Assembly (NCBI GenBank): GCA_034676525.1
Contig: JAUCCA010000012.1
Coordinates: 417,033 to 481,032, forward strand
Direction: 5' to 3'
Origin: Giesbergeria sp.
GTDB lineage: Bacteria > Pseudomonadota > Gammaproteobacteria > Burkholderiales > Burkholderiaceae_C
Length of the DNA: 64,000 bases
Under the pieces are notes generated by a model, which was given only the letters and a program-made list of their open reading frames with translations, was not told where the DNA came from and made no database searches. The position numbers were made by a program, and so were the translations under genes. The number at the start of each line of letters is the position of its first letter. Positions within the stretch are counted from its first letter, which is position 1. This document shows positions 1 through 64,000 of the stretch, one piece after another.

Positions 1-1440
1 ACCGGCGAGCTTCGCCGCATCACCGAGCCCGTCTCACCGCACCTGGAGATGACCGCCCTGTGCGACCGCGTGCTGCGCGCGGGTGGCCCGGCGCTGCTGT
101 TTGAAAACCCCACGGGTCACACCATGCCGGTGCTGGCCAACCTGTTCGGCACACCCGAGCGCGTGGCGCGCGCCATGGGGGTGGACAGCATCGCCGGCTT
201 GCGCCCGTTTGGCGAGCTGCTGGCCTCACTCAAGGAACCCGAGGCGCCCAAGGGTTTCAAGGAAATGGTGGGCATGAGCAGCCTGCTCAAGACCCTGTGG
301 AACATGGCGCCCAAGGAGCGAAGCAGCCCACCGTGCCAGGAACTGGTGTGGGAAGGGCAGGACGTGGACCTGGCCCGCCTGCCCATCCAGCACTGTTGGC
401 CGGGCGACGTGGCGCCGCTCATTACCTGGGGCTTGGTCATCACGCGCGGGCCGCACAAGGCGCGGCAAAACCTGGGCATCTACCGCCAGCAGGTGCTGTC
501 CCGCAACCAGCTCATCATGCGTTGGCTGGCGCACCGCGGCGGTGCACTGGATTTTGCCGAGCACTGCCGCCTGCGCCCCAGCGAGCCCTATCCGGTGGCG
601 GTTGCCATTGGCGCCGACCCGGCGACCATCCTCGGCGCCGTGACGCCCGTGCCCGACAGCTTGTCGGAATACCAGTTCGCCGGCCTATTGCGCGGCGCGC
701 GCACCGAGGTGGCCAAAGCGCTGGGTGTACCGCTTTCGGTGCCAGCGCATGCCGAAATCGTGCTCGAAGGCCACATCTACCCCGATGCCGCGCACGCCAG
801 CGGCTGGCAGCACGCGCTCGAAGGCCCGTACGGTGACCACACCGGCTACTACAACGAGCGCGCTGAGTTCCCGGTGTTCACGGTGGACCGCATCACACTG
901 CGCAAGGACGCGCTCTACCACTCGACCTACACCGGCAAACCGCCCGACGAACCTGCCGTGCTGGGCGTCGCGCTCAACGAGTTGTTCATTCCGCTCTTGC
1001 AGCGCCAGTTCCCGGAAATCATCGACTTCTACTTGCCGCCCGAAGGCTGCAGCTACCGCATGGCACTGGTGCGCATCAAGAAGGCCTACCCCGGCCACGC
1101 ACGCCGCGTGATGATGGGCGTGTGGAGCCATTTGCGCCAGTTCATGTACACCAAGTTCATCGTCGTCGTGGACGAAGACGTGGACGTACGCGATTGGAAG
1201 GAAGTCGTCTGGGCGATGACGACCCGCATGGACCCGGTGCGCGACACCATGCTGATTGAGCACACGCCCATCGACTACCTCGACTTCGCCTCGCCCGTCA
1301 GCGGCCTGGGCAGCAAGATGGGCATGGACGCGACGAACAAATGGCCCGGCGAGACACAGCGCGAATGGGGCAGGACCATCAGCATGGATGCCGATGTGCA
1401 GGCGCGTATGGACGCGCTGGCACAAACGCTGGGGCTTTGA
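1..1440 (+). CDS. ubiD: UbiD family (prFMN-dependent) decarboxylase, 5' end outside the window
   Basis: Frame open from base 1 ([18 protein letters not shown]...). Motifs [34 protein letters not shown] and [10 protein letters not shown]. Confidence 0.95.
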
Positions 1441-1472
1441 AAGCGAGCGAACTCCTCTACCATGGGGCGCTC

Positions 1473-2156
1473 ATGGACACCGATTCAAGCCGCCATCAAT
1501 ATGCATCACCAAGCAAGGGAGTCTTGGTGGTCGACGACCATGAGCTGCTCCGCCTGGGGCTGCGCACGCTGGTGCAATCCCACGCACTGGCCAATGGGCA
1601 GGTGGTGCAGGTGTTTGAGGCCCACAGCCTGCAAGAGGCGCTGGCGGTATTTGGCGATAACAGCGCCGCCATCCAACTGGTTCTGCTCGACTTGCACTTG
1701 CCGGATGCACACGGCCTGTCTGGCGTAGAGGCATTCATGGCCCACTTTCCAAAGGCCCATGTGGCCGTGCTGTCGGGCGTCGGCGATCCGGGGCTGCAGC
1801 GCGATGCGCTGGCCCTCGGCGCACGAGCCTATCTGACCAAATCGGGAGACCTCGCGCAGGTGGTGCACTACATCACGGCGTCGGAAGTGATTGACCTGCC
1901 GAATAAGGTATCCAGCGAAGCCGACACCCTCACCGCACCGACCGGGGGCCGAACCGTACGCACCGCATCCGGCGAGTGGATACAGATCACAACACGACAG
2001 GCGCAGGTGCTCGACTGGATCCTCACCGGCTGGTCCAACCGCCAGATTGCCGAACACGCGAACCTGAGCGAAGGCACGGTCAAAAATCACGTCTCCACTT
2101 TGCTGCTGCTGCTGGGCGCACGTTCACGGGCCCAGCTCATCAGCCAACTGCGTTGA
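1473..2156 (+). CDS. NarL/LuxR-family two-component response regulator
   Basis: Receiver domain (VLVVDDH, LLDLHLPD, AYLTK) plus C-terminal LuxR HTH (TTRQAQVL...SNRQIA...SEGTVKNHVS). Start placed at ATG 1473. Confidence 0.9.
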   Translation: MDTDSSRHQYASPSKGVLVVDDHELLRLGLRTLVQSHALANGQVVQVFEAHSLQEALAVFGDNSAAIQLVLLDLHLPDAHGLSGVEAFMAHFPKAHVAVLSGVGDPGLQRDALALGARAYLTKSGDLAQVVHYITASEVIDLPNKVSSEADTLTAPTGGRTVRTASGEWIQITTRQAQVLDWILTGWSNRQIAEHANLSEGTVKNHVSTLLLLLGARSRAQLISQLR

Positions 2157-3960
2157 CCACCAAGGCACCCACCGCTGCCGTCGACCCCGCCACCGCAAGG
2201 CGGATGCTGCGCGAGCAAGTCGCAACCTTGTTTGCCACCATCAAGAGCGCCACCGTAGCCGACGCCTTGTTGGCATGGACGGTTGGGGCGCTCTTCTATT
2301 GGCAGTTGCGCAGCCCCTGGGTGCTGGGCTGGCTAGGCCTTCACTTGCTGGAACTGCTGCGTTACCCGAGCCAGGCGGCCTACCACCGCGATCCGGCAGC
2401 AGCCGAGCGCAGCGCCTTCTGGGCGCGCCGGCATTGGCAGGAAATGCTGTTCTTCTCCTGCATCTGGGGAGCGCTCCCCTGGATGATGATGCCTGCCGAC
2501 AACCTGCCCATGACCTCGATGATCGTGCTCGTCATCGTCGGTCTGTGCAGCACGGCCTGCCGGCGGTGGCGGCGCGCTGGCCATCGGTGCTCGCTTTTGT
2601 GCTGCCCATGAATCTCGGCTTGATCAGTGCGCTGCTCTGGCACGGCAGCAACACCCATTGGTTTCTGGCTTTTTTTGTGGCGGTGTATTTGCTAGCCACC
2701 TTTCAAATCGCCCATGCCCTCAACAAGATGCTCACAGAGTCGCTGCTCGCGCGCTTCGAGAAAGAAGCGCTGGCCGAACAAATCGCCGAACAAATGGCGG
2801 TCACCCAGCGGCTGAGCGACGAGAAAACTCGCTTCTTTGCCTCGGCCAGCCACGACCTGCGCCAACCGCTGCACGCCATCGCCCTGTTTGGTGCCGTGCT
2901 GGAGCGGGAGCTGCACAGCCACAGCGCAGGCCAGCATGCAAAACGGCTGATGCAAGCCGTGCACGCCATGGGCACTTCCCTTGACACCATGCTGGACATG
3001 TCGCGCCTGGACGCTGGCGTGGTGCAAGCCGAGATGACTGCGGTGCCGATGAAACCCATGCTGCAAACCGTCAACCAGTTGTTCGCTTCGCGGGCAGAAG
3101 CCAAAGGTCTGCAACTGCGCGTGCGGACCACCGAGCTGTGGGTGCTGACCGATGCGCAGTTGCTGCAGCGTCTGCTCGCCAACCTGGTGGAAAACGCCAT
3201 CAAGTACACCCACCAGGGCGGCGTGCTGGTGATAGCGCGAGCCAAGCACGGCGAGGTCTGGATCGAAGTGCTCGACACCGGCCGAGGCATTGCACTTGAA
3301 AACCAGGACAAGATATTTGAGGCCTTCTATCAAATCGACAACCCCGGGCGCGAACGCAGCCACGGGCTGGGCATGGGTCTGTCCATCGTGCGCAGACTCG
3401 CCCATTTACTGAACCACCCTTTGCTTCTGACATCGCGCCCTGGCACAGGCACGCGGTTTCGCCTGAGGTTGCCTTTAGCCCCTAGCCCCGTCACCGATGG
3501 TGCACGCGATCAGGCAGGTTCGACGCTATCGGGAATACATCCCCGCGAGCCCGCTGAGCAAACCCCTGCGCTGGTCTTGCCTTCACCCGTTCTGCTGCTG
3601 GACGATGAGGCCGATATCGGCGATGCCATGACCGCCTTGCTCGCCTCCTACGGCGTGCAGCTCGAAGTGGTGAGAAACGAAGCCGCGGCGGAGCAAGCCT
3701 TCATAGAGGCGGATCTGGAGGCGCGGCCGTTTGCAGCCTTGATCTGCGACTACCGTTTGGCCGAAGGTGCTGATGGGCTGGAGACTGCCTTTCGTCTGAG
3801 GACCAAGTTCCATCCCGGCCTGCCTTTCCTTTTAGTCACTGGAGAGACTTCTCCACAGCGGCTGCAACGCGTTCGCGACAGTGGCGTGCCCGTGTTGTTC
3901 AAACCCGTCGTGGCTCAATCAATGATTCAAGCATTGGCAAGGCTGATTGCCAAAACCTGA
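2153..3960 (+). pseudogene. Membrane hybrid sensor histidine kinase (HisKA, HATPase, receiver) with a 1-nt frameshift near 2552-2555
   Basis: TM N-terminus read from TTG 2153, overlapping the regulator stop. It continues in another frame as GLPAVAARWPSV... into ASHDLRQPL (H-box), NLVENAIKYT, DTGRGI, GLGMGL and a receiver domain. Confidence 0.85.
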
Positions 3961-3979
3961 ACCCCCGGGTGCCGCGGCA

Positions 3980-4026
3980 AGGCATGACTTTCGGCACTGT
4001 CTAGCTGGGCTTTTGCAGCCTATCCT
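3980..4026 (+). promoter_or_regulatory. Candidate activator box with -10 element (copy 1)
   Basis: AGGCATGACTTTCGGCA (3980-3996), 24-nt spacer, TATCCT (4021-4026). Same layout as copy 2 at 6197-6243. Confidence 0.6.
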
Positions 4027-4057
4027 GAGTGAACTGTGACACCCAAGGATTCGAGAC

Positions 4058-4522
4058 ATGCAAGCCAATCGCCATCAACCGTCCGCTGAGTGCGTGCGCG
4101 ACATTCACCAAGCCCCGTCGAGTGGTTCAAGCTCGCGCGTGTCGATCGCATCGGCAATCTTTGCCTTGTTTTTCGTGGTGGGCAGCGCACATGCCAAAGG
4201 CCCCGGCACCCCTACGGCGGAACATCTGGGCCTCACACCGGCCTACCTGCAGGGGGACTGGTGCCAAACCTACATCCAGTTTCCCAACAAGCGCGCTGAC
4301 GAGAACGTCCCCTTCCGGTGGGATCCAGATGGCACCTATGCCGGCATTGTTCACCCGGCTAAGGAAATGCAGCCAGGCCTCGTTTACCGCTACAAGCCCG
4401 ACGGAAAGGTGACGCTTGCCTACTTCCCTGGGTTGCTCCTAAAGGTGAAATCGGTCAAGCCAGACGCCTTTGTTTTGCAGCTGTCTGGCGACCTTCACTT
4501 TCGCAGAGGGACCTGCAAATGA
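4058..4522 (+). CDS. Secreted hypothetical protein, lipocalin-like (paralogue 1)
   Basis: Signal peptide ending SAHA. Shares EHLGLTPAYLxGDWC...IQFPN...LVYRYxPDGK...DLHFxRGxCK with the next gene. Confidence 0.75.
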   Translation: MQANRHQPSAECVRDIHQAPSSGSSSRVSIASAIFALFFVVGSAHAKGPGTPTAEHLGLTPAYLQGDWCQTYIQFPNKRADENVPFRWDPDGTYAGIVHPAKEMQPGLVYRYKPDGKVTLAYFPGLLLKVKSVKPDAFVLQLSGDLHFRRGTCK

Positions 4523-4983
4523 CAGAACAAGCAACCTATCAAAGCGGGCTGCGCCCAGCGCTGGTTTGCCTGGCCGCCATGGTGCTGCTGTCCGGCTGCG
4601 GCGAAAGCAAAGACAGCGGGGCTGGCCGTACCGTGTCGAAATCCGCCAAACCAAGCATGGTTGCGGCGGCTGCAGGGCCCACTACAGAGCACCTGGGCCT
4701 CACACCAGCCTACTTGGAAGGCGACTGGTGCAGCACCCATATTCAGTTCCCCAACACGCGATCCACGGAAAACCGCAACCACCGGTTTTCTGCAGACGGC
4801 AGCTTCGCGGCGCAAACAGACCCCAAATCGGAAATGAAGCCGGGGCTGGTTTACCGCTACAGGCCGGATGGAAAGATCGGTATGGACAGTTTGCTCTACC
4901 AAGTGAAGTCGGTGCAACCAGACGATTTTGTTTTGCGCATCGCCGTCAACGACCTTCACTTTCACCGGGGCGCTTGCAAATGA
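4519..4983 (+). CDS. Lipoprotein, lipocalin-like (paralogue 2)
   Basis: Lipobox LLSGC; ATGA overlap with the previous gene; clear paralogy to 4058-4522. Confidence 0.8.
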   Translation: MTEQATYQSGLRPALVCLAAMVLLSGCGESKDSGAGRTVSKSAKPSMVAAAAGPTTEHLGLTPAYLEGDWCSTHIQFPNTRSTENRNHRFSADGSFAAQTDPKSEMKPGLVYRYRPDGKIGMDSLLYQVKSVQPDDFVLRIAVNDLHFHRGACK

Positions 4984-5571
4984 ACCCCAACAGCCACCCT
5001 GCCGAGCTTCGTGCAGTACCTTTGGCCGCCGGCTCAACGCGGTGGCCATTCCAACTCGGCCTGCTCGCCTTGGTCTTGTGTACGCCCATCCTGACGCAGG
5101 CGGGCACGCCAAGGGATACGTTCAAACAGGGGCGCTCAGCCGGGCTCGAAGGCCCGTGTCCATTTTTTGATGCAGCCGTGGTTCAAAAAGTATTTCCCAA
5201 CAGCTCAGACGAAGCAGTTTTTAAACGCAGGGAAAGGCCTTATCCCTCTTGCACCTACAGCTGGAAGGGCAAGCAAAAGCGGCGCATGAAAATAGGCGAG
5301 CGCGAAATTATGATGCCCGGACAGGGCCGATTGACGCTCACCGTAGCGCCGTCGCGCGTCGCAGCCAACGATTGGGAACGCGTCTTGAAATCAACAGCTC
5401 ACGCCCGTGCCAGAGTTGGGCGAATATGCCATCTGGTCGCCCAAGCGGCGTCAGCTGTCATGGATCGGTAAAGGCCATGTTTTCCATGTGGCGGTGGAAG
5501 ATGACGACAACCCCGAAATCCAACAAAAAAACGCCATGGTGGTGGCCGCCGAACTGCTTCGAACGCACTGA
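4980..5571 (+). pseudogene. Secreted hypothetical protein, apparently frameshifted near 5391
   Basis: ATGA-coupled start, signal peptide and Cys pair. After ...WERVLK a stop-free alternative frame reads QQLTPVPELGEYAIWSPKRRQLSWIGKGHVFHVAVEDDDNPEIQQKNAMVVAAELLRTH* to TGA 5569-5571. Confidence 0.6.
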
Positions 5572-5610
5572 GCCTTGGAAACAACTTGGCAATGGTCGGG
5601 CTCACCGCAC

Positions 5611-6159
5611 TCACTCCTCGCAAGCCTGCCCATCGCCCTTGTTCGTGCACACCGACTGGCGCACCCAAAGCATCAACCCGGTGGCCGCGTTCACCTGAGC
5701 GCTCACTTCCGTGCCGCGATAGCCCTCGCCGGACGACACGCGCTCTACCCAGATGGTGAACTCATCCGAATCTGAAGCGTCGTCGACTTCGCCGGCCACG
5801 CAGCGTGTCAACTCGGCGCGCACGCTTTTGTCGAGTTTGAAAACCGCCGGAAACTGGCAGCGGTAGCCCATTTGTCGCAACCGCATCTTCGGCTCGTCAA
5901 GGCTCACTTCCACCACGCGGCAAGCCGTGGCACCCGTCATGGTTTTTTTGACCTGGTAGGTCTTTTCGAGCGGATGGGCGGGTTCGCCTCGTGGCGTGGC
6001 CAAAGCACCTTTGTGCAGAGCAAAGCCATGCTGCGCATCAGTCACAGCCGCCTTCAGCTCCTTGCAGGCAAACATCTCGCTCGCCATGGCTACCGTTGGC
6101 AAGGCCAACCAAGTGGCAACCACTGTGGCCGCCAAACATAAAGTCGATCGATCAAGCAT
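5611..6159 (-). CDS. Secreted Cys-containing hypothetical protein
   Basis: Signal peptide ending AMA, several Cys in the mature part, GGAGG RBS upstream. Confidence 0.7.
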   Translation of the reverse strand: MLDRSTLCLAATVVATWLALPTVAMASEMFACKELKAAVTDAQHGFALHKGALATPRGEPAHPLEKTYQVKKTMTGATACRVVEVSLDEPKMRLRQMGYRCQFPAVFKLDKSVRAELTRCVAGEVDDASDSDEFTIWVERVSSGEGYRGTEVSAQVNAATGLMLWVRQSVCTNKGDGQACEE

Positions 6160-6196
6160 GCATTGCCTCCGGTCTAAGGAACCTCGTCAAAGAGCG

Positions 6197-6243
6197 AGCC
6201 TAGTGCCTTGCGCAGCGCACAACCATTGCACAAAGTCATGCCT
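6197..6243 (-). promoter_or_regulatory. Candidate activator box with -10 element (copy 2)
   Basis: Minus strand reads AGGCATGACTTTGTGCA (6243-6227), 24-nt spacer, TAGGCT (6202-6197). Confidence 0.6.
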
Positions 6244-6254
6244 GAAAGGCGGGG

Positions 6255-6500
6255 CTGGAACGAACTGCTCTGAACCATGAGCACGCGAATAAACACGGTG
6301 CGTGGCTCGATGCTGATTGAGCACACGCCCACCGATTACCTCGACTTTACCTAGGCCGTCAGCGGGCCGGGCAGCCAAGATGCGATGGGCGCGACCAACA
6401 AATGGCCCAGCGAGACGCAGCGCGAATGGGGAGCACTATGGCGATGGACGCCCAAGTTGCAGCTCAGATGAACGCGCCAGCCCAAACATTGGGTCTGTGA
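6255..6500 (+). pseudogene. Decayed duplicate of the ubiD 3' end
   Basis: Aligns with ~1194-1440 (ATGCTGATTGAGCACACGCCC, AACAAATGGCCC, CAGCGCGAATGGGG, ending AQTLGL*). Has in-frame stops (TGA 6271-6273, TAG 6352-6354) and indels. Confidence 0.9.
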
Positions 6501-6546
6501 GTGGCAGTGCGCGAGGCACAGCCCGACCAAGACCATGCACCCACAG

Positions 6547-7782
6547 TCAGTGCGTCGGCAACCCGTCCAGCTCCTCGCTTGTCGGCTCAGCCTGAGGCTC
6601 ACGATGTCGGCTGGCCAGCCAGGGGGCGGGGGCATGGGCAACCCGGTTGCGTCCTTGGCGCTTGGCCTCGTATAAAGCTTCGTCGGCCCGTGCCAAGGTG
6701 CTCTCAATAGGCTCGCCGCGGTGATGTGTCGTCCAGCCGATGGAGACCGTCATCTGGATTTTCTCCTCGCCCACAACCATCGACGTGTGCTCCAAGCTTC
6801 TGCGCAAGCGCTCAAGCAGTTCCGCCGCATGGGCTTGCCGGGTGTCACACAGCAACAATACGAATTCTTCCCCTCCCCAGCGGGCGAACACATCGCCGCT
6901 GCGCAGTTCACGGCCCACGACCTTCGCAAACAGCTGCAGCGCTCGGTCGCCGGCGTTGTGGCCGTGCTGGTCGTTGATGGCCTTGAAGTGGTCTATGTCG
7001 AGCTGCGCGAGCAGAAGGCTGCGTCCGCTTCGTTCACAGCGAAGCAGTTCCAGCGCCATCAGTTCGGACATCTGCCGTCTGTTGAACAAGCCCGTGAGCT
7101 CATCGCGCATGGCCAATTCGCGAATTTGCACCAGTGCGACCTCCAGCTCACGCTTTTGACCACGCAGACGCGCCCGAATGCTCTGTACCTGTAAGCACAT
7201 CAACGTGCCCGCAAGCAGAGACAACAGCACGATGGTGAGATGGGCTGCCACCACTGCAATGGAAGGCTTTGAAGCCTCAAGGTAAGCGGCGCCGAGCACG
7301 GCAAGCGAATACAGGCCCATCGAGTAGAGCATGAGGAACACCGTCTGGCGCCGGTCGCGCCCGAAGATACCGAACATCAAAATAATGACCAGCACCGGAA
7401 GCACGAGCGCACGAACTGGGCCGGCAATAACGTAGGCGACCGCATTGCACGTCAGTGCCCACTGCATCTGAAACAGCGTCATGGAAGGGTCCGCCATGCG
7501 TTCGCTGTAGCCGCTTCTCACCATGAGCAGCGCAGCAGCCAGCCCACCGACCGCAAACGCCGACCACCAGTTAACCAAGCGCGGATCCATGTCGCCACTG
7601 GCCGCCAGCACCCGCATCGCCAAGGCGCAACACACCATCATCAGAGTGGCCAGCCCGGCCATGGTGGTGCGGCGACGCCGCTTCTCCTCGCTTCCGAGCA
7701 GGCGCGTCAACCACTGCGATGCGGGGGTGGCAGATTGGGGCACGAGACGCGTTAAGGAGAATGGGGAGCGCAGACAAAACAT
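6547..7782 (-). CDS. Membrane-bound diguanylate cyclase
   Basis: Multi-TM N-terminus, DELTGLFNRR, RSGD I-site and RWGGEEF. Start uncertain (7782 or a downstream ATG). Confidence 0.9.
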   Translation of the reverse strand: MFCLRSPFSLTRLVPQSATPASQWLTRLLGSEEKRRRRTTMAGLATLMMVCCALAMRVLAASGDMDPRLVNWWSAFAVGGLAAALLMVRSGYSERMADPSMTLFQMQWALTCNAVAYVIAGPVRALVLPVLVIILMFGIFGRDRRQTVFLMLYSMGLYSLAVLGAAYLEASKPSIAVVAAHLTIVLLSLLAGTLMCLQVQSIRARLRGQKRELEVALVQIRELAMRDELTGLFNRRQMSELMALELLRCERSGRSLLLAQLDIDHFKAINDQHGHNAGDRALQLFAKVVGRELRSGDVFARWGGEEFVLLLCDTRQAHAAELLERLRRSLEHTSMVVGEEKIQMTVSIGWTTHHRGEPIESTLARADEALYEAKRQGRNRVAHAPAPWLASRHREPQAEPTSEELDGLPTH

Positions 7783-7818
7783 AGGGGTCCGCGCATTGTG
7801 GACCCCTATGTTACTTTT
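7772..7818. terminator. Perfect 11-bp hairpin with T-rich tails on both strands
   Basis: CATAGGGGTCC (7780-7790), 9-nt loop, GGACCCCTATG (7800-7810). Followed by TTTTGTCT on minus and TTACTTTT on plus. Confidence 0.6.
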
Positions 7819-7934
7819 CGTGTCAGACAACTGCCCGTCGGCTGGCAGCGCGCGGCGTGCCTGCGCTCCGAATGCGTGCATCGCGCACCTGCGCCACCCG
7901 CATGTTCACTGGTGGGCCTGCGCGCCTTTACTCT

Positions 7935-9872
7935 TTACGCTTTGGTGTCCAGCTCAGAAGCGATGATGGTTGGCGTGTGTGCTGCGGGCACAAACGCATC
8001 CGAGAAGCAGGCACCTTCTGCCAGACCCTGCGCAAGGAAAGCCGGCACAGCCGCGTCCACCATGCGCACGGAGCCACACAGGTACACCTCGTGACCGCTA
8101 AGGTCAGGGAAATCGGCCAGCATGGCTTCGTGGACCAATCCGGTGCGCCCCTTCCACCCATCGCCTTCGACCGACTCAGACACGACAGGCACCACGCTGA
8201 AGTTGCTGTGGTCGCTTTGCCACTGCTCGCAAAGCGCCAGCATGTACAGATCTTTGCTGTCGCGCACGCCCCAGTACAGGCGCATGGGCCGCGTAACGCC
8301 ACGGGCAAAGGCGTCTTCGACAATGCTCTTGATGGGTGCGAAACCCGTCGCGCCGGCAATAAAGAGAATCGGCTGTGCACCGTCGCGCAGCGTGAACTGA
8401 CCGCGCGGTCCTTCAAACTTGATGGTGTCGCCTACCTGCATGCCCTCAAACACGTGCGTGGTAAAGCGCCCACCCGGCACCAGCCGCACATGCAACTCGA
8501 TAAGTGCGTTGTTCTGCGGTGCATTTGCAAAGGAGAAGGCACGGCGCTCGCCGTTGTCCAGCACGATGTCGATGTACTGGCCGGCGTCAAAGGCCAGGCG
8601 ATCTGCGCCGGGGAGTTCAAGACGCAGGCGCATGACGTCTTCCGCCAAATGCTCCATGTGGACCACGCGCGCCTCGTACTGCGGAATTTCAACAGCGCTG
8701 GCGCCTGTAAACCCATCGACCGAAATGACGACGTCGCCGTTGGGCACCGCGCAGCACATCAGTGCCAGGCCGCGCGCCAACTGTGCATCGGACAGTGCCG
8801 CCTTCTGGTAGGGGCGGTGCTCGACCGTGCCCTGCTCCATGGTGCACATGCACAGCCCGCAGGCGCCGTTGCGGCACTCGTACGGCAAAGCAAGGCCGTC
8901 GCGCAGGCCCGCGTCAAGCAGCGTTTCGCCCGGGCGCAAGCTGAACTCAGCAGCGTTGCCGCCCTCGCCGCGCACGGTGGCGTGCAGGGTGCCTTGACCC
9001 TTTCGGCGGGGCTGCGGCCACAGCGGCAACAAGAGCAGGACGACCGTCAACACAGACACCAGCGCCCACACCCGCCCCAGCGGCCACTCGCTCAGCAGCG
9101 GATACAGCGCAAGCAGGAACCAGTCAAGCTTCACGTCCATCACGGCTTTGGCCAAGTCGGCTGCACCGCCTTGGCTCTGAACGGGCGCTACCAATGCCAT
9201 CACCAGAAACGTGACAACCAAGCCAATGATGGTTTCCCGTGGCGGCGTGGTGCGGGCCTTGGGCACCCGCTGCACGTGAATCCACATGACGAGCAGCACG
9301 ACCAGCGGCAGACCAATGTGCAGGAAAGAAAGCAGCGAGAAGAAGCGGTCGCTCACGCTGTCGGCATACACAAAGTTGCGCATCAGCGTGCCGCTAAACG
9401 GCGGCAGCCAGTCGAGCATTTCGAAGCTGGTAACCGTGACGTACTGCGCCAGCGCGTCCCACGGCAGCATGTAGCCATTGATGCCCGAGGCATAGACCAA
9501 CCAGATCAATGCGACCCCGGTGACCCAAGAGAACCAGCGGAAACCGTGGAAAAGATCAAACGCGAAATACCGCAGCATGTGCAGCATCATGGTAAGCACC
9601 ATGGCGTCCGATGCGTAGCGGTGCACGCTGCGCAGGATGCCGCCCAGCCACCACTGACCGTTGGTCAGCGACTCGACGGAATCGTATGCGCCCGAGACAC
9701 CGGTTTCAAAGAACGCATACAAATACAGCCCGGTACCGCCGACGATCCAGAAAAGAAAGAACGTGATCGAACCGAGGTGGTACAGAGGGTTGATGCGATC
9801 GCCAAAGGCACGATTGAACAGCGCCTCAACGCGCATGAACATCCACTGCAGGATCGATTGGAACGCTTTCAT
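7935..9872 (-). CDS. Fusion: cytochrome b (b/b6-type) + [2Fe-2S] ferredoxin + FAD/NAD(P)H reductase (FNR-like)
   Basis: Four heme-b His (SVHRY..MLHML, FLHIG..WIHVQR). CRNGACGLC...MCC ferredoxin. RAFSFAN, GPRGQF, AGATGFAP and YLCGS FNR motifs. Confidence 0.88.
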   Translation of the reverse strand: MKAFQSILQWMFMRVEALFNRAFGDRINPLYHLGSITFFLFWIVGGTGLYLYAFFETGVSGAYDSVESLTNGQWWLGGILRSVHRYASDAMVLTMMLHMLRYFAFDLFHGFRWFSWVTGVALIWLVYASGINGYMLPWDALAQYVTVTSFEMLDWLPPFSGTLMRNFVYADSVSDRFFSLLSFLHIGLPLVVLLVMWIHVQRVPKARTTPPRETIIGLVVTFLVMALVAPVQSQGGAADLAKAVMDVKLDWFLLALYPLLSEWPLGRVWALVSVLTVVLLLLPLWPQPRRKGQGTLHATVRGEGGNAAEFSLRPGETLLDAGLRDGLALPYECRNGACGLCMCTMEQGTVEHRPYQKAALSDAQLARGLALMCCAVPNGDVVISVDGFTGASAVEIPQYEARVVHMEHLAEDVMRLRLELPGADRLAFDAGQYIDIVLDNGERRAFSFANAPQNNALIELHVRLVPGGRFTTHVFEGMQVGDTIKFEGPRGQFTLRDGAQPILFIAGATGFAPIKSIVEDAFARGVTRPMRLYWGVRDSKDLYMLALCEQWQSDHSNFSVVPVVSESVEGDGWKGRTGLVHEAMLADFPDLSGHEVYLCGSVRMVDAAVPAFLAQGLAEGACFSDAFVPAAHTPTIIASELDTKA

Positions 9873-11329
9873 GAAGAAACCACCATTTCGCTGGCAGCGG
9901 GCAGGCCCGCGCCTGGATGGCGACGCATCGCGCGCACTGCCACCACAATGAACAAAACACCACCCACGATGGCAACCAGACCCCCCAGGCCCATCAACGC
10001 CATGCCTGCGACTTCCGCATTGGAGCGCAAGACCTGCTCAGCGCCCGCCACTTTGCGCTGTACGCCGTAGCCGCCCGACCACACCAATCCAACAATGTGC
10101 ATCAGCTGGCCGAGGCCATAAACCCAAGGCTGTGCAACCGCCAAGCGCCCCTTAGGCGCTGCGTATCCGAGGAATGGCAGCAGGTGGTACACGAGCCCCA
10201 TAAGCGCGAGCGTCACACCGACGATGCAGCCGTGGTAGTGCGCAGGGATGCGCACATTGCTGCCGCTGATGAAGATCCCGATCACCCCGCCGGCACCAAA
10301 CAGCAATATCGAAGACAGCACGGCAGCGCGCAGCGGGTGTTGCGTGTCGCGTGTGAGCGGCAAGCGGTACAGCGCCACGACCACCGCCAACGCCACCGGC
10401 ACGATGGCGGTGCCGCCGCCTGCGCGCATCGCCCACGTCAACAGCGCGCGGTGTTCCACCGAGCTGATGTCGTAGGCAAGGTAGGCCCAAGGCGTCACAA
10501 ACACGCCCACCAATGCCAACGCGAACATAAACAAAGTGACACGCGGACTCAGCCGCAAGGTCGCGCCGCAGGCATTCGCCAGCCACAGCCACCCCACCAA
10601 CATGAGCAGCGTCCAGGTGAATTGCAGCGCGTGGCCCCCACCCCAAAACAAAATCTCGTAATACGCTTTGCCGGTCAGCGAGAGCGGCAATTGCACAAAC
10701 GACCAGCCAAACGCGAGGAGCGCGACCACTGTGGCCACCGCTGCCGCGCCCAAGCCAAAGCCCAGCGCACCTCGGCCATCAAACGCCGTACCGAGGCGTG
10801 GCGCGGCCAAGATGCCGCGCAGCGCGAGCACACCGACACCCAGACCAAAAACCACAAGACCACCGAGGAACATCGGTGAGCGCAACACGGGAATGTAATT
10901 GGCCATGATCGGCTCGCCCGCGTTCAGGAAGGGCGCGAGCGTCATGGCGGCTGTGCCGATGGCACAGATCCAAAGCGCAGCCCACCCCCAACGCAGACCC
11001 TGGGCGGTGCCGTACAGACTCCAGAGCAGGCCCGCCATCGCCATGAACCACACGAGGACCGACAGGTCCACATGCAGCACCAAGGAAACATGAAAAAAGT
11101 CGGCTGCAGGTAGCAGCCGGTTTACGCCCGGTGTACGCGAGAGCACCAGCAGAATGGAAAAGAGGCCAGAGCCCACCAGCGCCACTAGGCCAAGCCACAA
11201 CCAGCCTCGTGCCAAGCTGCGGCGCGCATCCTGCGGGACGGCAAGCGAATAGTCTGCCGCGGCTGAGGCGGGCACGGGCCTAGCAGACCCGCCGGCGACA
11301 CCAATGGAAGACGGAGCGACCGCGCTCAT
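9869..11329 (-). CDS. Divergent heme-copper oxidase subunit I-like membrane protein lacking the helix VII His-His pair
   Basis: Multi-TM. LVLHVDLS (helix II His), FWGGGHALQF (helix VI His) and IPAHYHG (helix X HxH) are kept; the HH pair aligns to AY. Confidence 0.75.
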   Translation of the reverse strand: MSAVAPSSIGVAGGSARPVPASAAADYSLAVPQDARRSLARGWLWLGLVALVGSGLFSILLVLSRTPGVNRLLPAADFFHVSLVLHVDLSVLVWFMAMAGLLWSLYGTAQGLRWGWAALWICAIGTAAMTLAPFLNAGEPIMANYIPVLRSPMFLGGLVVFGLGVGVLALRGILAAPRLGTAFDGRGALGFGLGAAAVATVVALLAFGWSFVQLPLSLTGKAYYEILFWGGGHALQFTWTLLMLVGWLWLANACGATLRLSPRVTLFMFALALVGVFVTPWAYLAYDISSVEHRALLTWAMRAGGGTAIVPVALAVVVALYRLPLTRDTQHPLRAAVLSSILLFGAGGVIGIFISGSNVRIPAHYHGCIVGVTLALMGLVYHLLPFLGYAAPKGRLAVAQPWVYGLGQLMHIVGLVWSGGYGVQRKVAGAEQVLRSNAEVAGMALMGLGGLVAIVGGVLFIVVAVRAMRRHPGAGLPAASEMVVSS

Positions 11330-11829
11330 AGCAACACGATGCCTCCGCGTTCGGCATCGAAGTCAATGACCAGCACTTGTGAAGGTTTGAGATTCACAGT
11401 CGCTTCGTGCTGGTGGTTAAACCCGTCGGTCGCGTTGGTGTCGCGCATACGCACCGTAATGCGGTGCGTGCCAGCGCCGACCTCCAGGCGCTTGTAGACA
11501 GTGGAAGCACCATCGCGCGAGAGCCCTGACGGTGCGGCGGTGTGGCGATAGGCAGGCTTACCGTCGATGTCGAGCTCCACCGTCACGGAAGCACGTTCGC
11601 GCTCGCACTTGAGTGGCGCGCGCATGTTGGGCGCCAACTTGGCGAGCTCCTCTGCCGTATAGGGGCGGCACTCTGCAACGCGCTGCCCGTGGTGGACGAA
11701 GCTCAGCTTGATGAGCGCCTCATCCGCCGCGAGCGGCGAGAACGCTGGCCACTGCGAAAAAACGCCTACCAGCAGCGCAAAACTGCCGTACAGCAGTGCT
11801 TGGCCTGCGAGGACGAAAACGCGATTCAT
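11326..11829 (-). CDS. Membrane-anchored hypothetical protein (one TM, beta-rich soluble domain, 2 Cys)
   Basis: 4-nt overlaps with both neighbours; N-terminal hydrophobic helix; HHG and C..C motifs. Confidence 0.8.
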   Translation of the reverse strand: MNRVFVLAGQALLYGSFALLVGVFSQWPAFSPLAADEALIKLSFVHHGQRVAECRPYTAEELAKLAPNMRAPLKCERERASVTVELDIDGKPAYRHTAAPSGLSRDGASTVYKRLEVGAGTHRITVRMRDTNATDGFNHQHEATVNLKPSQVLVIDFDAERGGIVLL

Positions 11830-13490
11830 GCAAAAGACTCCGAATGGACAAAAGATTCTGCCGTGCGCACGCGCAGGGCCTTGAGCGCGGCCGCGAGCGC
11901 GGCCTCATCACCAGCATCGACGGCAACCAGCGACCAAGCTTCCTTCGGTACGCTGGCACGCAGGCGTGGCTCACGTTGACCGTTAAGACGCTCGCGCGTC
12001 CAGCGCTCACCCAGCCGAAATTCGCAGCCGCCTTCACGACAAGTCGCCACCAGCACGCCAGTGGCGCCTGCACGCAAGGCGTATTCAAGAAACGATGGCG
12101 GCAGCAAACCTGTGCACACCAGCGGCAGCGTCAAGACATCGTCCGCGGCAACCCCGGCCAGCTGCGCGCCTTGCGCACAGCCAAACACCACAAAGCGCTG
12201 AGACCCTGAAAGTGCCGCAAGACCAGCCAGCATCTGCTGGCGCAATGCATCAATCGGCCATTGCGGCATGTCGATACCAGTATGCAGCACCTGCGCGCTG
12301 CGAAACGGCGTGGACGATGGGCAAGAGCCCACGCAAATGCCGCAACTGGCACACAAGTCGCTGCGCACCTGCGCCAGCTCCATGCCCACACGGCCGTTGG
12401 GATGCGGCACCATGGTGATCGCCGCGTAAGGGCAGTCTTCGACGCAGCGCCGGCAGCCGCTGCAGTGGTCGGGGTTGACCTCAGCGACCGCTTGCTCCAG
12501 CGCCAGTGGACGCCACGCGGTATGCGAAGTGGCGGGTGCGCCCAAATTTGACAGAAGCGCCGGCGCTACTGCCAACGCGGGGCGGCGACGCAGACCCAAC
12601 CATGGCAAAGCCACAAGCACAGCCATCACCAGCCCGAGCAGGCCCCACACCGCTCCCGCGGATGTGGCTGCGGTCAGGGGATGGATGAAAAGCAGCCACC
12701 AGTCGTACGCCAGCGCTTGCGGCACGGTGCTCAAGTCTGCGGGACCCTGACTGCGCACTGGCAAGAAGGCCGCGAGCATAAGCATGGCCAATAGCGTGCC
12801 AATTGCCAGCGTGCGCGGCGGGAACACTGAAGCGCGACTAATGCGCTGCACGTGGAACCACAAACCAAACACCAGCAAAAGGGGCACGCCCAAGTGCACA
12901 AAGACGAACAGCGAGAACAGCCGGTCGTTCAACTGCGTGCCACTCAGAAAATTGCGCGCCAGCGGCGAGGCCAGCCCGGGCAGTACATCAAGCCACTCGG
13001 CTGTCGCTGTGGCGGAAAACTGCCCGAGGCGGTCCCAGTTCAGCCAGAAGCCGCCAATCGCAGAAACGAAAAGGAGCGGCAGCAGCGGGACGCCCGTCAG
13101 CCAAGACGCTGCGCGAAAACTCCGAAATCGCCCCAACATCCATTCGCGCAGCACGTGCGCCAGCACCACCACGACCATGGCGTCGGCGCTGTAGCGGTGC
13201 AGGCCGCGCAGCAGGCTGCCCCACTGCCTAGGCTCGCGCGACAACGCATCAATTGATTGGTAGGCGCCACTGGCTGAGGTGTCGAGCACGGCATACAGAA
13301 TCACTCCGCTGAACACCAGAAGCCACAGCAACCAGAAACCCAGCGCACCCAGATGCTTGAGAGGATTGCCACTGACTCCCGCCAGTGCGTCGAATCCGTG
13401 CTCGCACGCGCGCCAAAGCCTTGCCGACGCGTGCGGCGCCACCGCAATGGGGAGCGAACTGGAAGAGGCAGCCATATGCGGCGAATTCAC
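11826..13490 (-). CDS. Fusion: cytochrome b + 2x[4Fe-4S] ferredoxin + MvhD/FlpD-like [2Fe-2S] domain
   Basis: Four heme His (GLHRY..LAHVL, FVHLG..WFHVQR). CSGCRRCVEDCP and CASCGICVGSCP. C-terminal VFGC...VCTG...GATGVLVATCREGGCEF matches the MvhD pattern. Confidence 0.85.
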   Translation of the reverse strand: MNSPHMAASSSSLPIAVAPHASARLWRACEHGFDALAGVSGNPLKHLGALGFWLLWLLVFSGVILYAVLDTSASGAYQSIDALSREPRQWGSLLRGLHRYSADAMVVVVLAHVLREWMLGRFRSFRAASWLTGVPLLPLLFVSAIGGFWLNWDRLGQFSATATAEWLDVLPGLASPLARNFLSGTQLNDRLFSLFVFVHLGVPLLLVFGLWFHVQRISRASVFPPRTLAIGTLLAMLMLAAFLPVRSQGPADLSTVPQALAYDWWLLFIHPLTAATSAGAVWGLLGLVMAVLVALPWLGLRRRPALAVAPALLSNLGAPATSHTAWRPLALEQAVAEVNPDHCSGCRRCVEDCPYAAITMVPHPNGRVGMELAQVRSDLCASCGICVGSCPSSTPFRSAQVLHTGIDMPQWPIDALRQQMLAGLAALSGSQRFVVFGCAQGAQLAGVAADDVLTLPLVCTGLLPPSFLEYALRAGATGVLVATCREGGCEFRLGERWTRERLNGQREPRLRASVPKEAWSLVAVDAGDEAALAAALKALRVRTAESFVHSESFA

Positions 13491-14347
13491 ATTCGGCGAG
13501 GTCGCCCACGGTTGCGCCGACTCGCCCGCAATTCATTGATGAAGAACACGATCATGACAATGAAAAAAGTGATGCCACCTGCCACCTGGATCGGTAAGGT
13601 GTAGTCCGCTCGGTACTCGCCTGTCTTGATGTCGTACACCGTGCACACGAGGCGAATGCGCTCGAACAGCGTGTCGAGCACGCGGTCATGGAAAACAGGA
13701 GAGCCAGCCAGAAGCAGCCGAAGGGGTTCGCCCAGATCGGCGGCATTGAGTTGCTCGCCATAGATTTGCCGCACGATGCGGCCTTGCGAATCCACCAGGC
13801 TGAGCTGCAGAACGTGGTCAAAACCGGCAGGCGTAGATTTGTACAAAAAACCAAAATCGCGCGTCAACGCCGGCACGTCTGCCGCGCGGGGGCTAAGGAA
13901 TTCCCAGTTGTCTCTGCCGATACGAAACTGCGCGGCAAATGCCTTGAGCGCTTCTGGAGAATCCTCTGGCTGGTTAAAGCCAATACTCACGACATTGAAT
14001 TGGCCCGGGCCGACACTCTTTTGCAATGCGTCGACGGCAATCTGCAGCGCACGCGTTGTGCCGGGACAGATTTGGAAACAACCGGTGTAGATGAAGCTCA
14101 CCAGCAGGGGTTTGCCGCGATAGCTTGAAAGCGACACCGTGCGGCCCGAGCGGTCGCGGAACAAATGCTCGCCCAGCTCCCTCCCGACTGCGTCTTCGCT
14201 CGCGCGCAATGCGAGGCGCGCGTCAAGCCCGAGCGTGGCGGCCTGCTCAGAGCCGTGCGTGATCGCTTGCGCGGGCAGCGACAGCAGGCATGCCCACCCC
14301 ACCACCCACACCAGCACCAGGGCAGTCAGGGAGCGGGATCGACACAT
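13487..14347 (-). CDS. SCO1/SenC-family copper chaperone
   Basis: FIYTGCFQICP (CxxxC), FDHVL His, thioredoxin-like fold and C-terminal TM. Confidence 0.9.
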   Translation of the reverse strand: MCRSRSLTALVLVWVVGWACLLSLPAQAITHGSEQAATLGLDARLALRASEDAVGRELGEHLFRDRSGRTVSLSSYRGKPLLVSFIYTGCFQICPGTTRALQIAVDALQKSVGPGQFNVVSIGFNQPEDSPEALKAFAAQFRIGRDNWEFLSPRAADVPALTRDFGFLYKSTPAGFDHVLQLSLVDSQGRIVRQIYGEQLNAADLGEPLRLLLAGSPVFHDRVLDTLFERIRLVCTVYDIKTGEYRADYTLPIQVAGGITFFIVMIVFFINELRASRRNRGRPRRM

Positions 14348-14360
14348 AGCAAACTCTCGT

Positions 14361-15260
14361 TCAACGGATCAGGCCGTCCACACAGGCGGCCACGAGCAAG
14401 GTGCTCAATTGGATCAAAGAGGCAAAAAACGCCGACATCGCGTGCGCACGCGTCACTTCGCGCGCCAGCACCCAAGATTTGTACACAAAATGCGCACCGC
14501 CGAAGAATGCGCCAACGGCATACACAGGGCCTGCGCCGTAGAACACAGGAAGCAAAGACGCCACCAACAGTGCGACGGTGCTGACGAACACAATGTGCGC
14601 TGCCCGCTCGTTGCCTACCACCACCGGCAACATTGGCACACCGGCTTGCGCATAGTCGGCGCGGTTGGCAATCGCCAGCGCCCAAAAGTGCGGCGGCGTC
14701 CAGAGAAACAGCACCAACGCAAGCAGCATCGGCAGCGGCCCCAGCGCAGGATCGACTGCCGCGGCGCCTGCCAACACGGCAAAACTGCCGGCCAAGCCGC
14801 CAATCACGATGTTCATGGAGCTGCGGCGCTTGAGCCACACCGTATACACAAAAGCGTAGAAGAAAGCGCCAAGAAACACATAGACGGCAGCAGCGCCGTT
14901 GAGCACCAACCACGCCGCTGCCACCGACCCCACGAGCATGGCGGCCATCAGCACCAACCACGCGGGGTGGTGTGGCAGCGCGCCGGTGACAAAAGCACGC
15001 CGACGCGTGCGCGCCATTAGATGGTCGCTGTTGTGTTCAAAGTACTGATTGAACGCGCCTGCACTGGCGGAAGCCACCAACACAGACAGCGCCAACACCA
15101 GCACCTGAAGCCAGCTGGGCGCTGGGCCAGGTGTTACCACCATGCCCACCAGCGCCGTCACCATGATGAGCGAGCCTATGCGCAGCTTGAACAACGAGAT
15201 GACGTCGCGCGTGCGCTGCACGGCCAGGCTGCGCGCGGGTTGAATCGTGTCGGTGCCCAT
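14361..15260 (-). CDS. ctaB: Protoheme IX farnesyltransferase (heme o synthase)
   Basis: LFKLRI, NQYFEHNSDHLMARTRRR, YTVWLKRR and LWTPPHFWAL. Start at ATG 15260. Confidence 0.92.
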   Translation of the reverse strand: MGTDTIQPARSLAVQRTRDVISLFKLRIGSLIMVTALVGMVVTPGPAPSWLQVLVLALSVLVASASAGAFNQYFEHNSDHLMARTRRRAFVTGALPHHPAWLVLMAAMLVGSVAAAWLVLNGAAAVYVFLGAFFYAFVYTVWLKRRSSMNIVIGGLAGSFAVLAGAAAVDPALGPLPMLLALVLFLWTPPHFWALAIANRADYAQAGVPMLPVVVGNERAAHIVFVSTVALLVASLLPVFYGAGPVYAVGAFFGGAHFVYKSWVLAREVTRAHAMSAFFASLIQLSTLLVAACVDGLIR

Positions 15261-15274
15261 GGCTTGGCTTTCTT

Positions 15275-17002
15275 TCAGGACATGCCCCACAGCTGGGCGA
15301 GGTACTTCCAGTTGATGAAGTAGTACAGCACGAATGCCACCAGGAACACCATGGCCAGCACGAAGCTTCCAGGTGCTACCAAGCCAGCCGACCCGTAAGT
15401 CTGCGCAGCCGCTGTACGTGCAGTCGGTGGAATCGGCGTGAAGCGTGGACTCACAACACCTTGATCGAGCTTCTTGCCCCACAGCAACGAACCGACCGTG
15501 ATGTAGATGTACAGAGCGCCGCCGGCGATGGCCGCCATACCGCCAATACCTACGAGGCCCATCATCAGATAGGCAGCGCCTGGCCATTCATACGCCAGTG
15601 CCGCGCCGCTGAACGCCATGTCCCAGTGCCTGCGCGAGACGCCCAAGGTGCCGGCACCCATCATGACCAAGCAGAAGAAGTACATCGAGAAACCGAAGAG
15701 GTAAGGCTGAATTTTTGCCAGCCCCGGAGAGATGGTTTCGCGCTTGAACAGCACTGGAATCAGGTAGTACGTGAGCGCCATGAACGTCAGCGTCGTGCCG
15801 ACCACCACAGTTGCATGGAAGTGACCAGGCACATAAATGGTGTTGTGAATGATCAGGTTGAGCTGCTCGGTACCCATCATGACGCCCGAAATACCGCCCA
15901 GGAAGCCAAAGCCGACGATGGAGATGAACACACCTGAGAACGTCGGGTTGCCCCAAGGCGCTTTGCGCAGCCACTCAAACAGGCCCTTGTTGTAGCCCTT
16001 GGCGCGTTGCGCCACTTCCATGGCACCGGGAACGGTCAAGCCGTGGATCATCGAAGCCAACACAGCGAAATACATGAAGTAGCTGGTGTTAACGATTTTC
16101 CACTCGGTACTCACACCCGGGTCGGCAAGCAGGTGGTGCGCACTAGCAAGCTGCAAAAACAAGATGTAAAGCAGGAAGGCGCCGCGACTGACGCGCTCGG
16201 ACATGGGCTTGGCGCCAAAACAAACCGCAGCTACCAGGTACCAGATCGAGATGTGCGCCGCTACGTTAATCTGCTGCGACGAGTGACCGAAGGCCCACCA
16301 GATGGTCCGGTAGATCAGCGGGTCGACGTTGTCGATCAGGCCAAGCGCCAGAAGATAGGTGGGGATCAGGATGATCGCGCCAGAGACGATGGTGAACACT
16401 GCAATGATGGCCGCAACGATGGCGCCGAACGTCACCAGCGGCACCGAGCCCTGATAGGTCTTGTCGCGCTTGGCTACCACCAGCGTGCCAAAGAACACGA
16501 AGCAAGCGATCAATGCGCCGACCGCAAAGAGGATCAGACCCAGGTAAAACCAAGGCGTGGCCATCATGGGCACATAAGACGTCATCATCACGCTGGAGCC
16601 GCCGCGGAACACGTCGATGTTGTTCATGACGGCGCCGACCAGCATGAGCGCGTAGGCCAACCATGCCATTTTGGGCGTGGCGATTCGACAGCGCAGCAGC
16701 GTTGAGGCACAGAAATACAGCACCGCGACCTCAAAGAAGATCATCCAGAAGATGAGCATGTTGATGCCGTGCGCGGTAAGCACCAGATAGAACGTGTCGG
16801 CGGCCAGCCAGTGCACGGCGGGCCAGCGCGTCAGCACCACGCCGATGGCGAGGATGCCGCCAACGAGCAAGGCGACCACAGCGGTCACCGCGTTGAAGAT
16901 CATCAGACGTTCGGCGCTGCGTTCGAACTGAAGGCCCGAACGCGGGCAAGTACGGTAGGTGGTGGCGCTGCCTGAGGCGAGCGCAGCAGAAGTTGCGGCC
17001 AT
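15275..17002 (-). CDS. Heme-copper oxidoreductase subunit I, B-family-derived, eNOR-type nitric oxide reductase
   Basis: All six His present (TAHG, GHSSQQIN, SAHH, GHFH). The H+4 Tyr of O2 reductases is Gln (codon 16271-16273). No cytochrome c subunit; partner is a CuA subunit II. Confidence 0.82.
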   Translation of the reverse strand: MAATSAALASGSATTYRTCPRSGLQFERSAERLMIFNAVTAVVALLVGGILAIGVVLTRWPAVHWLAADTFYLVLTAHGINMLIFWMIFFEVAVLYFCASTLLRCRIATPKMAWLAYALMLVGAVMNNIDVFRGGSSVMMTSYVPMMATPWFYLGLILFAVGALIACFVFFGTLVVAKRDKTYQGSVPLVTFGAIVAAIIAVFTIVSGAIILIPTYLLALGLIDNVDPLIYRTIWWAFGHSSQQINVAAHISIWYLVAAVCFGAKPMSERVSRGAFLLYILFLQLASAHHLLADPGVSTEWKIVNTSYFMYFAVLASMIHGLTVPGAMEVAQRAKGYNKGLFEWLRKAPWGNPTFSGVFISIVGFGFLGGISGVMMGTEQLNLIIHNTIYVPGHFHATVVVGTTLTFMALTYYLIPVLFKRETISPGLAKIQPYLFGFSMYFFCLVMMGAGTLGVSRRHWDMAFSGAALAYEWPGAAYLMMGLVGIGGMAAIAGGALYIYITVGSLLWGKKLDQGVVSPRFTPIPPTARTAAAQTYGSAGLVAPGSFVLAMVFLVAFVLYYFINWKYLAQLWGMS

Positions 17003-17017
17003 TGCTGTGTGCTCCTG

Positions 17018-17557
17018 CTATTTGACGTAGAGGCGCCCCACCATCGTGTGGTGGTTGATGCCGCAAAACTCGTTACAAACGATGGAGAACTGACCCGATT
17101 GATTGGGCGTAATCTTCATCACGTGCTCATACCCAGGCACCACCTGGATGTTGATGTTGGTCGGCTGCAGAGAGAAGCCGTGGTTGTAATCCATAGAAGT
17201 CATGTGCAGCTTGTAGGTTTTGTCTTTTTCAAGCTCAAGAATGGGCCACCAGGACCACAGACGCCCGATGAGATAGATGTCGCTGCCCTCAGGCGGATGC
17301 ACGACGGGAATCTTTTCGTCGGTCTCGGTGCGGACGGTGTACTTGTCGACCATGGCCTGCGTCTTGGCAGCAAACATGTCCGGCGTCGTCTTGTAGGTTT
17401 CGGTGGAGAGGTTCTGCTTGCCGTAGATGTGCCAGCCGACCATCATGAAGAACATGACCATGCACCAAGCAAAGGCGATGGCGATCCAGAGGCCTTCGAC
17501 GCGGTCCAGGGGATGTTTCCACCAGAGCCGTTCGGCGGGGGGAAGAATTGCGCTCAT
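17018..17557 (-). CDS. CuA-containing subunit II (single TM, ba3/eNOR-type)
   Basis: DYNHGF and CNEFCGINHHTM CuA ligands; one N-terminal TM helix. Confidence 0.92.
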   Translation of the reverse strand: MSAILPPAERLWWKHPLDRVEGLWIAIAFAWCMVMFFMMVGWHIYGKQNLSTETYKTTPDMFAAKTQAMVDKYTVRTETDEKIPVVHPPEGSDIYLIGRLWSWWPILELEKDKTYKLHMTSMDYNHGFSLQPTNINIQVVPGYEHVMKITPNQSGQFSIVCNEFCGINHHTMVGRLYVK

Positions 17558-17573
17558 GTGCGGGCTCCTGGGG

Positions 17574-17729
17574 TTACTTGGCCATGGGAATGGTCAAGAT
17601 TTCGATCACCCCCCACAGTGAGTACACGACCATCGGGACCATCACCCCGATGAACAGTAACAAAAAAGGGTTGTCGAGCAGCTGCTGAATCATCGGCACC
17701 TTCTCGTTTTCGTCGTTATCGTGTTCCAT
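17574..17729 (-). CDS. Small single-TM protein (subunit IIa-like), 51 aa
   Basis: GAGGAG RBS before ATG 17729; one hydrophobic helix; first gene of the operon. Confidence 0.75.
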   Translation of the reverse strand: MEHDNDENEKVPMIQQLLDNPFLLLFIGVMVPMVVYSLWGVIEILTIPMAK

Positions 17730-17788
17730 ACTCTCTCCTCGTTGACCAAAAGGTTCACATGATTGTCTCGTTTGGAGGCAGCATAGAC

Positions 17789-17802
17789 TTGATCTGCGAC
17801 AA
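17789..17802 (-). promoter_or_regulatory. FNR/DNR/NnrR-type box
   Basis: TTGATCTGCGACAA versus consensus TTGAT-N4-ATCAA (2 mismatches). Centred about 41 nt upstream of a start inferred from a GACAAT -10-like hexamer (17767-17762). Confidence 0.65.
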
Positions 17803-17894
17803 GGTCTACAGAAAGACGCCTTAAGGGTAAGCACTTAGTTCGCACAAACCACACACCTTTTGGTGGATGTTCTTTTTTGTTGTAAGCAGTACGT

Positions 17895-18860
17895 ATGCAC
17901 GCACCTTCCTCCCCTGACCCCGCGCCGCATCGGCGCCTTTTTTTGCGCCGTGCGGCCTGGATTTGTGCTGTTTTGGTGCTGGTGGTGACAAGCGCCAGCG
18001 CTTTTTTGCGTCAATCTGGCGCCGGTCTGGGTTGCACACCGTGGCCCGCCTGCCACGCCAGCGCGGCGCGCGCCGACGTCGAACGCCCTGCGCCCAGCGC
18101 GGCTGAGCACACGGCTCGCGCCGTGCACCGAGTCGTCGCTTCGTCCTTATTGCTTCTGCTGATGGCCATGACGGCCTTTGCCTGGACAGGCAAGCCGCGG
18201 TTGGCGGTAGAAGGGCGCGTGGTCTTGGTGGCCCTCGGGCTGGTGCTGTTCCTTGCGGTGCTTGGCGTCTTCACTGCCAAGGCTCGCGCGCCAGCGATCA
18301 CCCTTGGCAATCTGTTGGGAGGCCTGCTGCTGTTTGCCGCGTGTGTCCGGCTCGCCGTTACCGCGTGTGCCATCGCCGAACCGCAGCGCAAACACCTGCA
18401 GCGCTGGGCGCTCGTGTCCGGCACCCTGTTGCTCGTGCAGATCGGTTTGGGCGCACTGATCAGCGCCGGGTATGCAGGGTTGAGCTGCCCCGAGCTAAGC
18501 AGCTGCAGCCCAGGCGCCCATGCTTGGGAAGCGTTGAGCCTGCTTCACCCACCCGGAGATGGGGCTGGAATGCCCGGTTATGCGGAGGGCGTTGGCATCC
18601 AACTCCTGCACCGCCTCGCGGCGTTGGCAGTGATGGTGGCGCTTGCAGCATTGGCAAGGTCCGCGTGGCAGGCCCGGCGGCGAGTCGAGGCGGCTGCGCT
18701 CGGGGTGCTCGCTGTACTTCAAGTGGGTTTGGGTGCGACGCTGGTGCTCAGTCAATTGCCGCTGGGCGCAGCGCTTGCGCACAACCTGGTTGCCGCGCTG
18801 CTGCTGGGAACGGTGGCGGCACTCATCGCAGCATCCGCGCGGGTGTCGCCTCGGTTGTGA
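17895..18860 (+). CDS. ctaA: Heme A synthase (CtaA/COX15 family)
   Basis: SGAGLGCTPWPAC, HRVVA, AGLSCPELSSC, HRLAA and AHNL; 8-TM pattern; divergent from the oxidase operon. Confidence 0.82.
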   Translation: MHAPSSPDPAPHRRLFLRRAAWICAVLVLVVTSASAFLRQSGAGLGCTPWPACHASAARADVERPAPSAAEHTARAVHRVVASSLLLLLMAMTAFAWTGKPRLAVEGRVVLVALGLVLFLAVLGVFTAKARAPAITLGNLLGGLLLFAACVRLAVTACAIAEPQRKHLQRWALVSGTLLLVQIGLGALISAGYAGLSCPELSSCSPGAHAWEALSLLHPPGDGAGMPGYAEGVGIQLLHRLAALAVMVALAALARSAWQARRRVEAAALGVLAVLQVGLGATLVLSQLPLGAALAHNLVAALLLGTVAALIAASARVSPRL

Positions 18861-18891
18861 CGCGGCGAGGCCGTGCTGCCCACAATGGCGC

Positions 18892-20199
18892 ATGGACTTC
18901 GCACCTTCTCCCCGCGCACGTGACCTTCTGCAGCGCATGGATGCGTTCATCGAGCGCTACCTACTGCCCCACAACGCCGCGTGGCACGCGGCGGTTCAGG
19001 CGGGTGCGTTTCCACCGCCTTTCCTGGAAGACCTGAAGGCGCTGGCCGGGGAAGAAGGCCTTTGGAATCTTTTCCTCCCCAGTCTGCAGGACACGGAGCC
19101 CGGCACTCGCCTGTCGAACCTCGACTACGCGCCCTTGGCCGAGTCCATGGGGCGCTTGCCTTGGGCGGCTGAGGTATTCAACTGCAGCGCGCCCGACACC
19201 GGAAATATTGAGCTGTTGCACCGCTTTGCTTCTGGCGATCAGCGCCAGGAATGGCTGGAGCCACTGCTGGAAGGCCGCATCCGCTCAGCGTTTGCGATGA
19301 CCGAGCCCGACGTCGCCTCGTCCGACCCCACCAACCTGCAAACCACCGTGCGCCGCGATGGCGAAATGCTGGTGGTGAGCGGGCGCAAGTGGTTCATCAC
19401 CGGCGCAGCGCACCCCCACTGCCGCTTGCTGATCGTCATGTGCCGGAACGCGAGCGACACATCCGACGCCGCAGACACGCAGGACGACGATGGGCACCGC
19501 CGTCACAGCATGGTGCTGGTGCCGCTCGATACCCCCGGCGTGCAGCTGGTGCGCAACATCTCCGTGCTGCACCACCACGCGCCGGAAGGGCATTGCGAAA
19601 TTCTGTTGCAGGACGTGCGAGTACCGCACAGCGCGCTGCTGGGCGACTGGGGCGGAGGCTTTGCCATGGCGCAGGCGCGCTTGGGCCCGGGGCGTGTGCA
19701 CCACTGTATGCGCACCATTGGCCAGTGCGAGCTCGCCCTTCAATTGGCGGCTGAACGCGCACTGGAACGCAAGATGTTTGGCAGCTACGAGTCCGGTTTT
19801 GCGAATGTGCAGGATTGGCTGGCTGAGTCGCGCATTGAAATCGACCAGGCACGCCTATTGGTGCTGCACACGGCATGGCGCTTGGATCAAGCCGATCCAG
19901 CGCAGGCGGCGCAGACCCGCGCGCAGATCTCTGCCATCAAGGTGGTGGCGGCGCGCTTGCAAACCCGTGTGGTGGACCGCGCCATGCAGGTCTTCGGCGC
20001 CATGGGCCTCTCGCCCGACACGCCGCTGGCGCAGTTCTGGAGCTGGGGCCGTGCCCTGCACTTGATGGACGGGCCCGACGAAGTGCACCTGCGCACCGTG
20101 GCGCGCCACGAGCTGGCTCAGGCGCGCAGTCGTATGGGGAAAAGCAGCGCGTGGTTCACCACCCCCGAGCAGCTGCGCGCACCGCCGCGCGTTCGCTGA
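18892..20199 (+). CDS. Acyl-CoA dehydrogenase family protein
   Basis: FNCSAPDTGNIE, SAFAMTEPDVASSD, GRKWFITGA, AQARLGPGRVHHCMR and MDGPDEVH. Confidence 0.93.
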   Translation: MDFAPSPRARDLLQRMDAFIERYLLPHNAAWHAAVQAGAFPPPFLEDLKALAGEEGLWNLFLPSLQDTEPGTRLSNLDYAPLAESMGRLPWAAEVFNCSAPDTGNIELLHRFASGDQRQEWLEPLLEGRIRSAFAMTEPDVASSDPTNLQTTVRRDGEMLVVSGRKWFITGAAHPHCRLLIVMCRNASDTSDAADTQDDDGHRRHSMVLVPLDTPGVQLVRNISVLHHHAPEGHCEILLQDVRVPHSALLGDWGGGFAMAQARLGPGRVHHCMRTIGQCELALQLAAERALERKMFGSYESGFANVQDWLAESRIEIDQARLLVLHTAWRLDQADPAQAAQTRAQISAIKVVAARLQTRVVDRAMQVFGAMGLSPDTPLAQFWSWGRALHLMDGPDEVHLRTVARHELAQARSRMGKSSAWFTTPEQLRAPPRVR

Positions 20200-20213
20200 A
20201 CACTCTGTTTTTG

Positions 20214-20255
20214 GTAGCTTATCGCGCTTATTTGATAAGGGCTAGAGCCTTAAAA
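20214..20255 (+). repeat. ~43-bp palindromic REP-like repeat, copy 1 (degenerate)
   Basis: GTAGCTTATCGCGCTTATTTGATAAGGGCTAGAGCC; matches copies at 32068, 35272, 46722 and 49642. Confidence 0.7.
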
Positions 20256-20273
20256 GGCATAGATTTTTGCGAT

Positions 20274-21461
20274 TCAGGTCTCGACGTGTTCGTGTGCACT
20301 CCTGAGCACGCCGCGCGGCTCCGCAATCAGCTCGGCCCACTTGCTGTCGCCGTGCAGGGCCACTCGGTCGCGGCCGTGCGCCTTGGCTTCGTAGAGGGCC
20401 TGGTCTGCCTGCTCGAGCATCTGCTCAAGTGCTTGACCCGGCCGACCGGCGGCCAAGCCCGCCGACACTGTGATGCGAACGATGCCGGAGATGGTTTGAA
20501 CTTCCAACGCGGCGACTTCCACGCGTACTCGCTCCAACATCTTTAGCGCGCCGTCCACGGAAGTTTCGGGCAGCAACAGCAAGAATTCTTCACCTCCCCA
20601 ACGCGCCAGCAGGTCGGTACTGCGCAAATTAGCCTGCACACATTGCGCGAAATTACGCAGCACGGCGTCGCCTGCAGCGTGACCGTGGCGGTCGTTAACG
20701 AGCTTGAAAAGATCGATATCCAGCAGAGCCAACACCAGCGGTCGGCCTCCGCGAGCGCAGCGCTCGCGCTCTAGGTCCACGACCTCTGTCATGCGGCGCC
20801 GGTTCAACAGACCGGTCAACTCGTCGTGCGTCGCGAGGTGGTTGATGCGCTCAAGCGCAGCGCCCAGCGCATGTTTCTGGAACTTCAGTCTGCGGCGCAC
20901 ATGTTGAATGCGCACGCCAACGAAGGTGCTTCCCGCCAGCACCAGCACGATCATCACGCCATAGGCGAACTCCAACATGCTGTTGTAGCCGGGCGCGTGG
21001 ACCCAGGCCACGATTCCCATGGCGACCCCGAAGGATGTAAGCGCAAACAGCAGGTTGGCCGCCAACTCCCGCGCGCTGAGGCTGAAGATGCCGAACATCA
21101 GGACCAGCGAGAGGATGACTGGGGTGATGCCGCGCGCGTCGCCCAGCAATGCGTAGCCTGCCGCATTGCTCAAAATGGCGTATCGAATCTGGACCAGGGT
21201 CATAGCGGGGTCGGCCATTGCACGGGTCCAGCCCGCGCGGATGCAGGTGATCGCTGCCGCATTGAACAGCACAGTGGTCGAGATCCAGATCATCACCTGC
21301 TGGACGCTGGCAAAGCCCGCATAGGCCAGCAGAAGGGCCAGCGATCCGCACAGGACGGACAGCAAAGCAGACGCCCCCGTCATCGCCACGCGAATGCGCA
21401 TGTGCGGGTCGCTGCCCAAAAGCCGCTGCATCAGCGCGCTGCGCTTCACGCCAATGGCCAT
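20274..21461 (-). CDS. Membrane-bound diguanylate cyclase, paralogue of 6547-7782
   Basis: HDELTGLLNRR, RSTD I-site and RWGGEEF; same TM architecture. Start uncertain. Confidence 0.9.
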   Translation of the reverse strand: MAIGVKRSALMQRLLGSDPHMRIRVAMTGASALLSVLCGSLALLLAYAGFASVQQVMIWISTTVLFNAAAITCIRAGWTRAMADPAMTLVQIRYAILSNAAGYALLGDARGITPVILSLVLMFGIFSLSARELAANLLFALTSFGVAMGIVAWVHAPGYNSMLEFAYGVMIVLVLAGSTFVGVRIQHVRRRLKFQKHALGAALERINHLATHDELTGLLNRRRMTEVVDLERERCARGGRPLVLALLDIDLFKLVNDRHGHAAGDAVLRNFAQCVQANLRSTDLLARWGGEEFLLLLPETSVDGALKMLERVRVEVAALEVQTISGIVRITVSAGLAAGRPGQALEQMLEQADQALYEAKAHGRDRVALHGDSKWAELIAEPRGVLRSAHEHVET

Positions 21462-21639
21462 GCAATGCCTTTCGTTGAAATCCGGTTGTACCGCCGACGC
21501 GCCTTTGCGAGGAAGGCGGCCCATTCTATGGATGCGCCATTTTGGTGCAAGGCCTGGCCTTTCGACCGATAGGTGCATCTGTCCACCAATTGGGGGGTAT
21601 CGCAGCACGCTTGTAGAACAGCCAGAGTGACAGTAAGAT

Positions 21640-21653
21640 AGTAATCAATTACT
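21640..21653. promoter_or_regulatory. Candidate TetR operator
   Basis: 6-2-6 palindrome AGTAAT-CA-ATTACT, 20 nt upstream of the TetR start, in an AT-rich patch. Confidence 0.55.
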
Positions 21654-21673
21654 CACTTAACGCAAGCTCTTCT

Positions 21674-22282
21674 ATGTCCACTCGTGCCAAGCCCATGCCT
21701 GCAGACGAACGCCGCGCCGCTACGGTCGAGGCCGTCGTGCAGCTCGCCGCCACACAAAACCCGAGCGACATCACCACCGCAGCCATTGCCAGCCATATGC
21801 AACTGACGCAGGGGGCTCTATTTCGCCACTTTCCTTCCAAGGACGCCATCTTGCAGGCCGTCATGGAATGGGTGGCCGAGCAGTTGTTGGCCCGGGTCGA
21901 GCGGGCCGCGCAGAACGCTCCTACTCCCCTGGCGGCGCTGGAGGCCATGTTTCTGGCACACACTGCCTTTATCGCCGAGCACCCCGGCGTGCCGCGCATG
22001 ATGTTTGGAGAGCTCCAACGCACTGGCGACAGCCTGCCCCGGCGCATGGTGCGCACGCTCTTGGGGCGCTACGGCGAGCGCCTGCAGCAACTGTTCGCAC
22101 AGGGCAAGGCGCAAGGCGAGATCGATTCGGAGCTGGACACCGAAGCCGCCGCCACTTCATTCATCGGAAGCATCCAGGGCCTGGTCATGCAATCCATGTT
22201 GTCCGGCGACGTGGAGCGCATTCGCCGCGATGCACCGCGTGTGTTCGCCATCTACCAGCGCGGCATCCGGAGCGCACCATGA
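21674..22282 (+). CDS. TetR/AcrR-family regulator
   Basis: N-terminal HTH ITTAAIASHMQLTQGALFRHFPSKDAIL. Confidence 0.92.
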   Translation: MSTRAKPMPADERRAATVEAVVQLAATQNPSDITTAAIASHMQLTQGALFRHFPSKDAILQAVMEWVAEQLLARVERAAQNAPTPLAALEAMFLAHTAFIAEHPGVPRMMFGELQRTGDSLPRRMVRTLLGRYGERLQQLFAQGKAQGEIDSELDTEAAATSFIGSIQGLVMQSMLSGDVERIRRDAPRVFAIYQRGIRSAP

Positions 22283-23430
22283 GCCGACTTCCGATCCAAC
22301 GCCGCACGCTGGCCTTGTTGGCCGTAATGGTGCCGCTTTTGGCACTGTTCATTTATGTCGTGCTTCGCTCGGGTCCACTGGCGCCCGTCGCCGTCACCGT
22401 CACCGCCGTAGAGCAACGCGCCATCACGCCCGCCCTGTTTGGCATTGGCACCGTGGAGGCACGCACTACGTACCACGTCGGCCCCACGGTTTCGGGCCGC
22501 GTGCTGCGCCTGTTGGTAGAGGTGGGTGAGCACGTCGTCGCTGGCCAGGTGCTGGGCGAAATGGATGCGGTGGATTTTGACGAACGCCTGCGCGCCCAGG
22601 TTGCCGCCGTGCAACGTGCTCAGGCCAGCTTGAAGGACGCGCAGGCGCGCCAGCAGCAGGCACAGACCCAAGCCACGCGCTACGCCCAATTGCTGGCCGC
22701 ACGCGCCACCAGCGAAGAAACCGCCAGCGCGCGCCAGCAAGATTTGCTCTCCGCCAACGCTGCTCTGGCGGGCAGCCAGGCTGAGGTGGCGCGCCTGCGC
22801 GCCGAGAAGGAGGCCCTGCGCACGCAGCGCGGCCAGTTGCGCCTGCGCGCTCCGGCAGATGCGCTGGTGACGGCCCGCTTGGCGGAGCCCGGCAGCACTG
22901 TGGTGCCAGGGCAAGCGGTAGTGGACTTGGTAGACCCAGCCAGCCTGTGGGTCAACGTGCGTTTTGACCAGACGAGTTCCGCCGGCCTGCGCGCAGGCCT
23001 GCCGGCGCAGGTGTTGCTGCGCTCCGACGTAGGGACGCCACTGGCCGCACGCGTTCTGCGCGTTGAGCCCCTGGCCGATGCCGTGACCGAAGAGACGCTA
23101 GCGAAGGCGGTGCTCACCGTTTTGCCCAATCCGCTGCCGCCGCTGGGCACGCTGGCGGAAGTCACCATCACCTTGCCGGAACTCGCCGCCGCACCCACTA
23201 TTCCCAATGCCGCCTTACGGCGCGTGGGCGGCAAGATGGGCGTCTGGGAACTGGATGCCGACGGCCTGCGCTTTGTCCCGCTGGTCTTGGGCCAGGCCGA
23301 CCTGGACGGCCATGTGCAGGTGCAAAGCGGCCTCAAGCAAGGCGCGCGCATCGTCGTCTACAGCGAAAAAGAACTGAGTGCCCGCAGCAACACTCACGAG
23401 GTCGACCGCATCGCCAAGGTGGCCCCGTGA
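22279..23430 (+). CDS. Efflux periplasmic adaptor (HlyD/MacA-like)
   Basis: TM anchor, GTVEA...VGPTVSGRV lipoyl half-motifs, coiled-coil hairpin; ATGA overlap. Confidence 0.9.
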   Translation: MSRLPIQRRTLALLAVMVPLLALFIYVVLRSGPLAPVAVTVTAVEQRAITPALFGIGTVEARTTYHVGPTVSGRVLRLLVEVGEHVVAGQVLGEMDAVDFDERLRAQVAAVQRAQASLKDAQARQQQAQTQATRYAQLLAARATSEETASARQQDLLSANAALAGSQAEVARLRAEKEALRTQRGQLRLRAPADALVTARLAEPGSTVVPGQAVVDLVDPASLWVNVRFDQTSSAGLRAGLPAQVLLRSDVGTPLAARVLRVEPLADAVTEETLAKAVLTVLPNPLPPLGTLAEVTITLPELAAAPTIPNAALRRVGGKMGVWELDADGLRFVPLVLGQADLDGHVQVQSGLKQGARIVVYSEKELSARSNTHEVDRIAKVAP

Positions 23431-24674
23431 TCAGCCTGGCCGGCCGCGACATCCTCCATGCCTGGGGCAAGTTTGTCTTCACGGGCATTGGCTTGGGGCT
23501 GCTGATTGGCGTCACCCTCACCATGGCAGGTGTCTACCGCGGCATGGTGGACGACGGACGGGCCCTGCTGGACAACAGCGGCGCCGACATCTGGGTGGTG
23601 CAGCAGGGCACGCTGGGCCCCTACGCCGAACCCTCGAGCCTGAACGACACCACCTGGCGCAGCCTGCGCACGCTGCCTGGCGTGCAGGACGCCGCCAACG
23701 TCACCTACCTCACCATGCAAGTGCAGCGCCTGGCAGGCAACGCTGGCAATGCGGGCGCAGCCGGCCCTGCCAGTGCCGCCAGCGACGTGCGCGCCATGGT
23801 GGTCGGCATCGCACCCGGCGGCAGCGGCACGCCCGGTTGGCCGCCCTATCTGGTCGCCGGGCGGCATCTCACGCGCAGCCACTACGAAGCCGTGGCCGAC
23901 ATCGCCAGCGGAATGGCGCTGGGCGAGCGCATTCAGATCCGGCGCAACGTGTACACGGTCGTTGGGCTCACGCGGCGCATGGTGTCCTCGGGCGGTGACC
24001 CCATGGTGTTCATTCCGCTCAAGGATGCCCAGGCGGCGCAATTCCTGCGCGACAACGATGCCCTGTGGCAAAGCCGCTACCGTACGGCTGCCAACCCCGC
24101 TTTCAATCGCCCCGGTGTCCCCGGCCTGCTGGACGCAGTGATTGCCTCGCAAGGTAGCAACCCGTCGGTCAACGCTGTGCTGGTCCGGGTGCGCGAAGGC
24201 CACGACGCCGACGCAGTGGCAAAGTCGATCGACCGCTGGCAGCGCCTCACGGCCACCACGCGCGCGCAGATGGAAGACATTCTGGTCGGCAAGCTGATTG
24301 CCACGTCTGCCAAGCAGATCGGCATGTTTCTGGCCATTCTGGCGCTGGTCAGCGCAGCCATCGTCGCCTTCATCATCTATACGCTCACGCTGGGCAAGAT
24401 CCGCGAGATTGCGGTGCTCAAACTCATCGGCACCAAGAACCGCACCATCGCCGGAATGATCGTGCAGCAGGCGCTGGGCTTGGGGCTCATCGGCTTCGTG
24501 GTCGGCAAGATCTCCGCCACGCTGATGGCACCCGCGTTTCCCAAATACGTTCTGTTGGTCCCAGAAGACACCGCAATGGGTTTGGCGGCGATCCTCGCCA
24601 TTTGCGTGCTGGCCAGCGGAGTAGCCATTCGCGCTGCGCTCAAGGTCGATCCAGCCGAAGCGGTAGGAGGCTGA
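23427..24674 (+). CDS. ABC transporter permease (MacB/FtsX-like)
   Basis: N-terminal TM, large periplasmic domain, three C-terminal TMs, REIAVLKLIG. Confidence 0.9.
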   Translation: MISLAGRDILHAWGKFVFTGIGLGLLIGVTLTMAGVYRGMVDDGRALLDNSGADIWVVQQGTLGPYAEPSSLNDTTWRSLRTLPGVQDAANVTYLTMQVQRLAGNAGNAGAAGPASAASDVRAMVVGIAPGGSGTPGWPPYLVAGRHLTRSHYEAVADIASGMALGERIQIRRNVYTVVGLTRRMVSSGGDPMVFIPLKDAQAAQFLRDNDALWQSRYRTAANPAFNRPGVPGLLDAVIASQGSNPSVNAVLVRVREGHDADAVAKSIDRWQRLTATTRAQMEDILVGKLIATSAKQIGMFLAILALVSAAIVAFIIYTLTLGKIREIAVLKLIGTKNRTIAGMIVQQALGLGLIGFVVGKISATLMAPAFPKYVLLVPEDTAMGLAAILAICVLASGVAIRAALKVDPAEAVGG

Positions 24675-24675
24675 T

Positions 24676-25412
<737 letters not shown>

Positions 25413-25416
<4 letters not shown>

Positions 25417-25835
25417 AACCCTTGCTGCAACGCAATCGCTGGCTGCGCGGCGCCAGCGTGTTCGCTGTGCTCTTTGGCCTCCTCACCGTGAACGAAGGCG
25501 GCACCGTGCTGTTCGGCGGCGCGGCTGCGCGCAGTGCTGCCGGGGCCTATGTGCTGTTTGTGCTCTGGTTCAATTTCGTGGCTGGTTTTGCTTACGTGGC
25601 TGCGGGCATCGCGCTGTGGCGGCGCCTGAGCTGGGCGCCGTGGCTGGCGCTCAGCATAGGTCTCGCCACCGCCGTGGTGTTTGTGGCCTTCGGCATCCAT
25701 GTGCTGACGGGCGGCCCCTTTGAAGTGCGCACCGTAGCCGCCATGGCATTGCGCACTGCAGTGTGGCTGGGCATCGCCATCCTGGCCTTGCGCCTGCGGC
25801 GCGGCCGCGCGGACCAACTGGAAACCACACCATGA
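25413..25835 (+). CDS. Small 4-TM hypothetical membrane protein
   Basis: ATGA overlaps at both ends; hydrophobic segments. Confidence 0.75.
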
Positions 25836-27307
25836 AAACGCCCTTGCGACCCCCTCTGCAAAGCGGGCGTCCTGCCCTGGCCTTGTTGTTGGCCGCCCTG
25901 CTCGCCGGCTGTGCGGCGGGCCCGGACTATCAAACCCCGACGCCTCTGGCAGATAGCGCTCTGCCGCAACCTGTAATCAACGCGCCGAACAGCGCCAGCA
26001 GCAGCGCCTTTGGCGCGGCGCAGACCTGGAGCGCCGACATGGACCTCGAAGCGCCCTGGTGGCAGCAGCTCGGCTCCCCAAACTTGGACGCGCTGATTGC
26101 CGAAGCCCTGCAGGCCAGCCCGACGCTGGCGGCTGCGCAGGCGCAACTGCGTCAGGCCGAGGAGCTGCAAGGAGCGCAAGAGCGCGCGACAAAATTGCCA
26201 CGCGCCGACCTGGGCGTCGGCAGCGCGCGCCAGCACAGTTCGCCCAGCGCACAGGGTTTGCCGGGCGACGGACGCACGTTCAGCCTGCACAGCGCCAGCG
26301 TCAGCGTGCAGTACCAACTCGACGTGTCGGGCGGCAACCGCCGCGCGCTACAAGCCCTGGCGGCACGCACCGACTACCGCCGCTACCAGCTGGCAGGCGC
26401 CCGCTTGGACCTGGCCGCTCGCGTCGCGAGCACCGCCATCACCCAGGCCCGCATTGCAGCGCAGGCCGAAGCGCTGGAAGCGATTGCCAGCAATCAGTCG
26501 TCACAAACCGACATCGCCCAGGAGCGCCTGCGCCTGGGCCAGGCCATGCCGGCCGATGTGCAGGCCCTGCAGGCGGCGCTGGAGCAGACCCGCGCCTCCG
26601 CGCTGCTGCTGCGCAAGCAGGCGCAGCAGAGCGCGCATCTGCTGGCCGTGCTGGCCGCGCGCACGCCGGGGGCCGAGCCCCTGCCTGCGTTCAGACTGCA
26701 AGATTTCACACTGCCCGCGGCGCTGCCGCAAGTGCTGCCGTCTGAAATGGTGCGCCAACGCCCCGATATTCAGGCGGCCGAAGCCTTGGTGCGGGTGGCC
26801 AGCGCCGAGCATGGCGTGGCCGTGGCGCGCATGTACCCGCAGATCCGGCTCAGCGCGAACCTGGGCAGCCAGGCGCTGACCACGGGTGCCCTGTTTGGTG
26901 GCAGCTCGGCCGTGTGGGGCCTGATTGCCCAGCTGACGCAGCCTTTGTTCGACCCAGCTCTGCCCGCGCAAAGACGCGCTGCATTGGCCGGTCTGGATGC
27001 TGCGGCCGCCCAGTACCAAAGCGTGGTGCTCGAATCGCTGCGCAGCGTGGCCGATGCCCTGCGCGCGAGCGAGGCCGATGCCCAAGTGCTCGCCACGCTG
27101 GAGCGCGCCGACACCGCCGCACAGGCCAGCCTGGAGACCACGCAGCAACAACTGGCGCTGGGCGCTGCCAGCTACGTGCAATGGCTGGTGGCCCAGCAGC
27201 AAGCCCTGCAATTGCGCAGCAGCCTGGTGGCGGCACAGGCCCAGCGCCTGGCCGACAGTGCCGCACTGTTTCAGGCCGTGGGCGCGGGCGTGGCTACGCC
27301 GGGTTGA
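25832..27307 (+). CDS. Outer-membrane efflux lipoprotein (NodT/TolC family)
   Basis: Lipobox LAGC-AAGPDY, WWQQLGSP, ALQASP, RQRPDIQAAE and YPQI. Confidence 0.92.
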   Translation: MKTPLRPPLQSGRPALALLLAALLAGCAAGPDYQTPTPLADSALPQPVINAPNSASSSAFGAAQTWSADMDLEAPWWQQLGSPNLDALIAEALQASPTLAAAQAQLRQAEELQGAQERATKLPRADLGVGSARQHSSPSAQGLPGDGRTFSLHSASVSVQYQLDVSGGNRRALQALAARTDYRRYQLAGARLDLAARVASTAITQARIAAQAEALEAIASNQSSQTDIAQERLRLGQAMPADVQALQAALEQTRASALLLRKQAQQSAHLLAVLAARTPGAEPLPAFRLQDFTLPAALPQVLPSEMVRQRPDIQAAEALVRVASAEHGVAVARMYPQIRLSANLGSQALTTGALFGGSSAVWGLIAQLTQPLFDPALPAQRRAALAGLDAAAAQYQSVVLESLRSVADALRASEADAQVLATLERADTAAQASLETTQQQLALGAASYVQWLVAQQQALQLRSSLVAAQAQRLADSAALFQAVGAGVATPG

Positions 27308-27659
27308 GGACGCCGCCCGCCGGAAGCACCGTGCGTTCAAAGTGGCGTCTGATGTGAGCGCAAGCGCCTTCGCACAGCAGGTCTGCAGGGCTGTCCGTGC
27401 GCCTGTACCAAGCGCGCTGGCCGCGCATCTCTCGCAGCACCAAGCCATGACGCGCCAAGAGCGCCAGGTGACGAGACGCATTGGCCACGCTGCAGCCACA
27501 GCGCTGCGCCAATTCGCCCACCGTGCATTCGCCCATGCCGAGCGAACGCAGCAGTTGAAGCCGCGTCGGCTCCCCGAGCAAGCGGAAAGTCGCTGCAAGT
27601 TGCGCTATGTCGCAACCGGCTCGCGTGCAGTCTGGTTTCATGGCGTTGTGCATTCGCAA
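27294..27659 (-). CDS. ArsR/SmtB-family repressor, Cys-rich
   Basis: FRLLGEPTRLQLL...TVGELA...SVANASRHLALL...GLV; seven Cys including C-terminal LCEGAC. Start may be 27641. Confidence 0.85.
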   Translation of the reverse strand: MRMHNAMKPDCTRAGCDIAQLAATFRLLGEPTRLQLLRSLGMGECTVGELAQRCGCSVANASRHLALLARHGLVLREMRGQRAWYRRTDSPADLLCEGACAHIRRHFERTVLPAGGVLNPA

Positions 27660-27758
27660 ATCAACTTATTGACTATTTAGTTGTTTGCGCAAATAATAGC
27701 CTAAGACTTTCCGATTGGCCAATCCACTGCGTTGCGGTGAGATGTAAGAACGAGAAAC

Positions 27759-28797
27759 ATGCAGCACCTCCCCCTCTTTCATAAAAGCACTGGCAATCGC
27801 GCTTGCACTGCTTGGAACAGCCAGTGCAGCCGACCTTCAGACCGCCCCCGCGCAAGCGGCAGCGCTCGGTGGTCGCACCGGGTTTGACGGTGTCGTCGAA
27901 GCCGTGCGCCAGACCGTGGTGGCCGCTCAGACTCCTGGTGCCGTGGTCGAGCTCAACGTGAAGGTGGGCGACCACGTCAAAGCCGGGCAGTTGCTGCTGC
28001 GCATCGACGCGCGCGCGGCCGACCAGAGCGCCGCCGCGAGCGACGCCCAAGTGCAGGCTGCCCGGGCATCACTCGATGTCGCCACGCGCAGCTACGAGCG
28101 GCAAAAGCAGTTGTTCCAGAAGAAGTACATCAGCCAGTCGGCGCTGGACCAGGCCGAGTCCAGCTACAAAGCCGCGCGCGCCCAGGTGGCGGCTCAGGCG
28201 GCGCAGGCCGGTGCTGCGCGCACGGGCGCTGCCCTCAGCACCGTACGCGCGCCCTACGCAGGCATCGTGGCCGAAGTGCCAGTGCAGTTGGGCGACATGG
28301 CCATGCCCGGCCGCACCCTGCTCTCGCTCTACGACCCCAGCAGTCTGCGGGTAACGGCGGCTGTGCCGCAGTCGCTGTCGCCAGGCGCGCAATCGGACAC
28401 CGTGCGTGTGGAATTGCCCGGTTTGCCCGCCGCGCAGCAATGGCCCCAAGCGACGCGCGTGCAGGTGCTACCCACCATCGACGCTGCCACGCATACCGTG
28501 CAGGTGCGCGCCGAGCTGGCCGCCAGCGTGCAGGGCGCCGTGCCCGGCATGTTTGCCCGCCTGTGGTTGCCGGTCGTCGATACCGGCGAGACAGACAAGA
28601 GAGTGACCGTTCCGGTCTCGGCCATCGTGCGCCGCGCGGAAATGACGGGACTGTACGTGCAGGACGCCAATGGCAAGCCGCTGCTGCGTCAGGTGCGCCT
28701 GGGACGCACTGAAGGCGACCGCGTCGAAGTGCTCAGTGGCGTGGCGCCGGGTGATGCGGTGGTGCTCGACCCGCAGGCCGCCACCCGCGCACGCTAA
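27759..28797 (+). pseudogene. RND periplasmic adaptor with a 1-nt insertion near 27770-27779 in the signal peptide
   Basis: ATG 27759 stops early. The adaptor frame (FIKALAIALALLGTASA...VEAVRQTVVAAQTPG) is bounded by TAA 27745-27747 and has no start until GTG 27904. Removing one C or T restores MQHLP(L/S)FIKALA. Confidence 0.75.
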
Positions 28798-28807
28798 AGG
28801 TCTCGAC

Positions 28808-31800
28808 ATGCAAGAGCAGAAGCACAAGCACATGGGAATCTCAGGGCGCATTGCGGCGTTCTTTCAGGGAGCGCAAATCACGCCGCTGCTGGCCCTGGTG
28901 GCGCTGCTGCTTGGCGCATTCGCCGTGCTGGTGACACCGCGCGAGGAAGAGCCGCAGATCAACGTCACCATGGCCAACGTGCTGATTCCGTTCCCCGGCG
29001 CCAGCGTGCGTGACGTGGAGCAGATGGTCGCCATTCCCGCCGAGCAGGTGCTCTCGCAAATCACCGGCGCCGAGCATGTGATGTCGCTCTCGCACCCCGG
29101 CATGGCGATTCTTACGGTGCAGTTCAAGGTGGGCGTTCCGCGCACCGAGGCGCTGGTGCGCCTGTACGACACCGTCAACTCCAACGCCGACTGGCTGCCC
29201 AAGGGCCTGGGCGTGATGGACCCGATCGTCAAGCCCAAGGGCATTGACGATGTGCCCATCGTCTCGCTCACGCTGTTCAGCGACCAGCAGGAGACCGGCG
29301 CCTTTGACCTGGAGCGCGTGGCGCACAGCGTGGAAGCCGACTTGAAGCGCGTGCCCGGCACGCGCGAAGTCACCACCATCAACGGCCCCGGCCGCGCCGT
29401 GATGGTGGAGCTCGACCCTGCCCGCATGGCCGGTATGGGCGTGACGGTGGCCGACCTGCGCATGGCGCTGCAGTCGGCCAACCTGGGCCTGCCTGTGGGC
29501 GAGTTGCTGGGCGGCAACCGCTCAGTAGCGATCGAATCGGGCCCTTTCCTGCGCGATGCCAGCGAGGTGGCCGACCTGGTGGTCGGCGTGCGCGGCGGCA
29601 AGCCCGTGTTTCTGCGCGAAGTGGCCCAGGTGCGCGACGGCGCGCCGCCGCCCAGCCGCTATGTGTGGCACGGCACGGCGGGCGAGAAGGCGGCGGAGTT
29701 TCCGGCTGTCACCATTGCCATCACCAAGAAGCCGGGCGAGAACGCCATCGACGTCGCCAACGCCGTGATGTCGCGGGTCGAAGCCCTGAAGAACACGGTG
29801 ATTCCAGCCGCTGTGCAAGTGGCCGAGACGCGCAACTACGGCGCCACCGCCAACGACAAGGCGCAAAAACTCATTCAGAAGCTGCTGTTCGCCACCGCAT
29901 CGGTGGTGGCGCTGGTGTTTATCGCACTGGGGCGGCGCGAGGCCGCCATCGTCGGCACCGCCGTGGTGCTGACGCTCACCGCCACGCTGTTTGCATCCTG
30001 GGCCTGGGGCTTCACGCTAAACCGCGTGTCGCTGTTTGCGCTGATCTTCTCCATCGGCATCTTGGTGGACGACGCCATCGTGGTGGTGGAAAACATCCAC
30101 CGCCACCAAAAATTAGAACCGGGCAAAACGCTGGCGCAGATCATTCCCGGCGCGGTGGACGAAGTCGGCGGCCCCACCATCCTCGCCACGTTCACCGTGA
30201 TTGCCGCGCTGCTGCCCATGGCGTTTGTCTCGGGGCTGATGGGCCCGTACATGAGCCCCATCCCGATCAACGCCAGCATGGGCATGCTGCTCTCCTTGGC
30301 GATTGCCTTTGTGGTTACGCCCTGGCTGGCACGCCTGTGGATGAAGCCGCACCATGGCTCGGATGCCGAAGGCCACGCCGCACCTTCGGGCATGGCACGG
30401 CGCATCACGCCGCTGTTCACACGCATTTTTACGCCGCTGCTTGACGAAAAACGCGGCGGGCGCAACCGAGGCTTGCTGGGGCTGGGCGTGGCGCTGCTGA
30501 TCGCCATCTCGGTGGCGATGCCCGCCACCGGGCTGGTGCTGCTCAAGATGCTGCCGTTTGACAACAAATCAGAATTCCAGGTGGTGGTGGACATGCCCGC
30601 CGGCACACCGGTGGAGCGCACCGCTGCGCTGATGCACGAGTTGGGCGCATACCTCGCGACGGTGCCCGAGGTGACCGACTACCAGGCCTATGCCGGCACG
30701 GCAGCACCCATCAACTTCAACGGTCTGGTGCGCCAGTACTACCTGCGCGCAAGCGGCGAGGTGGGCGACATTCAGGTCAACCTGGTGGACAAGCACGACC
30801 GCCACGACCAAAGCCACGCCATTGCCACGCGTGTGCGCCCGCCACTGCAGACAATAGCCAAGCGCTTTGGCGGCAACGTGAAAGTGGTCGAAGTGCCGCC
30901 CGGCCCGCCGGTGCTTTCACCCATCGTGGCGGAAATTTATGGACCTGAGGCCGAAGGCCGCCGCAAGGTGGCCAAGGCGGTACGCAGCGTGTTCGACAAA
31001 GCCGAAGGTCTGGTGGACGTGGACGACAGCAGCATCGCCGACGCCCCGCGCACCGTGCTGCTGGTCGACCGGCGCAAGGCCGCCATGCTGGGCGTGCCTC
31101 AGCAGGCCATTGTGACCACGCTGCGCGCCGGGCTGGCGGGTGAAGCGGTGGCCTATTTGCACGACCAGAGCAAGTACCCAGCCGCAGCCACGCTGCAACT
31201 GCCGCCGGAGCAACAAGGCAACCTGGCTGCGCTGCTTCAGCTCACGGTGCGCTCGGCCAGCGGTGCGCTGGTTCCGATTCGCGAGCTGGTCAACGTGAGC
31301 GACCAGCTCCGCGAGCAGCCGATCCACCACAAGGATTTGCTGCCCGTGAACTACGTGCTCGCCGACATGGCCGGCAAGGTGGACAGCCCGCTCTACGGCA
31401 TGTTCGAGATGCGCGGCGACATCGCCCAGCTCGCCATGCCCGACGGCGGAAAGCTGGAGGAATATTTCATCAGCCAGCCGCAGGACGCCTGGCGCGGCTA
31501 CGCGCTCAAGTGGGACGGCGAGTGGCAGATCACCTACGAGACCTTCCGCGACATGGGCGCCGCCTACGCCGTGGGCCTGATCCTGATCTACTTGCTGGTG
31601 GTGGCGCAGTTCGGCAGCTACCTCACGCCGCTGATCATCATGGCGCCCATTCCGCTGACCATCATTGGTGTGATGCCGGGCCACGCGCTGCTGGGCGCGC
31701 AGTACACCGCCACCAGCATGATCGGGATGATTGCGCTGGCCGGCATCATCGTGCGCAACTCCATTCTGCTGGTGGACTTCATCAACCTGCAGGTGCGAAG

Positions 31801-32071
31801 CGGCGTTGAGTTCAGGCAGGCCATCATCCACTCGGCCATCACCCGCGCGCAGCCCATCGTGCTCACGGGCCTGGCCGCCATGCTGGGGGCGTTCTTCATT
31901 CTGGACGACCCGATTTTCAACGGCCTGGCGATTTCGCTGATCTTCGGCATCGCCGTCTCCACGCTCCTCACGCTGGTGGTCATTCCCACCCTGTACTACG
32001 CGGCGTACCGCAAACGTCTGCACCGGCTGTTGCCGCCGGCGGCAGACGTGGAAACGCTATCCCATTCATAG
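28808..32071 (+). CDS. RND efflux transporter permease (AcrB/AcrD/AcrF family)
   Basis: PREEEPQI, SIGILVDDAIVVVEN, GIIVRNSILLVDF and RAQPIVLT. Confidence 0.93.
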   Translation: MQEQKHKHMGISGRIAAFFQGAQITPLLALVALLLGAFAVLVTPREEEPQINVTMANVLIPFPGASVRDVEQMVAIPAEQVLSQITGAEHVMSLSHPGMAILTVQFKVGVPRTEALVRLYDTVNSNADWLPKGLGVMDPIVKPKGIDDVPIVSLTLFSDQQETGAFDLERVAHSVEADLKRVPGTREVTTINGPGRAVMVELDPARMAGMGVTVADLRMALQSANLGLPVGELLGGNRSVAIESGPFLRDASEVADLVVGVRGGKPVFLREVAQVRDGAPPPSRYVWHGTAGEKAAEFPAVTIAITKKPGENAIDVANAVMSRVEALKNTVIPAAVQVAETRNYGATANDKAQKLIQKLLFATASVVALVFIALGRREAAIVGTAVVLTLTATLFASWAWGFTLNRVSLFALIFSIGILVDDAIVVVENIHRHQKLEPGKTLAQIIPGAVDEVGGPTILATFTVIAALLPMAFVSGLMGPYMSPIPINASMGMLLSLAIAFVVTPWLARLWMKPHHGSDAEGHAAPSGMARRITPLFTRIFTPLLDEKRGGRNRGLLGLGVALLIAISVAMPATGLVLLKMLPFDNKSEFQVVVDMPAGTPVERTAALMHELGAYLATVPEVTDYQAYAGTAAPINFNGLVRQYYLRASGEVGDIQVNLVDKHDRHDQSHAIATRVRPPLQTIAKRFGGNVKVVEVPPGPPVLSPIVAEIYGPEAEGRRKVAKAVRSVFDKAEGLVDVDDSSIADAPRTVLLVDRRKAAMLGVPQQAIVTTLRAGLAGEAVAYLHDQSKYPAAATLQLPPEQQGNLAALLQLTVRSASGALVPIRELVNVSDQLREQPIHHKDLLPVNYVLADMAGKVDSPLYGMFEMRGDIAQLAMPDGGKLEEYFISQPQDAWRGYALKWDGEWQITYETFRDMGAAYAVGLILIYLLVVAQFGSYLTPLIIMAPIPLTIIGVMPGHALLGAQYTATSMIGMIALAGIIVRNSILLVDFINLQVRSGVEFRQAIIHSAITRAQPIVLTGLAAMLGAFFILDDPIFNGLAISLIFGIAVSTLLTLVVIPTLYYAAYRKRLHRLLPPAADVETLSHS

Positions 32072-32110
32072 CTACTGGCGCTTACCAAATAAGCGCTAAA
32101 GCACCATTTG
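32068..32110 (+). repeat. REP-like repeat, copy 2 (supplies the stop codon of the RND gene)
   Basis: ATAGCTACTGGCGCTTACCAAATAAGCGCTAAAGC; the TAG at 32069-32071 ends the ORF. Confidence 0.8.
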
Positions 32111-32120
32111 ATTGATAAAA

Positions 32121-32483
32121 ATGACCCGAAATTACCTAGACCTGACCCGCGAAATTTCGACCGAAGTGCACAAGCTTCGCGCCGACATCCCCGACACCTT
32201 GCGCGGCTTTTCCGCCATGGCGCAAGCCGCCGGTCAACCCGGCGTGCTGGACGCCAAAACCAAGGAGCTGATCGCCATGGCGTTGTCGGTTTCCTCGCGC
32301 TGCGACCCCTGCATTGGCTTCCACGCACAGGCCCTGGTGAAGTTCGGCGCCAGCCGCGCCGAGCTGGCCGAGATGCTGGGCATGGCGGTTTACATGGGCG
32401 GCGGGCCGTCGCTGATGTACGCCGCCAAAGCCTCGGCCGCTTTTGATGAATTTGCCGCCCTGGCCGCGCCGGCCACGGCCTGA
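32121..32483 (+). CDS. AhpD/carboxymuconolactone decarboxylase-family protein
   Basis: LDAKTKELIA...RCDPCIGFH (CxxC plus His), YMGGGP. Confidence 0.88.
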   Translation: MTRNYLDLTREISTEVHKLRADIPDTLRGFSAMAQAAGQPGVLDAKTKELIAMALSVSSRCDPCIGFHAQALVKFGASRAELAEMLGMAVYMGGGPSLMYAAKASAAFDEFAALAAPATA

Positions 32484-32502
32484 CCTCCCCGGAGAAACCT
32501 GC

Positions 32503-33912
32503 ATGCCCCGCCAGCGCCTCACCGCCCACGCCGCCGCAGTTGCACTCGCCGCCGCCAGCCTCTGGGGCGCAGCGCCGCAAGCGCAGGCCGCCGACCTGGC
32601 GGCCGCGTTTGCCGCCGCCGAGCAGCACGACCGCAGCTACGCCGCCGAACGCGCTGCGCACGACACAGCGCAACCCCGGCGCGACCAAGCCGCCGCGCTG
32701 TGGCGGCCCGGGGTGCAGTTCCAGGCGACGGCTGGCCTGGGCAGCAGCGAGACCGACACGCGCGGTGCGCAATTTGGCGCACCGGGCCTCGGCACGTCGC
32801 AGGGTGTGGATTTCTCCACCTCGGTGAACGGCGGCGCCAGTACCCGCTGGGCGCTGCAGGCGAGCCAGCCGCTCTACAACCCACAACGCCGCGCGCAGCA
32901 GCGCCAGCTCAACACCGCTGCCGAAGTCGCAGAGCGCAGCTGGCAGGTGGCGGGCCAGCAATTGGCCCAGCGCGTAGCCCAGGCCTGGTTTGGCCTGGCG
33001 CTGTCGCGCGAATCGCTGGCCGTGCTCGATGCGCAGCTTGCGGCCGTGCAGCGCATCAGCCAGGAGGCGCAAGACCGCTACGACCTGGGCGACGCCCCCA
33101 TCACCGCCACGCACGAAGCGCGCGCCCGCTTGGCGCTGCTGCGCGCCCAGCGACTGGCCGCGCAAAACGACATAGCCGTGAAAGAGCGCGCACTCACCGA
33201 CCTGACAGGCCTGCCCGTTGCGGCCCTCGACGCAAAAGCCCCCACCCACGTGGCGGCCAACGCCACGCCGCTGCCGGCATGGCAGGCCGAGGCTGAGGCC
33301 CAGAACCTGCAACTTCAACTGCAACAACTGGCTGTGGACAACGCGCAGGCCGCCGCCGACCGCCTGCGCGCGGGCAGCAGCACGACCGTGGACCTGGTCG
33401 CCCAAGTGGGGCAAGAGCGCATCCACGGCAGCGGCGACTACGGCAGGGCACGTAATAGGGCGACGAATGCCCTAGTGGGCGTGCAGATCACGGTACCGTT
33501 GTGGACCGGCGGCATGCAAAGCGCCCGTGAGCGCGAAGCCATTGCGTTGCTGGAAAAGGAGCGCGCAACGCTGGACGCCACGCGCGAACAGGTGGCACGC
33601 GATGTCCACACCGCCTGGCTGCAACTGGCCACCGGCGCCGAGCGCGTGCGCGCACTGGCCGAAGCGCACTCCGCCAGCAGCGAGCGCCTGAACGCCACCC
33701 AACTCGGCCAAGAGGTGGGCGACCGCACGCTGTTGGATGTGCTTACTGCCCAAAACGACCAAGCCGCAGCGCGCCTGCAACTGGCCCAGGCGCGCACCGA
33801 ATGGCTGCTCGCCCGCCTGCAACTGGCCACGCTCAGCGGTCGCCCTGGCAACGCCGCGCTGCAAGCCCTGAACGCCGCCATGACCGAATCCGGTACGCAG
33901 CCCACCCACTGA
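32503..33912 (+). CDS. TolC-family outer-membrane channel
   Basis: Signal peptide, ASQPLYN, QITVPLWTGG and GDRTLLDVL. Confidence 0.88.
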   Translation: MPRQRLTAHAAAVALAAASLWGAAPQAQAADLAAAFAAAEQHDRSYAAERAAHDTAQPRRDQAAALWRPGVQFQATAGLGSSETDTRGAQFGAPGLGTSQGVDFSTSVNGGASTRWALQASQPLYNPQRRAQQRQLNTAAEVAERSWQVAGQQLAQRVAQAWFGLALSRESLAVLDAQLAAVQRISQEAQDRYDLGDAPITATHEARARLALLRAQRLAAQNDIAVKERALTDLTGLPVAALDAKAPTHVAANATPLPAWQAEAEAQNLQLQLQQLAVDNAQAAADRLRAGSSTTVDLVAQVGQERIHGSGDYGRARNRATNALVGVQITVPLWTGGMQSAREREAIALLEKERATLDATREQVARDVHTAWLQLATGAERVRALAEAHSASSERLNATQLGQEVGDRTLLDVLTAQNDQAAARLQLAQARTEWLLARLQLATLSGRPGNAALQALNAAMTESGTQPTH

Positions 33913-35244
<1,332 letters not shown>

Positions 35245-35271
35245 CGCGCAACCGCCGTCACTCTCAAATCA

Positions 35272-35314
35272 ATAGCTGCTAGCGATTACCCTATAAGCGC
35301 TAGAGGCCATTTTT
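35272..35314 (+). repeat. REP-like repeat, copy 3
   Basis: ATAGCTGCTAGCGATTACCCTATAAGCGCTAGAGGCC. Confidence 0.8.
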
Positions 35315-35335
35315 ACCCTAAATCTGGAGATTCCC

Positions 35336-35749
35336 ATGAACCCGCCCTATGCCTTCGCTATCACCATTGCCCAGCCACTCGCACAGGCGGTGGAGACGCT
35401 CCGCGCGGCCTTGGCCGCCGAGCAAATGGGCATCGTCAGCGAAGTGGACATGCAGGCCACGCTCAAAGCCAAGCTCGGCATCGACAGTGCGCCGCAGCGC
35501 ATTCTCGGCGTGTGCTCGCCCAAGGTGGCGCACGCGCTGGTCACAGCCGAACCCGACATCGCCGCACTGCTGCCCTGCGGCGCCAGCGCGCTGGAGGCCA
35601 CGCCCGGCCAGACCCGCGTGCTGCTGCAAGACCCGCGCGTCATCCTCACGGCCAGCGCCAGCCAGGACCCAGCCGTCAAGGCGGTACTGGAAGAAGCCCG
35701 CGTCGCCGTGCTGCGCGTGGTGGCGGCCTTGGGCGGCCACGCGAGCTGA
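35336..35749 (+). CDS. DUF302 domain protein
   Basis: GIVSEVDMQATLKAKL...ILGVCSP...AALLPC pattern. Confidence 0.85.
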   Translation: MNPPYAFAITIAQPLAQAVETLRAALAAEQMGIVSEVDMQATLKAKLGIDSAPQRILGVCSPKVAHALVTAEPDIAALLPCGASALEATPGQTRVLLQDPRVILTASASQDPAVKAVLEEARVAVLRVVAALGGHAS

Positions 35750-35752
35750 CCC

Positions 35753-36889
35753 ATGGCCACCGCCGCACGCATCACCATCCTGGGCAGCGGCTTTGGCGCC
35801 CTGTCTGCGGTGCGCGAACTGCGCGCTCGGGGCTGCCAGGGCGACATCACCCTCATCTCGCCCCGCGCCGAGCTGCACTACCTGCCCGGCATCATCTGGA
35901 TCCCCAGCGGCCTGCGCACGCGCGAGCAGCTCATCGTGCCGCTGGCGCCGTTTTTTGCACGGACCAAGGTGCGCCACCTCTGCGCCGAGGTCACGGGCCT
36001 CTCCCCCGATGGCCGCAGCGTGCAGACCACTTCCGGCGAGGTGGCGAACGACGCGCTGGTGATTGCCACCGGCGGCCGCTTCATCAAAAAGCTCCCCGGC
36101 ATAGAACACGCCATCACGCCCTGCGAAGGCATTGCGGCAGCCGAAAAGATTCGCGACCGCCTAAAGGCCATGAGCTTCGGCACCATTGCCGTCGGCTTCG
36201 CCGGCAACCCCAAGGAGCCAACCGCCGTGCGCGGCGGGCCCATGTTCGAGTTCCTCTTCGGCATCGACGCGCAACTGCGCAGCGAGGGCCGGCGCGAGCA
36301 GTTCAAGCTGGTGTTCTTCAACCCCTCCAAAGAACCCGGCGCCCGCCTCGGCGCCAAGGCCGTCGCCCACCTGCTGGCCGAAATGGCGCGCCGCAACATC
36401 ACCACGCACCTGGGCCACAAGATGGTCCGCTTCGAGGCCGACAAGGTGGTGACCGAAGGCGGCGAATTTTCGGCTGATTTGATTTTGTTCATGCCCGGCA
36501 TGACCGGCAACGCCTGGTTCGACGAAACCACCCTGCCGCGCTCACCCGGCGGCCTGCTCCAGGCCGACGCCCAGTGCCGGGTGGCGGGATTCGATCATGT
36601 TTATGTAGCGGGCGACTCCGGCAGTTTCCCCGGCCCCGACTGGATGCCCAAGCAGGCGCATATGGCAGACCTGCAGGCCGCCGCTGCCGCACAAAACCTG
36701 ATCGACGGCCTGGCCGGGCGCCCGCAGACGGCGGGCTTCAAGGCGGAGCTGGCTTGCATCATTGATGCGTTGGGGACCGGGACGCTCGTGTGGCGCACTG
36801 AGGAGCGCAATGTGCTACTGCCGCCTCTGCGGCTGATGCACTGGGCGAAGCGGGGGTTTGAGCGGCGGTATTTGGGGCGTTATCGGTAG
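35753..36889 (+). CDS. sqrF: Sulfide:quinone oxidoreductase, type VI
   Basis: 378 aa. Cys124, Cys275 and Cys335, a uniform +3 offset from the recalled Cys121/272/332 of Thiocapsa SqrF. Lacks the type I second Cys (AVRGGPMFE). Confidence 0.78.
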   Translation: MATAARITILGSGFGALSAVRELRARGCQGDITLISPRAELHYLPGIIWIPSGLRTREQLIVPLAPFFARTKVRHLCAEVTGLSPDGRSVQTTSGEVANDALVIATGGRFIKKLPGIEHAITPCEGIAAAEKIRDRLKAMSFGTIAVGFAGNPKEPTAVRGGPMFEFLFGIDAQLRSEGRREQFKLVFFNPSKEPGARLGAKAVAHLLAEMARRNITTHLGHKMVRFEADKVVTEGGEFSADLILFMPGMTGNAWFDETTLPRSPGGLLQADAQCRVAGFDHVYVAGDSGSFPGPDWMPKQAHMADLQAAAAAQNLIDGLAGRPQTAGFKAELACIIDALGTGTLVWRTEERNVLLPPLRLMHWAKRGFERRYLGRYR

Positions 36890-37043
36890 GAGATCTCGGC
36901 GAGCGCTGCAGACGCATCAGCGTGTCGGACTGGCAATTTGGTGCGCCAACGCTGTTCTGCGAAATGGATTCAAACATGGTACGTTCACCTCCAACAGATC
37001 TTCAAGCGTTGTGAAGCTTGATCGTTCAAGAAAGGTGGAAATC

Positions 37044-37379
37044 ATGGCGCCCAAATGCATCAACGCCGCTTCGCGCATTCTGGTGACGGCGGGCTTTGCG
37101 TTTTGCTCTGCTCTGGCACTGGCGGCGAGCGGTTTTTGGATCGATCAAACACAAGAGGTGTTGGTGACGCCCGGCATGAGCATGTCGCAGGTTCGGCAAA
37201 CACTGGGACATCCGACACGGTTCATCAAATATCGCAACCAGCCTGGCCCTACGTTTACCTACCGGGTGAACGGCACGTTCGACACCCTTTTCGACATTGA
37301 TTTTGACGCGAGTGGTCAGGTGATTTCCACCAGCGAGCGCATCGTTCCTATAGACGCCGGCGGCGACCGCGTTCATTGA
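37044..37379 (+). CDS. Small exported protein, SmpA/OmlA (BamE)-like domain
   Basis: Signal peptide then VTPGMSMSQVRQTLGHP. Confidence 0.65.
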   Translation: MAPKCINAASRILVTAGFAFCSALALAASGFWIDQTQEVLVTPGMSMSQVRQTLGHPTRFIKYRNQPGPTFTYRVNGTFDTLFDIDFDASGQVISTSERIVPIDAGGDRVH

Positions 37380-37714
37380 CAGGGCGCATCCCTAAGCACT
37401 CCATCCGCCCGCCAAAGGGATTTCCGCAATGCACCGGTAGCCAATGGGCAATGAATGGAAGGCGGCGGCAACCTCACGGCGCGCCGCCAGCGCGATCTAG
37501 CCAGCGTCGTCCACAGCGTGCGGTGCTTCTGTTGCCACAGGCGCAGCAACCTTCACCGCGGCATTCTCAGCTCCGGTCGCTGGCATAGAAGACGCGCAGC
37601 AGGGCTATGTATCCTTAATCTGTGCGCAAGGGCGGCGCAGCAGGTCGACCGCATGTCCACGCAACCGCAAGTGACCCACGACGACGTCCAAATTCCCGAC
37701 GCATGCCGAAACAT

Positions 37715-37741
37715 GGAACCTTTCTTCGCCCTGTTCGTTGA
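37715..37741 (+). promoter_or_regulatory. ECF-sigma promoter (autoregulatory candidate)
   Basis: GGAAC-N16-CGTTGA; identical spacing at 39278-39304. Confidence 0.65.
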
Positions 37742-37755
37742 CACTTGCAACGACC

Positions 37756-38310
37756 ATGAGATCCCTCCGCCATCTTGACGACGAAGCGTGCGCCGCCAAG
37801 GCGCAGCGGGGCGATGTGGCTGCGTTTTCAGCTTTGGTGGCGCGCTACCAGGACCGCATCTACCGCTTCCTGGTGCGCCTCACGCGATCGCAGGACGATG
37901 CAATGGAATTGACCCAAGAGACCTTTTTAAGCGCTCACCAGGCATTGGAGCGCTGGCGACCAGATGCGCGCTTTACCACCTGGTTGTTCCGCATCGCGCG
38001 CAACCAGGCGTTTGACTGGTTGCGCCGGAGGAAGCTCGTGGAGTTCGTCGCTTTGGAGGACGATCAGGACCTCGGCATCGAAGACCCAGCCCCCACACCC
38101 GACGCCGTGCTGGAGACGGTGCAGCGCTTCCAGGGGCTCGAACGGGCGCTGGCACGGCTGCCTGCGGAGCACCGGGAAATCCTGCTGCTGCGGGAAATCG
38201 AAGAGCTGTCTTACGACGAAATCGCTGAAGTTCTGGACATCAGCCTGGGCACCGTGAAATCGCGCATCGCCCGTGCGCGCACCGGATTGCTGGAAAAAAT
38301 GCCGCGCTGA
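37756..38310 (+). CDS. ECF RNA polymerase sigma factor
   Basis: DAMELTQETF, FTTWLFRIARN, LSYDEIAEVL and GTVKSRIARAR. Confidence 0.93.
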   Translation: MRSLRHLDDEACAAKAQRGDVAAFSALVARYQDRIYRFLVRLTRSQDDAMELTQETFLSAHQALERWRPDARFTTWLFRIARNQAFDWLRRRKLVEFVALEDDQDLGIEDPAPTPDAVLETVQRFQGLERALARLPAEHREILLLREIEELSYDEIAEVLDISLGTVKSRIARARTGLLEKMPR

Positions 38311-38324
38311 AAGGACGAAACACC

Positions 38325-38777
38325 ATGCCTTGCCCCCAACACGAAGCACTGTCTGCTTACGCAGACCACATGATGAAGCCAGGCGAGCGCGCCCGGTTTC
38401 AACAGCATCTGAACGTCTGCCCCATCTGTGAGCAGCAGCTTGATGACATCCAGGCCCTGCGGCAGACGCTGCACGCGCTGGCCTCGCCCACGCTGGGGTT
38501 TGACCTTGCCTCCCGTCTGGAGGGCAAGCTGCAGCGCAAGCCCGAACGTCGCCAGCGGCCATGGTCTGCGCTGTGGGGCGGTTCCGGTTGGATGCCCACT
38601 GGGCTCACGGCGGGCGTAGCGCTGGTCTCGGGTGTCTGGCTCGGTGGACTGCTGCTCGGCGGTGGCACTGCAACGGTCGCCAATCCCGTACAGATGGTGC
38701 GCGTGTTCGACCCTGTTCCGCCAGGTGGCCTGTGCGCTGCCGCGGAACTTTGCCGCTTCTCGAAAGGAAGGCCATGA
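38325..38777 (+). CDS. Anti-sigma factor with zinc-binding (zf-HC2/ZAS) domain and TM helix
   Basis: LSAYAD...HLNVCPIC (HxxxCxxC) followed by a TM segment. Confidence 0.87.
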   Translation: MPCPQHEALSAYADHMMKPGERARFQQHLNVCPICEQQLDDIQALRQTLHALASPTLGFDLASRLEGKLQRKPERRQRPWSALWGGSGWMPTGLTAGVALVSGVWLGGLLLGGGTATVANPVQMVRVFDPVPPGGLCAAAELCRFSKGRP

Positions 38778-39247
38778 ATCGCACCGCCTTGACCCGCTAT
38801 TTGCTGGCCGCTTCACTTGCCTTGAACGTGGGAATCGTCGCATCACTCGCCCTGCGCACGGCGCCGCCTGGGCCGGTGAACACGGCAGCGCAGCCGGAGC
38901 ACTTGAATCTGCAGGACTACCTGAAACTGAGCCCCGAACAGCGCGCCCGTTGGCAGCAACTGGAGCCCGCGTTTTTGCAGGAGTTGGCCACGAATTGGCA
39001 GGGTATCCGAGGGCACCGCGAGGCCCTCGTTCGGCACATTTTTGCTGAGACTCCGGACCGCGCCGCCATCGACGCCGAACAGACCGCGATTGCCAGCCTG
39101 CAGCAAGCACAGCAGCAGCGCGTGATTGCGCAACTGCTGGCAGAGCGCGGGGTGCTCGACGCGCAGCAGCGCCAGCGTTTGATGAATCTGCTGCTCAACC
39201 GCTACTCGCAAGAGAGTACAGAGGAAGAGCTGCTGCACCGCGATTGA
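38774..39247 (+). CDS. Periplasmic helical sensor (CnrX/CpxP/Spy-like heavy-metal sensor family)
   Basis: LAASLALN anchor, LKLSPEQR, PDRAAID and LDAQQRQRL. Confidence 0.75.
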   Translation: MNRTALTRYLLAASLALNVGIVASLALRTAPPGPVNTAAQPEHLNLQDYLKLSPEQRARWQQLEPAFLQELATNWQGIRGHREALVRHIFAETPDRAAIDAEQTAIASLQQAQQQRVIAQLLAERGVLDAQQRQRLMNLLLNRYSQESTEEELLHRD

Positions 39248-39277
39248 TCGCCCTGGTGAGGCAATCGAAAGAAAAAG

Positions 39278-39304
39278 GGAACATTCTGCGACGAGCTTCG
39301 TTGA
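39278..39304 (+). promoter_or_regulatory. ECF-sigma promoter (target gene)
   Basis: GGAAC-N16-CGTTGA, 64 nt upstream of ATG 39368. Confidence 0.65.
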
Positions 39305-39367
39305 AGACATCAAGGCAGCCGAAATGGCTGGCCCCCAAAACCCTTCAATCACCAACGGAGTCTCTTC

Positions 39368-39847
39368 ATGAAATCCCCCCTCGTTCTTCTGCTTGCCGTC
39401 GCACTGTCGTCTCCCTTCGCTGCGCTGGCCGCTAACGACGCGCACGACCATGGCAAGTCCAGCCCCCACAAGCTTGAGCTCAACGCCGGCAAAAAATGGG
39501 GCACCGACGATGCGCTGCGCCAAGCGATGTCGAGCATTCGCACGTCTGTCTCGCAGATCCTGCCCACAGCCCACTCGGGCAAGGCAAAGGCCGCCGATTA
39601 CGGCGCCTTCAGTAAGGACATCAACGCACAGGTCGCCTACATCGTGGAGAACTGCAAGCTCGAACCGGCGGCAGACGAACAGCTGCACATCATCGTTGCC
39701 GACCTGATGAGCGGCGCGGACGCAGCCGAAGGCAAAGAGGGCGAGAAGCAGCGCGCATCAGGCGTTGTCAAGGTCGCCCAGGCGGCCAACGCCTATGGCA
39801 AACACTTCGACCACACCGGATGGAAAGCCATCAAGCTGCCGCACTGA
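39368..39847 (+). CDS. Exported His-containing helical protein resembling the DnrO family
   Basis: Signal peptide, HDH, LELNAGKKWGTDDALR, YIVENCKLEPAADEQLH and YGKHFDH. Family recognised from memory only. Confidence 0.65.
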   Translation: MKSPLVLLLAVALSSPFAALAANDAHDHGKSSPHKLELNAGKKWGTDDALRQAMSSIRTSVSQILPTAHSGKAKAADYGAFSKDINAQVAYIVENCKLEPAADEQLHIIVADLMSGADAAEGKEGEKQRASGVVKVAQAANAYGKHFDHTGWKAIKLPH

Positions 39848-39926
39848 GAACCAACGTTCGTTGAAAGCTTGCCCGCACTTGTGTGCGCGGCAAGACGAAT
39901 TCCAATCCCAAAAGCAGGTACCTGTC

Positions 39927-40217
39927 ATGTTCATCGTCATCATTGATTTCCCACCCATCCAGCCCGGCAAGGATGCGGATTTTCGAGCGTGGTTTGTGGA
40001 GAGCAACGAGGAGTTTGGAAAGCACGAGGGCTTCATCAGCCGGCGGCTCTTAAGCCCTGTCAACGGCGGCAACTATGCTGCCATCGTGGAGCATGAGAGC
40101 CATGACACCTTCATGAAGATGCACAGCACCCCTGAGCATGCACAAGCGAGCGAGCGTGTCGCGCCGCTGTTTGATGGCAAGCGGACGCCTCGGTTCTTCG
40201 ATGTGCTGATCGGTTGA
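39927..40217 (+). CDS. Antibiotic biosynthesis monooxygenase (ABM/IsdG-like) domain protein
   Basis: 96 aa; PGKDADF...EGFISRRLL...HESHDTF...HSTPEH. Confidence 0.75.
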   Translation: MFIVIIDFPPIQPGKDADFRAWFVESNEEFGKHEGFISRRLLSPVNGGNYAAIVEHESHDTFMKMHSTPEHAQASERVAPLFDGKRTPRFFDVLIG

Positions 40218-40412
40218 GGTAGGAAGCCAGCTTGCTCAGGCAAGTGGCATCGATAGAGCTGCGCGAAGCGCAGCTTCCTGGACCTCTACGGATGCGACCT
40301 CTGGCATCAAGGATGCGCTAATCCTCGACTTCAGCGGCCATGAGGCTGCCAGGTGACACGGCATCGCCCAGTTTTCTCAGCGGGCATCGGCGTGCGCCGC
40401 TTAAGACGCGAA

Positions 40413-41309
40413 TCAGTCGCCCACCGCGTCCGGTGCTTTTGGTGCTTTTGGTGCTTCTGGTGCTTCTGGTGCAGCAGGCTCCGCCGCAACTTCCGCCGCC
40501 GCATCCGCAGCCGCCTGCGCCGCCGCCAACCGCGAACGCGCACTGACCACCGAGCGCGTCACCGCCCGCACATCCATGCCATACATATCCGCAAAAGCTT
40601 CCACGCTCTTGCCACTGGCCTCATAGGTCCGCAGCAGGGCTTCGTCCTTGGCGGCGCGCTCGGCCAGTTCGGCAAAGGCTTCATCCAGCACCGCATTCGC
40701 CGCGTCGTCGCGCGTGCGCACGCGCTCGGCGTAGTCCTCACGGGTGAGGCCGCTGGCGTCGATGTTGTCGACGATGCGGGCGCGCAGGCGGGGCAGCAGA
40801 TCGTCTTGGCCACGGCCCTGGCGGCGCTTGTAGACCTCAACCAGCGCGTGGTGCACATGCTCGGGCGCCATGGCTTCCACTGGCTGGCCTTGCAAATCGT
40901 GGCGCTGCTGGCCGGCTGCCACCGCCTGCAGATAGCGCGTGGAGCGGGTGTGGATGGCCAGCGCCTGCTTGAGCGCGTCTTTCTCAAACGCCTCGGGGTG
41001 CGCGGCCATCAGGTCTTGGAAGATGCCGCGCTTGAGCGGGCGAAACACCGCGCCAAAGAGCGGTGGATAGAGCGCGGCCAACTGCTCCAGCGCCGGCGGC
41101 ACGGGGCGCGGCGCTCGGCGCTGGGACGCGTCGGCGCCAGGGGCTGGTGCATTGCCGCCTGCGCGCTCGCCACGGCCACGGCCGCCGCGGGCTTTGCGGG
41201 CGGGGGGCTGCGTGGCAGCGGCGCCGTCCCCGGCGTTCTGCGCCTGCGGCACTGGCTCGGCAGCGGGCGTCAGGTCTTGGGACTCAGCGGGAGCAGCGTT
41301 CTCGGTCAT
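40413..41309 (-). CDS. proQ: ProQ/FinO-family RNA chaperone
   Basis: RPLKRGIFQDL, LAIHTRSTRYL and RHDLQG; low-complexity termini. Confidence 0.85.
   Translation of the reverse strand: MTENAAPAESQDLTPAAEPVPQAQNAGDGAAATQPPARKARGGRGRGERAGGNAPAPGADASQRRAPRPVPPALEQLAALYPPLFGAVFRPLKRGIFQDLMAAHPEAFEKDALKQALAIHTRSTRYLQAVAAGQQRHDLQGQPVEAMAPEHVHHALVEVYKRRQGRGQDDLLPRLRARIVDNIDASGLTREDYAERVRTRDDAANAVLDEAFAELAERAAKDEALLRTYEASGKSVEAFADMYGMDVRAVTRSVVSARSRLAAAQAAADAAAEVAAEPAAPEAPEAPKAPKAPDAVGD
40432..40472. repeat. 9-bp tandem repeat (GGTGCTTYT x ~4.5) encoding the (A-P-E/K)n tail of ProQ
   Basis: Read directly from the sequence. Confidence 0.85.
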
Positions 41310-41368
41310 GGCAGTCGGCGTTGGGAAAAACCCCCGATCATGCCAGTGTGCGCAATTGCCTTTGCGTT

Positions 41369-42919
<1,551 letters not shown>

Positions 42920-43031
42920 GAGCGGTTTTCTCCCCATTGCGGTGCATCGCCGGTCGCTCGCCCGGTCGCTGCGGGCGGCGTTGTGGTCTGCGAGCGCCTG
43001 TTTTTCCGAGCATGCCACAGGAAAACCCGTG

Positions 43032-43048
43032 TTGGCACGCTCCCTGCT
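43032..43048 (+). promoter_or_regulatory. Sigma-54 (-24/-12) promoter of the porin-glnK-amtB operon
   Basis: TTGGCACGCTCCCTGCT with GG-N10-GC spacing. Confidence 0.75.
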
Positions 43049-43087
43049 AAGAAGGTTTGTCCCAAATTTTCAGCACTCGGAGGATTT

Positions 43088-44171
<1,084 letters not shown>

Positions 44172-44205
44172 CCGCCTGCCCTTCCACCCCACTGAGAACA
44201 CCACC

Positions 44206-45630
44206 ATGAAAAAACTCCTTGCCTCCCTGGTTCTGGGGCTGAGCGTACTGATGTTGTCCCCGCTGGCGCTGGCCCAAGCCTCGGCGACACCGGAAGCCAC
44301 GGCCAGCGCGCCGGTAGCGGCGCCTGCCACACCCCTTGCCATGCCCGCAAACGCTGGCAGTACGGTGGACGCCGATGCCGCGGCGGCCTCGACGCCTCCG
44401 CCCAAACTCGATTCGGGCGACACCGCCTGGATGCTCACCTCCACCCTGCTGGTCATCCTGATGGTGATCCCCGGCTTGGCATTGTTCTACGGGGGCTTGG
44501 CGCGCTCGAAGAACATGCTGTCGGTGCTGGTGCAGGTGTTCGTGATCTTTGCGCTGATCACCGTGCTCTGGGCCGTGTACGGCTACAGCCTGACCTTTGG
44601 CGGCGAGGGGCAGTTCTTTGGCGGCGCCGACAAGCTCTTCCTCAAGGGAATTGCGCCGGACACCCTTTCGACCTTGCTGCCGACGATTCCTGAGTACGTA
44701 TTTGTCGCCTTCCAGTCGACGTTCGCCGCCATCACCGTCGCGCTGATCGTCGGTTCGTTTGCCGAACGCATGAAGTTTGCCGCGGTGTTGGTTTTTGCCG
44801 TGCTGTGGTTCACCCTGAGCTACATCCCCATAGCCCACATGGTCTGGGGGGGCGGGCTTTTGGCCAAGGACGGGGCGCTCGACTTTGCCGGCGGCACCGT
44901 GGTGCACATCAACGCGGGCATGGCCGGCTTGGTGGGTGCGTACATGGTCGGCCAGCGTATTGGTTTTGGCAAAGAGGCGCTCACGCCGCACAGCCTGACA
45001 CTGACCATGGTGGGCGCGTCGCTCCTGTGGGTGGGCTGGTTTGGCTTCAACGCGGGCTCGGCCGGTGCGGCCAACGGGACGGCCGGTCTGGCGTTCATCA
45101 ACACCACACTGGCGACCGCCGCCGCCACGTTGTCTTGGCTGGCTGGAGAAGCGCTGCACAAAGGCAAGGCGTCGATGCTGGGCGCGGCCTCCGGCGCCGT
45201 GGCGGGCCTGGTGGCCGTCACGCCGGCTGCGGGCTTCGTCGGCCCGATGGGCTCCATCGTGCTCGGACTGATCGCGGGTGTGGTCTGCCTGTGGGGCGTG
45301 GGCGGCCTGAAAAAGCTGCTGGGCGCCGACGATGCGTTTGACGTATTTGGCGTGCACGGCGTGGGCGGCATCGTGGGCGCCATCCTCACCGGCGTGTTCG
45401 CAGCGCAGGGGCTGGGCGGCACCGGCGGGCTCACGCCCGACAGTTTTGCCATCGGCGCGCAGGTGTGGATTCAGTGCAAGAGCGTGTTGATGACGCTGGT
45501 GTGGTCGGGTGTGGCCGCCTTCATCAGTTACAAGATCGCCGACCTTCTGGTGGGGCTGCGGGTGACGGAAGAGGCCGAGCGCGAGGGCCTGGACATCACC
45601 TCGCACGGCGAGACGGCCTACAGCCGCTAA
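44206..45630 (+). CDS. amtB: Ammonium transporter
   Basis: GDTAWML, FQSTFAAIT, DFAGGTVVHIN, WFGFNAGS and VFGVHG. Confidence 0.97.
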   Translation: MKKLLASLVLGLSVLMLSPLALAQASATPEATASAPVAAPATPLAMPANAGSTVDADAAAASTPPPKLDSGDTAWMLTSTLLVILMVIPGLALFYGGLARSKNMLSVLVQVFVIFALITVLWAVYGYSLTFGGEGQFFGGADKLFLKGIAPDTLSTLLPTIPEYVFVAFQSTFAAITVALIVGSFAERMKFAAVLVFAVLWFTLSYIPIAHMVWGGGLLAKDGALDFAGGTVVHINAGMAGLVGAYMVGQRIGFGKEALTPHSLTLTMVGASLLWVGWFGFNAGSAGAANGTAGLAFINTTLATAAATLSWLAGEALHKGKASMLGAASGAVAGLVAVTPAAGFVGPMGSIVLGLIAGVVCLWGVGGLKKLLGADDAFDVFGVHGVGGIVGAILTGVFAAQGLGGTGGLTPDSFAIGAQVWIQCKSVLMTLVWSGVAAFISYKIADLLVGLRVTEEAEREGLDITSHGETAYSR

Positions 45631-45654
45631 GCGCCTGGTGCAATCGCACCTTGC

Positions 45655-45682
45655 AAGCCCGCCTTTCGAGGCGGGCTTTTTT
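45655..45682 (+). terminator. Rho-independent terminator after amtB
   Basis: AAGCCCGCCT-TTCG-AGGCGGGCTT followed by a T-run. Confidence 0.9.
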
Positions 45683-45738
45683 CTATGGGCGGCGTTGCGA
45701 GAATAATGGACCGCTCCACAAACTTTGAGAGGCAAGCC

Positions 45739-46707
45739 ATGGCATGGCGCGTATTGGGCAGCCACCTCTGCGAACTGGGCGAATCGCCGTTCTGGCAGGC
45801 GGGCGACAGCCGCTTGTACTGGGTCGACATCGCTGGCCGGGCGGCCTTGCGCGCCGACCCGGCCACCGGCGCCACCGACCACTGGCCGCTGCCAGACGAG
45901 CCCGGCTGCATGGCCCCCGCGCGAACGGCGGGCCTAGCCAGCGGCTGGGTGCTGGCAATGCGCAGCGGCATTTACCGCGCGTGGCAGTGGGGCGGCGCGC
46001 TAGAACGCATTGCCCAGCTCCCGTACGACCCCGCGCACGAGCGCGCCAACGACGGCAAGTGCGACCCATTCGGGCGCTTCTGGGTGGGCACGCGCGACGA
46101 ACGGCCCAGCGCCAGTGCGGGCCATGGCCAGGCGGCCATGTACTGCATTGATGCGCGCTCTGGCCCGGCGCAGGTGCAGCGCATGTGGGGGGGCGCCGGC
46201 ACGCTCAACGGGCTGGCCTGGTCGCCCGACCAGCGCACGCTGTACGCGACAGACACGCCGACGCACCGAATCGAAGCGCGCGACTGGGACGGCGCCAGCG
46301 GCGCGCCCGGCCCGGCACGGCCCCTCCACCAGTTCGCCCCAAAGCCCACCGGTTGGGCGCCCGGTGCCGGGGGCTACGGCGGACGCCCCGACGGCGCCGC
46401 TGTAGACGTAGAAGGCAACTACTGGTGCGCGATGTACGAAGGCGGCCGCGTGCTGCAGCTCTCACCGGCAGGGGAAATCCTGCGTGAGCTCGCCACTCCG
46501 CTCGCCTGCCCGACCATGGTGTGCTTGGGCGGCCCGGACCTGCGCACGCTCTACGTCACCAGCGCGCGCCATGGCCGGCCAGCAGCGGAATTGGCGCGCA
46601 CGCCGCTCGCCGGCCAGGTGCTGGTGCTGGAAGCACCGACCGACGTGCCCGGTCTACCCGTCAATGCGTTTCAGGAAGCCGTACAGGCTCCGGGTGAAAG
46701 CCAATGA
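45739..46707 (+). CDS. SMP-30/gluconolactonase/LRE family protein
   Basis: LGESPFW, RANDGKCDPFGRFW, NGLAWSPD and RPDGAAVD. Confidence 0.92.
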   Translation: MAWRVLGSHLCELGESPFWQAGDSRLYWVDIAGRAALRADPATGATDHWPLPDEPGCMAPARTAGLASGWVLAMRSGIYRAWQWGGALERIAQLPYDPAHERANDGKCDPFGRFWVGTRDERPSASAGHGQAAMYCIDARSGPAQVQRMWGGAGTLNGLAWSPDQRTLYATDTPTHRIEARDWDGASGAPGPARPLHQFAPKPTGWAPGAGGYGGRPDGAAVDVEGNYWCAMYEGGRVLQLSPAGEILRELATPLACPTMVCLGGPDLRTLYVTSARHGRPAAELARTPLAGQVLVLEAPTDVPGLPVNAFQEAVQAPGESQ

Positions 46708-46721
46708 AAACGCAAAAAACG

Positions 46722-46764
46722 ATAGCTGCTTGCGCAATATTGACGGGCGTTAGAGGCCAGTTTT
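46722..46764 (+). repeat. REP-like repeat, copy 4 (degenerate)
   Basis: ATAGCTGCTTGCGCAATATTGACGGGCGTTAGAGGCC. Confidence 0.7.
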
Positions 46765-46849
46765 ATTCGAAATTTGAAACTAGCCAACGTCCTCTGCTGC
46801 GCAGTGGTCGAATGCCATCGCAGCGCACGGCTGCAGCGCATCCCGCACT

Positions 46850-47080
46850 ATGGGCGCGCTGACTTTTCAAGCCGTCAATGAGGGCGTGGTGGCCGTGCAC
46901 CTTGCGAGCGGCGAACCCGTGGGCCACCTCAAGCGCATCGGCGGCGTCTGGAAATTCAAGGCCATGGGCTACGAGGAGGGCAGCCTGGTACCCGGCGGCG
47001 GGCCGCTTACCCACCGACACAACCGAGTCTTCGCCCTATTGGATGAAGACAGCATCACCGCGGACCTGCTGGAAACCTAG
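46850..47080 (+). CDS. Small hypothetical protein (76 aa)
   Basis: Protein-like composition (GHLKRIGGVWKFKA); no family recognised. Confidence 0.55.
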   Translation: MGALTFQAVNEGVVAVHLASGEPVGHLKRIGGVWKFKAMGYEEGSLVPGGGPLTHRHNRVFALLDEDSITADLLET

Positions 47081-47241
47081 GGCAATGCTGAACAAGCCCC
47101 CCACACGCCGCACATCCGCGCTTCGGGCGGCCTGCTGCGTTGCAAATCCTCGTCATAGCTGCGGCTATGACTGCGGTTTGCGCCTTGCATCCCATCCCGA
47201 CGCGCGGCGCGCGTCATCGCGGTGACTTATTCAGCATCGCC
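47081..47241. mobile_element. 161-bp MITE-like element with 16-bp terminal inverted repeats
   Basis: GGCAATGCTGAACAAG ... CTTATTCAGCATCGCC (14/16 match); internal hairpin GTCATAGC-TGCG-GCTATGAC; no ORF. Confidence 0.65.
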
Positions 47242-47381
47242 TTAACTTCATCGGCTGCTGGAGGCGGGCCAGCTGCTCTGGTGGCCCACCCAAACGTCTG
47301 GCGGCTGCCTACAAGGCGCAGGGCGCAGCGCGGTTGTGATGGGGCTCTGCTGCAACCCCGCCACACAACCGCCTTTGCTCC

Positions 47382-48527
47382 ATGACTGCAACCACCACTG
47401 TCACCCCTGCTGGCCAGCGCTTGCCCGGCGGACTGGTGTACGTCACTCCCGACTTGCCCGGCCTGCGCCGGGTACGCCGCGGCAAAGCCTTTGCCTACCG
47501 CCTGCCCGATGGCAGTTGGCTGCGCGACGCAGAAGAATCTCGCCGCATCGCCCAGCTGGCTATTCCGCCGGCCTATCAGGAAGTGTGGATTTGCCCACTG
47601 GCGAATGGCCATTTGCAGGCCACAGGGCTTGACGCGCGCGGCCGGCGCCAGTACCGCTACCACCCCGACTGGCGGCGCCTGCGCGATGGCGACAAGTTCG
47701 AACGCATGCGCGCGTTTGGCGAGGCGCTGCCCCGCATCCGGGCACGAGTCGCGCGGGACTTGGCGCCCAAGCGCGGTCAAACGCTTACGCGAACCCTTGT
47801 GCTGGCGACCATCGTGCGGCTGCTCGACACCACCTACCTGCGTGTGGGCAATGAGGAATACGCCGTCAGCAACCGGTCTTACGGCCTGACGACTTTGCGC
47901 ACGCGCCATGCCGATGTACGCGGCAGCACCTTGCAGCTGCAGTTTCGCGGCAAGAGCGGTGTGCAGCAGAGTGCCACATTGGACGACCCGCGCGTCGCGC
48001 GCGTGGTGCGCCGGTGCCAGCAGCTGCCCGGGCAAGAGCTGTTCCAGTACCTGGACGAAGACGGCACGCCACATTCGCTCGGCTCCAGCGATGTGAACGA
48101 CTACCTGCGGGAAATTGCCGCCCCTGCACGCGCGTCCAAACAGTCGATTCGCGCGCGCGGCGGAACCAGTGAACCCGCGCACTTCACCGCCAAGGACTTT
48201 CGCACCTGGCACGGCAGTGTGCAGGCGCTGGAATTGACCCGCCTGGCCTGCACCCATAACGCCACGGAAGACGGGCCCACGACCAGTGCACGCGACATAT
48301 TGGTGGAGGTCGCCAAGCAGCTGGGCAACACGCCAGCCGTGTGCAAGAAGGCGTACATCCACCCTGCGGTGCTGGAACTGGGCGCGCGACTGGCATCCGA
48401 CGCCGGCCCCGATATGCAGCGCGTGTGGCAACGCATCGGAACCGCCGCATCGCCCCGCGGTCTGAGCGCGGCCGAGCGGCGCTTCCTCACGTTCTTGCGC
48501 CGGCCGCCGCGGCGGCAAGCGCGCTGA
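47382..48527 (+). CDS. Bacterial type IB DNA topoisomerase
   Basis: GLDARGRRQYRYH, LRVGNEEY, FRGKSG, KDFRTW and LGNTPAVCKKAYIHP (catalytic Tyr). Confidence 0.92.
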   Translation: MTATTTVTPAGQRLPGGLVYVTPDLPGLRRVRRGKAFAYRLPDGSWLRDAEESRRIAQLAIPPAYQEVWICPLANGHLQATGLDARGRRQYRYHPDWRRLRDGDKFERMRAFGEALPRIRARVARDLAPKRGQTLTRTLVLATIVRLLDTTYLRVGNEEYAVSNRSYGLTTLRTRHADVRGSTLQLQFRGKSGVQQSATLDDPRVARVVRRCQQLPGQELFQYLDEDGTPHSLGSSDVNDYLREIAAPARASKQSIRARGGTSEPAHFTAKDFRTWHGSVQALELTRLACTHNATEDGPTTSARDILVEVAKQLGNTPAVCKKAYIHPAVLELGARLASDAGPDMQRVWQRIGTAASPRGLSAAERRFLTFLRRPPRRQAR

Positions 48528-48663
48528 TTGAAGCGGGGCGCTTGCCGCCACCGCGCCCGAGAAGCCTTAACGCCCAGCGGTTCAAAGGGGGCCACCATCC
48601 ATCGCCGGCGCTCACAACTTGCATGCAGAAAATTCACGCCCTCTCGGTGGGGCTGGGCTTACC

Positions 48664-49782
48664 ATGGCTGCCATGGAAAGTGCCCTCTCCGAACTCATAG
48701 CCCGCGTAAGCGACGCAAGCGCCCAGGCCACACCGCTGCAGATTTGCGGCGGCGGCAGCAAAGCTTTTCTCGACCAGACCACACCGCGCGGCGAGCTGCT
48801 TAGCACCCGCGGCATCACTGGCATCGTCAGTTACGAGCCCAGCGAACTGGTTGTCACTGCGCGCGCTGGCACTCCGCTGGCAGAGCTGGAGGCCGCCTTG
48901 ACTGAGCAGAACCAAACCCTGCCGTTTGAACCACCACACTTTGGGCCCGGGGCCACCGTGGGTGGCATGGTGGCCGCAGGGCTGTCGGGCCCGGCACGCG
49001 CCAGCGTGGGTGCGGTGCGCGACTTCATGCTGGGGGTCACCATCGTCAACGGGCGGGGCGAGCTCCTTGTGTTCGGTGGGCAGGTGATGAAGAACGTCGC
49101 CGGCTACGACGTCTCGCGCCTGATGGCGGGCAGCTGGGGGACGCTGGGGGTGATCACCGAGGTCAGCCTGAAGGTGCTGCCAGTGGCCCCCGCCGAGGCG
49201 ACGCTGGCTTTTGAATGCAGCCAAGCCGAGGCGCTCGACCGACTTAATGCCTGGGGCGGGCAGCCCCTGCCGCTCAATGCCAGTTGCTGGGTTGAAGACG
49301 AAGGCGCGGGGCGTTTGTACCTGCGCCTGCGTGGCGCTGCTGCCGCTGTTGAGGCGGCTTGCCGCAGCATGGGGGGCGAGCGCAAGCCCAACGCCGAGGT
49401 GGCGGCCGATTGGCAGGCCTGCCGCGAACAGCGCCTACCGTGGTTTGCCGCACGTGCGCCGCAGCATGCGCTGTGGCGCCTTTCGGTGCCGCAGTCGGCG
49501 CCGGAGTTGCAGCTCCCTGCCGGCGTGGCGCCGCCGCTCGTCGAATGGCACGGTGGTCTGCGCTGGGTGCAGGCGGGCAGGGAGCACGGCCCCGCCCTGC
49601 AGAAGCTGGCCCAGGATGTGGGCGGAACCGCTTCTCTATTCATAGCTGATAGCGCTTATACAGAAAGCGCTGCAGGCCAATTTGACCAAATATCGCCTGC
49701 GCTGAGCCAGATCCATACGCGGCTGCGCCAAGCCTTCGATCCGGCAGGCATCTTCAATCCCGGCCGCATGGGCGGGTGCTAA
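48664..49782 (+). CDS. glcE: Glycolate oxidase FAD-binding subunit
   Basis: YEPSELVVTARAGTPL, FGGQVMKNVAGYDVSRL and FDPAGIFNPGR. Confidence 0.95.
   Translation: MAAMESALSELIARVSDASAQATPLQICGGGSKAFLDQTTPRGELLSTRGITGIVSYEPSELVVTARAGTPLAELEAALTEQNQTLPFEPPHFGPGATVGGMVAAGLSGPARASVGAVRDFMLGVTIVNGRGELLVFGGQVMKNVAGYDVSRLMAGSWGTLGVITEVSLKVLPVAPAEATLAFECSQAEALDRLNAWGGQPLPLNASCWVEDEGAGRLYLRLRGAAAAVEAACRSMGGERKPNAEVAADWQACREQRLPWFAARAPQHALWRLSVPQSAPELQLPAGVAPPLVEWHGGLRWVQAGREHGPALQKLAQDVGGTASLFIADSAYTESAAGQFDQISPALSQIHTRLRQAFDPAGIFNPGRMGGC
49642..49684 (+). repeat. REP-like repeat, copy 5, in frame inside glcE
   Basis: ATAGCTGATAGCGCTTATACAGAAAGCGCTGCAGGCCAATTTG encodes IADSAYTESAAGQF. Confidence 0.78.
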
Positions 49783-49786
49783 CGCC

Positions 49787-50581
49787 GTGCGCCGGTTTCG
49801 TCGCCTGACCGACCAGCACCGCACAGGCATCTACAACTGGCGCCTGGGGCTGCTGCTGGCCTTCAATGCCGGCGCGATCAATGCAGGGGGCTTTCTCGTG
49901 GTGCAGCTGTACACCTCGCATATGACGGGCTTTGTCTCGATGCTGGCCGACAACCTGGTGCTCGGCAACACGGTGCTGGTGCTGAGCGCCATTGGCGCCT
50001 TGCTGGCGTTTATCAGCGGTGCGGCGCTCACAGCCATTTTGGTGAACTGGGCGCGCCAGTACCGGCTGCATGGCAGCTACGCCTTGCCGTTGGTGGTGCT
50101 ATCGCTGCTGATGCTGGTGTTCGGGCTGGTTGGCGCGGTGACGCTCGACTGGAAAACGCCGTTTGCGGTGCCAGTCACGGTGTTGCTGCTGTCTTTCATG
50201 ATGGGGCTGCAGAACGCCACGATCAGCAAAATGTCGTCCTCCGAGATCCGCACCACGCACATGACCGGCATCGTTACCGATCTGGGCATGGAGCTGGGCA
50301 AGCTCGTGTACTGGAACCGCGGCGGCAGGCCGCCAGAGCAGCAGGTGCGCGCCAACCGCCAGCGCCTAAGCCTTTTCTCCAGCCTGCTGGGCGCGTTCTT
50401 GCTGGGCGGCGTGGCCGGCGCTTCCGCATTCAAGCATGTGGGCTTTGTGTTCGTGGTGCCGCTCGCGCTAGTGCTGCTCGCCCTGGCCTTGCCGCCGCTG
50501 TGGATCGACCGCTCCCGCCTGCGCACCATGCTGCGGCGCGGCGCAAAAACCGAGCCCACCCCTCCCGCCCAGAGTTCCTGA
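49787..50581 (+). CDS. YoaK/DUF1275 family membrane protein
   Basis: FNAGAINA, YTSHMTG, MGLQNA and RTTHMTG. Confidence 0.88.
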   Translation: MRRFRRLTDQHRTGIYNWRLGLLLAFNAGAINAGGFLVVQLYTSHMTGFVSMLADNLVLGNTVLVLSAIGALLAFISGAALTAILVNWARQYRLHGSYALPLVVLSLLMLVFGLVGAVTLDWKTPFAVPVTVLLLSFMMGLQNATISKMSSSEIRTTHMTGIVTDLGMELGKLVYWNRGGRPPEQQVRANRQRLSLFSSLLGAFLLGGVAGASAFKHVGFVFVVPLALVLLALALPPLWIDRSRLRTMLRRGAKTEPTPPAQSS

Positions 50582-50602
50582 ATTCCGTTCACCTCGACCA
50601 CC

Positions 50603-51829
50603 ATGCAAACCCAACTCGCCCCCGAATTCCAAGGCACGCCAGACGGCACAGAGGCCGAAGCGATTCTGCGCAAGTGCGTGCACTGCGGTTTCTGTCTCGC
50701 CACCTGCCCAACCTACCAATTGCTCGGCGACGAACTTGACAGCCCGCGCGGCCGCATCTACTTGATGAAGCAGGTGCTGGAAGGCGCCGAACCGACGCAG
50801 GCGACCCAGCTGCACCTGGACCGGTGCCTCACCTGCCGCAACTGCGAAACCACCTGCCCGAGCGGCGTCGAATACGGCAAGTTGGTGGACATTGGCCGAA
50901 AAATTGTGGACGAAAAAGTGCCCCGCCCGATGCTGGAGCGCGGCGCGCGCTGGGCGCTCAAGGAAGGGTTGCCTTCGCCCTTGTTCGGCCCGGCGATGAA
51001 AGTGGGCCAGGCCGTGCGCGGCCTGCTGCCAGCAAGCGTGCGCGCCAAAGTTCCGGCCAAGGAAGATGCTGGCCAGTGGCCTACGCGCACCCATGCGCGC
51101 AAGGTGCTGCTGCTGGCTGGCTGCGTGCAGCCGGCCATGATGCCCGGCATCAACAGCGCCACCGCGCGGGTGCTGGACGCCATCGGCATCCAGACCGTGG
51201 TGGCACAGGGCGCCGGCTGTTGCGGCGCCGTCAAGTTCCACCTGAACGACCAGGACGGCGGCAAAGCCGAGATGCGCGCCAACATCGACGCCTGGTGGCC
51301 GCAGGTGGAAAGCGGCGCGGTCGAAGCGATTGTGATGAATGCGTCTGGCTGCGGCGTCACGGTGAAGGAATATGGCCACCACCTGCAGCACGACGCTGCC
51401 TACGCGCAAAAGGCTGCGCGCATCAGCGCCCTGACGCGCGACCTCTCGGAGCTGCTGCCTGAAATTGCGCCGGCGCTGCAAGGCAAGCTCAAACGCGTGC
51501 CGGTGGGCGTTGTCGCTTTCCACCCGCCTTGCACGCTGCAGCACGGCCAGCAGCTGCGCGGCGGAGTGGAGCAGCACCTGCGCGCGCTGGGCTTTGACGT
51601 GCGGCTGACGCTGAACGAATCGCACCTGTGCTGCGGCTCGGCCGGCACCTACTCGGTGCTGCAAGCCAAGCTCTCGCACCAATTGCTGGAACGCAAAATT
51701 GGCCACTTGGCGGAGCTTGCGCCCACAGTCATCACCTCGGCCAACATCGGCTGCATCACGCACCTGCAAAGCGGCACAACCACGCCCGTGCGCCACTGGG
51801 TGCAGGTGCTGGACGCGGCGCTCGAATAG
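50603..51829 (+). CDS. glcF: Glycolate oxidase iron-sulfur subunit
   Basis: CVHCGFCLATCPTY, DSPRGRI, CLTCRNCETTCPSGV and two CCG domains. Confidence 0.96.
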   Translation: MQTQLAPEFQGTPDGTEAEAILRKCVHCGFCLATCPTYQLLGDELDSPRGRIYLMKQVLEGAEPTQATQLHLDRCLTCRNCETTCPSGVEYGKLVDIGRKIVDEKVPRPMLERGARWALKEGLPSPLFGPAMKVGQAVRGLLPASVRAKVPAKEDAGQWPTRTHARKVLLLAGCVQPAMMPGINSATARVLDAIGIQTVVAQGAGCCGAVKFHLNDQDGGKAEMRANIDAWWPQVESGAVEAIVMNASGCGVTVKEYGHHLQHDAAYAQKAARISALTRDLSELLPEIAPALQGKLKRVPVGVVAFHPPCTLQHGQQLRGGVEQHLRALGFDVRLTLNESHLCCGSAGTYSVLQAKLSHQLLERKIGHLAELAPTVITSANIGCITHLQSGTTTPVRHWVQVLDAALE

Positions 51830-51953
51830 CCATCCTCCACTGAGCGCTGCGCTCGCTTCAGTCGCGGGGCTTTACCTCGGCGCGCCAGCGCACTACAGTG
51901 CCCGAACTCGGCCCCAAACGGCAAATGCCAGACGACCGGGACCTGAGGAGGCA

Positions 51954-53057
51954 ATGATGAAAACCCGTTCCCACCTTGGCCTGCGCGCACTCGCGATGGG
52001 CGCTGCGGCGCTGCTCCTCGCTGCGGTCAGCCCAGCGCAAGCACAAAAAGCTGCCGCAGGCGCCAGAGAGATGCGCGCCGTGGACATCACCGATGCGCGC
52101 GGCTTTCAGCAGCCTGTGGTGGCCGCGATCGTCCAAATTCCAGTGGGCTGGCAGCCGCGCGGCGGTGTGCAGTGGGACCGGACCACCAACTGCGTATCCA
52201 ACCAAGTGCGCTTTGAATGGCTGGCGGCGTCGCCCGATGGTTCGCAGGCGTTTGAGATCATGCACGGCTACCACTGGCAGGTGCAGGGCACGCAGATCCA
52301 GATGAACCCTTGCCCGGTCAACCCTTTTGATTCCGCGCGCGCATTTCTTACCGCCGTGGTGCAGCAGCGCCGCCCCGGCGCGCGCATTCTGGACTACCGC
52401 TCCGTGCCAAGCGCCGCACAAACCACCCCGCTCCCGCCCGGGATGCGTATGCGCCAGGACGCAGGCGAACTGCTGGTGGCGTATCAGAAGGGCGGCGTGG
52501 AGTACCGCGAGTCTTTCAAGACGCAGGTGAACTTTACCGAGCTGCAGGGCAACGTCATGGGCGGCACCTCGATGGTGTTTGCGCAGCGCGCCCCCAATGG
52601 GCAACTGGACTTTGCACTGAGCACGCGCATCTCTTCGTCGCTCAAGCCAAATCCGCACTGGATGCAGCTGGCGAACCAAAGCACTGGCGCCGCCGAGCAG
52701 CGCTTCAGCTCAGCGCAAAGCCGTGCCATATCGAACTGGCACGCGGGGGAAATGGCGCGCATCAATGCCAAAGGCGCAGCAGATCGCGCCGCAATTCGCT
52801 CACAGACGAGCCGCGAAGTCGGCCAGATCTACTCCGACACCAACCGCAACACTCAGGCCACCAACGACGCCATGCACCGCCGCAGCCTGGAGGCGACGGG
52901 CGAGTACAACACCTATTCCGGCCAGGGCGGTGAGCCTGTGCGCTCCAGCATCCACGGTGGCGAGCGCGTGCTGCAGCTCCCCGGCGGCGGGTATTCCAGC
53001 ACCAACGACCCGTACTACAACCCCGCGGGCAGCCGCGAACTTGAGCGGGTGCGCTGA
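51954..53057 (+). CDS. Secreted hypothetical protein (367 aa)
   Basis: GAGGAGG RBS, signal peptide ending AQA, Cys pair; no family recognised. Confidence 0.75.
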   Translation: MMKTRSHLGLRALAMGAAALLLAAVSPAQAQKAAAGAREMRAVDITDARGFQQPVVAAIVQIPVGWQPRGGVQWDRTTNCVSNQVRFEWLAASPDGSQAFEIMHGYHWQVQGTQIQMNPCPVNPFDSARAFLTAVVQQRRPGARILDYRSVPSAAQTTPLPPGMRMRQDAGELLVAYQKGGVEYRESFKTQVNFTELQGNVMGGTSMVFAQRAPNGQLDFALSTRISSSLKPNPHWMQLANQSTGAAEQRFSSAQSRAISNWHAGEMARINAKGAADRAAIRSQTSREVGQIYSDTNRNTQATNDAMHRRSLEATGEYNTYSGQGGEPVRSSIHGGERVLQLPGGGYSSTNDPYYNPAGSRELERVR

Positions 53058-53060
53058 GCC

Positions 53061-53786
53061 ATGGCCCGGCCCCACACCCCCGCGTTGCTGGCCAGCGCAA
53101 GCATCATTTTCTGCATGCTGATGGCGCCACTTGCCGCATTGGCGCAAGACAGCTTTGGCAGCGCCCAACCCGCTTCACCCGCCCCATTCGCGCCGCCCCC
53201 ACCAGCCGCACCCCAGCGGAACGCCCCACCCGTGGAGGGAAAGCCAGCACCACCGCGCAGCGCTCAGCCGAAAGCGGCGCAGAAAAATTTCGATGCCGCA
53301 CCCTCACCCGCTGCCGCTGGCGAACAGCAGGACTTCGGCATTGCACCCATTAACCGGCTGCAGCCCACGGCCAGACTGCACAGCCCGACGCCAACCAGCA
53401 TTCCGGGCGGCAAGGTGGTGGGCACCGCGCAGTTGGCGCAGTGGATGCAAGGCCAGCAAGGCGCTCAGGGGCGCGTGATGCTGCTGCACGCGATTGGCAG
53501 CAATGAGCACCTGCCAAACGCCATTCCAGTGGTGCCCGCCTCTCAGGGGGGCAACTTCAACGACCAGGTGCAGCGCGAGTTCGGCCAGTATCTGGAGCAG
53601 GCCACCGGCGGCGACCGCTCCCGCCTCATCGTGACCTATTGCGCGGGCGTGCAGTGCTGGGGTTCGTACAACGCAGCGCTGCGCGCCATCCACATGGGCT
53701 ACCGCAATGTGCACTGGTACCGGGGTGGAATGGACGCTTGGCGAGCTGCCGGCCTACCGCTGAAGGTAGGCAACGAGCCGCAGTGA
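53061..53786 (+). CDS. Exported rhodanese-like protein with CxxxxCW motif
   Basis: Signal peptide, Pro-rich linker, SPTPTSIPGG, YCAGVQCWGSYNAALR and WYRGGMDAW. Confidence 0.8.
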   Translation: MARPHTPALLASASIIFCMLMAPLAALAQDSFGSAQPASPAPFAPPPPAAPQRNAPPVEGKPAPPRSAQPKAAQKNFDAAPSPAAAGEQQDFGIAPINRLQPTARLHSPTPTSIPGGKVVGTAQLAQWMQGQQGAQGRVMLLHAIGSNEHLPNAIPVVPASQGGNFNDQVQREFGQYLEQATGGDRSRLIVTYCAGVQCWGSYNAALRAIHMGYRNVHWYRGGMDAWRAAGLPLKVGNEPQ

Positions 53787-53815
53787 CTGGCCAGCGCTAG
53801 AAAGTCGACCCGCGG

Positions 53816-55240
53816 TTACTGCGCAAAAATCTTTCCCGGGTTCAGAATGTTTTTCGGATCAAGCGCCTGCTTGATGGCGCGCATGGCGCCCACCGCGCCG
53901 GCCCCGGCCTCGTCAAGCAGGAAACCCATTTTGTGGATGCCGATGCCGTGCTCGCCGGTGCAGGTGCCGCCGAGCGCCAGCGCGCGGGCTACAAGCTGGC
54001 GGTTGAGCTGCTCGGCCTGGTCGCGTTCGGTGGGGCTTTCTGGGTCAATCAAATAGCCGAAATGGAAGTTGCCGTCGCCGACGTGGCCGACCAGGAAGTA
54101 CGGGATGGAACTGGCGTCCGCTTCCTGCACCGATTCAAGTAAGCAATCGGCCAAACGGCTGATCGGCACGCAGGTGTCGGTGGATATCGCCTTGCAGCCG
54201 GGGCGGCTTTGAACGGCGGCAAAGTAGGCGTTGTGCCGCGCCGCCCAGAGGCGCGTGCGCTCTTCGGGTGTGCTGGCCCATTCGAAGGCGTTGCCGCCAA
54301 ATTCGCTGGCGATTTCCTGCACGGTCTCGGCCTGCTCGCGCACGCTGGCGGGGGAGCCGTGGAACTCCATTAGCAGCATGGGCTCTTCGCGCAGGGTCAG
54401 TTTGGCGTGCGCATTTACCAAGCGAACGCTGTTGGCGTCGATCAGCTCGCAGCGGGCAATCGGCACGCCAAGCTGGATGGTCTGAATTACCGTCCGCACC
54501 GCAGCCTCAATGGTCGGGAACGAGCAGATGGCGGCCGACACCGCTTCTGGCAATGGGTAGAGCCGCACCGTCACTTCCGTAATGACGCCCAGCGTGCCTT
54601 CGCTGCCCACCATGAGGCGGGTCAGGTCGTAGCCGGCGCTACTTTTCTTGGCGCGCGTACCGGTGCGGATCGCTTCGCCGCTGGCCAGCACGACTTCCAA
54701 TGCCAGCACGTTCTCACGCATGGTGCCGTAGCGTACGGCGTTGGTGCCGCTGGCGCGGGTAGCGGCCATGCCGCCAATGCTGGCGTCGGCGCCGGGGTCA
54801 ATGGGGAAGAACAGGCCGGTGTCTTTCACTGCGTCGTTGAGCTGCTTGCGCGTGATACCCGGCTGCACGGTCACGGTGAGGTCGTCGGCATTCACCGAGA
54901 GCACACCGTTCATGCGGTTCACGTCCAGGCTGATGCCGCCCTGCACAGCCAGCAAATGCCCTTCAAGTGAGGAGCCGGCGGCGTAGGGGATGACTGGGAC
55001 GCTGTAGTCGTTCGCTAAGCGCAGTGCGTCCTGCACGTCGCGGGTACTTTCTGCAAACACGACGGCAGACGGCGGCGGCGCCTGCAGCGAACCTTCGTCC
55101 CGGCCGTGCTGCTCGCGCACCGATTGGGCGGTGCTGCACTGCGCGCCAAAGCGCGCCGCAAGCGCGTCGAGCAGGCTCTGCGGCACCGGACGCAGCGCGA
55201 TTTCAGGAAGCAGGTGGGCGGCGGCGGTGGGGGCGTTCAT
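53816..55240 (-). CDS. FAD-linked oxidase, D-lactate dehydrogenase (cytochrome)-like
   Basis: GSSLEGH, DPGADASIGG, GTNAVRYG, GHVGDGNFH and GEHGIG. Confidence 0.9.
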   Translation of the reverse strand: MNAPTAAAHLLPEIALRPVPQSLLDALAARFGAQCSTAQSVREQHGRDEGSLQAPPPSAVVFAESTRDVQDALRLANDYSVPVIPYAAGSSLEGHLLAVQGGISLDVNRMNGVLSVNADDLTVTVQPGITRKQLNDAVKDTGLFFPIDPGADASIGGMAATRASGTNAVRYGTMRENVLALEVVLASGEAIRTGTRAKKSSAGYDLTRLMVGSEGTLGVITEVTVRLYPLPEAVSAAICSFPTIEAAVRTVIQTIQLGVPIARCELIDANSVRLVNAHAKLTLREEPMLLMEFHGSPASVREQAETVQEIASEFGGNAFEWASTPEERTRLWAARHNAYFAAVQSRPGCKAISTDTCVPISRLADCLLESVQEADASSIPYFLVGHVGDGNFHFGYLIDPESPTERDQAEQLNRQLVARALALGGTCTGEHGIGIHKMGFLLDEAGAGAVGAMRAIKQALDPKNILNPGKIFAQ

Positions 55241-55311
55241 TGGCAGGTCTCCAGAAGGGCTGAAGACGATGGTACCGCCACGCGTGACCTGCGACGTGCG
55301 ACCTCGACGCG

Positions 55312-55758
55312 TCAGCGGCGCACGTCGGCGTCGAACTCAGCGCGCGAGACCACGGCGTCGTGGTTGGCATCGACCGCCTGCATGCGTTCAGCCAAACCGG
55401 GCACGGTTTTCAGCTCGGCGGCGCTGAGCTTGCCGTCCCGATTGACATCGGCTCGGTCGAAGGCATCTTTTGCTGAAGCCGACGGCATGGTCGCCGTCAC
55501 TTCGGGCCGTACATCGGGGTTGTGGGCTGCGCCAGCCCCTGCGGCCTTGTTGGTTGGGCCGAATGCGGGCGAGGTGGTCATTGGGGGCGGCGCCTTTTTG
55601 TGCGTCATCGCCGGTGGTTGATTGGCGGGGTTCGCTGCAGCAGGTGTGCTGTCGGCGGCATGGACGTGCAGGGCAACGCCTGCACCCAAGCTGATGGCGG
55701 CGAAAAGCAAGACGCTTCGGGTGTCGAAGAATTGATTCGAACGGATGCTGGTACGCAT
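55312..55758 (-). CDS. Secreted EF-hand protein
   Basis: Signal peptide; DVNRDGKLSAAE and DANHDAVVSRAE loops. Confidence 0.8.
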   Translation of the reverse strand: MRTSIRSNQFFDTRSVLLFAAISLGAGVALHVHAADSTPAAANPANQPPAMTHKKAPPPMTTSPAFGPTNKAAGAGAAHNPDVRPEVTATMPSASAKDAFDRADVNRDGKLSAAELKTVPGLAERMQAVDANHDAVVSRAEFDADVRR

Positions 55759-55900
55759 GAACTTCCTTTGCGGTGAGTGAAACACCGCTGCATTGCAACA
55801 AACCCGCGCCGTGCACGCCAGCAGTTTTGCCTTTGGTTGCATGCGCCCACATTTGGGAGCGTGATGTAACCTTGTTCCATCTTGAACGCAGGAGAGAACC

Positions 55901-56467
55901 ATGGGCAAGCGCCTCACACAAATCGCCACGCGCACCGGAGACGACGGCACGACTGGCCTTGGCGACAACACGCGCGTGCCGAAAAACCACCTGCGCGTGC
56001 AGGCGATGGGCGATGTGGACGAACTCAACTCACACATCGGGCTGCTGCTGTGCGAGCCTTTGCCAGCCGAAGTGTCCGAGCTGCTCACCGATGTGCAGCA
56101 GCAGCTCTTTAACTTGGGCGGCGAGCTGTCGATTCCAGGCTTTGAGCTGCTCAAAGATGCTGCCGTGCTGCAGCTCGACCAAGGGCTCGCCACCCACAAC
56201 GCCGCGCTGCCGCGCTTGCAGGAGTTCATCCTGCCGGGCGGCACCCGCGCTGCGGCGCAGGCGCACATCTGCCGCACCGTCGCACGCCGTGCCGAGCGCG
56301 CGGTGGTGGCGCTGGGTAATGAGGAAGCAGTGCGCGAGGCACCGCGGCACTACCTCAACCGACTGTCGGATTTGATGTTTGTCCTCGCACGCGTGCTCAA
56401 CCGCATTGACGGCGGCGACGACGTGTACTGGAAGAGCGAAAAGCTCGCCCGCAGCGATGCTGCTTAA
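55901..56467 (+). CDS. PduO-type cob(I)alamin adenosyltransferase
   Basis: TRTGDDGTT, GDVDELNS, FILPGG and LNRLSDLMF. Confidence 0.93.
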   Translation: MGKRLTQIATRTGDDGTTGLGDNTRVPKNHLRVQAMGDVDELNSHIGLLLCEPLPAEVSELLTDVQQQLFNLGGELSIPGFELLKDAAVLQLDQGLATHNAALPRLQEFILPGGTRAAAQAHICRTVARRAERAVVALGNEEAVREAPRHYLNRLSDLMFVLARVLNRIDGGDDVYWKSEKLARSDAA

Positions 56468-56665
56468 AAAGTCACCGGGTTTGCCGGGCGAGCGCCTCTA
56501 CTGCGCTGCGCCAATGGGACTTCCTGTTTTGAACGGGCGCATCTGGCATTTCAACCCAGCGGAAAGATACAGGGTCGATACAAATACTGGTCCCAGCGCG
56601 GCAGAGACTCCGGTCCCGTCAAGCTCAGGGAGCAACTCCCTGTCCACTCGCTAGACCCGATTGCT

Positions 56666-57496
56666 TCACTCGATGCGGATTTTTCGGTAGCGCGCCTTGG
56701 CAATCTGCGCCAGACCAAAAGCAATCAGGCCGGCAGCCACCGCACCCAGCAGCAAGGGGCCATACGGCTGGTCACGCATCGACTGCAATGCGCCGGAAAC
56801 TCCCATGACGTGGTCGGAATCGTAGCGCCACGCTGCGTACAGCAAAAACGCGCCGATGAGCCCAAACAAGGTCCCGCGCGCAAGGTAGCCAAACGTGAGC
56901 AGCGCCAAGATCGGTATGCGCATGGGGGTGTTGCCCAGTGTCATCCGCGTAGTTTTGTGCGGCCGGCACGCCATGAAGCACTGCACCAGCGCAAACAGCA
57001 CGATTCCCACACCGACAGCGCCTAGCAGCCATTGGCCATACGGAAGGCGCAGCGCCACCGCTGCCAGTTGCTTAGGGGCTTGGCCACCCTCGCCTCCACC
57101 GCCGTGTCCCAACAGCAACCAGGCGGCGATGCCCGCCAGCACGCAGTGCAGGGCTGCGTTCCATACATGGTGAATGCGCAGGGCAATTCTCTTCATGCTC
57201 CAGCGTTCCTTTGTGCATTCCGGGTCCAGCACCGACAGCACCAGCTGCCAGAGCACAAAAGCCGCCAGACCCAGCCCCAGCAACGCCAGCTGGGGTCGGC
57301 CAAGTGGGCCGTCGGCAAGCCGAGACATGGCGCCCTGGGTGCCGCTTGGGCGCTCTGAAGGGTCGAATGCACCGGCGAGCGCCAAGCCACCAATCAACAC
57401 ATATATGGTGCCTTCCGCTGCGATACCGACCCGGGCAAGCCAGCGCAGCCAGCGGGGTGCTTCGCGCCCTTCGGTTGGAGGTGCCGTGCTGGTCAT
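56666..57496 (-). CDS. DUF1206 family membrane protein
   Basis: Repeated ARxG...GxxYxLIG units and QPYGPLLLGAVAAGL. Confidence 0.82.
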   Translation of the reverse strand: MTSTAPPTEGREAPRWLRWLARVGIAAEGTIYVLIGGLALAGAFDPSERPSGTQGAMSRLADGPLGRPQLALLGLGLAAFVLWQLVLSVLDPECTKERWSMKRIALRIHHVWNAALHCVLAGIAAWLLLGHGGGGEGGQAPKQLAAVALRLPYGQWLLGAVGVGIVLFALVQCFMACRPHKTTRMTLGNTPMRIPILALLTFGYLARGTLFGLIGAFLLYAAWRYDSDHVMGVSGALQSMRDQPYGPLLLGAVAAGLIAFGLAQIAKARYRKIRIE

Positions 57497-57619
57497 GATT
57501 GGCAGGGCGGATGGCGCGCGATGCGCTGCGAACGCGTCTGCACGCCAATACGTACGGCGTTGCGGCACCGCTGCCTTGCCCATGTGCTTTGCATCATGGC
57601 CGCCCGATCGCCGCGGGGG

Positions 57620-59305
57620 TCAGGTGGCCCCCGCCATCTCTTGCGCCGCCTGCGCGCCTTCAGACGAATGCCCCACCTGCACCGGCTTGAAGCTGTGCGC
57701 GCTGGCCAGGGGCCAGTAGGTGCGAAACACGTTGTGCTGCCCATCCAGCGCGCCCAGCAAGGCGCCCGGCTTCACCTGCATCACCAGGTTGCTCAGCAGC
57801 CGCACCTCGGTATCCGATATGCGCCGCACGATGTGGTGCGCGGTGATCTGGCGCGGGTGGTCCAGCCCGGCGGCCTGCACCAGTTCCTGCAGCGCGTGCA
57901 GCGTGCTGCGGTGAAAGTTGTGCACCCGCTCGGCCTTGTCGGGCACCACCAGCGCTTGCTGGCGCAACGGGTCTTGGGTGGTCACGCCCGTGGGGCACTT
58001 GCCGGTGTGGCAGGACTGCGCCTGAATGCAGCCCAGCGCCATCATGAAACCGCGCCCCGCATTGCACCAGTCGGCGCCCAGCGCCATCATGCGGGCCAGG
58101 TCAAACGCGGATATCACCTTGCCGGCGCAGCCCAGCTTGATGCGGCCCCGCAGGCCCACGCCCACCAGCGTGTTGTGCACCAGCAGCAGCCCTTCCTGCA
58201 AGGGTGCGCCCACATGGTCGATGAACTCCACCGGGGCCGCGCCGGTGCCGCCCTCGGCCCCGTCCACCACGATGAAGTCGGGGGTAATGCCGGTCTCTTG
58301 CATGGCCTTGACGATGGCAAACCACTCCCATGGGTGGCCCAGGCAGAACTTGAAGCCAGTGGGTTTGCCGCCCGATAGGTCGCGCAGCCGGGCAATGAAA
58401 TGCATCAGCTCCACCGGCGTGGAAAACGCGCTGTGCGACGACGGCGAAATGCAGTCCACACCCATGGGCACGCCGCGCGCCGCCGCAATCTCGGCCGTCA
58501 CCTTGGGCGCCGGCAGCACGCCGCCGTGGCCGGGCTTGGCGCCCTGGCTCAGCTTGATTTCGATCATCTTGACCTGCGGGTCGGTGGCGTTCTTGGTGAA
58601 CCGCTCGGCGTTGAAGCTGCCGTCGTCGTTGCGGCAACCAAAGTAGCCCGAGCCAATTTCCCAGATCAGCGCGCCGCCATGCTCGCGGTGGTACTGCGAG
58701 ATGGAGCCCTCGCCCGTGTCGTGCGCAAAGTTGCCCGCCTTGGCGCCCTTGTTCAGCGCCAGGATGGCGTTGGCCGACAGCGCGCCAAAGCTCATGGCCG
58801 AAATGCTGAACACGCTGGCGTCGTACGGCTGCGCGCAGCGCTCACCAATCGTGATGCGAAAGTCGTGGTTGGCCAGCACCGTGGGCTGCATGGAATGGTT
58901 GATCCATTCGTACCCGGCGTCCGACACAGTGAGCTGCGTGCCAAACGGCCGCACATCGGTATCGCCCTTGGCGCGCTGGTACACCAGCGAGCGCTGCGCG
59001 CGCGAAAACGGCGTCGCTTCCGAGTCGCCCTCAATGAAGTACTAGCGCATTTCCGGGCGGATGAATTCAAGCAAAAACCGCAAATGCCCAATCACCGGGT
59101 AGTTGCGCAAGATGGCGTGTCGCGTTTGCCGCAGGTCGTGCACGCCCACTGCAACCAGAGCGGCAAACACCACAACCGACAGCCACGCCAGCCAGAACGT
59201 CGGCGCGGCGATCAATCCCGCAATGCTGGCCAGCAGGGCCAGGGCGCACACGACAAAGGCGCTGTAGCGCAGCGGGGGGCGGGTAGGTTTCTGGACGGTG
59301 GGAAT
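57620..59305 (-). pseudogene. FMN-binding glutamate synthase family protein with an internal amber stop and an ATT start
   Basis: HAILRNYPVIGHLRF...IRPEMR*YFIE with TAG at 59044-59042 where Gln is expected; EIKLSQGAKPGHGG; CHTGKCPTGV. AAGGAG RBS is followed 6 nt later by ATT (59305), not ATG. Confidence 0.85.
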
Positions 59306-59445
59306 AGCAGGCTCCTTTTATAGGTTCAAGGTATCACAAGGCGCCAGATTTGCAGTGGTGCGGAGCGTCGTTTGCAACGCTTCTGCGCATGCACGACAAC
59401 ATTCCACGTTTTACGCGCATGTGTCCAAACGATTACAATTGCGGC

Positions 59446-59739
59446 ATGCTGTCTATAAAGCCACTACCAGGATTCACCCAGTGGTTGGAGGCCTTGCCAG
59501 ACGCATCCGTGCGGGGCGTTGTGCTCGCCCGTATCAAGCGTCTGTCACTTGGTTTGATGGGCGACGTGTCGCCTGTAGGTGAAGGCGTATCTGAGATGCG
59601 AATCCATGTAGGGGCTGGTTGGCGCGTTTACTTTGTGCAGCGCGGCAAAGAAGTCATTGTTTTGCTGGCCGGTGGCTCAAAACGTACGCAAGTTGCGGAT
59701 ATCAAACGTGCCAAAACACTGGCCAAATTACTCGATTGA
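59446..59739 (+). CDS. RelE/ParE-superfamily toxin (addiction module killer type)
   Basis: RIKRL..G.MGDVSPVGEGVSEMRIHVGAGWRVYF and LLAGGSK. Confidence 0.9.
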   Translation: MLSIKPLPGFTQWLEALPDASVRGVVLARIKRLSLGLMGDVSPVGEGVSEMRIHVGAGWRVYFVQRGKEVIVLLAGGSKRTQVADIKRAKTLAKLLD

Positions 59740-59753
59740 TGAAAGAAAAAATC

Positions 59754-60059
59754 ATGGCTTCACGCATCAAAGTTGACGAACTCCCCGAATTCGATGCTGC
59801 GCCGTATTTGGGAGACGAAGCCACCATTGCCGCCTATTTGACCGATATTTTGGAGGCGCAGGACCCTGGCCTGCTCGCTGCAGCGTTAGGCGACATTGCC
59901 AGAGCCCGTGGCATGAGCGAGATAGCAAAAGCCTCCGGCATTACGCGTGAAGCTCTGTACAAGGCATTGCGTGCTGATGCGCAACCCAGGTTTGACACCA
60001 TTAGCCGTGTTTGTTCAGCTTTAGGTGTTCGCTTGGTAGCGCAACCGATGAACGTTTGA
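59754..60059 (+). CDS. HTH antitoxin (addiction module antidote type)
   Basis: FDAAPYL, ALGDIARARGMSEIA..SGITREALYKAL and PRFDT. Alternative start at 59739. Confidence 0.9.
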   Translation: MASRIKVDELPEFDAAPYLGDEATIAAYLTDILEAQDPGLLAAALGDIARARGMSEIAKASGITREALYKALRADAQPRFDTISRVCSALGVRLVAQPMNV

Positions 60060-60120
60060 GCGCCGAATGCGCCAGTTGCCGAATGACGTACTCTCGATTA
60101 AGAGGCTACGCCCTGCTGAT

Positions 60121-61652
60121 TTACGCCTCCTGCGCCACCGGAAACTTCCGCGGTGTGAGCAGCACCACCGCCAGCACCACCACCGCTGCCACCGCCACGC
60201 CCACATAAATGTGGTGGGTCGCGGTGAACATGGCCTGCCTCAGATACTGATCGGCTGCCTCGTTCAACGCATGCCCATGCAAGGCGCCAATCACCGCGTC
60301 GACATCACGCGGCAGCGTGGCGCTCAGTGCAGCCGGCGCGCGCGCCAATTCGCTGGCTATTGCAGCATTGAAGATCGCGCCGAACAAGGCTGCGCCCAAA
60401 GTCTGGCCCAGGTAGCGCGAGAACATGTTGGCGCCTGTGGCCACGCCGCGTTGCTGCCATGGCACTGCCGATTGCACGCCCACCAACAGCGGCGTGGAAA
60501 GCAGGCCAAAGCCGGCGCCCAGCACGGCTTGGTCCAGCGCCACCAGCCACACCGAACCGGGGTAAGGCATCAGCAAAAAACCAAACGCAGCGAGCACCAC
60601 CAGCACGGCGCCCGCCAGCGCGGTATCACGAAACCCGATGCGCAAATACAGGTCCCCGAAAACGACGACGCCAGCGGCCAGCCAATGCTCATGCAGGCCA
60701 GCATCAGGCCGGCACTGATGGCACCCAGGCCCAGTACCGACTGACCAAAGGTCGGCAGGTAGGTGTTGGGGCCCATCATCACCAGCCCCATGCCGATCAT
60801 GGCCAGGTTGGAACACAGCAGCACCGGTTGTCCCCAGAGCCAGCCGGGCAGCACCGGTTCGGCGGCGCGGCGCTCCACCCACACCGTCACCGCTATCAGC
60901 AACGCCGCCACTGCAAAAATGCCCACGCTTGGTGCGGACCACCACGGCCACGCCTGGCCCCCCTGCAGCAAGCCCAGCAGCAATGCGCCCACCGCAAACA
61001 GCATCGGCCCGGCGCCGGCATAGTCAATGCGGTGGCGGCGGGGTTCAACTTGCTCGTGCAAAAAGCGGGTGATCAAGAAAATGGCCACGGCGCCAATCGG
61101 CAGGTTGATCAGAAAGATCCAGCGCCACGAGGCATATTCGGCAAACGCACCCCCCAGCGTGGGCCCGAGGATCGCCGCCACGCCCCACACACTCGACAAC
61201 CAGCCCTGCACCCTGGCCCGCTCCCGCACCGAATACAAGTCACCGGCCAGCGTGTTGACGGTCGCCATGATGGCGCCCGCGCCCAGCCCCTGCAGGCCGC
61301 GAAAGGCAATCAACGCCACCATGTTCCAAGCCAGAGCCGACGCTACCGAACCGATCAGAAAAATCACCATACCGACAACCAGCACCGGCTTGCGGCCGAA
61401 CAGGTCGGCCAGCTTGCCGTAGATCGGAATCGTCACCGTCTGCGCCAGCAGGTAGATCGAAAACACCCAGCTGAACAGCGCAAAGCCGCCCAGATCGCCC
61501 ACGATCTGCGGAATGGCGGTGGAAACGATGGTGGTGTCCATGGCGGCCAGCATGATCGTGAGCATCAGCGCGGCCAGAATCCAGCCGCGCTGGGCCGGGT
61601 CAGGGGCGGCGTTGGGCGCTGGCGGCGCCGCCGGATTGTTGGTGGGAGTCAT
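60121..61652 (-). pseudogene. DHA2/EmrB-like 14-TM MFS transporter with a 1-nt frameshift near 60652-60657
   Basis: MDTTIVSTAIP, YGKLADLFGRK and WRWIFLINLPIG. After WPLASSFSG the protein continues in another frame (LYLRIGFRDTA...). Confidence 0.82.
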
Positions 61653-61754
61653 GGCAACAAGTCTTGAAATGGTTTTAGGAGCAAGCCATCAGTTCCAACC
61701 ATAGTGACCACATTCATGCGCCTTGACTGCACGATGTTGGGATGGGCGCGTGAT

Positions 61755-61786
61755 GAGCAGGTTAAGCCGCTCGCCGAAGGCGGGTT
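61755..61786 (-). other. Distal half of an attC site split by the IS; R' box missing
   Basis: Minus strand AACC-CGCCTTCGGCG-AGC-GGCTTAA-CCTGCTC, then no GTTRRRY. Confidence 0.6.
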
Positions 61787-61854
61787 TGACCTGCCCCCCA
61801 TAACCCGTACCGGCCATTCTTCCAAGAAGTCCATCAACCCGGAGAATGATGGAC

Positions 61855-62121
61855 ATGAGAACAAGCAAATTCAGCGAAGAGCAAATCATCGGTTTTCTCA
61901 GGCAAGCTGAGGTCGGAATGCCGATCAAAGAGATCGGACGCAAACACGGCTTCAGCGATGCCTCGTTCTACAAGTGGCGCTCCAAGTTCGGTGGCATGGA
62001 TGCCTCTGAGGCCAAACGGCTTCGGGAGCTGGAACTGGAGAACGGCAAGCTCAAGCGGCTGCTGGCCGAGGCCCACCTGGACATCCACGCGCTCAAAAGC
62101 GTCTTTGGCACAAAGCGCTAG
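61855..62121 (+). CDS. IS3 transposase OrfA (HTH)
   Basis: SKFSEEQII...RKHGFSDASFYKWRSKFGGM...LELENGKLKRLLAE. Confidence 0.93.
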   Translation: MRTSKFSEEQIIGFLRQAEVGMPIKEIGRKHGFSDASFYKWRSKFGGMDASEAKRLRELELENGKLKRLLAEAHLDIHALKSVFGTKR

Positions 62122-62999
62122 CCCCACAAGTCAAACGCGAGGCTGTCGGACGCATGGTGGGCGAACACCACCTGTCTGAACGCCACGCCTGCGCCCTTGT
62201 GGGGCTAAGCCGAGATACCTACCGCCATGTGAGTCACACCAGTGCGCTCAATGTGGAGTTGCGCGAAAAAATCGTCCGAACTGCCCATGAGCGCAGGCGC
62301 TGGGGCTACCGAATGATCCATGACGTTCTGCGCCCGCAATACCCTGACATCAATCACAAGCGGGTGTACCGCATCTACACGGCCGAAGGCCTGTCCATCA
62401 GGAAACGCAAGAAGGCCAAGCGCATTGGTGTTCGTGTGCCACTGGTGGCGGCCTTGGCAGTCAATCAGACCTGGAGCATGGACTTTGTGAGCGATGCGAT
62501 CGCCAGGCCGGGTGCGGTAGCGCGGCGTATCAAATGCCTCACGGTGGCAGACGACTTCAGTCATGAATGCGTAGACATCACCGCAGACTTTGGCATTGGT
62601 GGTGCCTACGTCACCCGTCTATTGGATCGAGCCGCCATGTTTCGGGGCTACCCCAAGGCGGTCAGAACCGACAACGGACCGGAGTTCACTTGCCGGGCCT
62701 TCATGACGTGGGCACAGAAACACGGCATCAAACACATCCTGATCGAGCCCGGTAGTCCGACTCAGAACGCCTACATCGAGAGCTTCAACGGCACGTTCCG
62801 AGATGAATGCCTCGACGAGAACTGGTTTGAATCCCTGGAGCAGGCCCGCCAGATCATCGCCAAATGGAGAACCGACTACAACGAAATCAGACCCCACAGC
62901 AGTTGCGGGCGTGCGCCGCCTGCAACCTTCGCCGCATTGAATCGCCGGTTAACCGGCGATTCAATGCTACAGAGCTCGACCAACGCAGGGATCAGTTAG
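62112..62999 (+). CDS. IS3 transposase OrfB (DDE), joined by -1 frameshift at A_AAG 62112-62115
   Basis: WSMDF, DNGPEF and QNAYIESFNGTFRDECL. Confidence 0.92.
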   Translation, partial: KALAPQVKREAVGRMVGEHHLSERHACALVGLSRDTYRHVSHTSALNVELREKIVRTAHERRRWGYRMIHDVLRPQYPDINHKRVYRIYTAEGLSIRKRKKAKRIGVRVPLVAALAVNQTWSMDFVSDAIARPGAVARRIKCLTVADDFSHECVDITADFGIGGAYVTRLLDRAAMFRGYPKAVRTDNGPEFTCRAFMTWAQKHGIKHILIEPGSPTQNAYIESFNGTFRDECLDENWFESLEQARQIIAKWRTDYNEIRPHSSCGRAPPATFAALNRRLTGDSMLQSSTNAGIS

Positions 63000-63056
63000 C
63001 CTTGCAAACCTCGGACTTCCGGAATTTCGATTGGTACGGCGGTAGGGGGCAGGTCA

Positions 63057-63081
63057 GGTTGGCTTGAGCGGCCAGTTAGAC
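63057..63081 (-). other. Proximal half of the split attC (R'' and L'')
   Basis: Minus strand GTCTAAC-TGGCCGC-TCAAGCC-AACC, then the IS. Confidence 0.7.
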
Positions 63082-63274
63082 ACAGCGCCAACTGTCGGGC
63101 GACTGCGCAGAGCCAAAATGCTATGAAAAAGAAAGCTTCTGGCGCACGGACAGCAAGCGATAGAGCCTGCTTTGCGCATACATCTGCACCCACTATGGGA
63201 ATCGCCAGAGCGCTGGCAGTGGTGAGGGGAAAGCAAAGGCAAGAAGCAAGCTGTAGTGCGAGTTACTTCGGGAA

Positions 63275-63335
63275 GGCTGAAGAACAAAGTGAGCGGTTTG
63301 CCGTAGGACAGTCCGCTTGACTGAAGCGGTCAGGC
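63275..63335 (-). other. Degenerate attC (61 bp) overlapping the stop codon of the PIN-like gene
   Basis: GCCTGAC...TCAAGCGG...CCGCTCA-8 nt-TTCAGCC; both R boxes deviate from consensus. Confidence 0.55.
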
Positions 63336-63935
63336 GTCAGACGGTGGAAGGGTGTAAGCCACTTTGGTTCCATTGACTGTGATGTAACCCTTGGCCTCCA
63401 GCTCATTCAACAGTGCGGCTAGTTCTTGCTCCGTAAGCTGCTTCTGAAAGATCGCAGTGATGGTGCTGGAGAGAGTTTTAAGCGTTCGCGGCTTCGATGC
63501 ACCACGTTGCTGGAGGTTTGTCACGATGACAGCCAGCTTTTCGGGCGGCGACTTCGTGGTAGCAACCTTTACAAGTGGAATTTCACTTACATCGCGAGAG
63601 CGTGCTGCAAAAATCTTCTTTGTCTTTAGGTGTTGAATCAGCGGATCGAAACCCGTGTCTTTCGAGATGACATGAAAGTACGCGGTTGGATCGGCAGCGG
63701 CCAATTGCCCAATGTAATAGGCGATATGAAAGTCCAGTGCGTTCGATCCGTTACCAGATATCTTGATGTAATCCGCTTTACTGCCCATCTTCTGCAGTGC
63801 TGCAGCGGCCTCAAACGTTACTTTCGTTTGACTCGCGCCGACGAAGACAATGACTTTGAAGTGCTCGGCATCGAGCACAGAAAGTGCCTCTGGCTGAACG
63901 TTCTCGTAGTCGATGAGCACGTAGTTAGTTCTCAA
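63330..63935 (-). CDS. PIN/NYN-like domain protein with C-terminal HTH-like domain (integron cassette gene)
   Basis: VLIDYENV, GSNALDFHIAYYIG and ISKDTGFD acidic motifs; TTG start about 24 nt after a GTT core; more AT-rich than the flanks. Confidence 0.82.
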   Translation of the reverse strand: MRTNYVLIDYENVQPEALSVLDAEHFKVIVFVGASQTKVTFEAAAALQKMGSKADYIKISGNGSNALDFHIAYYIGQLAAADPTAYFHVISKDTGFDPLIQHLKTKKIFAARSRDVSEIPLVKVATTKSPPEKLAVIVTNLQQRGASKPRTLKTLSSTITAIFQKQLTEQELAALLNELEAKGYITVNGTKVAYTLPPSDA

Positions 63936-63958
63936 AAGCGTTCCCCACTAAAAATGAC

Positions 63959-64000
63959 TTCTAACGGACAAGTTCAGTGGGCGGCGTAGCCGATCCACTG
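63959..64000 (-). other. attC site, truncated by the window end
   Basis: Minus strand CAGTGG-loop-CCACTGA, 8-nt spacer, GTTAGAA core. Confidence 0.75.

What the first reader, a model, noticed from the sequence alone, without database searches (positions are those of the whole stretch)
15275..17729. The apparent cytochrome c oxidase is probably an eNOR-type nitric oxide reductase
Seen: helix VI reads GH-S-S-Q-Q-IN, so Gln occupies the H+4 position. The H+15 Tyr and a helix VIII Ser (ASMIH) match K-channel-analogue positions of ba3 oxidases. A CuA subunit II and a one-helix IIa-like gene are present. Established: every O2-reducing heme-copper oxidase has a His-Tyr cross-link, and B-family-derived NORs replace the Tyr. 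As I recall, Gln marks the eNOR family characterised in Rhodothermus marinus. Inference: this organism reduces NO to N2O with a possibly proton-pumping enzyme that norB-based surveys miss.
Basis: partly seen in the sequence, partly recalled or inferred. Interest (0 to 1): 0.78.

Follow-up and report, generated by a model that had tools for sequence, protein, structure and literature searches.

The report
Ordinary eNOR nitric oxide reductase operon

Summary
The enzyme type is not new.

- **Active site.** Subunit I (15275-17002, minus strand) keeps all six haem and metal histidines of haem-copper enzymes. It has Gln244 exactly where ba3 oxidase has the cross-link Tyr237. That change is the published diagnostic of eNOR.
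- **Phylogeny.** It falls in a fully supported clade of Gln-bearing sequences, together with Thermus, Thermomicrobium, Defluviimonas and haloarchaeal homologues. The clade is separate from ba3, A-family, C-family and cNOR sequences.
- **Partner genes.** The CuA subunit II, a 51-aa one-helix gene, haem O synthase, a SCO protein and haem A synthase are all present. A conserved FNR/NNR-like box lies upstream.
- **Genome inventory.** The genome has narG and nirS but no cNOR, qNOR or nosZ.
- **Relatives.** In 201 genomes of the same family, eNOR is in 20. Seventeen of these have nirS.
- **Complementarity.** Among the 45 nirS genomes, eNOR and NorB nearly exclude each other.
- **Accessory genes.** The operon continues into a copper-site-less oxidase paralogue and two dihaem cytochrome b fusion proteins. 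A 2026 preprint already noted these in Ferrigenium.
- **Not tested.** Enzyme activity, the non-haem metal, the haem type and proton pumping were not tested.

The parts
17789..17802 (-). FNR/DNR/NNR-type box (TTGTCGCAGATCAA on the coding strand), centred 66 nt upstream of the first ATG of the operon
   Evidence: One search found the site and one search shows its context. A box matching at least 8 of 10 consensus positions lies upstream of the orthologous gene in 58 of 77 related loci. In the closest relatives it sits at the same 66-69 nt distance.
17574..17729 (-). 51-aa one-helix protein, in the position that subunit IIa holds in the ba3 operon
   Evidence: The ATG at 17729 follows GAGGAG. There is one hydrophobic helix at about residues 20-42. 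Orthologues with the LLDNPFLLL motif precede subunit II in Thermus, Thermomicrobium and Defluviimonas. There is no Pfam hit, so homology to ba3 IIa is not shown.
17018..17557 (-). eNOR subunit II, a membrane-anchored CuA cupredoxin
   Evidence: It matches Pfam COX2. The best solved relatives are T. thermophilus ba3 subunit II and its CuA domain, with E about 1e-15. H126, C161, C165, H169, M172 and E21 are conserved in 79 orthologues.
15275..17002 (-). eNOR subunit I, the catalytic subunit, with Gln244 in place of the cross-link Tyr
   Evidence: It scores 214 bits on Pfam COX1. The best solved relatives are B-family oxidases: 7deg at 6e-50 and ba3 at 1e-44. The Gln clade is shown.
14361..15260 (-). 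Haem O synthase (CtaB/CyoE)
   Evidence: It scores 260 bits on TIGR01473, above the 210-bit cut-off. It is conserved after subunit I in most loci.
13487..14347 (-). SCO1/SenC-family protein, a likely copper chaperone for CuA
   Evidence: It matches Pfam SCO1-SenC at 7e-13. Its position is conserved.
11826..13490 (-). Dihaem cytochrome b fused to 2x[4Fe-4S] and an MvhD/FlpD-like domain (accessory, role unknown)
   Evidence: Pfam domains are. Four His, eight ferredoxin Cys and four further Cys are conserved in 59 orthologues. It is conserved in eNOR loci and on the Defluviimonas plasmid.
11326..11829 (-). 167-aa anchored protein with no family match (accessory, role unknown)
   Evidence: It has no Pfam or NCBIfam hit. 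H46, C54 and C75 are conserved in 66 orthologues.
9869..11329 (-). Copper-site-less paralogue of subunit I (HCO2; called 'eNOR scaffold protein' in the Ferrigenium preprint)
   Evidence: It scores only 42 bits on Pfam COX1. It keeps H86, H233, H364 and H366 but lacks the helix VII His pair. It branches inside the B-derived superclade. It occurs in 19 of 20 eNOR genomes and in 0 of 181 others in the family sample.
7935..9872 (-). Dihaem cytochrome b fused to a [2Fe-2S] ferredoxin and an FAD/NAD(P)H reductase domain (accessory, role unknown)
   Evidence: Domains are (BenC-like, 212 bits, below the cut-off). Four His, the 2Fe-2S Cys and the R444..S447 motif are conserved in 58 orthologues.
17895..18860 (+). 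Haem A synthase (CtaA/COX15), divergently transcribed
   Evidence: It matches Pfam COX15-CtaA at 3e-31. It holds the same divergent position in about half of the related loci. The literature says CtaA is common in eNOR operons.

Best explanation
This is an eNOR-type nitric oxide reductase, and it is most likely the organism's respiratory NO-to-N2O enzyme.

**Proposed path (inferred).** A periplasmic donor, such as cytochrome c, reduces the CuA centre of subunit II. Electrons pass to the low-spin haem (His78/His396) and then to the binuclear centre. That centre is a high-spin haem on His394 plus a non-haem metal on His240, His289 and His290. Gln244 occupies the H+4 position that holds the cross-link Tyr in oxidases and the FeB-ligand Glu in cNOR. 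Without the Tyr the site cannot supply the fourth electron for O2 reduction. It can still carry out the two-electron reduction of 2 NO to N2O.

**Protons (inferred).** They probably enter from the cytoplasm through a ba3-like K-channel analogue: E21 of subunit II, then S268, Y255, S317, H320 and T323. That would make the reaction electrogenic.

**Supporting genes.** CtaB and CtaA supply haem a-type cofactors, and the SCO protein supplies copper for CuA. An FNR/NNR-type regulator probably switches the operon on at low O2 or in the presence of NO.

**Shown here:** the sequence features, the phylogeny, the gene context and the comparative distribution. **Inferred:** activity, the non-haem metal, the haem type and energy conservation.
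For: - **Diagnostic residue.** Gln sits at the Tyr237 position. It is invariant in 86 eNOR-type sequences. It is the published diagnostic of eNOR.
- **Phylogeny.** The Gln clade has 100/99-100/100 support. It includes the T. thermophilus plasmid copy, which carries the His-to-Lys haem ligand variant that Murali et al. describe for some eNORs. It also includes Thermomicrobium and a haloarchaeon (literature).
- **Partner features.** The CuA ligands and a conserved Glu before the subunit II helix are present. The K-channel analogue residues are conserved. CtaB, SCO and CtaA lie in the cluster, as reported for eNOR operons.
- **Own genome.** It has narG and nirS. It has no nosZ of clade I or II. 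Its five haem-copper genes are one A-family, two C-family, the eNOR and HCO2, so there is no cNOR or qNOR.
- **Family sample of 201 genomes.** 17 of 20 eNOR genomes have nirS, against 28 of 181 without eNOR (Fisher p = 4e-10).
- **Complementarity.** Among the 45 nirS genomes, 25 have NorB only, 15 have eNOR only, 2 have both and 3 have neither (p = 3e-7).
- **Proximity to nirS.** eNOR lies 5-15 kb from nirS in 7 genomes.
- **Regulation.** A conserved FNR/NNR-type box lies upstream.
- **Published activity.** The R. marinus eNOR reduces NO and not O2. The Ferrigenium eNOR proteins were detected under denitrifying conditions.
Against: - No activity, expression or cofactor data exist for this organism.
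- The characterised R. marinus sequence (Rmar_0161) could not be fetched. The link to it rests on the shared diagnostic residue and on published trees, not on my own tree.
- Only one eNOR has been characterised, and its turnover was low (0.68 NO per second at 25 C).
- The non-haem metal is unknown.
- In this genome the operon is not next to nirS; the two are on different contigs.
- Other NO-consuming enzymes (flavohaemoglobin, flavodiiron protein) were not searched for.
Confidence: 0.85

Rival explanations
1. It is an NO-handling enzyme used mainly for detoxification or signalling, not for respiration. Alternatively, it catalyses a related but different reaction at the Gln-containing site, in the way the long-unassigned 'cytochrome a1-like' haemoprotein of Magnetospirillum was once viewed.
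For: The only measured eNOR turnover is low. The Becker preprint notes expression under microoxic as well as denitrifying conditions and raises a detoxification role. The T. thermophilus plasmid copy sits beside an Rrf2 regulator and a DUF542 protein, which is a stress-type context.
Against: eNOR and NorB are strongly complementary among nirS genomes. eNOR often lies close to nirS. Both fit a role as the pathway's NOR. R. marinus denitrifies with eNOR as its only NOR.
Confidence: 0.1
2. It is still an O2 reductase, that is, a divergent ba3-type oxidase that works without the His-Tyr cross-link or uses another tyrosine.
For: The closest solved structures are ba3-type oxidases. Haem A synthesis genes and CuA are oxidase-like features. 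Tyr279 is invariant on helix VII.
Against: No O2-reducing haem-copper enzyme without the Tyr is known. The R. marinus eNOR showed no O2 reduction. Tyr279 is also present in the Tyr-bearing sister groups. It lies 10 residues before the His pair, not 6 as in the C-family, so it is not a compensating residue. The genome already has one A-family and two C-family oxidases.
Confidence: 0.03
3. It is a decaying or non-functional oxidase copy.
For: None beyond the missing Tyr.
Against: The frames are intact. Identity is 82-97% across genera. There are 86 invariant positions across phyla, including every ligand except the sixth, which varies only in Thermus. The multi-gene synteny and the upstream box are conserved.
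Confidence: 0.02

Closest known systems
eNOR family of haem-copper NO reductases (Hemp & Gennis 2008; R. marinus Rmar_0161 characterised in Murali et al. 2024, PMC11214002)
   Same: It has Gln at the cross-link Tyr position, three His at the non-haem metal site, a CuA subunit II and a ba3-like K-channel analogue. CtaA and CtaB lie in the cluster. It occurs in nirS denitrifiers that lack cNOR and qNOR.
   Different: No difference of kind was found. It is a betaproteobacterial (Comamonadaceae-type) copy with His/His ligation of the low-spin haem.
eNOR operon of Ferrigenium straubiae (Becker et al., bioRxiv 10.64898/2026.01.22.701106)
   Same: The gene content is the same: eNOR II and I, haem O synthase, sco1, the 'eNOR scaffold protein', one cytochrome b-FeS-FAD-NADH fusion and one cytochrome b-FeS fusion.
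   Different: The preprint calls the two cytochrome b genes unusual and proposes them as marker genes for Ferrigenium-dominated communities. Here the same set is found in dozens of Burkholderiales and other genomes, so it is not Ferrigenium-specific. This operon also has a divergent ctaA.
ba3-type (B-family) cytochrome c oxidase of Thermus thermophilus (PDB 1ehk and others)
   Same: It shares the fold, the six metal-ligand His, the CuA subunit II, the gene order small peptide-II-I, and the K-channel positions S261, Y248, S309 and T315.
   Different: Tyr237 is replaced by Gln, Val236 by Gln, Trp239 by Asn, Thr312 by His and Tyr244 by Ile. It falls in a separate clade.
cNOR (NorBC)
   Same: The proposed reaction is the same. 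A polar, non-Tyr residue sits at H+4: Glu in the HLWVEG motif of NorB, Gln here.
   Different: cNOR is C-family-related, uses a cytochrome c subunit instead of CuA and has no cytoplasmic proton channel. It is very distant in the tree.

Membership tests
eNOR | Haem-copper superfamily subunit I with the six canonical His ligands | tested here: met
   H78, H240, H289, H290, H394 and H396 align with ba3 H72, H233, H282, H283, H384 and H386. Pfam COX1 scores 214 bits.
eNOR | Gln at the position of the cross-linked Tyr (H+4 in helix VI) | tested here: met
   Q244 aligns with ba3 Y237 in both the HMMER and the MAFFT alignment. It is invariant in 86 sequences. The criterion comes from PMC8756737.
eNOR | Phylogenetic placement in the B-family-derived Gln clade, together with taxa published as eNOR holders | tested here: met
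   The clade has 100/99 support and contains Thermus, Thermomicrobium, Defluviimonas and a haloarchaeon. Thermus and Halobacteria are listed as eNOR ingroup in PMC8756737. The R. marinus sequence itself was not available for the tree.
eNOR | CuA-containing subunit II | tested here: met
   H126, C161, C165, H169 and M172 are present. The best solved relative is ba3 subunit II.
eNOR | Conserved proton channel resembling the B-family K-channel | tested here: met
   S268, Y255, S317 and T323 fall on ba3 S261, Y248, S309 and T315. H320 is invariant at the T312 position. E21 of subunit II is conserved. Function of the channel was not tested.
eNOR | Haem a-type (As) cofactors, with CtaA/CtaB often in the operon | tested here: inconclusive
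   The ctaB and ctaA genes are present in the cluster. The haem type itself cannot be read from sequence.
eNOR | Reduces NO to N2O and does not reduce O2 | not testable with these tools
   This needs enzyme assays. The indirect support is the co-occurrence with nirS and the complementarity with NorB.
B-family O2 reductase (ba3) | His-Tyr cross-link tyrosine at H+4 | tested here: not met
   The position holds Gln244. No eNOR-specific substitute Tyr was found.
cNOR/qNOR | Glu at H+4 (HLWVEG), C-family relatedness, and a cytochrome c or quinol donor module instead of CuA | tested here: not met
   It has Gln, not Glu, and a CuA subunit. It is very distant from NorB in the tree.
sNOR / bNOR (CuANOR) | Asn at the active-site position | tested here: not met
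   Table A4 of PMC8756737 gives N for sNOR and CuANOR. This protein has Q244. No sNOR or bNOR reference sequences were available for the tree.
gNOR | One metal-site His replaced by Asp, and a subunit II without CuA ligands | tested here: not met
   All three metal-site His are present and the CuA ligands are present.

The most novel reading that the evidence does not exclude
In Burkholderiales the eNOR may be only the catalytic core of a ten-gene module. The strictly co-inherited copper-site-less paralogue, the 167-aa anchored protein and the two dihaem cytochrome b fusion proteins would form a dedicated electron-input or maturation complex. One fusion ends in a 2Fe-2S/FAD/NAD(P)H reductase and the other in a 2x[4Fe-4S]-MvhD domain. 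Such a complex could link cytoplasmic NAD(P)H or quinol directly to NO reduction, or run in reverse, bypassing the bc1 complex and cytochrome c. That would be a respiratory arrangement not yet demonstrated.
Probability: 0.2. Interest if true: 0.65.

Novelty: new member of a known kind. Interest (0 to 1): 0.25.

Why it matters
[quoted passage not shown] Gene-based surveys that count norB would score this organism, and about a third of its nirS-bearing relatives, as lacking an NO reductase.

The genome has no nosZ. If the enzyme works as predicted, the organism ends denitrification at N2O, a greenhouse gas.

The complementarity with NorB across a bacterial family adds independent comparative support for the published function of eNOR. 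Beyond that the finding is ordinary. The open question lies in the conserved accessory genes, not in the reductase itself.

Tried and rejected
- **R. marinus anchor.** I could not fetch Rmar_0161 with the available collections. I used named plasmid-borne homologues from Thermus, Thermomicrobium and Defluviimonas and a haloarchaeal representative instead.
- **A substitute tyrosine.** The invariant Tyr279 on helix VII is shared with the Tyr-bearing sister groups and is in the wrong register, so it is not a substitute.
- **A Glu-His metal site in HCO2.** I first read 'VEHR' in the second paralogue as a Glu-His metal site. Alignment and conservation show the His pair is absent: only E292 is conserved and the neighbouring His is not.
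- **NO-sensor context upstream.** The NahK-like kinase at 2275-3960 has no NosP-like gene beside it; its neighbour is a LuxR-type response regulator. I dropped this lead.
- **Promoter and terminator scans.** The sigma-70 and terminator consensus scans gave nothing useful for the operon ends.
- **Pfam CoxIIa.** It gave no hit for the small gene, so 'IIa-like' rests on position and topology only.
- **Supplementary datasets.** Those of PMC11214002 are not held.
Full report
**What is at the site**

The minus strand between 17729 and 7935 carries one co-directional string of genes.
- A 51-aa one-helix protein lies at 17574-17729. Its ATG follows GAGGAG.
- A CuA subunit II lies at 17018-17557.
- A haem-copper subunit I of 575 aa lies at 15275-17002.
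- Haem O synthase lies at 14361-15260.
- A SCO1/SenC protein lies at 13487-14347.
- A cytochrome b-2x[4Fe-4S]-FlpD fusion lies at 11826-13490.
- A 167-aa protein without any family match lies at 11326-11829.
- A second, very divergent COX1-family protein lies at 9869-11329.
- A cytochrome b-[2Fe-2S]-FAD/NAD fusion lies at 7935-9872.

Haem A synthase (17895-18860) is transcribed divergently.

**Check of the observation**

The best solved relatives of subunit I are B-family oxidases: 7deg chain A at E = 6e-50 and T. thermophilus ba3 at about 1e-44. In those alignments GH240SSQQ244 lies on GH233P(I/V)VY237, so Gln244 occupies the position of the cross-link tyrosine.

A MAFFT alignment numbered on ba3 gives the same result. 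It also shows:
- all six metal-ligand histidines are present;
- Y255 aligns with Y248, S268 with S261, S317 with S309 and T323 with T315;
- His320 stands where ba3 has T312.

I then aligned 86 eNOR-type sequences: 81 from Burkholderiales-type loci, plus Thermus, Thermomicrobium, Defluviimonas, a metagenomic representative and a haloarchaeon. H78, H240, Q243, Q244, N246, Y255, H289, H290, S317, H320 and H394 are invariant in all of them. H396 is replaced only in Thermus, by Lys.

Subunit II has the CuA ligands and a conserved Glu just before its helix.

**What it is**

PMC8756737 states that Gln at this site distinguishes eNOR from oxidases and from other NORs. Its Table A4 lists Y for oxidases, E for cNOR and qNOR, N for sNOR and CuANOR, Q for eNOR and D for gNOR.

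Murali et al. (PMC11214002) purified the R. marinus eNOR. They showed NO reduction and no O2 reduction, found haem As in both haem sites, and noted CtaA in many eNOR operons. They also noted a K-channel like that of the B family, and a His/Lys-ligated low-spin haem in some members.

I built two maximum-likelihood trees. They included 50%-identity cluster representatives, the genome's own A- and C-family enzymes, a NorB and fragments of ba3 and 7deg copied.
- All Gln-bearing sequences form one clade with 100/100 and 100/99 support.
- The query groups with Comamonadaceae-type sequences, then with a Defluviimonas plasmid copy (61.5% identity).
- Next come a metagenomic sequence, the T. thermophilus HB5018 plasmid copy (48.9% identity, the His/Lys variant) with a Natrarchaeobius sequence, and Thermomicrobium roseum.
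- The clade lies within a B-family-related superclade. Its neighbours are archaeal sequences that still have Tyr (motif GHxxQY).
- It is well separated from classical ba3, the A family, the C family and cNOR.

**Context in the genome**

The assembly is 99.99% complete. It holds five COX1-family genes: one A-family, two C-family, the eNOR and the divergent paralogue. It has no cNOR or qNOR. A NorB query that finds both types in relatives finds nothing here.
- narG is present.
- napA is absent.
- nirS is present.
- Neither clade of nosZ is present; the only hits are the CuA domain of eNOR subunit II.
- A NirK-like fusion protein scores below the NirK cut-off.

The predicted pathway therefore runs from nitrate to N2O and stops there.

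**Comparative test of function**

I searched an even sample of 201 genomes of the same family.
- eNOR is in 20 of them.
- 17 of those 20 have nirS, against 28 of the 181 without eNOR (Fisher p = 4e-10).
- The three exceptions are fragmentary hits or an incomplete genome.
- Among the 45 nirS genomes, 25 have NorB only, 15 have eNOR only, 2 have both and 3 have neither (p = 3e-7).
- In seven genomes the eNOR gene lies 5-15 kb from nirS.

This near-exclusive pattern is what one expects if eNOR fills the NOR step. It does not depend on the active-site argument.

**Regulation**

An FNR/CRP-family palindrome (TTGTCGCAGATCAA) is centred 66 nt upstream of the first ATG. A box matching at least 8 of 10 consensus positions is found upstream of the orthologous gene in 58 of 77 loci. 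In the nearest relatives it sits at the same distance. By my own estimate about 10% would be expected by chance in 250 nt. Control by O2 or NO is therefore likely, but it is inferred.

**How common it is**

More than 584 species-level genomes encode a relative, and the 80 best are 82-97% identical. [quoted passage not shown] No NCBIfam model comes near its cut-off.

PMC8756737 already reports eNOR in Alpha-, Beta-, Gamma- and Deltaproteobacteria. Murali et al. count 547 eNORs in GTDB genomes and name Accumulibacter and Gallionellaceae KS as holders. Earlier notes of this scan reached the same verdict for look-alike operons in other genomes. I treated those notes as leads and tested the claims here.

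**The rest of the operon**

The accessory genes are conserved with eNOR in nearly all loci that are long enough, though their order varies.

*The divergent paralogue.* It keeps the helix II His, the helix VI His and the helix X HxH, but lacks the helix VII His pair. E292 is conserved there instead. In the family sample it occurs in 19 of 20 eNOR genomes and in none of the other 181.

*The two cytochrome b fusions.* Each keeps four His, which fits two b haems, together with its full set of cluster cysteines.

*What is already published.* The Becker et al. preprint describes the same set in Ferrigenium straubiae. It calls the paralogue a 'scaffold protein' of unknown function. It proposes a quinol:NAD+ oxidoreductase role for the FAD/NADH fusion and suggests the genes as marker genes for Ferrigenium-dominated communities. 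The wide distribution seen here argues against that marker use. What these proteins do remains open.

**Limits**

- The R. marinus sequence was not in my tree.
- The identity of the non-haem metal, the haem type and proton pumping are all inferred.
- Other NO-consuming enzymes were not searched for.

**Verdict**

This is a typical new member of a known family. Interest is low for the reductase itself and moderate for the unexplained accessory module.

Noticed in passing
window 9869-11329 (-): A second haem-copper subunit I paralogue keeps both haem-ligand sets and the helix VI His but lacks the helix VII His pair. E292 is conserved in 58 orthologues. In the family sample it is found in 19 of 20 eNOR genomes and in 0 of 181 others, always beside the eNOR genes. 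Its function is unknown; a 2026 preprint calls it the 'eNOR scaffold protein'.
   Followed up: partly
window 11826-13490 (-) and 7935-9872 (-): Two dihaem cytochrome b fusion proteins are conserved in eNOR clusters. One carries 2x[4Fe-4S] plus an MvhD/FlpD-like domain. The other carries a plant-type [2Fe-2S] plus an FAD/NAD(P)H reductase. The Ferrigenium preprint proposes them as marker genes for Ferrigenium-dominated communities, but they occur in dozens of Burkholderiales and other genomes.
   Followed up: partly
window 11326-11829 (-): A 167-aa N-terminally anchored protein has no Pfam or NCBIfam match. H46, C54 and C75 are conserved in 66 orthologues. It usually lies beside the cytochrome b-FeS fusion, and a similar-sized hypothetical gene holds that position on the Defluviimonas plasmid.
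   Followed up: partly
window 15275-17002 (-), residue 19 of subunit I: A cytoplasmic N-terminal Cys in a C-x3-G-L motif, before the first helix, is invariant in all 86 eNOR-type sequences from Proteobacteria, Thermus, Thermomicrobium and a haloarchaeon. ba3 has no equivalent segment in the alignment.
   Followed up: no
own genome, contig C8:2359668-2361821 (+), outside the window: A 717-aa frame combines an N-terminal membrane domain, a two-cupredoxin NirK-like core (HxxDFH and YHCx..H..GM motifs) and a C-terminal CxxCH cytochrome c. It scores 172 bits on the NirK model, below the 296-bit cut-off. It may be a second, fused nitrite reductase beside NirS.
   Followed up: partly
representatives P0177, P0199, P0206 and P0262, not in the window: This is a well-supported sister family of haem-copper-like proteins. 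Its helix VI reads FHxxHY, the first His of the helix VII pair is Tyr, and the proximal His of the high-spin haem is Tyr. One member is from a Dehalococcoidia MAG. I could not assign it to a named family.
   Followed up: no
L096 (T. thermophilus HB5018 plasmid pHB5018d) 7307-10392: The Thermus eNOR copy (small peptide, subunit II and subunit I with the His-to-Lys haem ligand) lies beside an Rrf2-family regulator and a DUF542 protein, and near a multicopper oxidase and a cytochrome c. This looks like an NO-stress or denitrification islet on a plasmid.
   Followed up: no
window 16001-18000: G+C falls to 57% over the eNOR subunit I and II genes, against 61-66% in the neighbouring stretches. eNOR is present in only about 10% of genera of the family, and 84-85% identical copies occur in Steroidobacteraceae and Lysobacterales MAGs. 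Together this suggests horizontal spread of the cluster.
   Followed up: no
window 7778-7812: A perfect 16-bp-stem hairpin lies about 120 nt downstream of the last gene of the operon, inside the nominal 5' end of the following GGDEF frame. It may mark the operon's end and a later true start of the GGDEF gene.
   Followed up: no

Follow-up and report, generated by a model that had tools for sequence, protein, structure and literature searches.

The locus described here raises the question of where the sulfur goes that SQRs make at the membrane of a Gram-negative bacterium, and whether an RND pump encoded in the same operon carries it out. In this study, we explored this question by computational analysis for an operon of Giesbergeria sp., which lies in a window of 64,000 nucleotides (the whole stretch of DNA analysed), and for related loci in other genomes. 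From gene content and genomic linkage, we arrive at an evenly balanced judgement that the operon may serve against sulfide or sulfane-sulfur stress, its pump moving the sulfur product of the SQRs, or a small adduct derived from that product, out through the outer membrane.

Layout and enzymes of the operon

The sequence-only reading had described seven genes on the plus strand, from adaptor to SqrF, as one operon. This was borne out, as Pfam, NCBIfam and PDB matches together with residue checks agree on the identity and strand of all seven (MFP, RND permease, CxxC AhpD-like protein, TolC-type channel, type I SQR, DUF302 protein and type VI SQR). The features are as follows.

27294..27653, minus strand: ArsR/SmtB-family regulator (HTH_20/HTH_5, NF033788), upstream of the operon and divergent from it
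27669..27699, plus strand: promoter-like TTGACT-17-AATAAT in the operator-like TTGACTATTTAGTTGTTTGCGCAAATAATAG, kept in congeners
27759..28797, plus strand: periplasmic adaptor (MFP; RND_mfp, TIGR01730 E 1.6e-56)
28808..32071, plus strand: RND permease (ACR_tran PF00873 E 1.9e-140)
32063..32100, plus strand: REP-like hairpin repeat (GCGCTTA-loop-TAAGCGC) between RND and AhpD, overlapping the RND stop codon
32121..32483, plus strand: AhpD/CMD-family protein with CxxC (RCDPC; PF02627 E 3e-22, 5DIK E 5e-39)
32503..33912, plus strand: TolC-type outer-membrane factor with signal peptide (OEP x2, E 7.6e-49)
33973..35244, plus strand: type I SQR, SqrA (3SZ0 E 3.6e-186; Cys triad)
35268..35306, plus strand: similar second REP-like hairpin repeat, located between SqrA and DUF302
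35336..35749, plus strand: DUF302 protein with two Cys (PF03625 E 4.7e-18)
35753..36889, plus strand: type VI SQR, SqrF, 378 aa (C124/C275/C335, F369; orthologue residue numbering)

The genes are spaced by 10, 49, 19, 60, 91 and 3 nt in order, the last value being the distance from the DUF302 stop to the SqrF start. No terminator-like site was found on the plus strand within any of these gaps, and the sole promoter-like site of the operon lies in the intergenic region 27660-27758. The presence of two SQR types, AhpD and DUF302 within one operon is new; DUF302 occupies the same position in Simplicispira suum. The region downstream of the operon encodes an ECF sigma factor as well as a Metal_resist protein.

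SQRs of types I and VI oxidise sulfide at the membrane, pass the electrons to quinone and make polysulfide or zero-valent sulfur. In Rhodobacter, type I SQR faces the periplasm. In SqrA, C127, C159 and C353 align with the type I triad (124/156/347 in Aquifex, 128/160/356 in A. ferrooxidans), and residues 2-422 match the A. ferrooxidans type I SQR 3SZ0 with E 3.6e-186, as expected of a type I enzyme. SqrF carries C124, C335 (in A-C-I) and F369, with an invariant Arg in the column of the type I Cys156, and its Cys pattern, short C-terminus and F369 identify this 378-aa protein as type VI by sequence. Orthologues of SqrF in Thiohalocapsa and Thiothrix are 64-68% identical, 375 aa long, with Cys only at 121/272/332 and with F366/W369. 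Cys272 was reportedly described as a catalytic residue by Duzs and co-workers in 2021.

In type VI SQRs the cysteines are arranged in an unusual way and the C-terminal domain is short, with a single helix that bears F366; Cys121 binds FAD covalently, Cys332 is flanked by V/I, and the enzymes are reported to work at high sulfide (PMC9666304). The orthologue residues 121, 332, F366 and W369 coincide with the TrSqrF numbering of that paper, compared by published numbers rather than by alignment. A doubt over the type VI call, raised by the Arg where types I, II and V have the essential Cys156/160, was dropped because of the published cysteine pattern and short C-terminus and because the Chromatiaceae and Thiothrix orthologues reproduce the published residue numbers. 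SqrF shares with SqrF of Thiocapsa roseopersicina (Duzs et al. 2018, 2021; PMC9666304) the short C-terminal domain, a Cys at the covalent-FAD position, a Cys in the V/L-C-I strand, the lack of Cys at the Aquifex Cys156 position and an equivalent of F366, while the equivalent of W369 is Arg372. It is encoded here with a type I SQR, whereas in purple sulfur bacteria the typical partner is type IV. The Cys columns, the 3SZ0 match and the orthologue numbering thus uphold the earlier assignment of SqrA to type I and SqrF to type VI, and the accompanying suggestion that the pair could split low and high sulfide between them agrees with the literature on type VI enzymes (PMC9666304).

The AhpD-like protein scores 52.6 bits against TIGR00778 (cut-off 27.8), carries RCDPC at 61-64, matches the P. 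aeruginosa AhpD-like protein 5DIK with E 5e-39 and has no signal peptide, which places it in the AhpD/CMD family; AhpD recurs close to related RND loci.

In heterotrophs, sqr-pdo(-rhodanese) operons such as P. putida PP_0051-0053 (PMC10128140) serve sulfide detoxification. The operon shares with them a putatively inducible, SQR-based sulfide detoxification in a heterotroph. In sqr-pdo operons, SQR and persulfide dioxygenase (PDO) oxidise sulfane sulfur to sulfite or thiosulfate, while here an efflux pump stands in the place of PDO. The absence of a PDO gene from the window, as first read, extends to the whole genome (99.99% complete), in which the search for PDO-like protein, SoxB and SoxY returned none. 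For PDO, all 9 MBL-fold ORFs were listed, 2 of the 5 of PDO size were checked against the PDB and the other 7 were read by eye. The only one resembling PDO structures is an orthologue of the glyoxalase II YcbL (2XF4, E 2e-80) and not a PDO, a 308-aa ORF matches no PDO, and the remaining 7 look GloB-like, PhnP-like and others. The SQR product is consequently not expected to be oxidised onward by these two routes, with sHdr, Dsr and SOR lying outside the search.

Pump and regulator

HAE-1 permeases are recognised by an ACR_tran fold of 12 TM helices and an Asp-Asp proton relay in TM4. The permease belongs to this type, with PF00873 spanning profile positions 11-1019 (ACR_tran fold) and TM4 GILVDDAIVVVEN (residues 423-435) holding the relay. 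A heavy-metal (HME) pump was rejected, since TM4 lacks D-x-D-x-E and the TIGR00914 score of 229 bits stays below the threshold of 701. AcrAB-TolC and MexAB-OprM share the three-part architecture, the full-length ACR_tran fold and the DD motif in TM4, but similarity to them is weak (about 160-210 bits), and genomic context and regulation differ. The permease falls short of the cut-off of every named NCBIfam subfamily (best 436 bits vs 1250) and the best PDB match gives just 212 bits, so that by sequence comparison it represents a distinct clade, far from all characterised pumps. The TolC-type channel has two OEP repeats and scores 214.7 bits against TIGR01844 (cut-off 225.15). Cysteine is absent from all three components (pump, adaptor and channel), and a search of the pump for conserved Cys/Met clusters hinting at sulfur binding found none, conserved Met not being mapped to domains. 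No sequence feature of the pump indicates its cargo.

As assembled, the conserved adaptor ATG at 27759 and the long adaptor ORF are in different frames, offset by one base, and frame analysis places a 1-nt insertion between this ATG and the signal peptide, near the C5/T3 runs at 27771-27779. The nearest relative compared, a 75%-identical congener (L088), has one base fewer at this site; it alone served for the comparison, as the contigs of a 98%-identical relative stop inside the RND gene. If the frameshift is real, this particular pump would be inactive.

Sulfane-sulfur-responsive ArsR regulators (SqrR, BigR, SoxR, sHdrR) are encoded beside RND transporters (PMC12423496, Li et al. 2025), and the ArsR-family regulator described here is likewise divergent from an MFP-RND pair. 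Unlike SqrR and BigR, it has Arg at the alpha-2 Cys position (LLRSL vs BigR LVCTL, aligned to BigR 3PQJ), a Cys near the N-terminus, and at the C-terminus a CxxxC (C93, C97), which is kept within its subfamily in an alignment with 25 regulators upstream of related RND loci. It reaches 28.5 bits against the BigR equivalog model (cut-off 155) and lacks the two-Cys arrangement (alpha-2 plus alpha-5, tetrasulfide bridge) of the SqrR/BigR persulfide sensors. While not a canonical member, it may act as these sensors do. The operator-like TTGACTATTTAGTTGTTTGCGCAAATAATAG occurs in two genome copies only, at the operon and at C8:1577646 upstream of DUF2892-OsmC. Judged by sequence, both this second putative operator copy and the non-canonical regulator, without the alpha-2 Cys and with CxxxC, are new.

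Linkage of the pump clade with SQR

A lack of linkage between this RND clade and sqr elsewhere would have spoken against a role of the pump in sulfur export. Among 401 genomes of the host's order, the clade is present in 177 and type I SqrA in 116, with both in 114. Only 2 of the 224 genomes without the clade have SqrA (odds ratio 201, Fisher p 7e-51). SqrF was found in 22 of the order-level genomes, 21 of which carry the clade. Comparison of coordinates by hand showed the SqrA and RND genes to lie no more than 5 kb apart in at least 37 genomes, in several gene orders, and of the 49 related loci that could be scored, 18 have SqrA adjoining RND. The gene order takes at least four forms over Comamonadaceae, Sphaerotilaceae, Burkholderiaceae, Alcaligenaceae, Gallionellaceae and Lysobacteraceae, SqrA-RND adjacency must have been gained or lost at least 11 times along the RND tree, and in some loci sqr is inserted between adaptor and pump genes. 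The co-occurrence and the recurrent adjacency thus speak for a very strong linkage, and the lack of linkage that would have refuted the sequence-only reading is not seen.

They also bear on the idea that an ordinary multidrug pump shares nothing with sqr except a sulfane-sulfur-responsive promoter, comparable to those under MarR/MexR-type regulators. According to PMC9495516 and PMC11211675, sulfane sulfur does derepress multidrug pumps via MarR-family regulators. Nevertheless, we consider such a lack of functional partnership highly improbable, given the co-occurrence, the adjacency of the genes preserved through many independent rearrangements, and the distance of the clade from all characterised pumps.

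The other recurrent neighbours of RND are thiol or sulfur proteins, namely 2-Cys BigR/SqrR-type regulators, DUF2892, thioredoxin 2, OsmC and AhpD. Rhodanese in Gallionella-type loci was not counted as a specific neighbour because it belongs to a common housekeeping run of rhodanese, glutaredoxin, SecB and GpsA (by eye). Most related RND loci do not encode their own outer-membrane factor. Among the 177 genomes with the clade, about 59 have neither SqrA nor SqrF, and the clade is also present in Thiothrix, Thiohalocapsa and Parabeggiatoa, sulfur bacteria storing S0 in the periplasm. Both distributions would suit a general exporter under reactive-sulfur stress, removing organic per- and polysulfides, thiol adducts or lipophilic by-products and not the inorganic SQR product, as would the TM4 motif typical of HAE-1 pumps for organic amphiphiles and the thioredoxin, OsmC and AhpD neighbours, which suggest thiol or organic-peroxide chemistry. 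We nevertheless regard this as unlikely on the whole, since the clade is missing in so few SqrA genomes and the placement of sqr between adaptor and pump genes is tighter than expected of a general stress pump.

A related operon has been described in Azospira suillum PS (Mehta-Kolte et al. 2017, mBio; PMC5358917), where Dsui_3440-3443 encode a hypothetical protein, RND, SQR and MFP. It was strongly induced by sulfide in RNA-seq and picked out by Bar-seq, while its deletion, the one published for an operon of this kind, left the rate of sulfide oxidation unchanged under perchlorate respiration. Judging from gene order and annotation, Dsui_3441 would belong to the same RND clade. The order MFP-SQR-RND-small hypothetical is that of two of the related loci (L025, L045) and of many order-level genomes. 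The operon studied here likewise unites sqr with an MFP gene and an RND permease gene of the clade and is hence an SQR-RND module, but it additionally has TolC, AhpD, DUF302 and SqrF, all lacking in Azospira with its single SQR. The module itself is already known, as a sulfide-induced operon type since 2017 and with RSS-sensing ArsR beside RND pumps since 2025.

The authors of the Azospira study favoured metal-sulfide export. Accordingly, the pump might carry metal sulfides, thiometallates or sulfide-mobilised thiophilic metals, a proposal in line with the CxxxC of the ArsR/SmtB regulator, which could bind a soft metal, with a match of the adaptor to the CzcB/NccB family below threshold, and with the ECF sigma factor and Metal_resist protein downstream. 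We find it improbable, as TM4 has the HAE-1 DD and multidrug families outscore the CzcA family, as many related loci have a canonical two-Cys persulfide sensor (BigR/SqrR-type) for regulator, and as the clade co-occurs with SQR and not with metal genes.

Proposed sulfur export and its significance

We propose that the pump probably removes the sulfur made by the SQRs, since its family nearly always accompanies SQR in related bacteria. An ArsR-type repressor would sit on an operator overlapping the sole promoter, and the whole unit would be transcribed when sulfide appears, as RNA-seq showed for the Azospira counterpart. SqrA with high affinity and SqrF at high sulfide would then oxidise sulfide at the membrane, yielding reduced quinone and polysulfide or zero-valent sulfur, and MFP-RND-TolC would most likely take this product or a small adduct from membrane or periplasm out across the outer membrane. 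More speculatively, sulfane sulfur that reaches intracellular thiols could be handled by the cytoplasmic AhpD-like protein, by DUF302 and by the DUF2892-OsmC pair encoded apart from the operon.

For export we counted the identities of the genes and their layout as an operon, the Cys-free pump, adaptor and channel, the HAE-1 TM4, the thiol and sulfur neighbours, the linkage to SqrA and SqrF, the absence of PDO, SoxB and SoxY, the sulfide-induced Azospira operon (PMC5358917) and the RSS-responsive ArsR beside RND genes (PMC12423496). Against it we counted the sequence giving no hint of the cargo, the Azospira deletion and the preference of its authors for metal-sulfide export, the genomes with the clade and neither SQR, the clade in bacteria with periplasmic S0, the missing outer-membrane factor in most related loci, the periplasmic orientation of type I SQR being known from Rhodobacter, and the adaptor frameshift. 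No demonstration that an RND pump exports polysulfide or S0 came up in a literature search.

A more far-reaching version, towards which we are tentative and lean somewhat to the negative, is that the MFP-RND clade, with TolC and often a small DUF2892 membrane protein, might be a dedicated exporter of SQR-made zero-valent sulfur (polysulfide/S8). It would then supply the missing step of extracellular sulfur deposition by Gram-negatives, be the only disposal route where PDO and Sox are lacking, and be induced via an ArsR sulfane-sulfur sensor of a CxxxC type not described before.

The exit of SQR-made sulfur from the Gram-negative membrane or periplasm bears on sulfide detoxification and reactive-sulfur signalling as well as on extracellular sulfur deposition in wastewater and sediments. 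With its presence in 114 of 116 SqrA genomes, often in the same operon, the RND clade is a concrete and genetically tractable candidate for this step. In a genome without PDO and Sox, neither of these two pathways should mask a phenotype of the pump, the search having covered PDO, SoxB and SoxY but not sHdr, Dsr or SOR. The locus further offers a regulator subtype with a cysteine arrangement unlike SqrR/BigR and an easily tested two-operator regulon.

Gene content of the operon and assignment of its two SQRs

Pfam and NCBIfam assignments, gene spacing and a single promoter-like site bear out the sequence-only reading of a seven-gene operon that joins an RND pump to two SQR types, an AhpD-like protein and DUF302. 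Together with the divergent regulator gene, the features assigned from Pfam and NCBIfam are:

27294-27653, minus strand, ArsR-family gene
27759-28797, plus strand, RND adaptor (MFP)
28808-32071, plus strand, RND permease, 1087 aa
32121-32483, plus strand, CMD/AhpD protein with RCDPC
32503-33912, plus strand, TolC-type outer-membrane factor
33973-35244, plus strand, pyridine-nucleotide-disulfide oxidoreductase (SqrA)
35336-35749, plus strand, DUF302
35753-36889, plus strand, second oxidoreductase (SqrF)

The intergenic spacers measure 10, 49, 19, 60, 91 and 3 nt, and a search for plus-strand terminator-like sites found none in them. The sole sigma-70-like promoter found (TTGACT-17-AATAAT, 27669-27697) is situated between the adaptor and the divergent ArsR gene. 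A REP-like hairpin repeat (GCGCTTA ... TAAGCGC) is present twice in operon spacers, at 32063-32100, where it overlaps the RND stop codon, and at 35268-35306; the copies could act in transcript stabilisation or attenuation. On the 5' side, a MacB-type ABC efflux system that has an outer-membrane factor of its own (23427-27307) and is unrelated to the operon converges with the ArsR gene and reaches 14 nt into its 3' end. On the 3' side the operon is followed by genes for an ECF sigma factor and for a Metal_resist protein.

Over its full length SqrA matched a type I enzyme of known structure, the SQR of Acidithiobacillus ferrooxidans (E 3.6e-186), and it carries the cysteine triad C127/C159/C353. 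SqrF matched solved SQRs only at E 1e-17, and in the column of Cys156/160, essential in other SQR types, its residue is an invariant Arg with a PxEP insertion in front of it. This Arg raised a doubt about the SqrF assignment, which we dropped on three lines of evidence, namely the literature on Thiocapsa roseopersicina SqrF (TrSqrF), a constant residue offset and the residues of orthologues. Type VI SQRs have an unusual cysteine pattern, and in TrSqrF the FAD is covalently bound by Cys121, Cys332 sits between V331 and I333, the quinone site has F366 and W369 in its lining, and there is only one helix in the C-terminal domain (PMC9666304). SqrF of the window has C124, C275, C335 (A-C-I) and F369, at a constant +3 from type VI numbering, and the 375-aa orthologues from Thiohalocapsa (locus L097) and Thiothrix (L095), 64-68% identical, have cysteines only at 121, 272 and 332 and retain F366 and W369. 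On this evidence the operon pairs a type I with a type VI SQR, and the type calls made in the sequence-only reading are upheld by the full-length match of SqrA with its Cys triad and by the TrSqrF numbering. Residue 372 of the window SqrF (36866-36868) is Arg, where the equivalent quinone-site Trp is W369 in TrSqrF, Thiohalocapsa and Thiothrix. The closest named relatives of the protein are from Simplicispira and Giesbergeria. A whole-genome search gave SqrA and SqrF as the only SQRs, and a division of labour in which one may serve at low and the other at high sulfide agrees with what has been published on type VI enzymes (PMC9666304).

Linkage of the pump clade to sqr genes

The RND clade is clearly linked to sqr elsewhere; a lack of such linkage had been named in the sequence-only reading as counting against its interpretation. 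A permease scan with one genome per species yielded 80 loci of 58-86% identity, and type I SqrA lay within 6 kb of the permease in 18 of the 49 with enough flank to judge, in the orders MFP-RND-(AhpD)-OMF-SqrA, MFP-RND-SqrA, MFP-SqrA-RND and SqrA-MFP-RND. On the permease tree SqrA adjacency needs at least 11 changes, six of them forced by well-supported branches; the linkage was therefore formed or kept many times. Across 401 evenly sampled genomes from the order, the clade was present in 177 and type I SqrA in 116, with the pump in 114 of these 116 and SqrA in only 2 of 224 pump-less genomes (odds ratio 201, Fisher p 7e-51). SqrF occurred in 22 genomes of this sample, 21 of them with the pump, and SqrA lay 5 kb or less from the permease in at least 37, a lower bound from coordinates compared by hand; a divergent SqrA/pump arrangement was also present. 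Within the window's own family the pump was found in two of ten sampled genomes and SqrA in the same two. Alicycliphilus denitrificans has ArsR | MFP-RND-OMF-SqrA-SqrF-DUF2892-OsmC, and Simplicispira suum MFP-RND-CMD-OMF-SqrA-DUF302-SqrF. Beside these counts, mere co-regulation of an ordinary multidrug pump appears very improbable.

Other neighbours recur as well: ArsR-family regulators (25 loci), YgaP-like DUF2892 membrane proteins (11), thioredoxin 2 (7), OsmC (5) and AhpD (4 by clustering, about 9 by tblastn). Rhodanese is frequent near the clade; in Gallionella-type loci it was left out of the count, because there it forms part of a run read by eye as rhodanese, glutaredoxin, SecB and GpsA. 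Cytochrome bd oxidase, a sulfide-insensitive terminal oxidase, was read by eye as CydAB-like near the pump at 3 loci, its ORFs adjoining the SQR-RND cluster in L071 (17095-19814), L023 and L078. A SLAC1/TehA-type anion channel (cluster c33), which could export sulfite or a different anion, lies downstream of the pump at 3 loci as well, L034, L044 and L048, and in all of these but L044 it comes after OsmC. In gammaproteobacterial sulfur oxidisers (L053, L059, L061, L063, L051, L077) the pump clade occurs without an adjoining sqr, and the genes 3' of it are a LysR-like regulator gene read by eye, one for a small protein of unknown kind and, from Pfam, one for an AI-2E-family transporter.

Regulator and operator

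Alignment of the regulators upstream of related pumps separated two kinds, one with both SqrR/BigR cysteines (LLCQ ... FC) and another, including that of the window, with Arg at the alpha-2 position, a conserved C-terminal CxxxC and often an N-terminal Cys. The CxxxC motif reads LCDLVCG in this second kind and LCEGACA in the window's regulator, which fails the BigR equivalog model at 28.5 bits against a cut-off of 155. Because both kinds hold the same position before the same pump, the CxxxC pair would most likely serve in sulfane-sulfur sensing. We know of no experimental precedent for such sensing by a CxxxC pair. ArsR-family regulators that respond to reactive sulfur species have been noted beside RND genes (Li et al. 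2025, PMC12423496).

A 31-nt operator-like sequence surrounds the promoter and is shared by congeners. It occurs exactly twice in the genome, at the operon promoter and at C8:1577646, between a paralogous ArsR gene and a putative DUF2892 and OsmC pair (C8:1577220-1578391), the latter read from similarity to Pfam-confirmed clusters. The paralogue is also of the CxxxC type and 49% identical to the window ArsR over the aligned stretch. Since a DUF2892-OsmC pair closes the SQR-RND operon in Alicycliphilus, the two loci here resemble the separated parts of a single regulon. The same operator is present in Simplicispira suum (L084, 1809-1929), where the regulator must be encoded elsewhere, because no ArsR gene separates the adaptor from the gene upstream of it, which encodes an outer-membrane factor.

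The pump, its predicted cargo and sulfur oxidation in the genome

The permease gave MdtB as its best PDB match (212 bits) and a best NCBIfam score of 436 bits (cut-off 1250), and is by sequence far from every characterised RND protein. Permease, adaptor and outer-membrane factor (28808-33912 and the adaptor) contain no cysteine, which suits proteins exposed to reactive sulfur and proves nothing. No feature of the pump sequence points to a particular cargo. Between the conserved adaptor ATG (27759) and the long ORF, which carries the signal peptide, the reading frame shifts by one base. The comparison rests on L088, the nearest alignable congener (75% identical DNA), the contigs of closer relatives ending inside the permease gene; there one base fewer separates ATG and signal peptide, and the frame reads through. 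One base off the C5/T3 runs at 27771-27779 gives MQHLPSFIKALAIALALLGTASA-ADL, and the offset (27759-27790) reflects a homopolymer error or else a true frameshift that would inactivate the pump in this strain.

The SQR-RND module itself is already in print, and the window operon is a variant of it. In Azospira suillum PS, Dsui_3440-3443 encode a hypothetical protein, an RND pump, an SQR and an MFP; they ranked with the genes most strongly induced by sulfide and also stood out in Bar-seq, and deletion of the operon left the rate of perchlorate-dependent sulfide oxidation unchanged (Mehta-Kolte et al. 2017, PMC5358917). Its authors suggested metal-sulfide export (PMC5358917). Here the TM4 motif of the permease, GILVDDAIVVVEN, is the HAE-1 proton-relay motif and not the heavy-metal one, and we regard export of metal sulfides or metals as improbable. 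Our literature search found no report showing the cargo of such an SQR-linked pump. Added here are the two SQR types with AhpD and DUF302, the CxxxC-type regulator and the split regulon.

We propose a model in which sulfide or sulfane sulfur would free the ArsR repressor from DNA, SqrA and SqrF would act at the membrane and turn sulfide into polysulfide or S0, as established for both families, and the co-evolving MFP-RND-TolC pump would expel this product or a close derivative, to which we give an even chance. A pump of wider range, for organic persulfides or further toxins that arise from sulfide, seems rather unlikely. For export of the SQR product, the sequence-only interpretation is partly supported, the pump-sqr association being very strong and transport predicted. 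Speculatively, sulfane sulfur on thiols might be handled by the cytoplasmic CxxC AhpD-like protein, DUF302, DUF2892 and OsmC.

The lack of a persulfide dioxygenase (PDO) gene, noted earlier for the window, extends to the whole assembly (4.07 Mb, 99.99% complete): none of the nine metallo-beta-lactamase-fold ORFs, two compared with PDB structures and seven read by eye, resembles a PDO, and SoxB and SoxY were likewise not found, in a search that covered these three. Partial similarity to PDO structures was confined to one of the nine ORFs, an orthologue of the glyoxalase II YcbL. Because the genome is without PDO or Sox, the SQR product would have to be removed, and since neither is present to mask a pump phenotype, the locus offers a clean genetic test case.

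What the first reader, a model, noticed from the sequence alone, without database searches (positions are those of the whole stretch)
61755..64000. Distal end of an integron cassette array
Seen on the minus strand: attC (64000-63959), PIN-like gene, degenerate attC (63335-63275), a ~190-bp segment, then an attC split by the IS. All are in one orientation, and the ORF stop lies inside an R''-like box. Established: this is the cassette layout of integrons. Inference: more cassettes and perhaps intI lie to the right of the window; otherwise it is a CALIN. The sites decay toward this end.
Basis: partly seen in the sequence, partly recalled or inferred. Interest (0 to 1): 0.62.

Follow-up and report, generated by a model that had tools for sequence, protein, structure and literature searches.

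The report
Decayed integron cassette array without integrase
This is the far end of a small chromosomal integron gene-cassette array that has lost its integrase gene, has been hit by insertion sequences and is decaying in place; it is a well-documented example of a known kind of element, not a new one.

Summary
I built an attC covariance model from 33 sites next to integron integrases in this genus. It gives 15 hits in the 4.07 Mb genome. Most lie in cassette arrays beside intI genes, and two are at this locus: site A (window 63959-64016, 58 bits) and site B (63275-63335, 33 bits). Site C matches an attC profile once the 1270-bp IS3-family element (61787-63056, 4-bp duplication) is removed. 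It lacks an R' box.

Right of the window lies only one more cassette (247 bp, no gene). It is interrupted by a second IS3 element, which itself carries an inverted second copy of the first IS. Next comes an attI site identical in 19 of 19 bases to the attI of an intact integron elsewhere in this genome. No intI follows, only the position of its start codon and then a thioesterase gene. The element is therefore a CALIN that kept its attI.

Two metagenome contigs show the IS-free state. One has an extra 357-bp cassette inserted exactly at the G|TT crossover of site A. The decay of sites B and C is shared with those contigs, so it is old. This is an ordinary kind of element, well resolved.

The parts
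61747..61782 (-). attC site C, 3' part. It holds the inner stem, L' (GCGGCTTAA) and a decayed R' (ATCACGC in place of GTTRRRY). Bases 61783-61786 are the second copy of the IS target duplication.
   Evidence: With the IS and one duplicate copy removed, the attC profile matches positions 1-46 of 59 (E 2.5e-6); R' is not aligned. Contig L046 carries the same sequence uninterrupted, with the same ATCACGC.
61787..63056 (+). ISa copy 1, an IS3-family insertion sequence of 1270 bp. orfA is 61846-62121 and orfB is 62154-62999. The terminal repeats begin TGACCTGCCCCC, and the 4-bp target duplication is GGTT.
   Evidence: Ends and duplication were found. Pfam gives HTH_Tnp_1 for orfA and rve/rve_3 for orfB. 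NCBIfam NF033516 (IS3 family transposase) scores 223 bits against a cut-off of 160. Two further copies lie on this contig.
63057..63081 (-). attC site C, 5' part. It holds R'' GTCTAAC (63081-63075), a 5-nt spacer and L'' GCTCAAGCC, and ends in the AACC that was duplicated on insertion.
   Evidence: The sequence resembles attC sites next to intI at C8:287639-287699 and in relatives G010 and G020.
63082..63274 (-). Body of cassette 3 (193 nt, no supported gene). It is about 70% identical to cassette 1. It contains one copy of the genome's 65-nt palindromic repeat at 63118-63174.
   Evidence: BLAST gives 69.8% identity over 162 nt to the cassette upstream of site A. The repeat profile hits at E 1.5e-5. 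A codon-position test on the seven better-conserved family members, without cassette 3 itself, gave 264/269/306 differences.
63275..63335 (-). attC site B, degenerate. R'' is GCCTGAC and contains the PIN7 stop codon. L''/L' are largely kept. R' is TTCAGCC, so the GTT core is lost.
   Evidence: R1 scores 32.9 bits, E 2.4e-4 genome-wide. The bottom strand does not fold canonically. It is homologous to intact sites such as L026 4123-4182 and to a similarly decayed copy in L047.
63330..63935 (-). Cassette 2 gene: a 201-aa PIN7-domain protein (TTG start). It has an N-terminal PIN-like alpha/beta domain and a C-terminal helical domain ending in a beta hairpin. The whole cassette is 63964-63281 (684 bp).
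   Evidence: PF18475 matches at E 2.3e-33. More than 7900 homologues were found, many 70-99% identical and of the same length. D9, E11, D68, D93 and D97 are invariant in 29 homologues. The AlphaFold model has pLDDT 86.
63959..64000 (-). attC site A, the part inside the window; the full site runs to window-equivalent 64016. It is intact. The layout is R'' TGCTAAC, a 5-nt spacer, L'' with one extra base, a loop, L', a 6-nt spacer and R' GTTAGAA (63965-63959).
   Evidence: R1 scores 58 bits, E 6.8e-11 genome-wide. The bottom strand takes the canonical fold, z -2.45. Homology with L047 breaks exactly at G|TT.

Best explanation
The stretch is the distal half of a three-cassette chromosomal integron array that has lost its integrase gene. 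It is a CALIN that still has its attI site.

Read on the minus strand from high to low coordinates, the locus is:
1. a thioesterase gene;
2. a 28-nt conserved block that carries the intI start codon in intact integrons;
3. 77 nt of spacer;
4. the attI core GTCGTCTAAATCTAG|TTAG;
5. cassette 1 (247 bp, no gene), interrupted 24 nt in by the IS3-family element ISb, which itself carries a second, inverted copy of ISa;
6. attC site A, intact;
7. cassette 2 (684 bp, PIN7-domain protein);
8. attC site B, with both R boxes mutated;
9. cassette 3 (about 259 bp, a paralogue of cassette 1);
10. attC site C, with R' decayed and ISa inserted in its inner stem;
11. an MFS transporter gene with a frameshift.

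Shown:
- the identity, orientation and order of the sites;
- each IS insertion is simple and in place, because each has its own 4-bp target duplication;
- there is no intI on the contig;
- site A has served as a crossover point since this lineage diverged from the one behind contig L047.

Inferred:
- The cassettes were captured by IntI-mediated attI x attC recombination.
- intI was later lost, either by deletion ending at its start codon or by separation of the array from it.
- Without excision, the distal attC sites drifted. The PIN7 cassette and cassette 3 are now fused to each other and to the chromosome.
- Only attI and site A could still be substrates, in trans, for the integrase of the intact integron at C8:288099, whose attI core is identical.
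For: - attC sites and specificity. Model R1 gives 15 genome-wide hits. Nine of the ten non-locus hits with E<1e-3 lie in the arrays beside intI genes. Site A scores 58 bits and site B 32.9 bits.
- Site C. The profile matches it after IS removal.
- Orientation. True sites score 50-73 bits on the cassette strand and 15-26 bits on the other strand.
- attI. The core is identical in 19 of 19 bases to the sequence between intI and the first cassette at C8:288099. It is near-identical in relatives G021 and G010. In all four loci it sits exactly 77 nt from a conserved block containing the intI ATG.
- No intI. The TIGR02249 search finds four full copies elsewhere and none on C12; tblastn agrees.
- IS insertions. 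ISa1 has duplication GGTT, ISa2 has CGTA and ISb has TTGG. All are IS3 family.
- IS-free relatives. Contig L046 (87% identical) runs uninterrupted across site C, where ISa sits in C12. Contig L047 (91% identical) also lacks the IS but has site C deleted.
- Cassette gain or loss. L047 matches C12 at 54 of 58 bases up to the G of site A's R' and 12 of 40 after it. Identity resumes at 52 of 60 after a second attC 357 bp on.
- Mobility of the PIN7 cassette. In four contexts (C12, L047, L046, L043) it starts at the same TT(A/T)GA behind four different attC sites.
- Island. In six relatives the thioesterase gene is followed directly by the gene at window 55700-56460. About 10.5 kb including this array is therefore extra here.
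Against: - IntegronFinder itself could not be run, and Rfam holds no attC family.
- R1 was trained on attC sites of this genus, including the same sub-families. It therefore partly detects homology rather than structure alone.
- Sites B and C fail the folding test.
- attI is identified by homology and position only.
- No intI remnant remains, so a former integrase at this spot is inferred, not seen. The 77-nt spacer is at chance identity (18-24 of 77) to the three other loci, which share 37-46 of 77 with each other. The platform is thus a distant relative of them.
- Expression of the cassettes was not tested, and no promoter-like site was found.
Confidence: 0.9

Rival explanations
1. The array belongs to a complete, active integron whose intI lies further along the contig or was separated by a misassembly at the repeated IS copies.
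For: The genome has four intact intI genes, and integrons are common in the genus, present in 25 of 41 genomes. Two identical inverted ISa copies 1.9 kb apart could mislead an assembler.
Against: No intI-like sequence is anywhere on the 577-kb contig. attI abuts the thioesterase gene within about 150 nt. Each IS copy has matching 4-bp duplications. The halves of site C and of the ISb transposase gene fit across the insertions. That would not hold for a chimeric join.
Confidence: 0.03
2. The sites are not attC sites but chance palindromes or copies of the genome's abundant 65-nt palindromic repeat.
For: The genome holds about 567 copies of a palindromic repeat, and two of them lie inside cassettes 1 and 3.
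Against: The repeat copies (63118-63174 and 64054-64112) do not overlap the attC sites. The attC model hits none of the other repeat copies, and most of its hits lie in the arrays beside intI genes. Site A has the canonical 5-nt and 6-nt spacers and one extra base. A cassette difference from L047 falls exactly at G|TT.
Confidence: 0.02
3. The 1.9 kb between the two inverted ISa copies is a composite transposon that brought the cassettes here as a unit.
For: Two 100% identical 1270-bp ISa copies in inverted orientation bracket part of cassette 1, site A, the PIN7 cassette, site B and most of cassette 3.
Against: Each copy is flanked by its own direct duplication, GGTT/GGTT and CGTA/CGTA. One copy interrupts site C and the other interrupts the ISb transposase gene, so both inserted separately. 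The same PIN7, site B, cassette 3 and MFS-flank order exists without any IS in L046 and L047.
Confidence: 0.04

Closest known systems
CALIN elements (clusters of attC sites lacking an integron integrase; Cury et al. 2016, PMC4889954)
   Same: It has two or more same-orientation attC sites within 4 kb and no intI within 10 kb. IS elements lie next to it, as for 38% of CALIN in that survey. No intI pseudogene is recognisable, as for 95% of them. The degenerate attC sites fit the authors' proposed 'intermediate step' towards stabilising a captured gene in the genome.
   Different: The attI site and the sequence around the former intI start codon are still present, which ties this CALIN directly to a former integron platform. 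IS-free relatives allow the order of events to be read.
Sedentary chromosomal integrons of this genus (for example C8:288099 in this genome, and relatives G021 and G010)
   Same: It has the same attI core and the same 28-nt block, 77 nt apart. It has the same short (55-61 nt) attC sub-families. The same 245-bp gene-less cassette sits first after attI.
   Different: There is no integrase. It has only three cassettes, against at least 6 in G021 and at least 15 in G010. The two distal attC sites are inactivated.
Mobile elements that target attC sites (IS1111-attC group, group IIC-attC introns); from general knowledge, not tested here
   Same: A mobile element sits inside an attC site.
   Different: ISa is an IS3-family element that makes a 4-bp duplication. 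Its other two copies are not in attC sites: one is in a transposase gene and one is at C12:275310. Nothing therefore indicates attC targeting.

Membership tests
Integron cassette array / CALIN | Two or more attC sites, same orientation, less than 4 kb apart, detected by a covariance model | tested here: met
   R1 hits site A (58 bits) and site B (32.9 bits), 624 nt apart and both on the minus strand. Site C adds a third by profile once the IS is removed. The model is my own, not IntegronFinder's.
Integron cassette array / CALIN | attC architecture: R'' (RYYYAAC), spacer, L'' with an extrahelical base, loop, L', spacer, R' (GTTRRRY), with the bottom strand folding as a hairpin | tested here: met
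   Site A meets it: 5-nt and 6-nt spacers, one bulged base and a canonical minimum-energy fold. Sites B and C do not: their R boxes are mutated and they do not take the canonical fold.
Integron cassette array / CALIN | Cassette boundaries at the G|TT crossover, shown by cassette presence or absence between relatives | tested here: met
   L047 carries an extra 357-bp cassette exactly at G|TT of site A. The PIN7 cassette starts at the same base behind four different attC sites.
Integron cassette array / CALIN | No integron integrase nearby | tested here: met
   TIGR02249 and tblastn give no hit on contig C12.
Complete integron | intI gene adjacent to attI | tested here: not met
   Only the block that holds the intI ATG in intact loci remains. 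About 40 nt beyond it lies the stop codon of a thioesterase gene.
Complete integron | attI recombination site at the head of the array | tested here: met
   This rests on homology and position only. The core is 19 of 19 identical to the C8:288099 attI. Homology among first cassettes starts at G|TTAG in four loci.
Complete integron | Pc promoter driving the cassettes | tested here: inconclusive
   The consensus scan of L009 1000-2300 (cassette 3 to part of cassette 1) found no sigma-70-like site. The attI side was not scanned and no expression data were available.
IS3 family insertion sequence (ISa, ISb) | orfA (HTH) and orfB (DDE rve) in two frames, terminal inverted repeats starting TG, and a 3-4 bp target duplication | tested here: met
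   Pfam gives HTH_Tnp_1 and rve. NF033516 scores above its cut-off. Inverted repeats and 4-bp duplications were found.
PIN7 domain protein (PF18475) | Profile match above the gathering score, and conserved acidic residues | tested here: met
   The match is 115 bits against a cut-off of 34. D9, E11, D68, D93 and D97 are invariant. The fold search gave only generic Rossmann-like matches with TM about 0.3, so structure adds nothing. Nuclease activity was not tested.

The most novel reading that the evidence does not exclude
Cassettes 1 and 3 belong to a family of ~245-bp cassettes without a supported gene. Each is built around one copy of this genus's own 65-nt palindromic repeat, which has about 567 copies in this genome. 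The family is the first cassette after attI in three genomes and is repeated in tandem in relative G021. If the repeat was part of the sequence from which the cassette was first made, rather than a later insertion into it, this family would be a rare traceable case of a cassette generated from host DNA within one lineage. It could also carry a non-coding function such as a terminator, an insulator or a small RNA.
Probability: 0.2. Interest if true: 0.55.

Novelty: new member of a known kind. Interest (0 to 1): 0.3.

Why it matters
The element itself is ordinary: integrase-less cassette clusters are common in bacterial genomes.

Its value is as a resolved example of how such clusters form and freeze. 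The attI is still in place, three IS insertions can be ordered, and the IS-free and cassette-variant states survive in related sequences. The decay of the two distal attC sites is shared between lineages. Together these illustrate the proposed path from a mobile cassette to a fixed chromosomal gene, here a widespread PIN7-domain protein of unknown role.

The small repeat-bearing cassettes give a modest lead on the open question of where cassettes come from.

Tried and rejected
- Rfam (E<=10) over 58000-64000 gave no attC family, only a chance narK match. Rfam appears to hold no attC model.
- My two regular-expression and geometry scanners were far too noisy when relaxed. Only the strict version, used beside intI genes, was kept, to harvest seed sites.
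- The ORF at L009 4918-5547 overlapping the former intI start has no Pfam hit. It lies antisense to the thioesterase gene, so I rejected it as an intI remnant.
- An open frame of about 75 codons runs through cassette 1 and its relatives. Substitutions show no third-position excess (264/269/306), and frames shift between copies, so I treat it as non-coding.
- Promoter and terminator scans of the cassettes gave nothing above shuffled controls.
- The PIN7 protein has no NCBIfam family, no PADLOC family and no meaningful PDB sequence relative. The fold search returned only generic alpha/beta folds.

Full report
**Coordinates.** The window is C12:417033-481032 of an 18-contig, 4.07-Mb genome. I fetched the next 20 kb as L009, where window position = L009 position + 61967. 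All features below are read on the minus strand, from high to low coordinates.

**The observation.**
- The ORF at 63935-63330 encodes 201 aa and matches Pfam PIN7 (PF18475) at E 2.3e-33.
- Its TGA stop lies inside GCCTGAC, a mutated R'' box.
- An IS3-family element occupies 61787-63056. It is 1270 bp long, with orfA (HTH_Tnp_1), orfB (rve) and NF033516 above its cut-off. It is flanked by a GGTT duplication.

**Building an attC model.** Rfam returned no attC family, so I made my own model.
- The genome has four full integron integrases by TIGR02249: a class 1 copy on C4 and three on C8. None is on C12.
- 25 of 41 genomes of the genus have an integron integrase match at E<=1e-60, several of them truncated.
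- I fetched the DNA upstream of these intI genes and harvested canonical sites under strict criteria.
- I aligned 33 of them, none from C12, and built covariance model R1 with the R and L stems as structure.

**What the model finds.**
- Over the whole genome R1 gives 15 hits at E<=10. Most lie in the arrays beside the four intI genes.
- Two hits are at this locus: C12:480991-481048 (site A, 58 bits, E 6.8e-11) and C12:480307-480367 (site B, 32.9 bits, E 2.4e-4).
- Two more form a second integrase-less pair at C8:1791326-1793177, and there is one weak hit on C5.
- In window coordinates, site B is exactly 63335-63275. Site A is 64016-63959, cut by the window end.
- True sites score 50-73 bits on the cassette strand and 15-26 bits on the opposite strand, so the minus-strand orientation is secure.

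**Site C.** I removed the IS and one copy of the duplication. A profile built from the same alignment then matches model positions 1-46 of 59 at E 2.5e-6 in a 4-Mb search. The R' box is not aligned and reads ATCACGC.

**Decay toward the distal end.** I folded the bottom strands as DNA.

| Site | Fold | z-score |
|---|---|---|
| A | canonical attC hairpin | -2.45 |
| B | not canonical | -1.45 |
| C | not canonical | -1.05 |
| Control attC next to intI (C8a) | canonical | -5.2 |

**Right of the window.** No further attC was found in 40 kb. The next features are:
- Cassette 1, 247 bp. ISb (IS3 family) is inserted 24 nt into it at L009 2225-4816, with a TTGG duplication.
- A second, inverted, 100% identical ISa copy at L009 2978-4247, with a CGTA duplication. 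It interrupts the ISb transposase gene.
- The sequence GTCGTCTAAATCTAGTTAG at L009 4855-4837.

The same 19 bases lie between intI and the first cassette at C8:288099. Near-identical versions occur in relatives G021 and G010. In all four loci this sequence sits exactly 77 nt from a conserved 28-nt block that contains the intI start codon in the three intact loci. Homology among first cassettes begins at G|TTAG. I read it as attI.

**No integrase.** At C12 the block is followed after about 40 nt by the stop codon of a hotdog-fold thioesterase gene. There is no integrase. The 77-nt spacer at C12 is at chance identity to the others (18-24 of 77), while those share 37-46 of 77 with each other. This is therefore not a recent copy of the C8 platform.

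**Genomic context.** In six relatives the thioesterase gene is followed directly by the homologue of window 55700-56460. About 10.5 kb, from window 56470 to window-equivalent 66970, is extra in this genome. It includes the following:
- a glutamate-synthase-like gene;
- a RelE/antitoxin pair;
- a frameshifted MFS transporter gene;
- the array.

**Related sequences.** The PIN7 protein has more than 7900 homologues. In some metagenome contigs it is a lone gene between core genes with no attC nearby. In others it is a cassette.
- L046 (87% identical) carries PIN7, site B, cassette 3, site C and the downstream flank, with site C uninterrupted. This confirms the IS-free state and shows the same decayed R'.
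- L047 (91% identical) has the same order, but site C is deleted.
- L047 is also 54 of 58 identical to C12 through site A up to the G of R'. It is unrelated (12 of 40) for the next 357 bp, which end in another attC. It is then 52 of 60 identical from TT(A/T)GAAGTCAT onward. That is a one-cassette difference placed exactly at the canonical crossover.
- In C12, L047, L046 and L043 the PIN7 cassette begins at the same base behind four different attC sites.

**Ordering the events.**
1. The decayed R boxes of sites B and C are shared with L046 and L047, so that decay predates the split of these lineages.
2. All IS insertions are specific to C12 and are later.
3. ISa entered ISb after ISb entered cassette 1.
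4. Each IS has its own duplication. The segment between the inverted ISa copies has therefore neither moved as a composite unit nor been inverted, and the assembly across the repeats is coherent.

**The small cassettes.**
- Cassettes 1 and 3 are about 70% identical to each other.
- They belong to a family found in 4 of 41 genomes of the genus. It has tandem copies in G021 and sits first after attI in G021 and G010.
- An open frame runs through them, but substitutions show no codon periodicity and the frame shifts between copies.
- Each contains one copy of a 65-nt palindromic repeat present about 567 times in this genome.

**The PIN7 protein.** The AlphaFold model (pLDDT 86) shows a five-stranded alpha/beta domain followed by helices and a beta hairpin. 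Five acidic residues are invariant. The fold search and PDB sequence search gave nothing specific. A nuclease role is inferred from the family name only.

**Comparison with what is known.** Cury et al. 2016 (PMC4889954) define CALIN as clusters of two or more attC sites without an integrase. They report that 38% have a neighbouring IS and that 95% lack a recognisable intI pseudogene. [quoted passage not shown] This locus fits that description. Its only particular feature is the retained attI.

**Limits.** IntegronFinder could not be run. My model shares sub-families with the sites it tests. attI and the former integrase are inferred.

Noticed in passing
window 63118-63174; L009 2087-2145 (window-equivalent 64054-64112); also window 20200-20250, 32054-32117, 35259-35323, 46716-46774, 49629-49692: A 65-nt palindromic repeat (consensus ..GTCAAATTGGCCTCTAGCGCTTATTCAGTAAGCGCTAGCAGCTATT..) has about 567 copies, all on the three large contigs. 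Two copies sit inside integron cassettes 1 and 3, in the same orientation as the cassettes. A further copy lies in a cassette of the C8:288099 array.
   Followed up: partly
L027 (G021:C79) 189-2132; L026 (G010:C19) 213-430; L009 1998-2220 plus 4817-4840: A family of ~245-bp cassettes without a supported gene occurs in 4 of 41 genomes of the genus. It sits in tandem (at least 5 copies) in G021 and is the first cassette after attI in three genomes. ATGGTTAAT and two other blocks are conserved. There is no codon periodicity.
   Followed up: partly
L009 4933-4960 and 4837-4855 (window-equivalent 66900-66927 and 66804-66822): The palindromic block TTTTAGGTTTGCCTAA next to the intI start and the attI core are invariant. 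They are exactly 77 nt apart in four loci, although the spacer itself is poorly conserved. At C12 both persist without intI, which hints at a spacing constraint or at continued use in trans.
   Followed up: partly
G000 C8:1791326-1793177 (+): A second pair of attC-like sites without an integrase (34.6 and 26.3 bits) brackets a 383-aa ORF. It lies about 37 kb from the nearest intI.
   Followed up: no
G000 C4:16178-18571: A class 1 integron lies at the end of an 18.7-kb contig. It has an intI1-type integrase (508 bits), a first cassette of unknown content, an aadA-type attC at 16237-16178 and a qacE-delta-like start after it. It is the only integron here with resistance-type cassettes.
   Followed up: no
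window 60121-61652 (-): The MFS transporter gene just beyond the array is split into two overlapping frames (360 aa and 276 aa). It carries a frameshift or a sequencing error.
   Followed up: no
window 59350-60059 (+): A RelE/ParE-family toxin (TIGR02683) and its antidote protein (TIGR02684) lie inside the same 10.5-kb strain-specific island. No attC was detected beside them.
   Followed up: no
G000 C12:275310-277599: A third ISa copy (99% identical) is itself interrupted by about 1 kb of other sequence.
   Followed up: no
L047 67-423: The extra 357-bp cassette in the related metagenome contig has 42% G+C, against about 58% around it, and an open frame of about 88 codons. It looks like a foreign cassette.
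   Followed up: no
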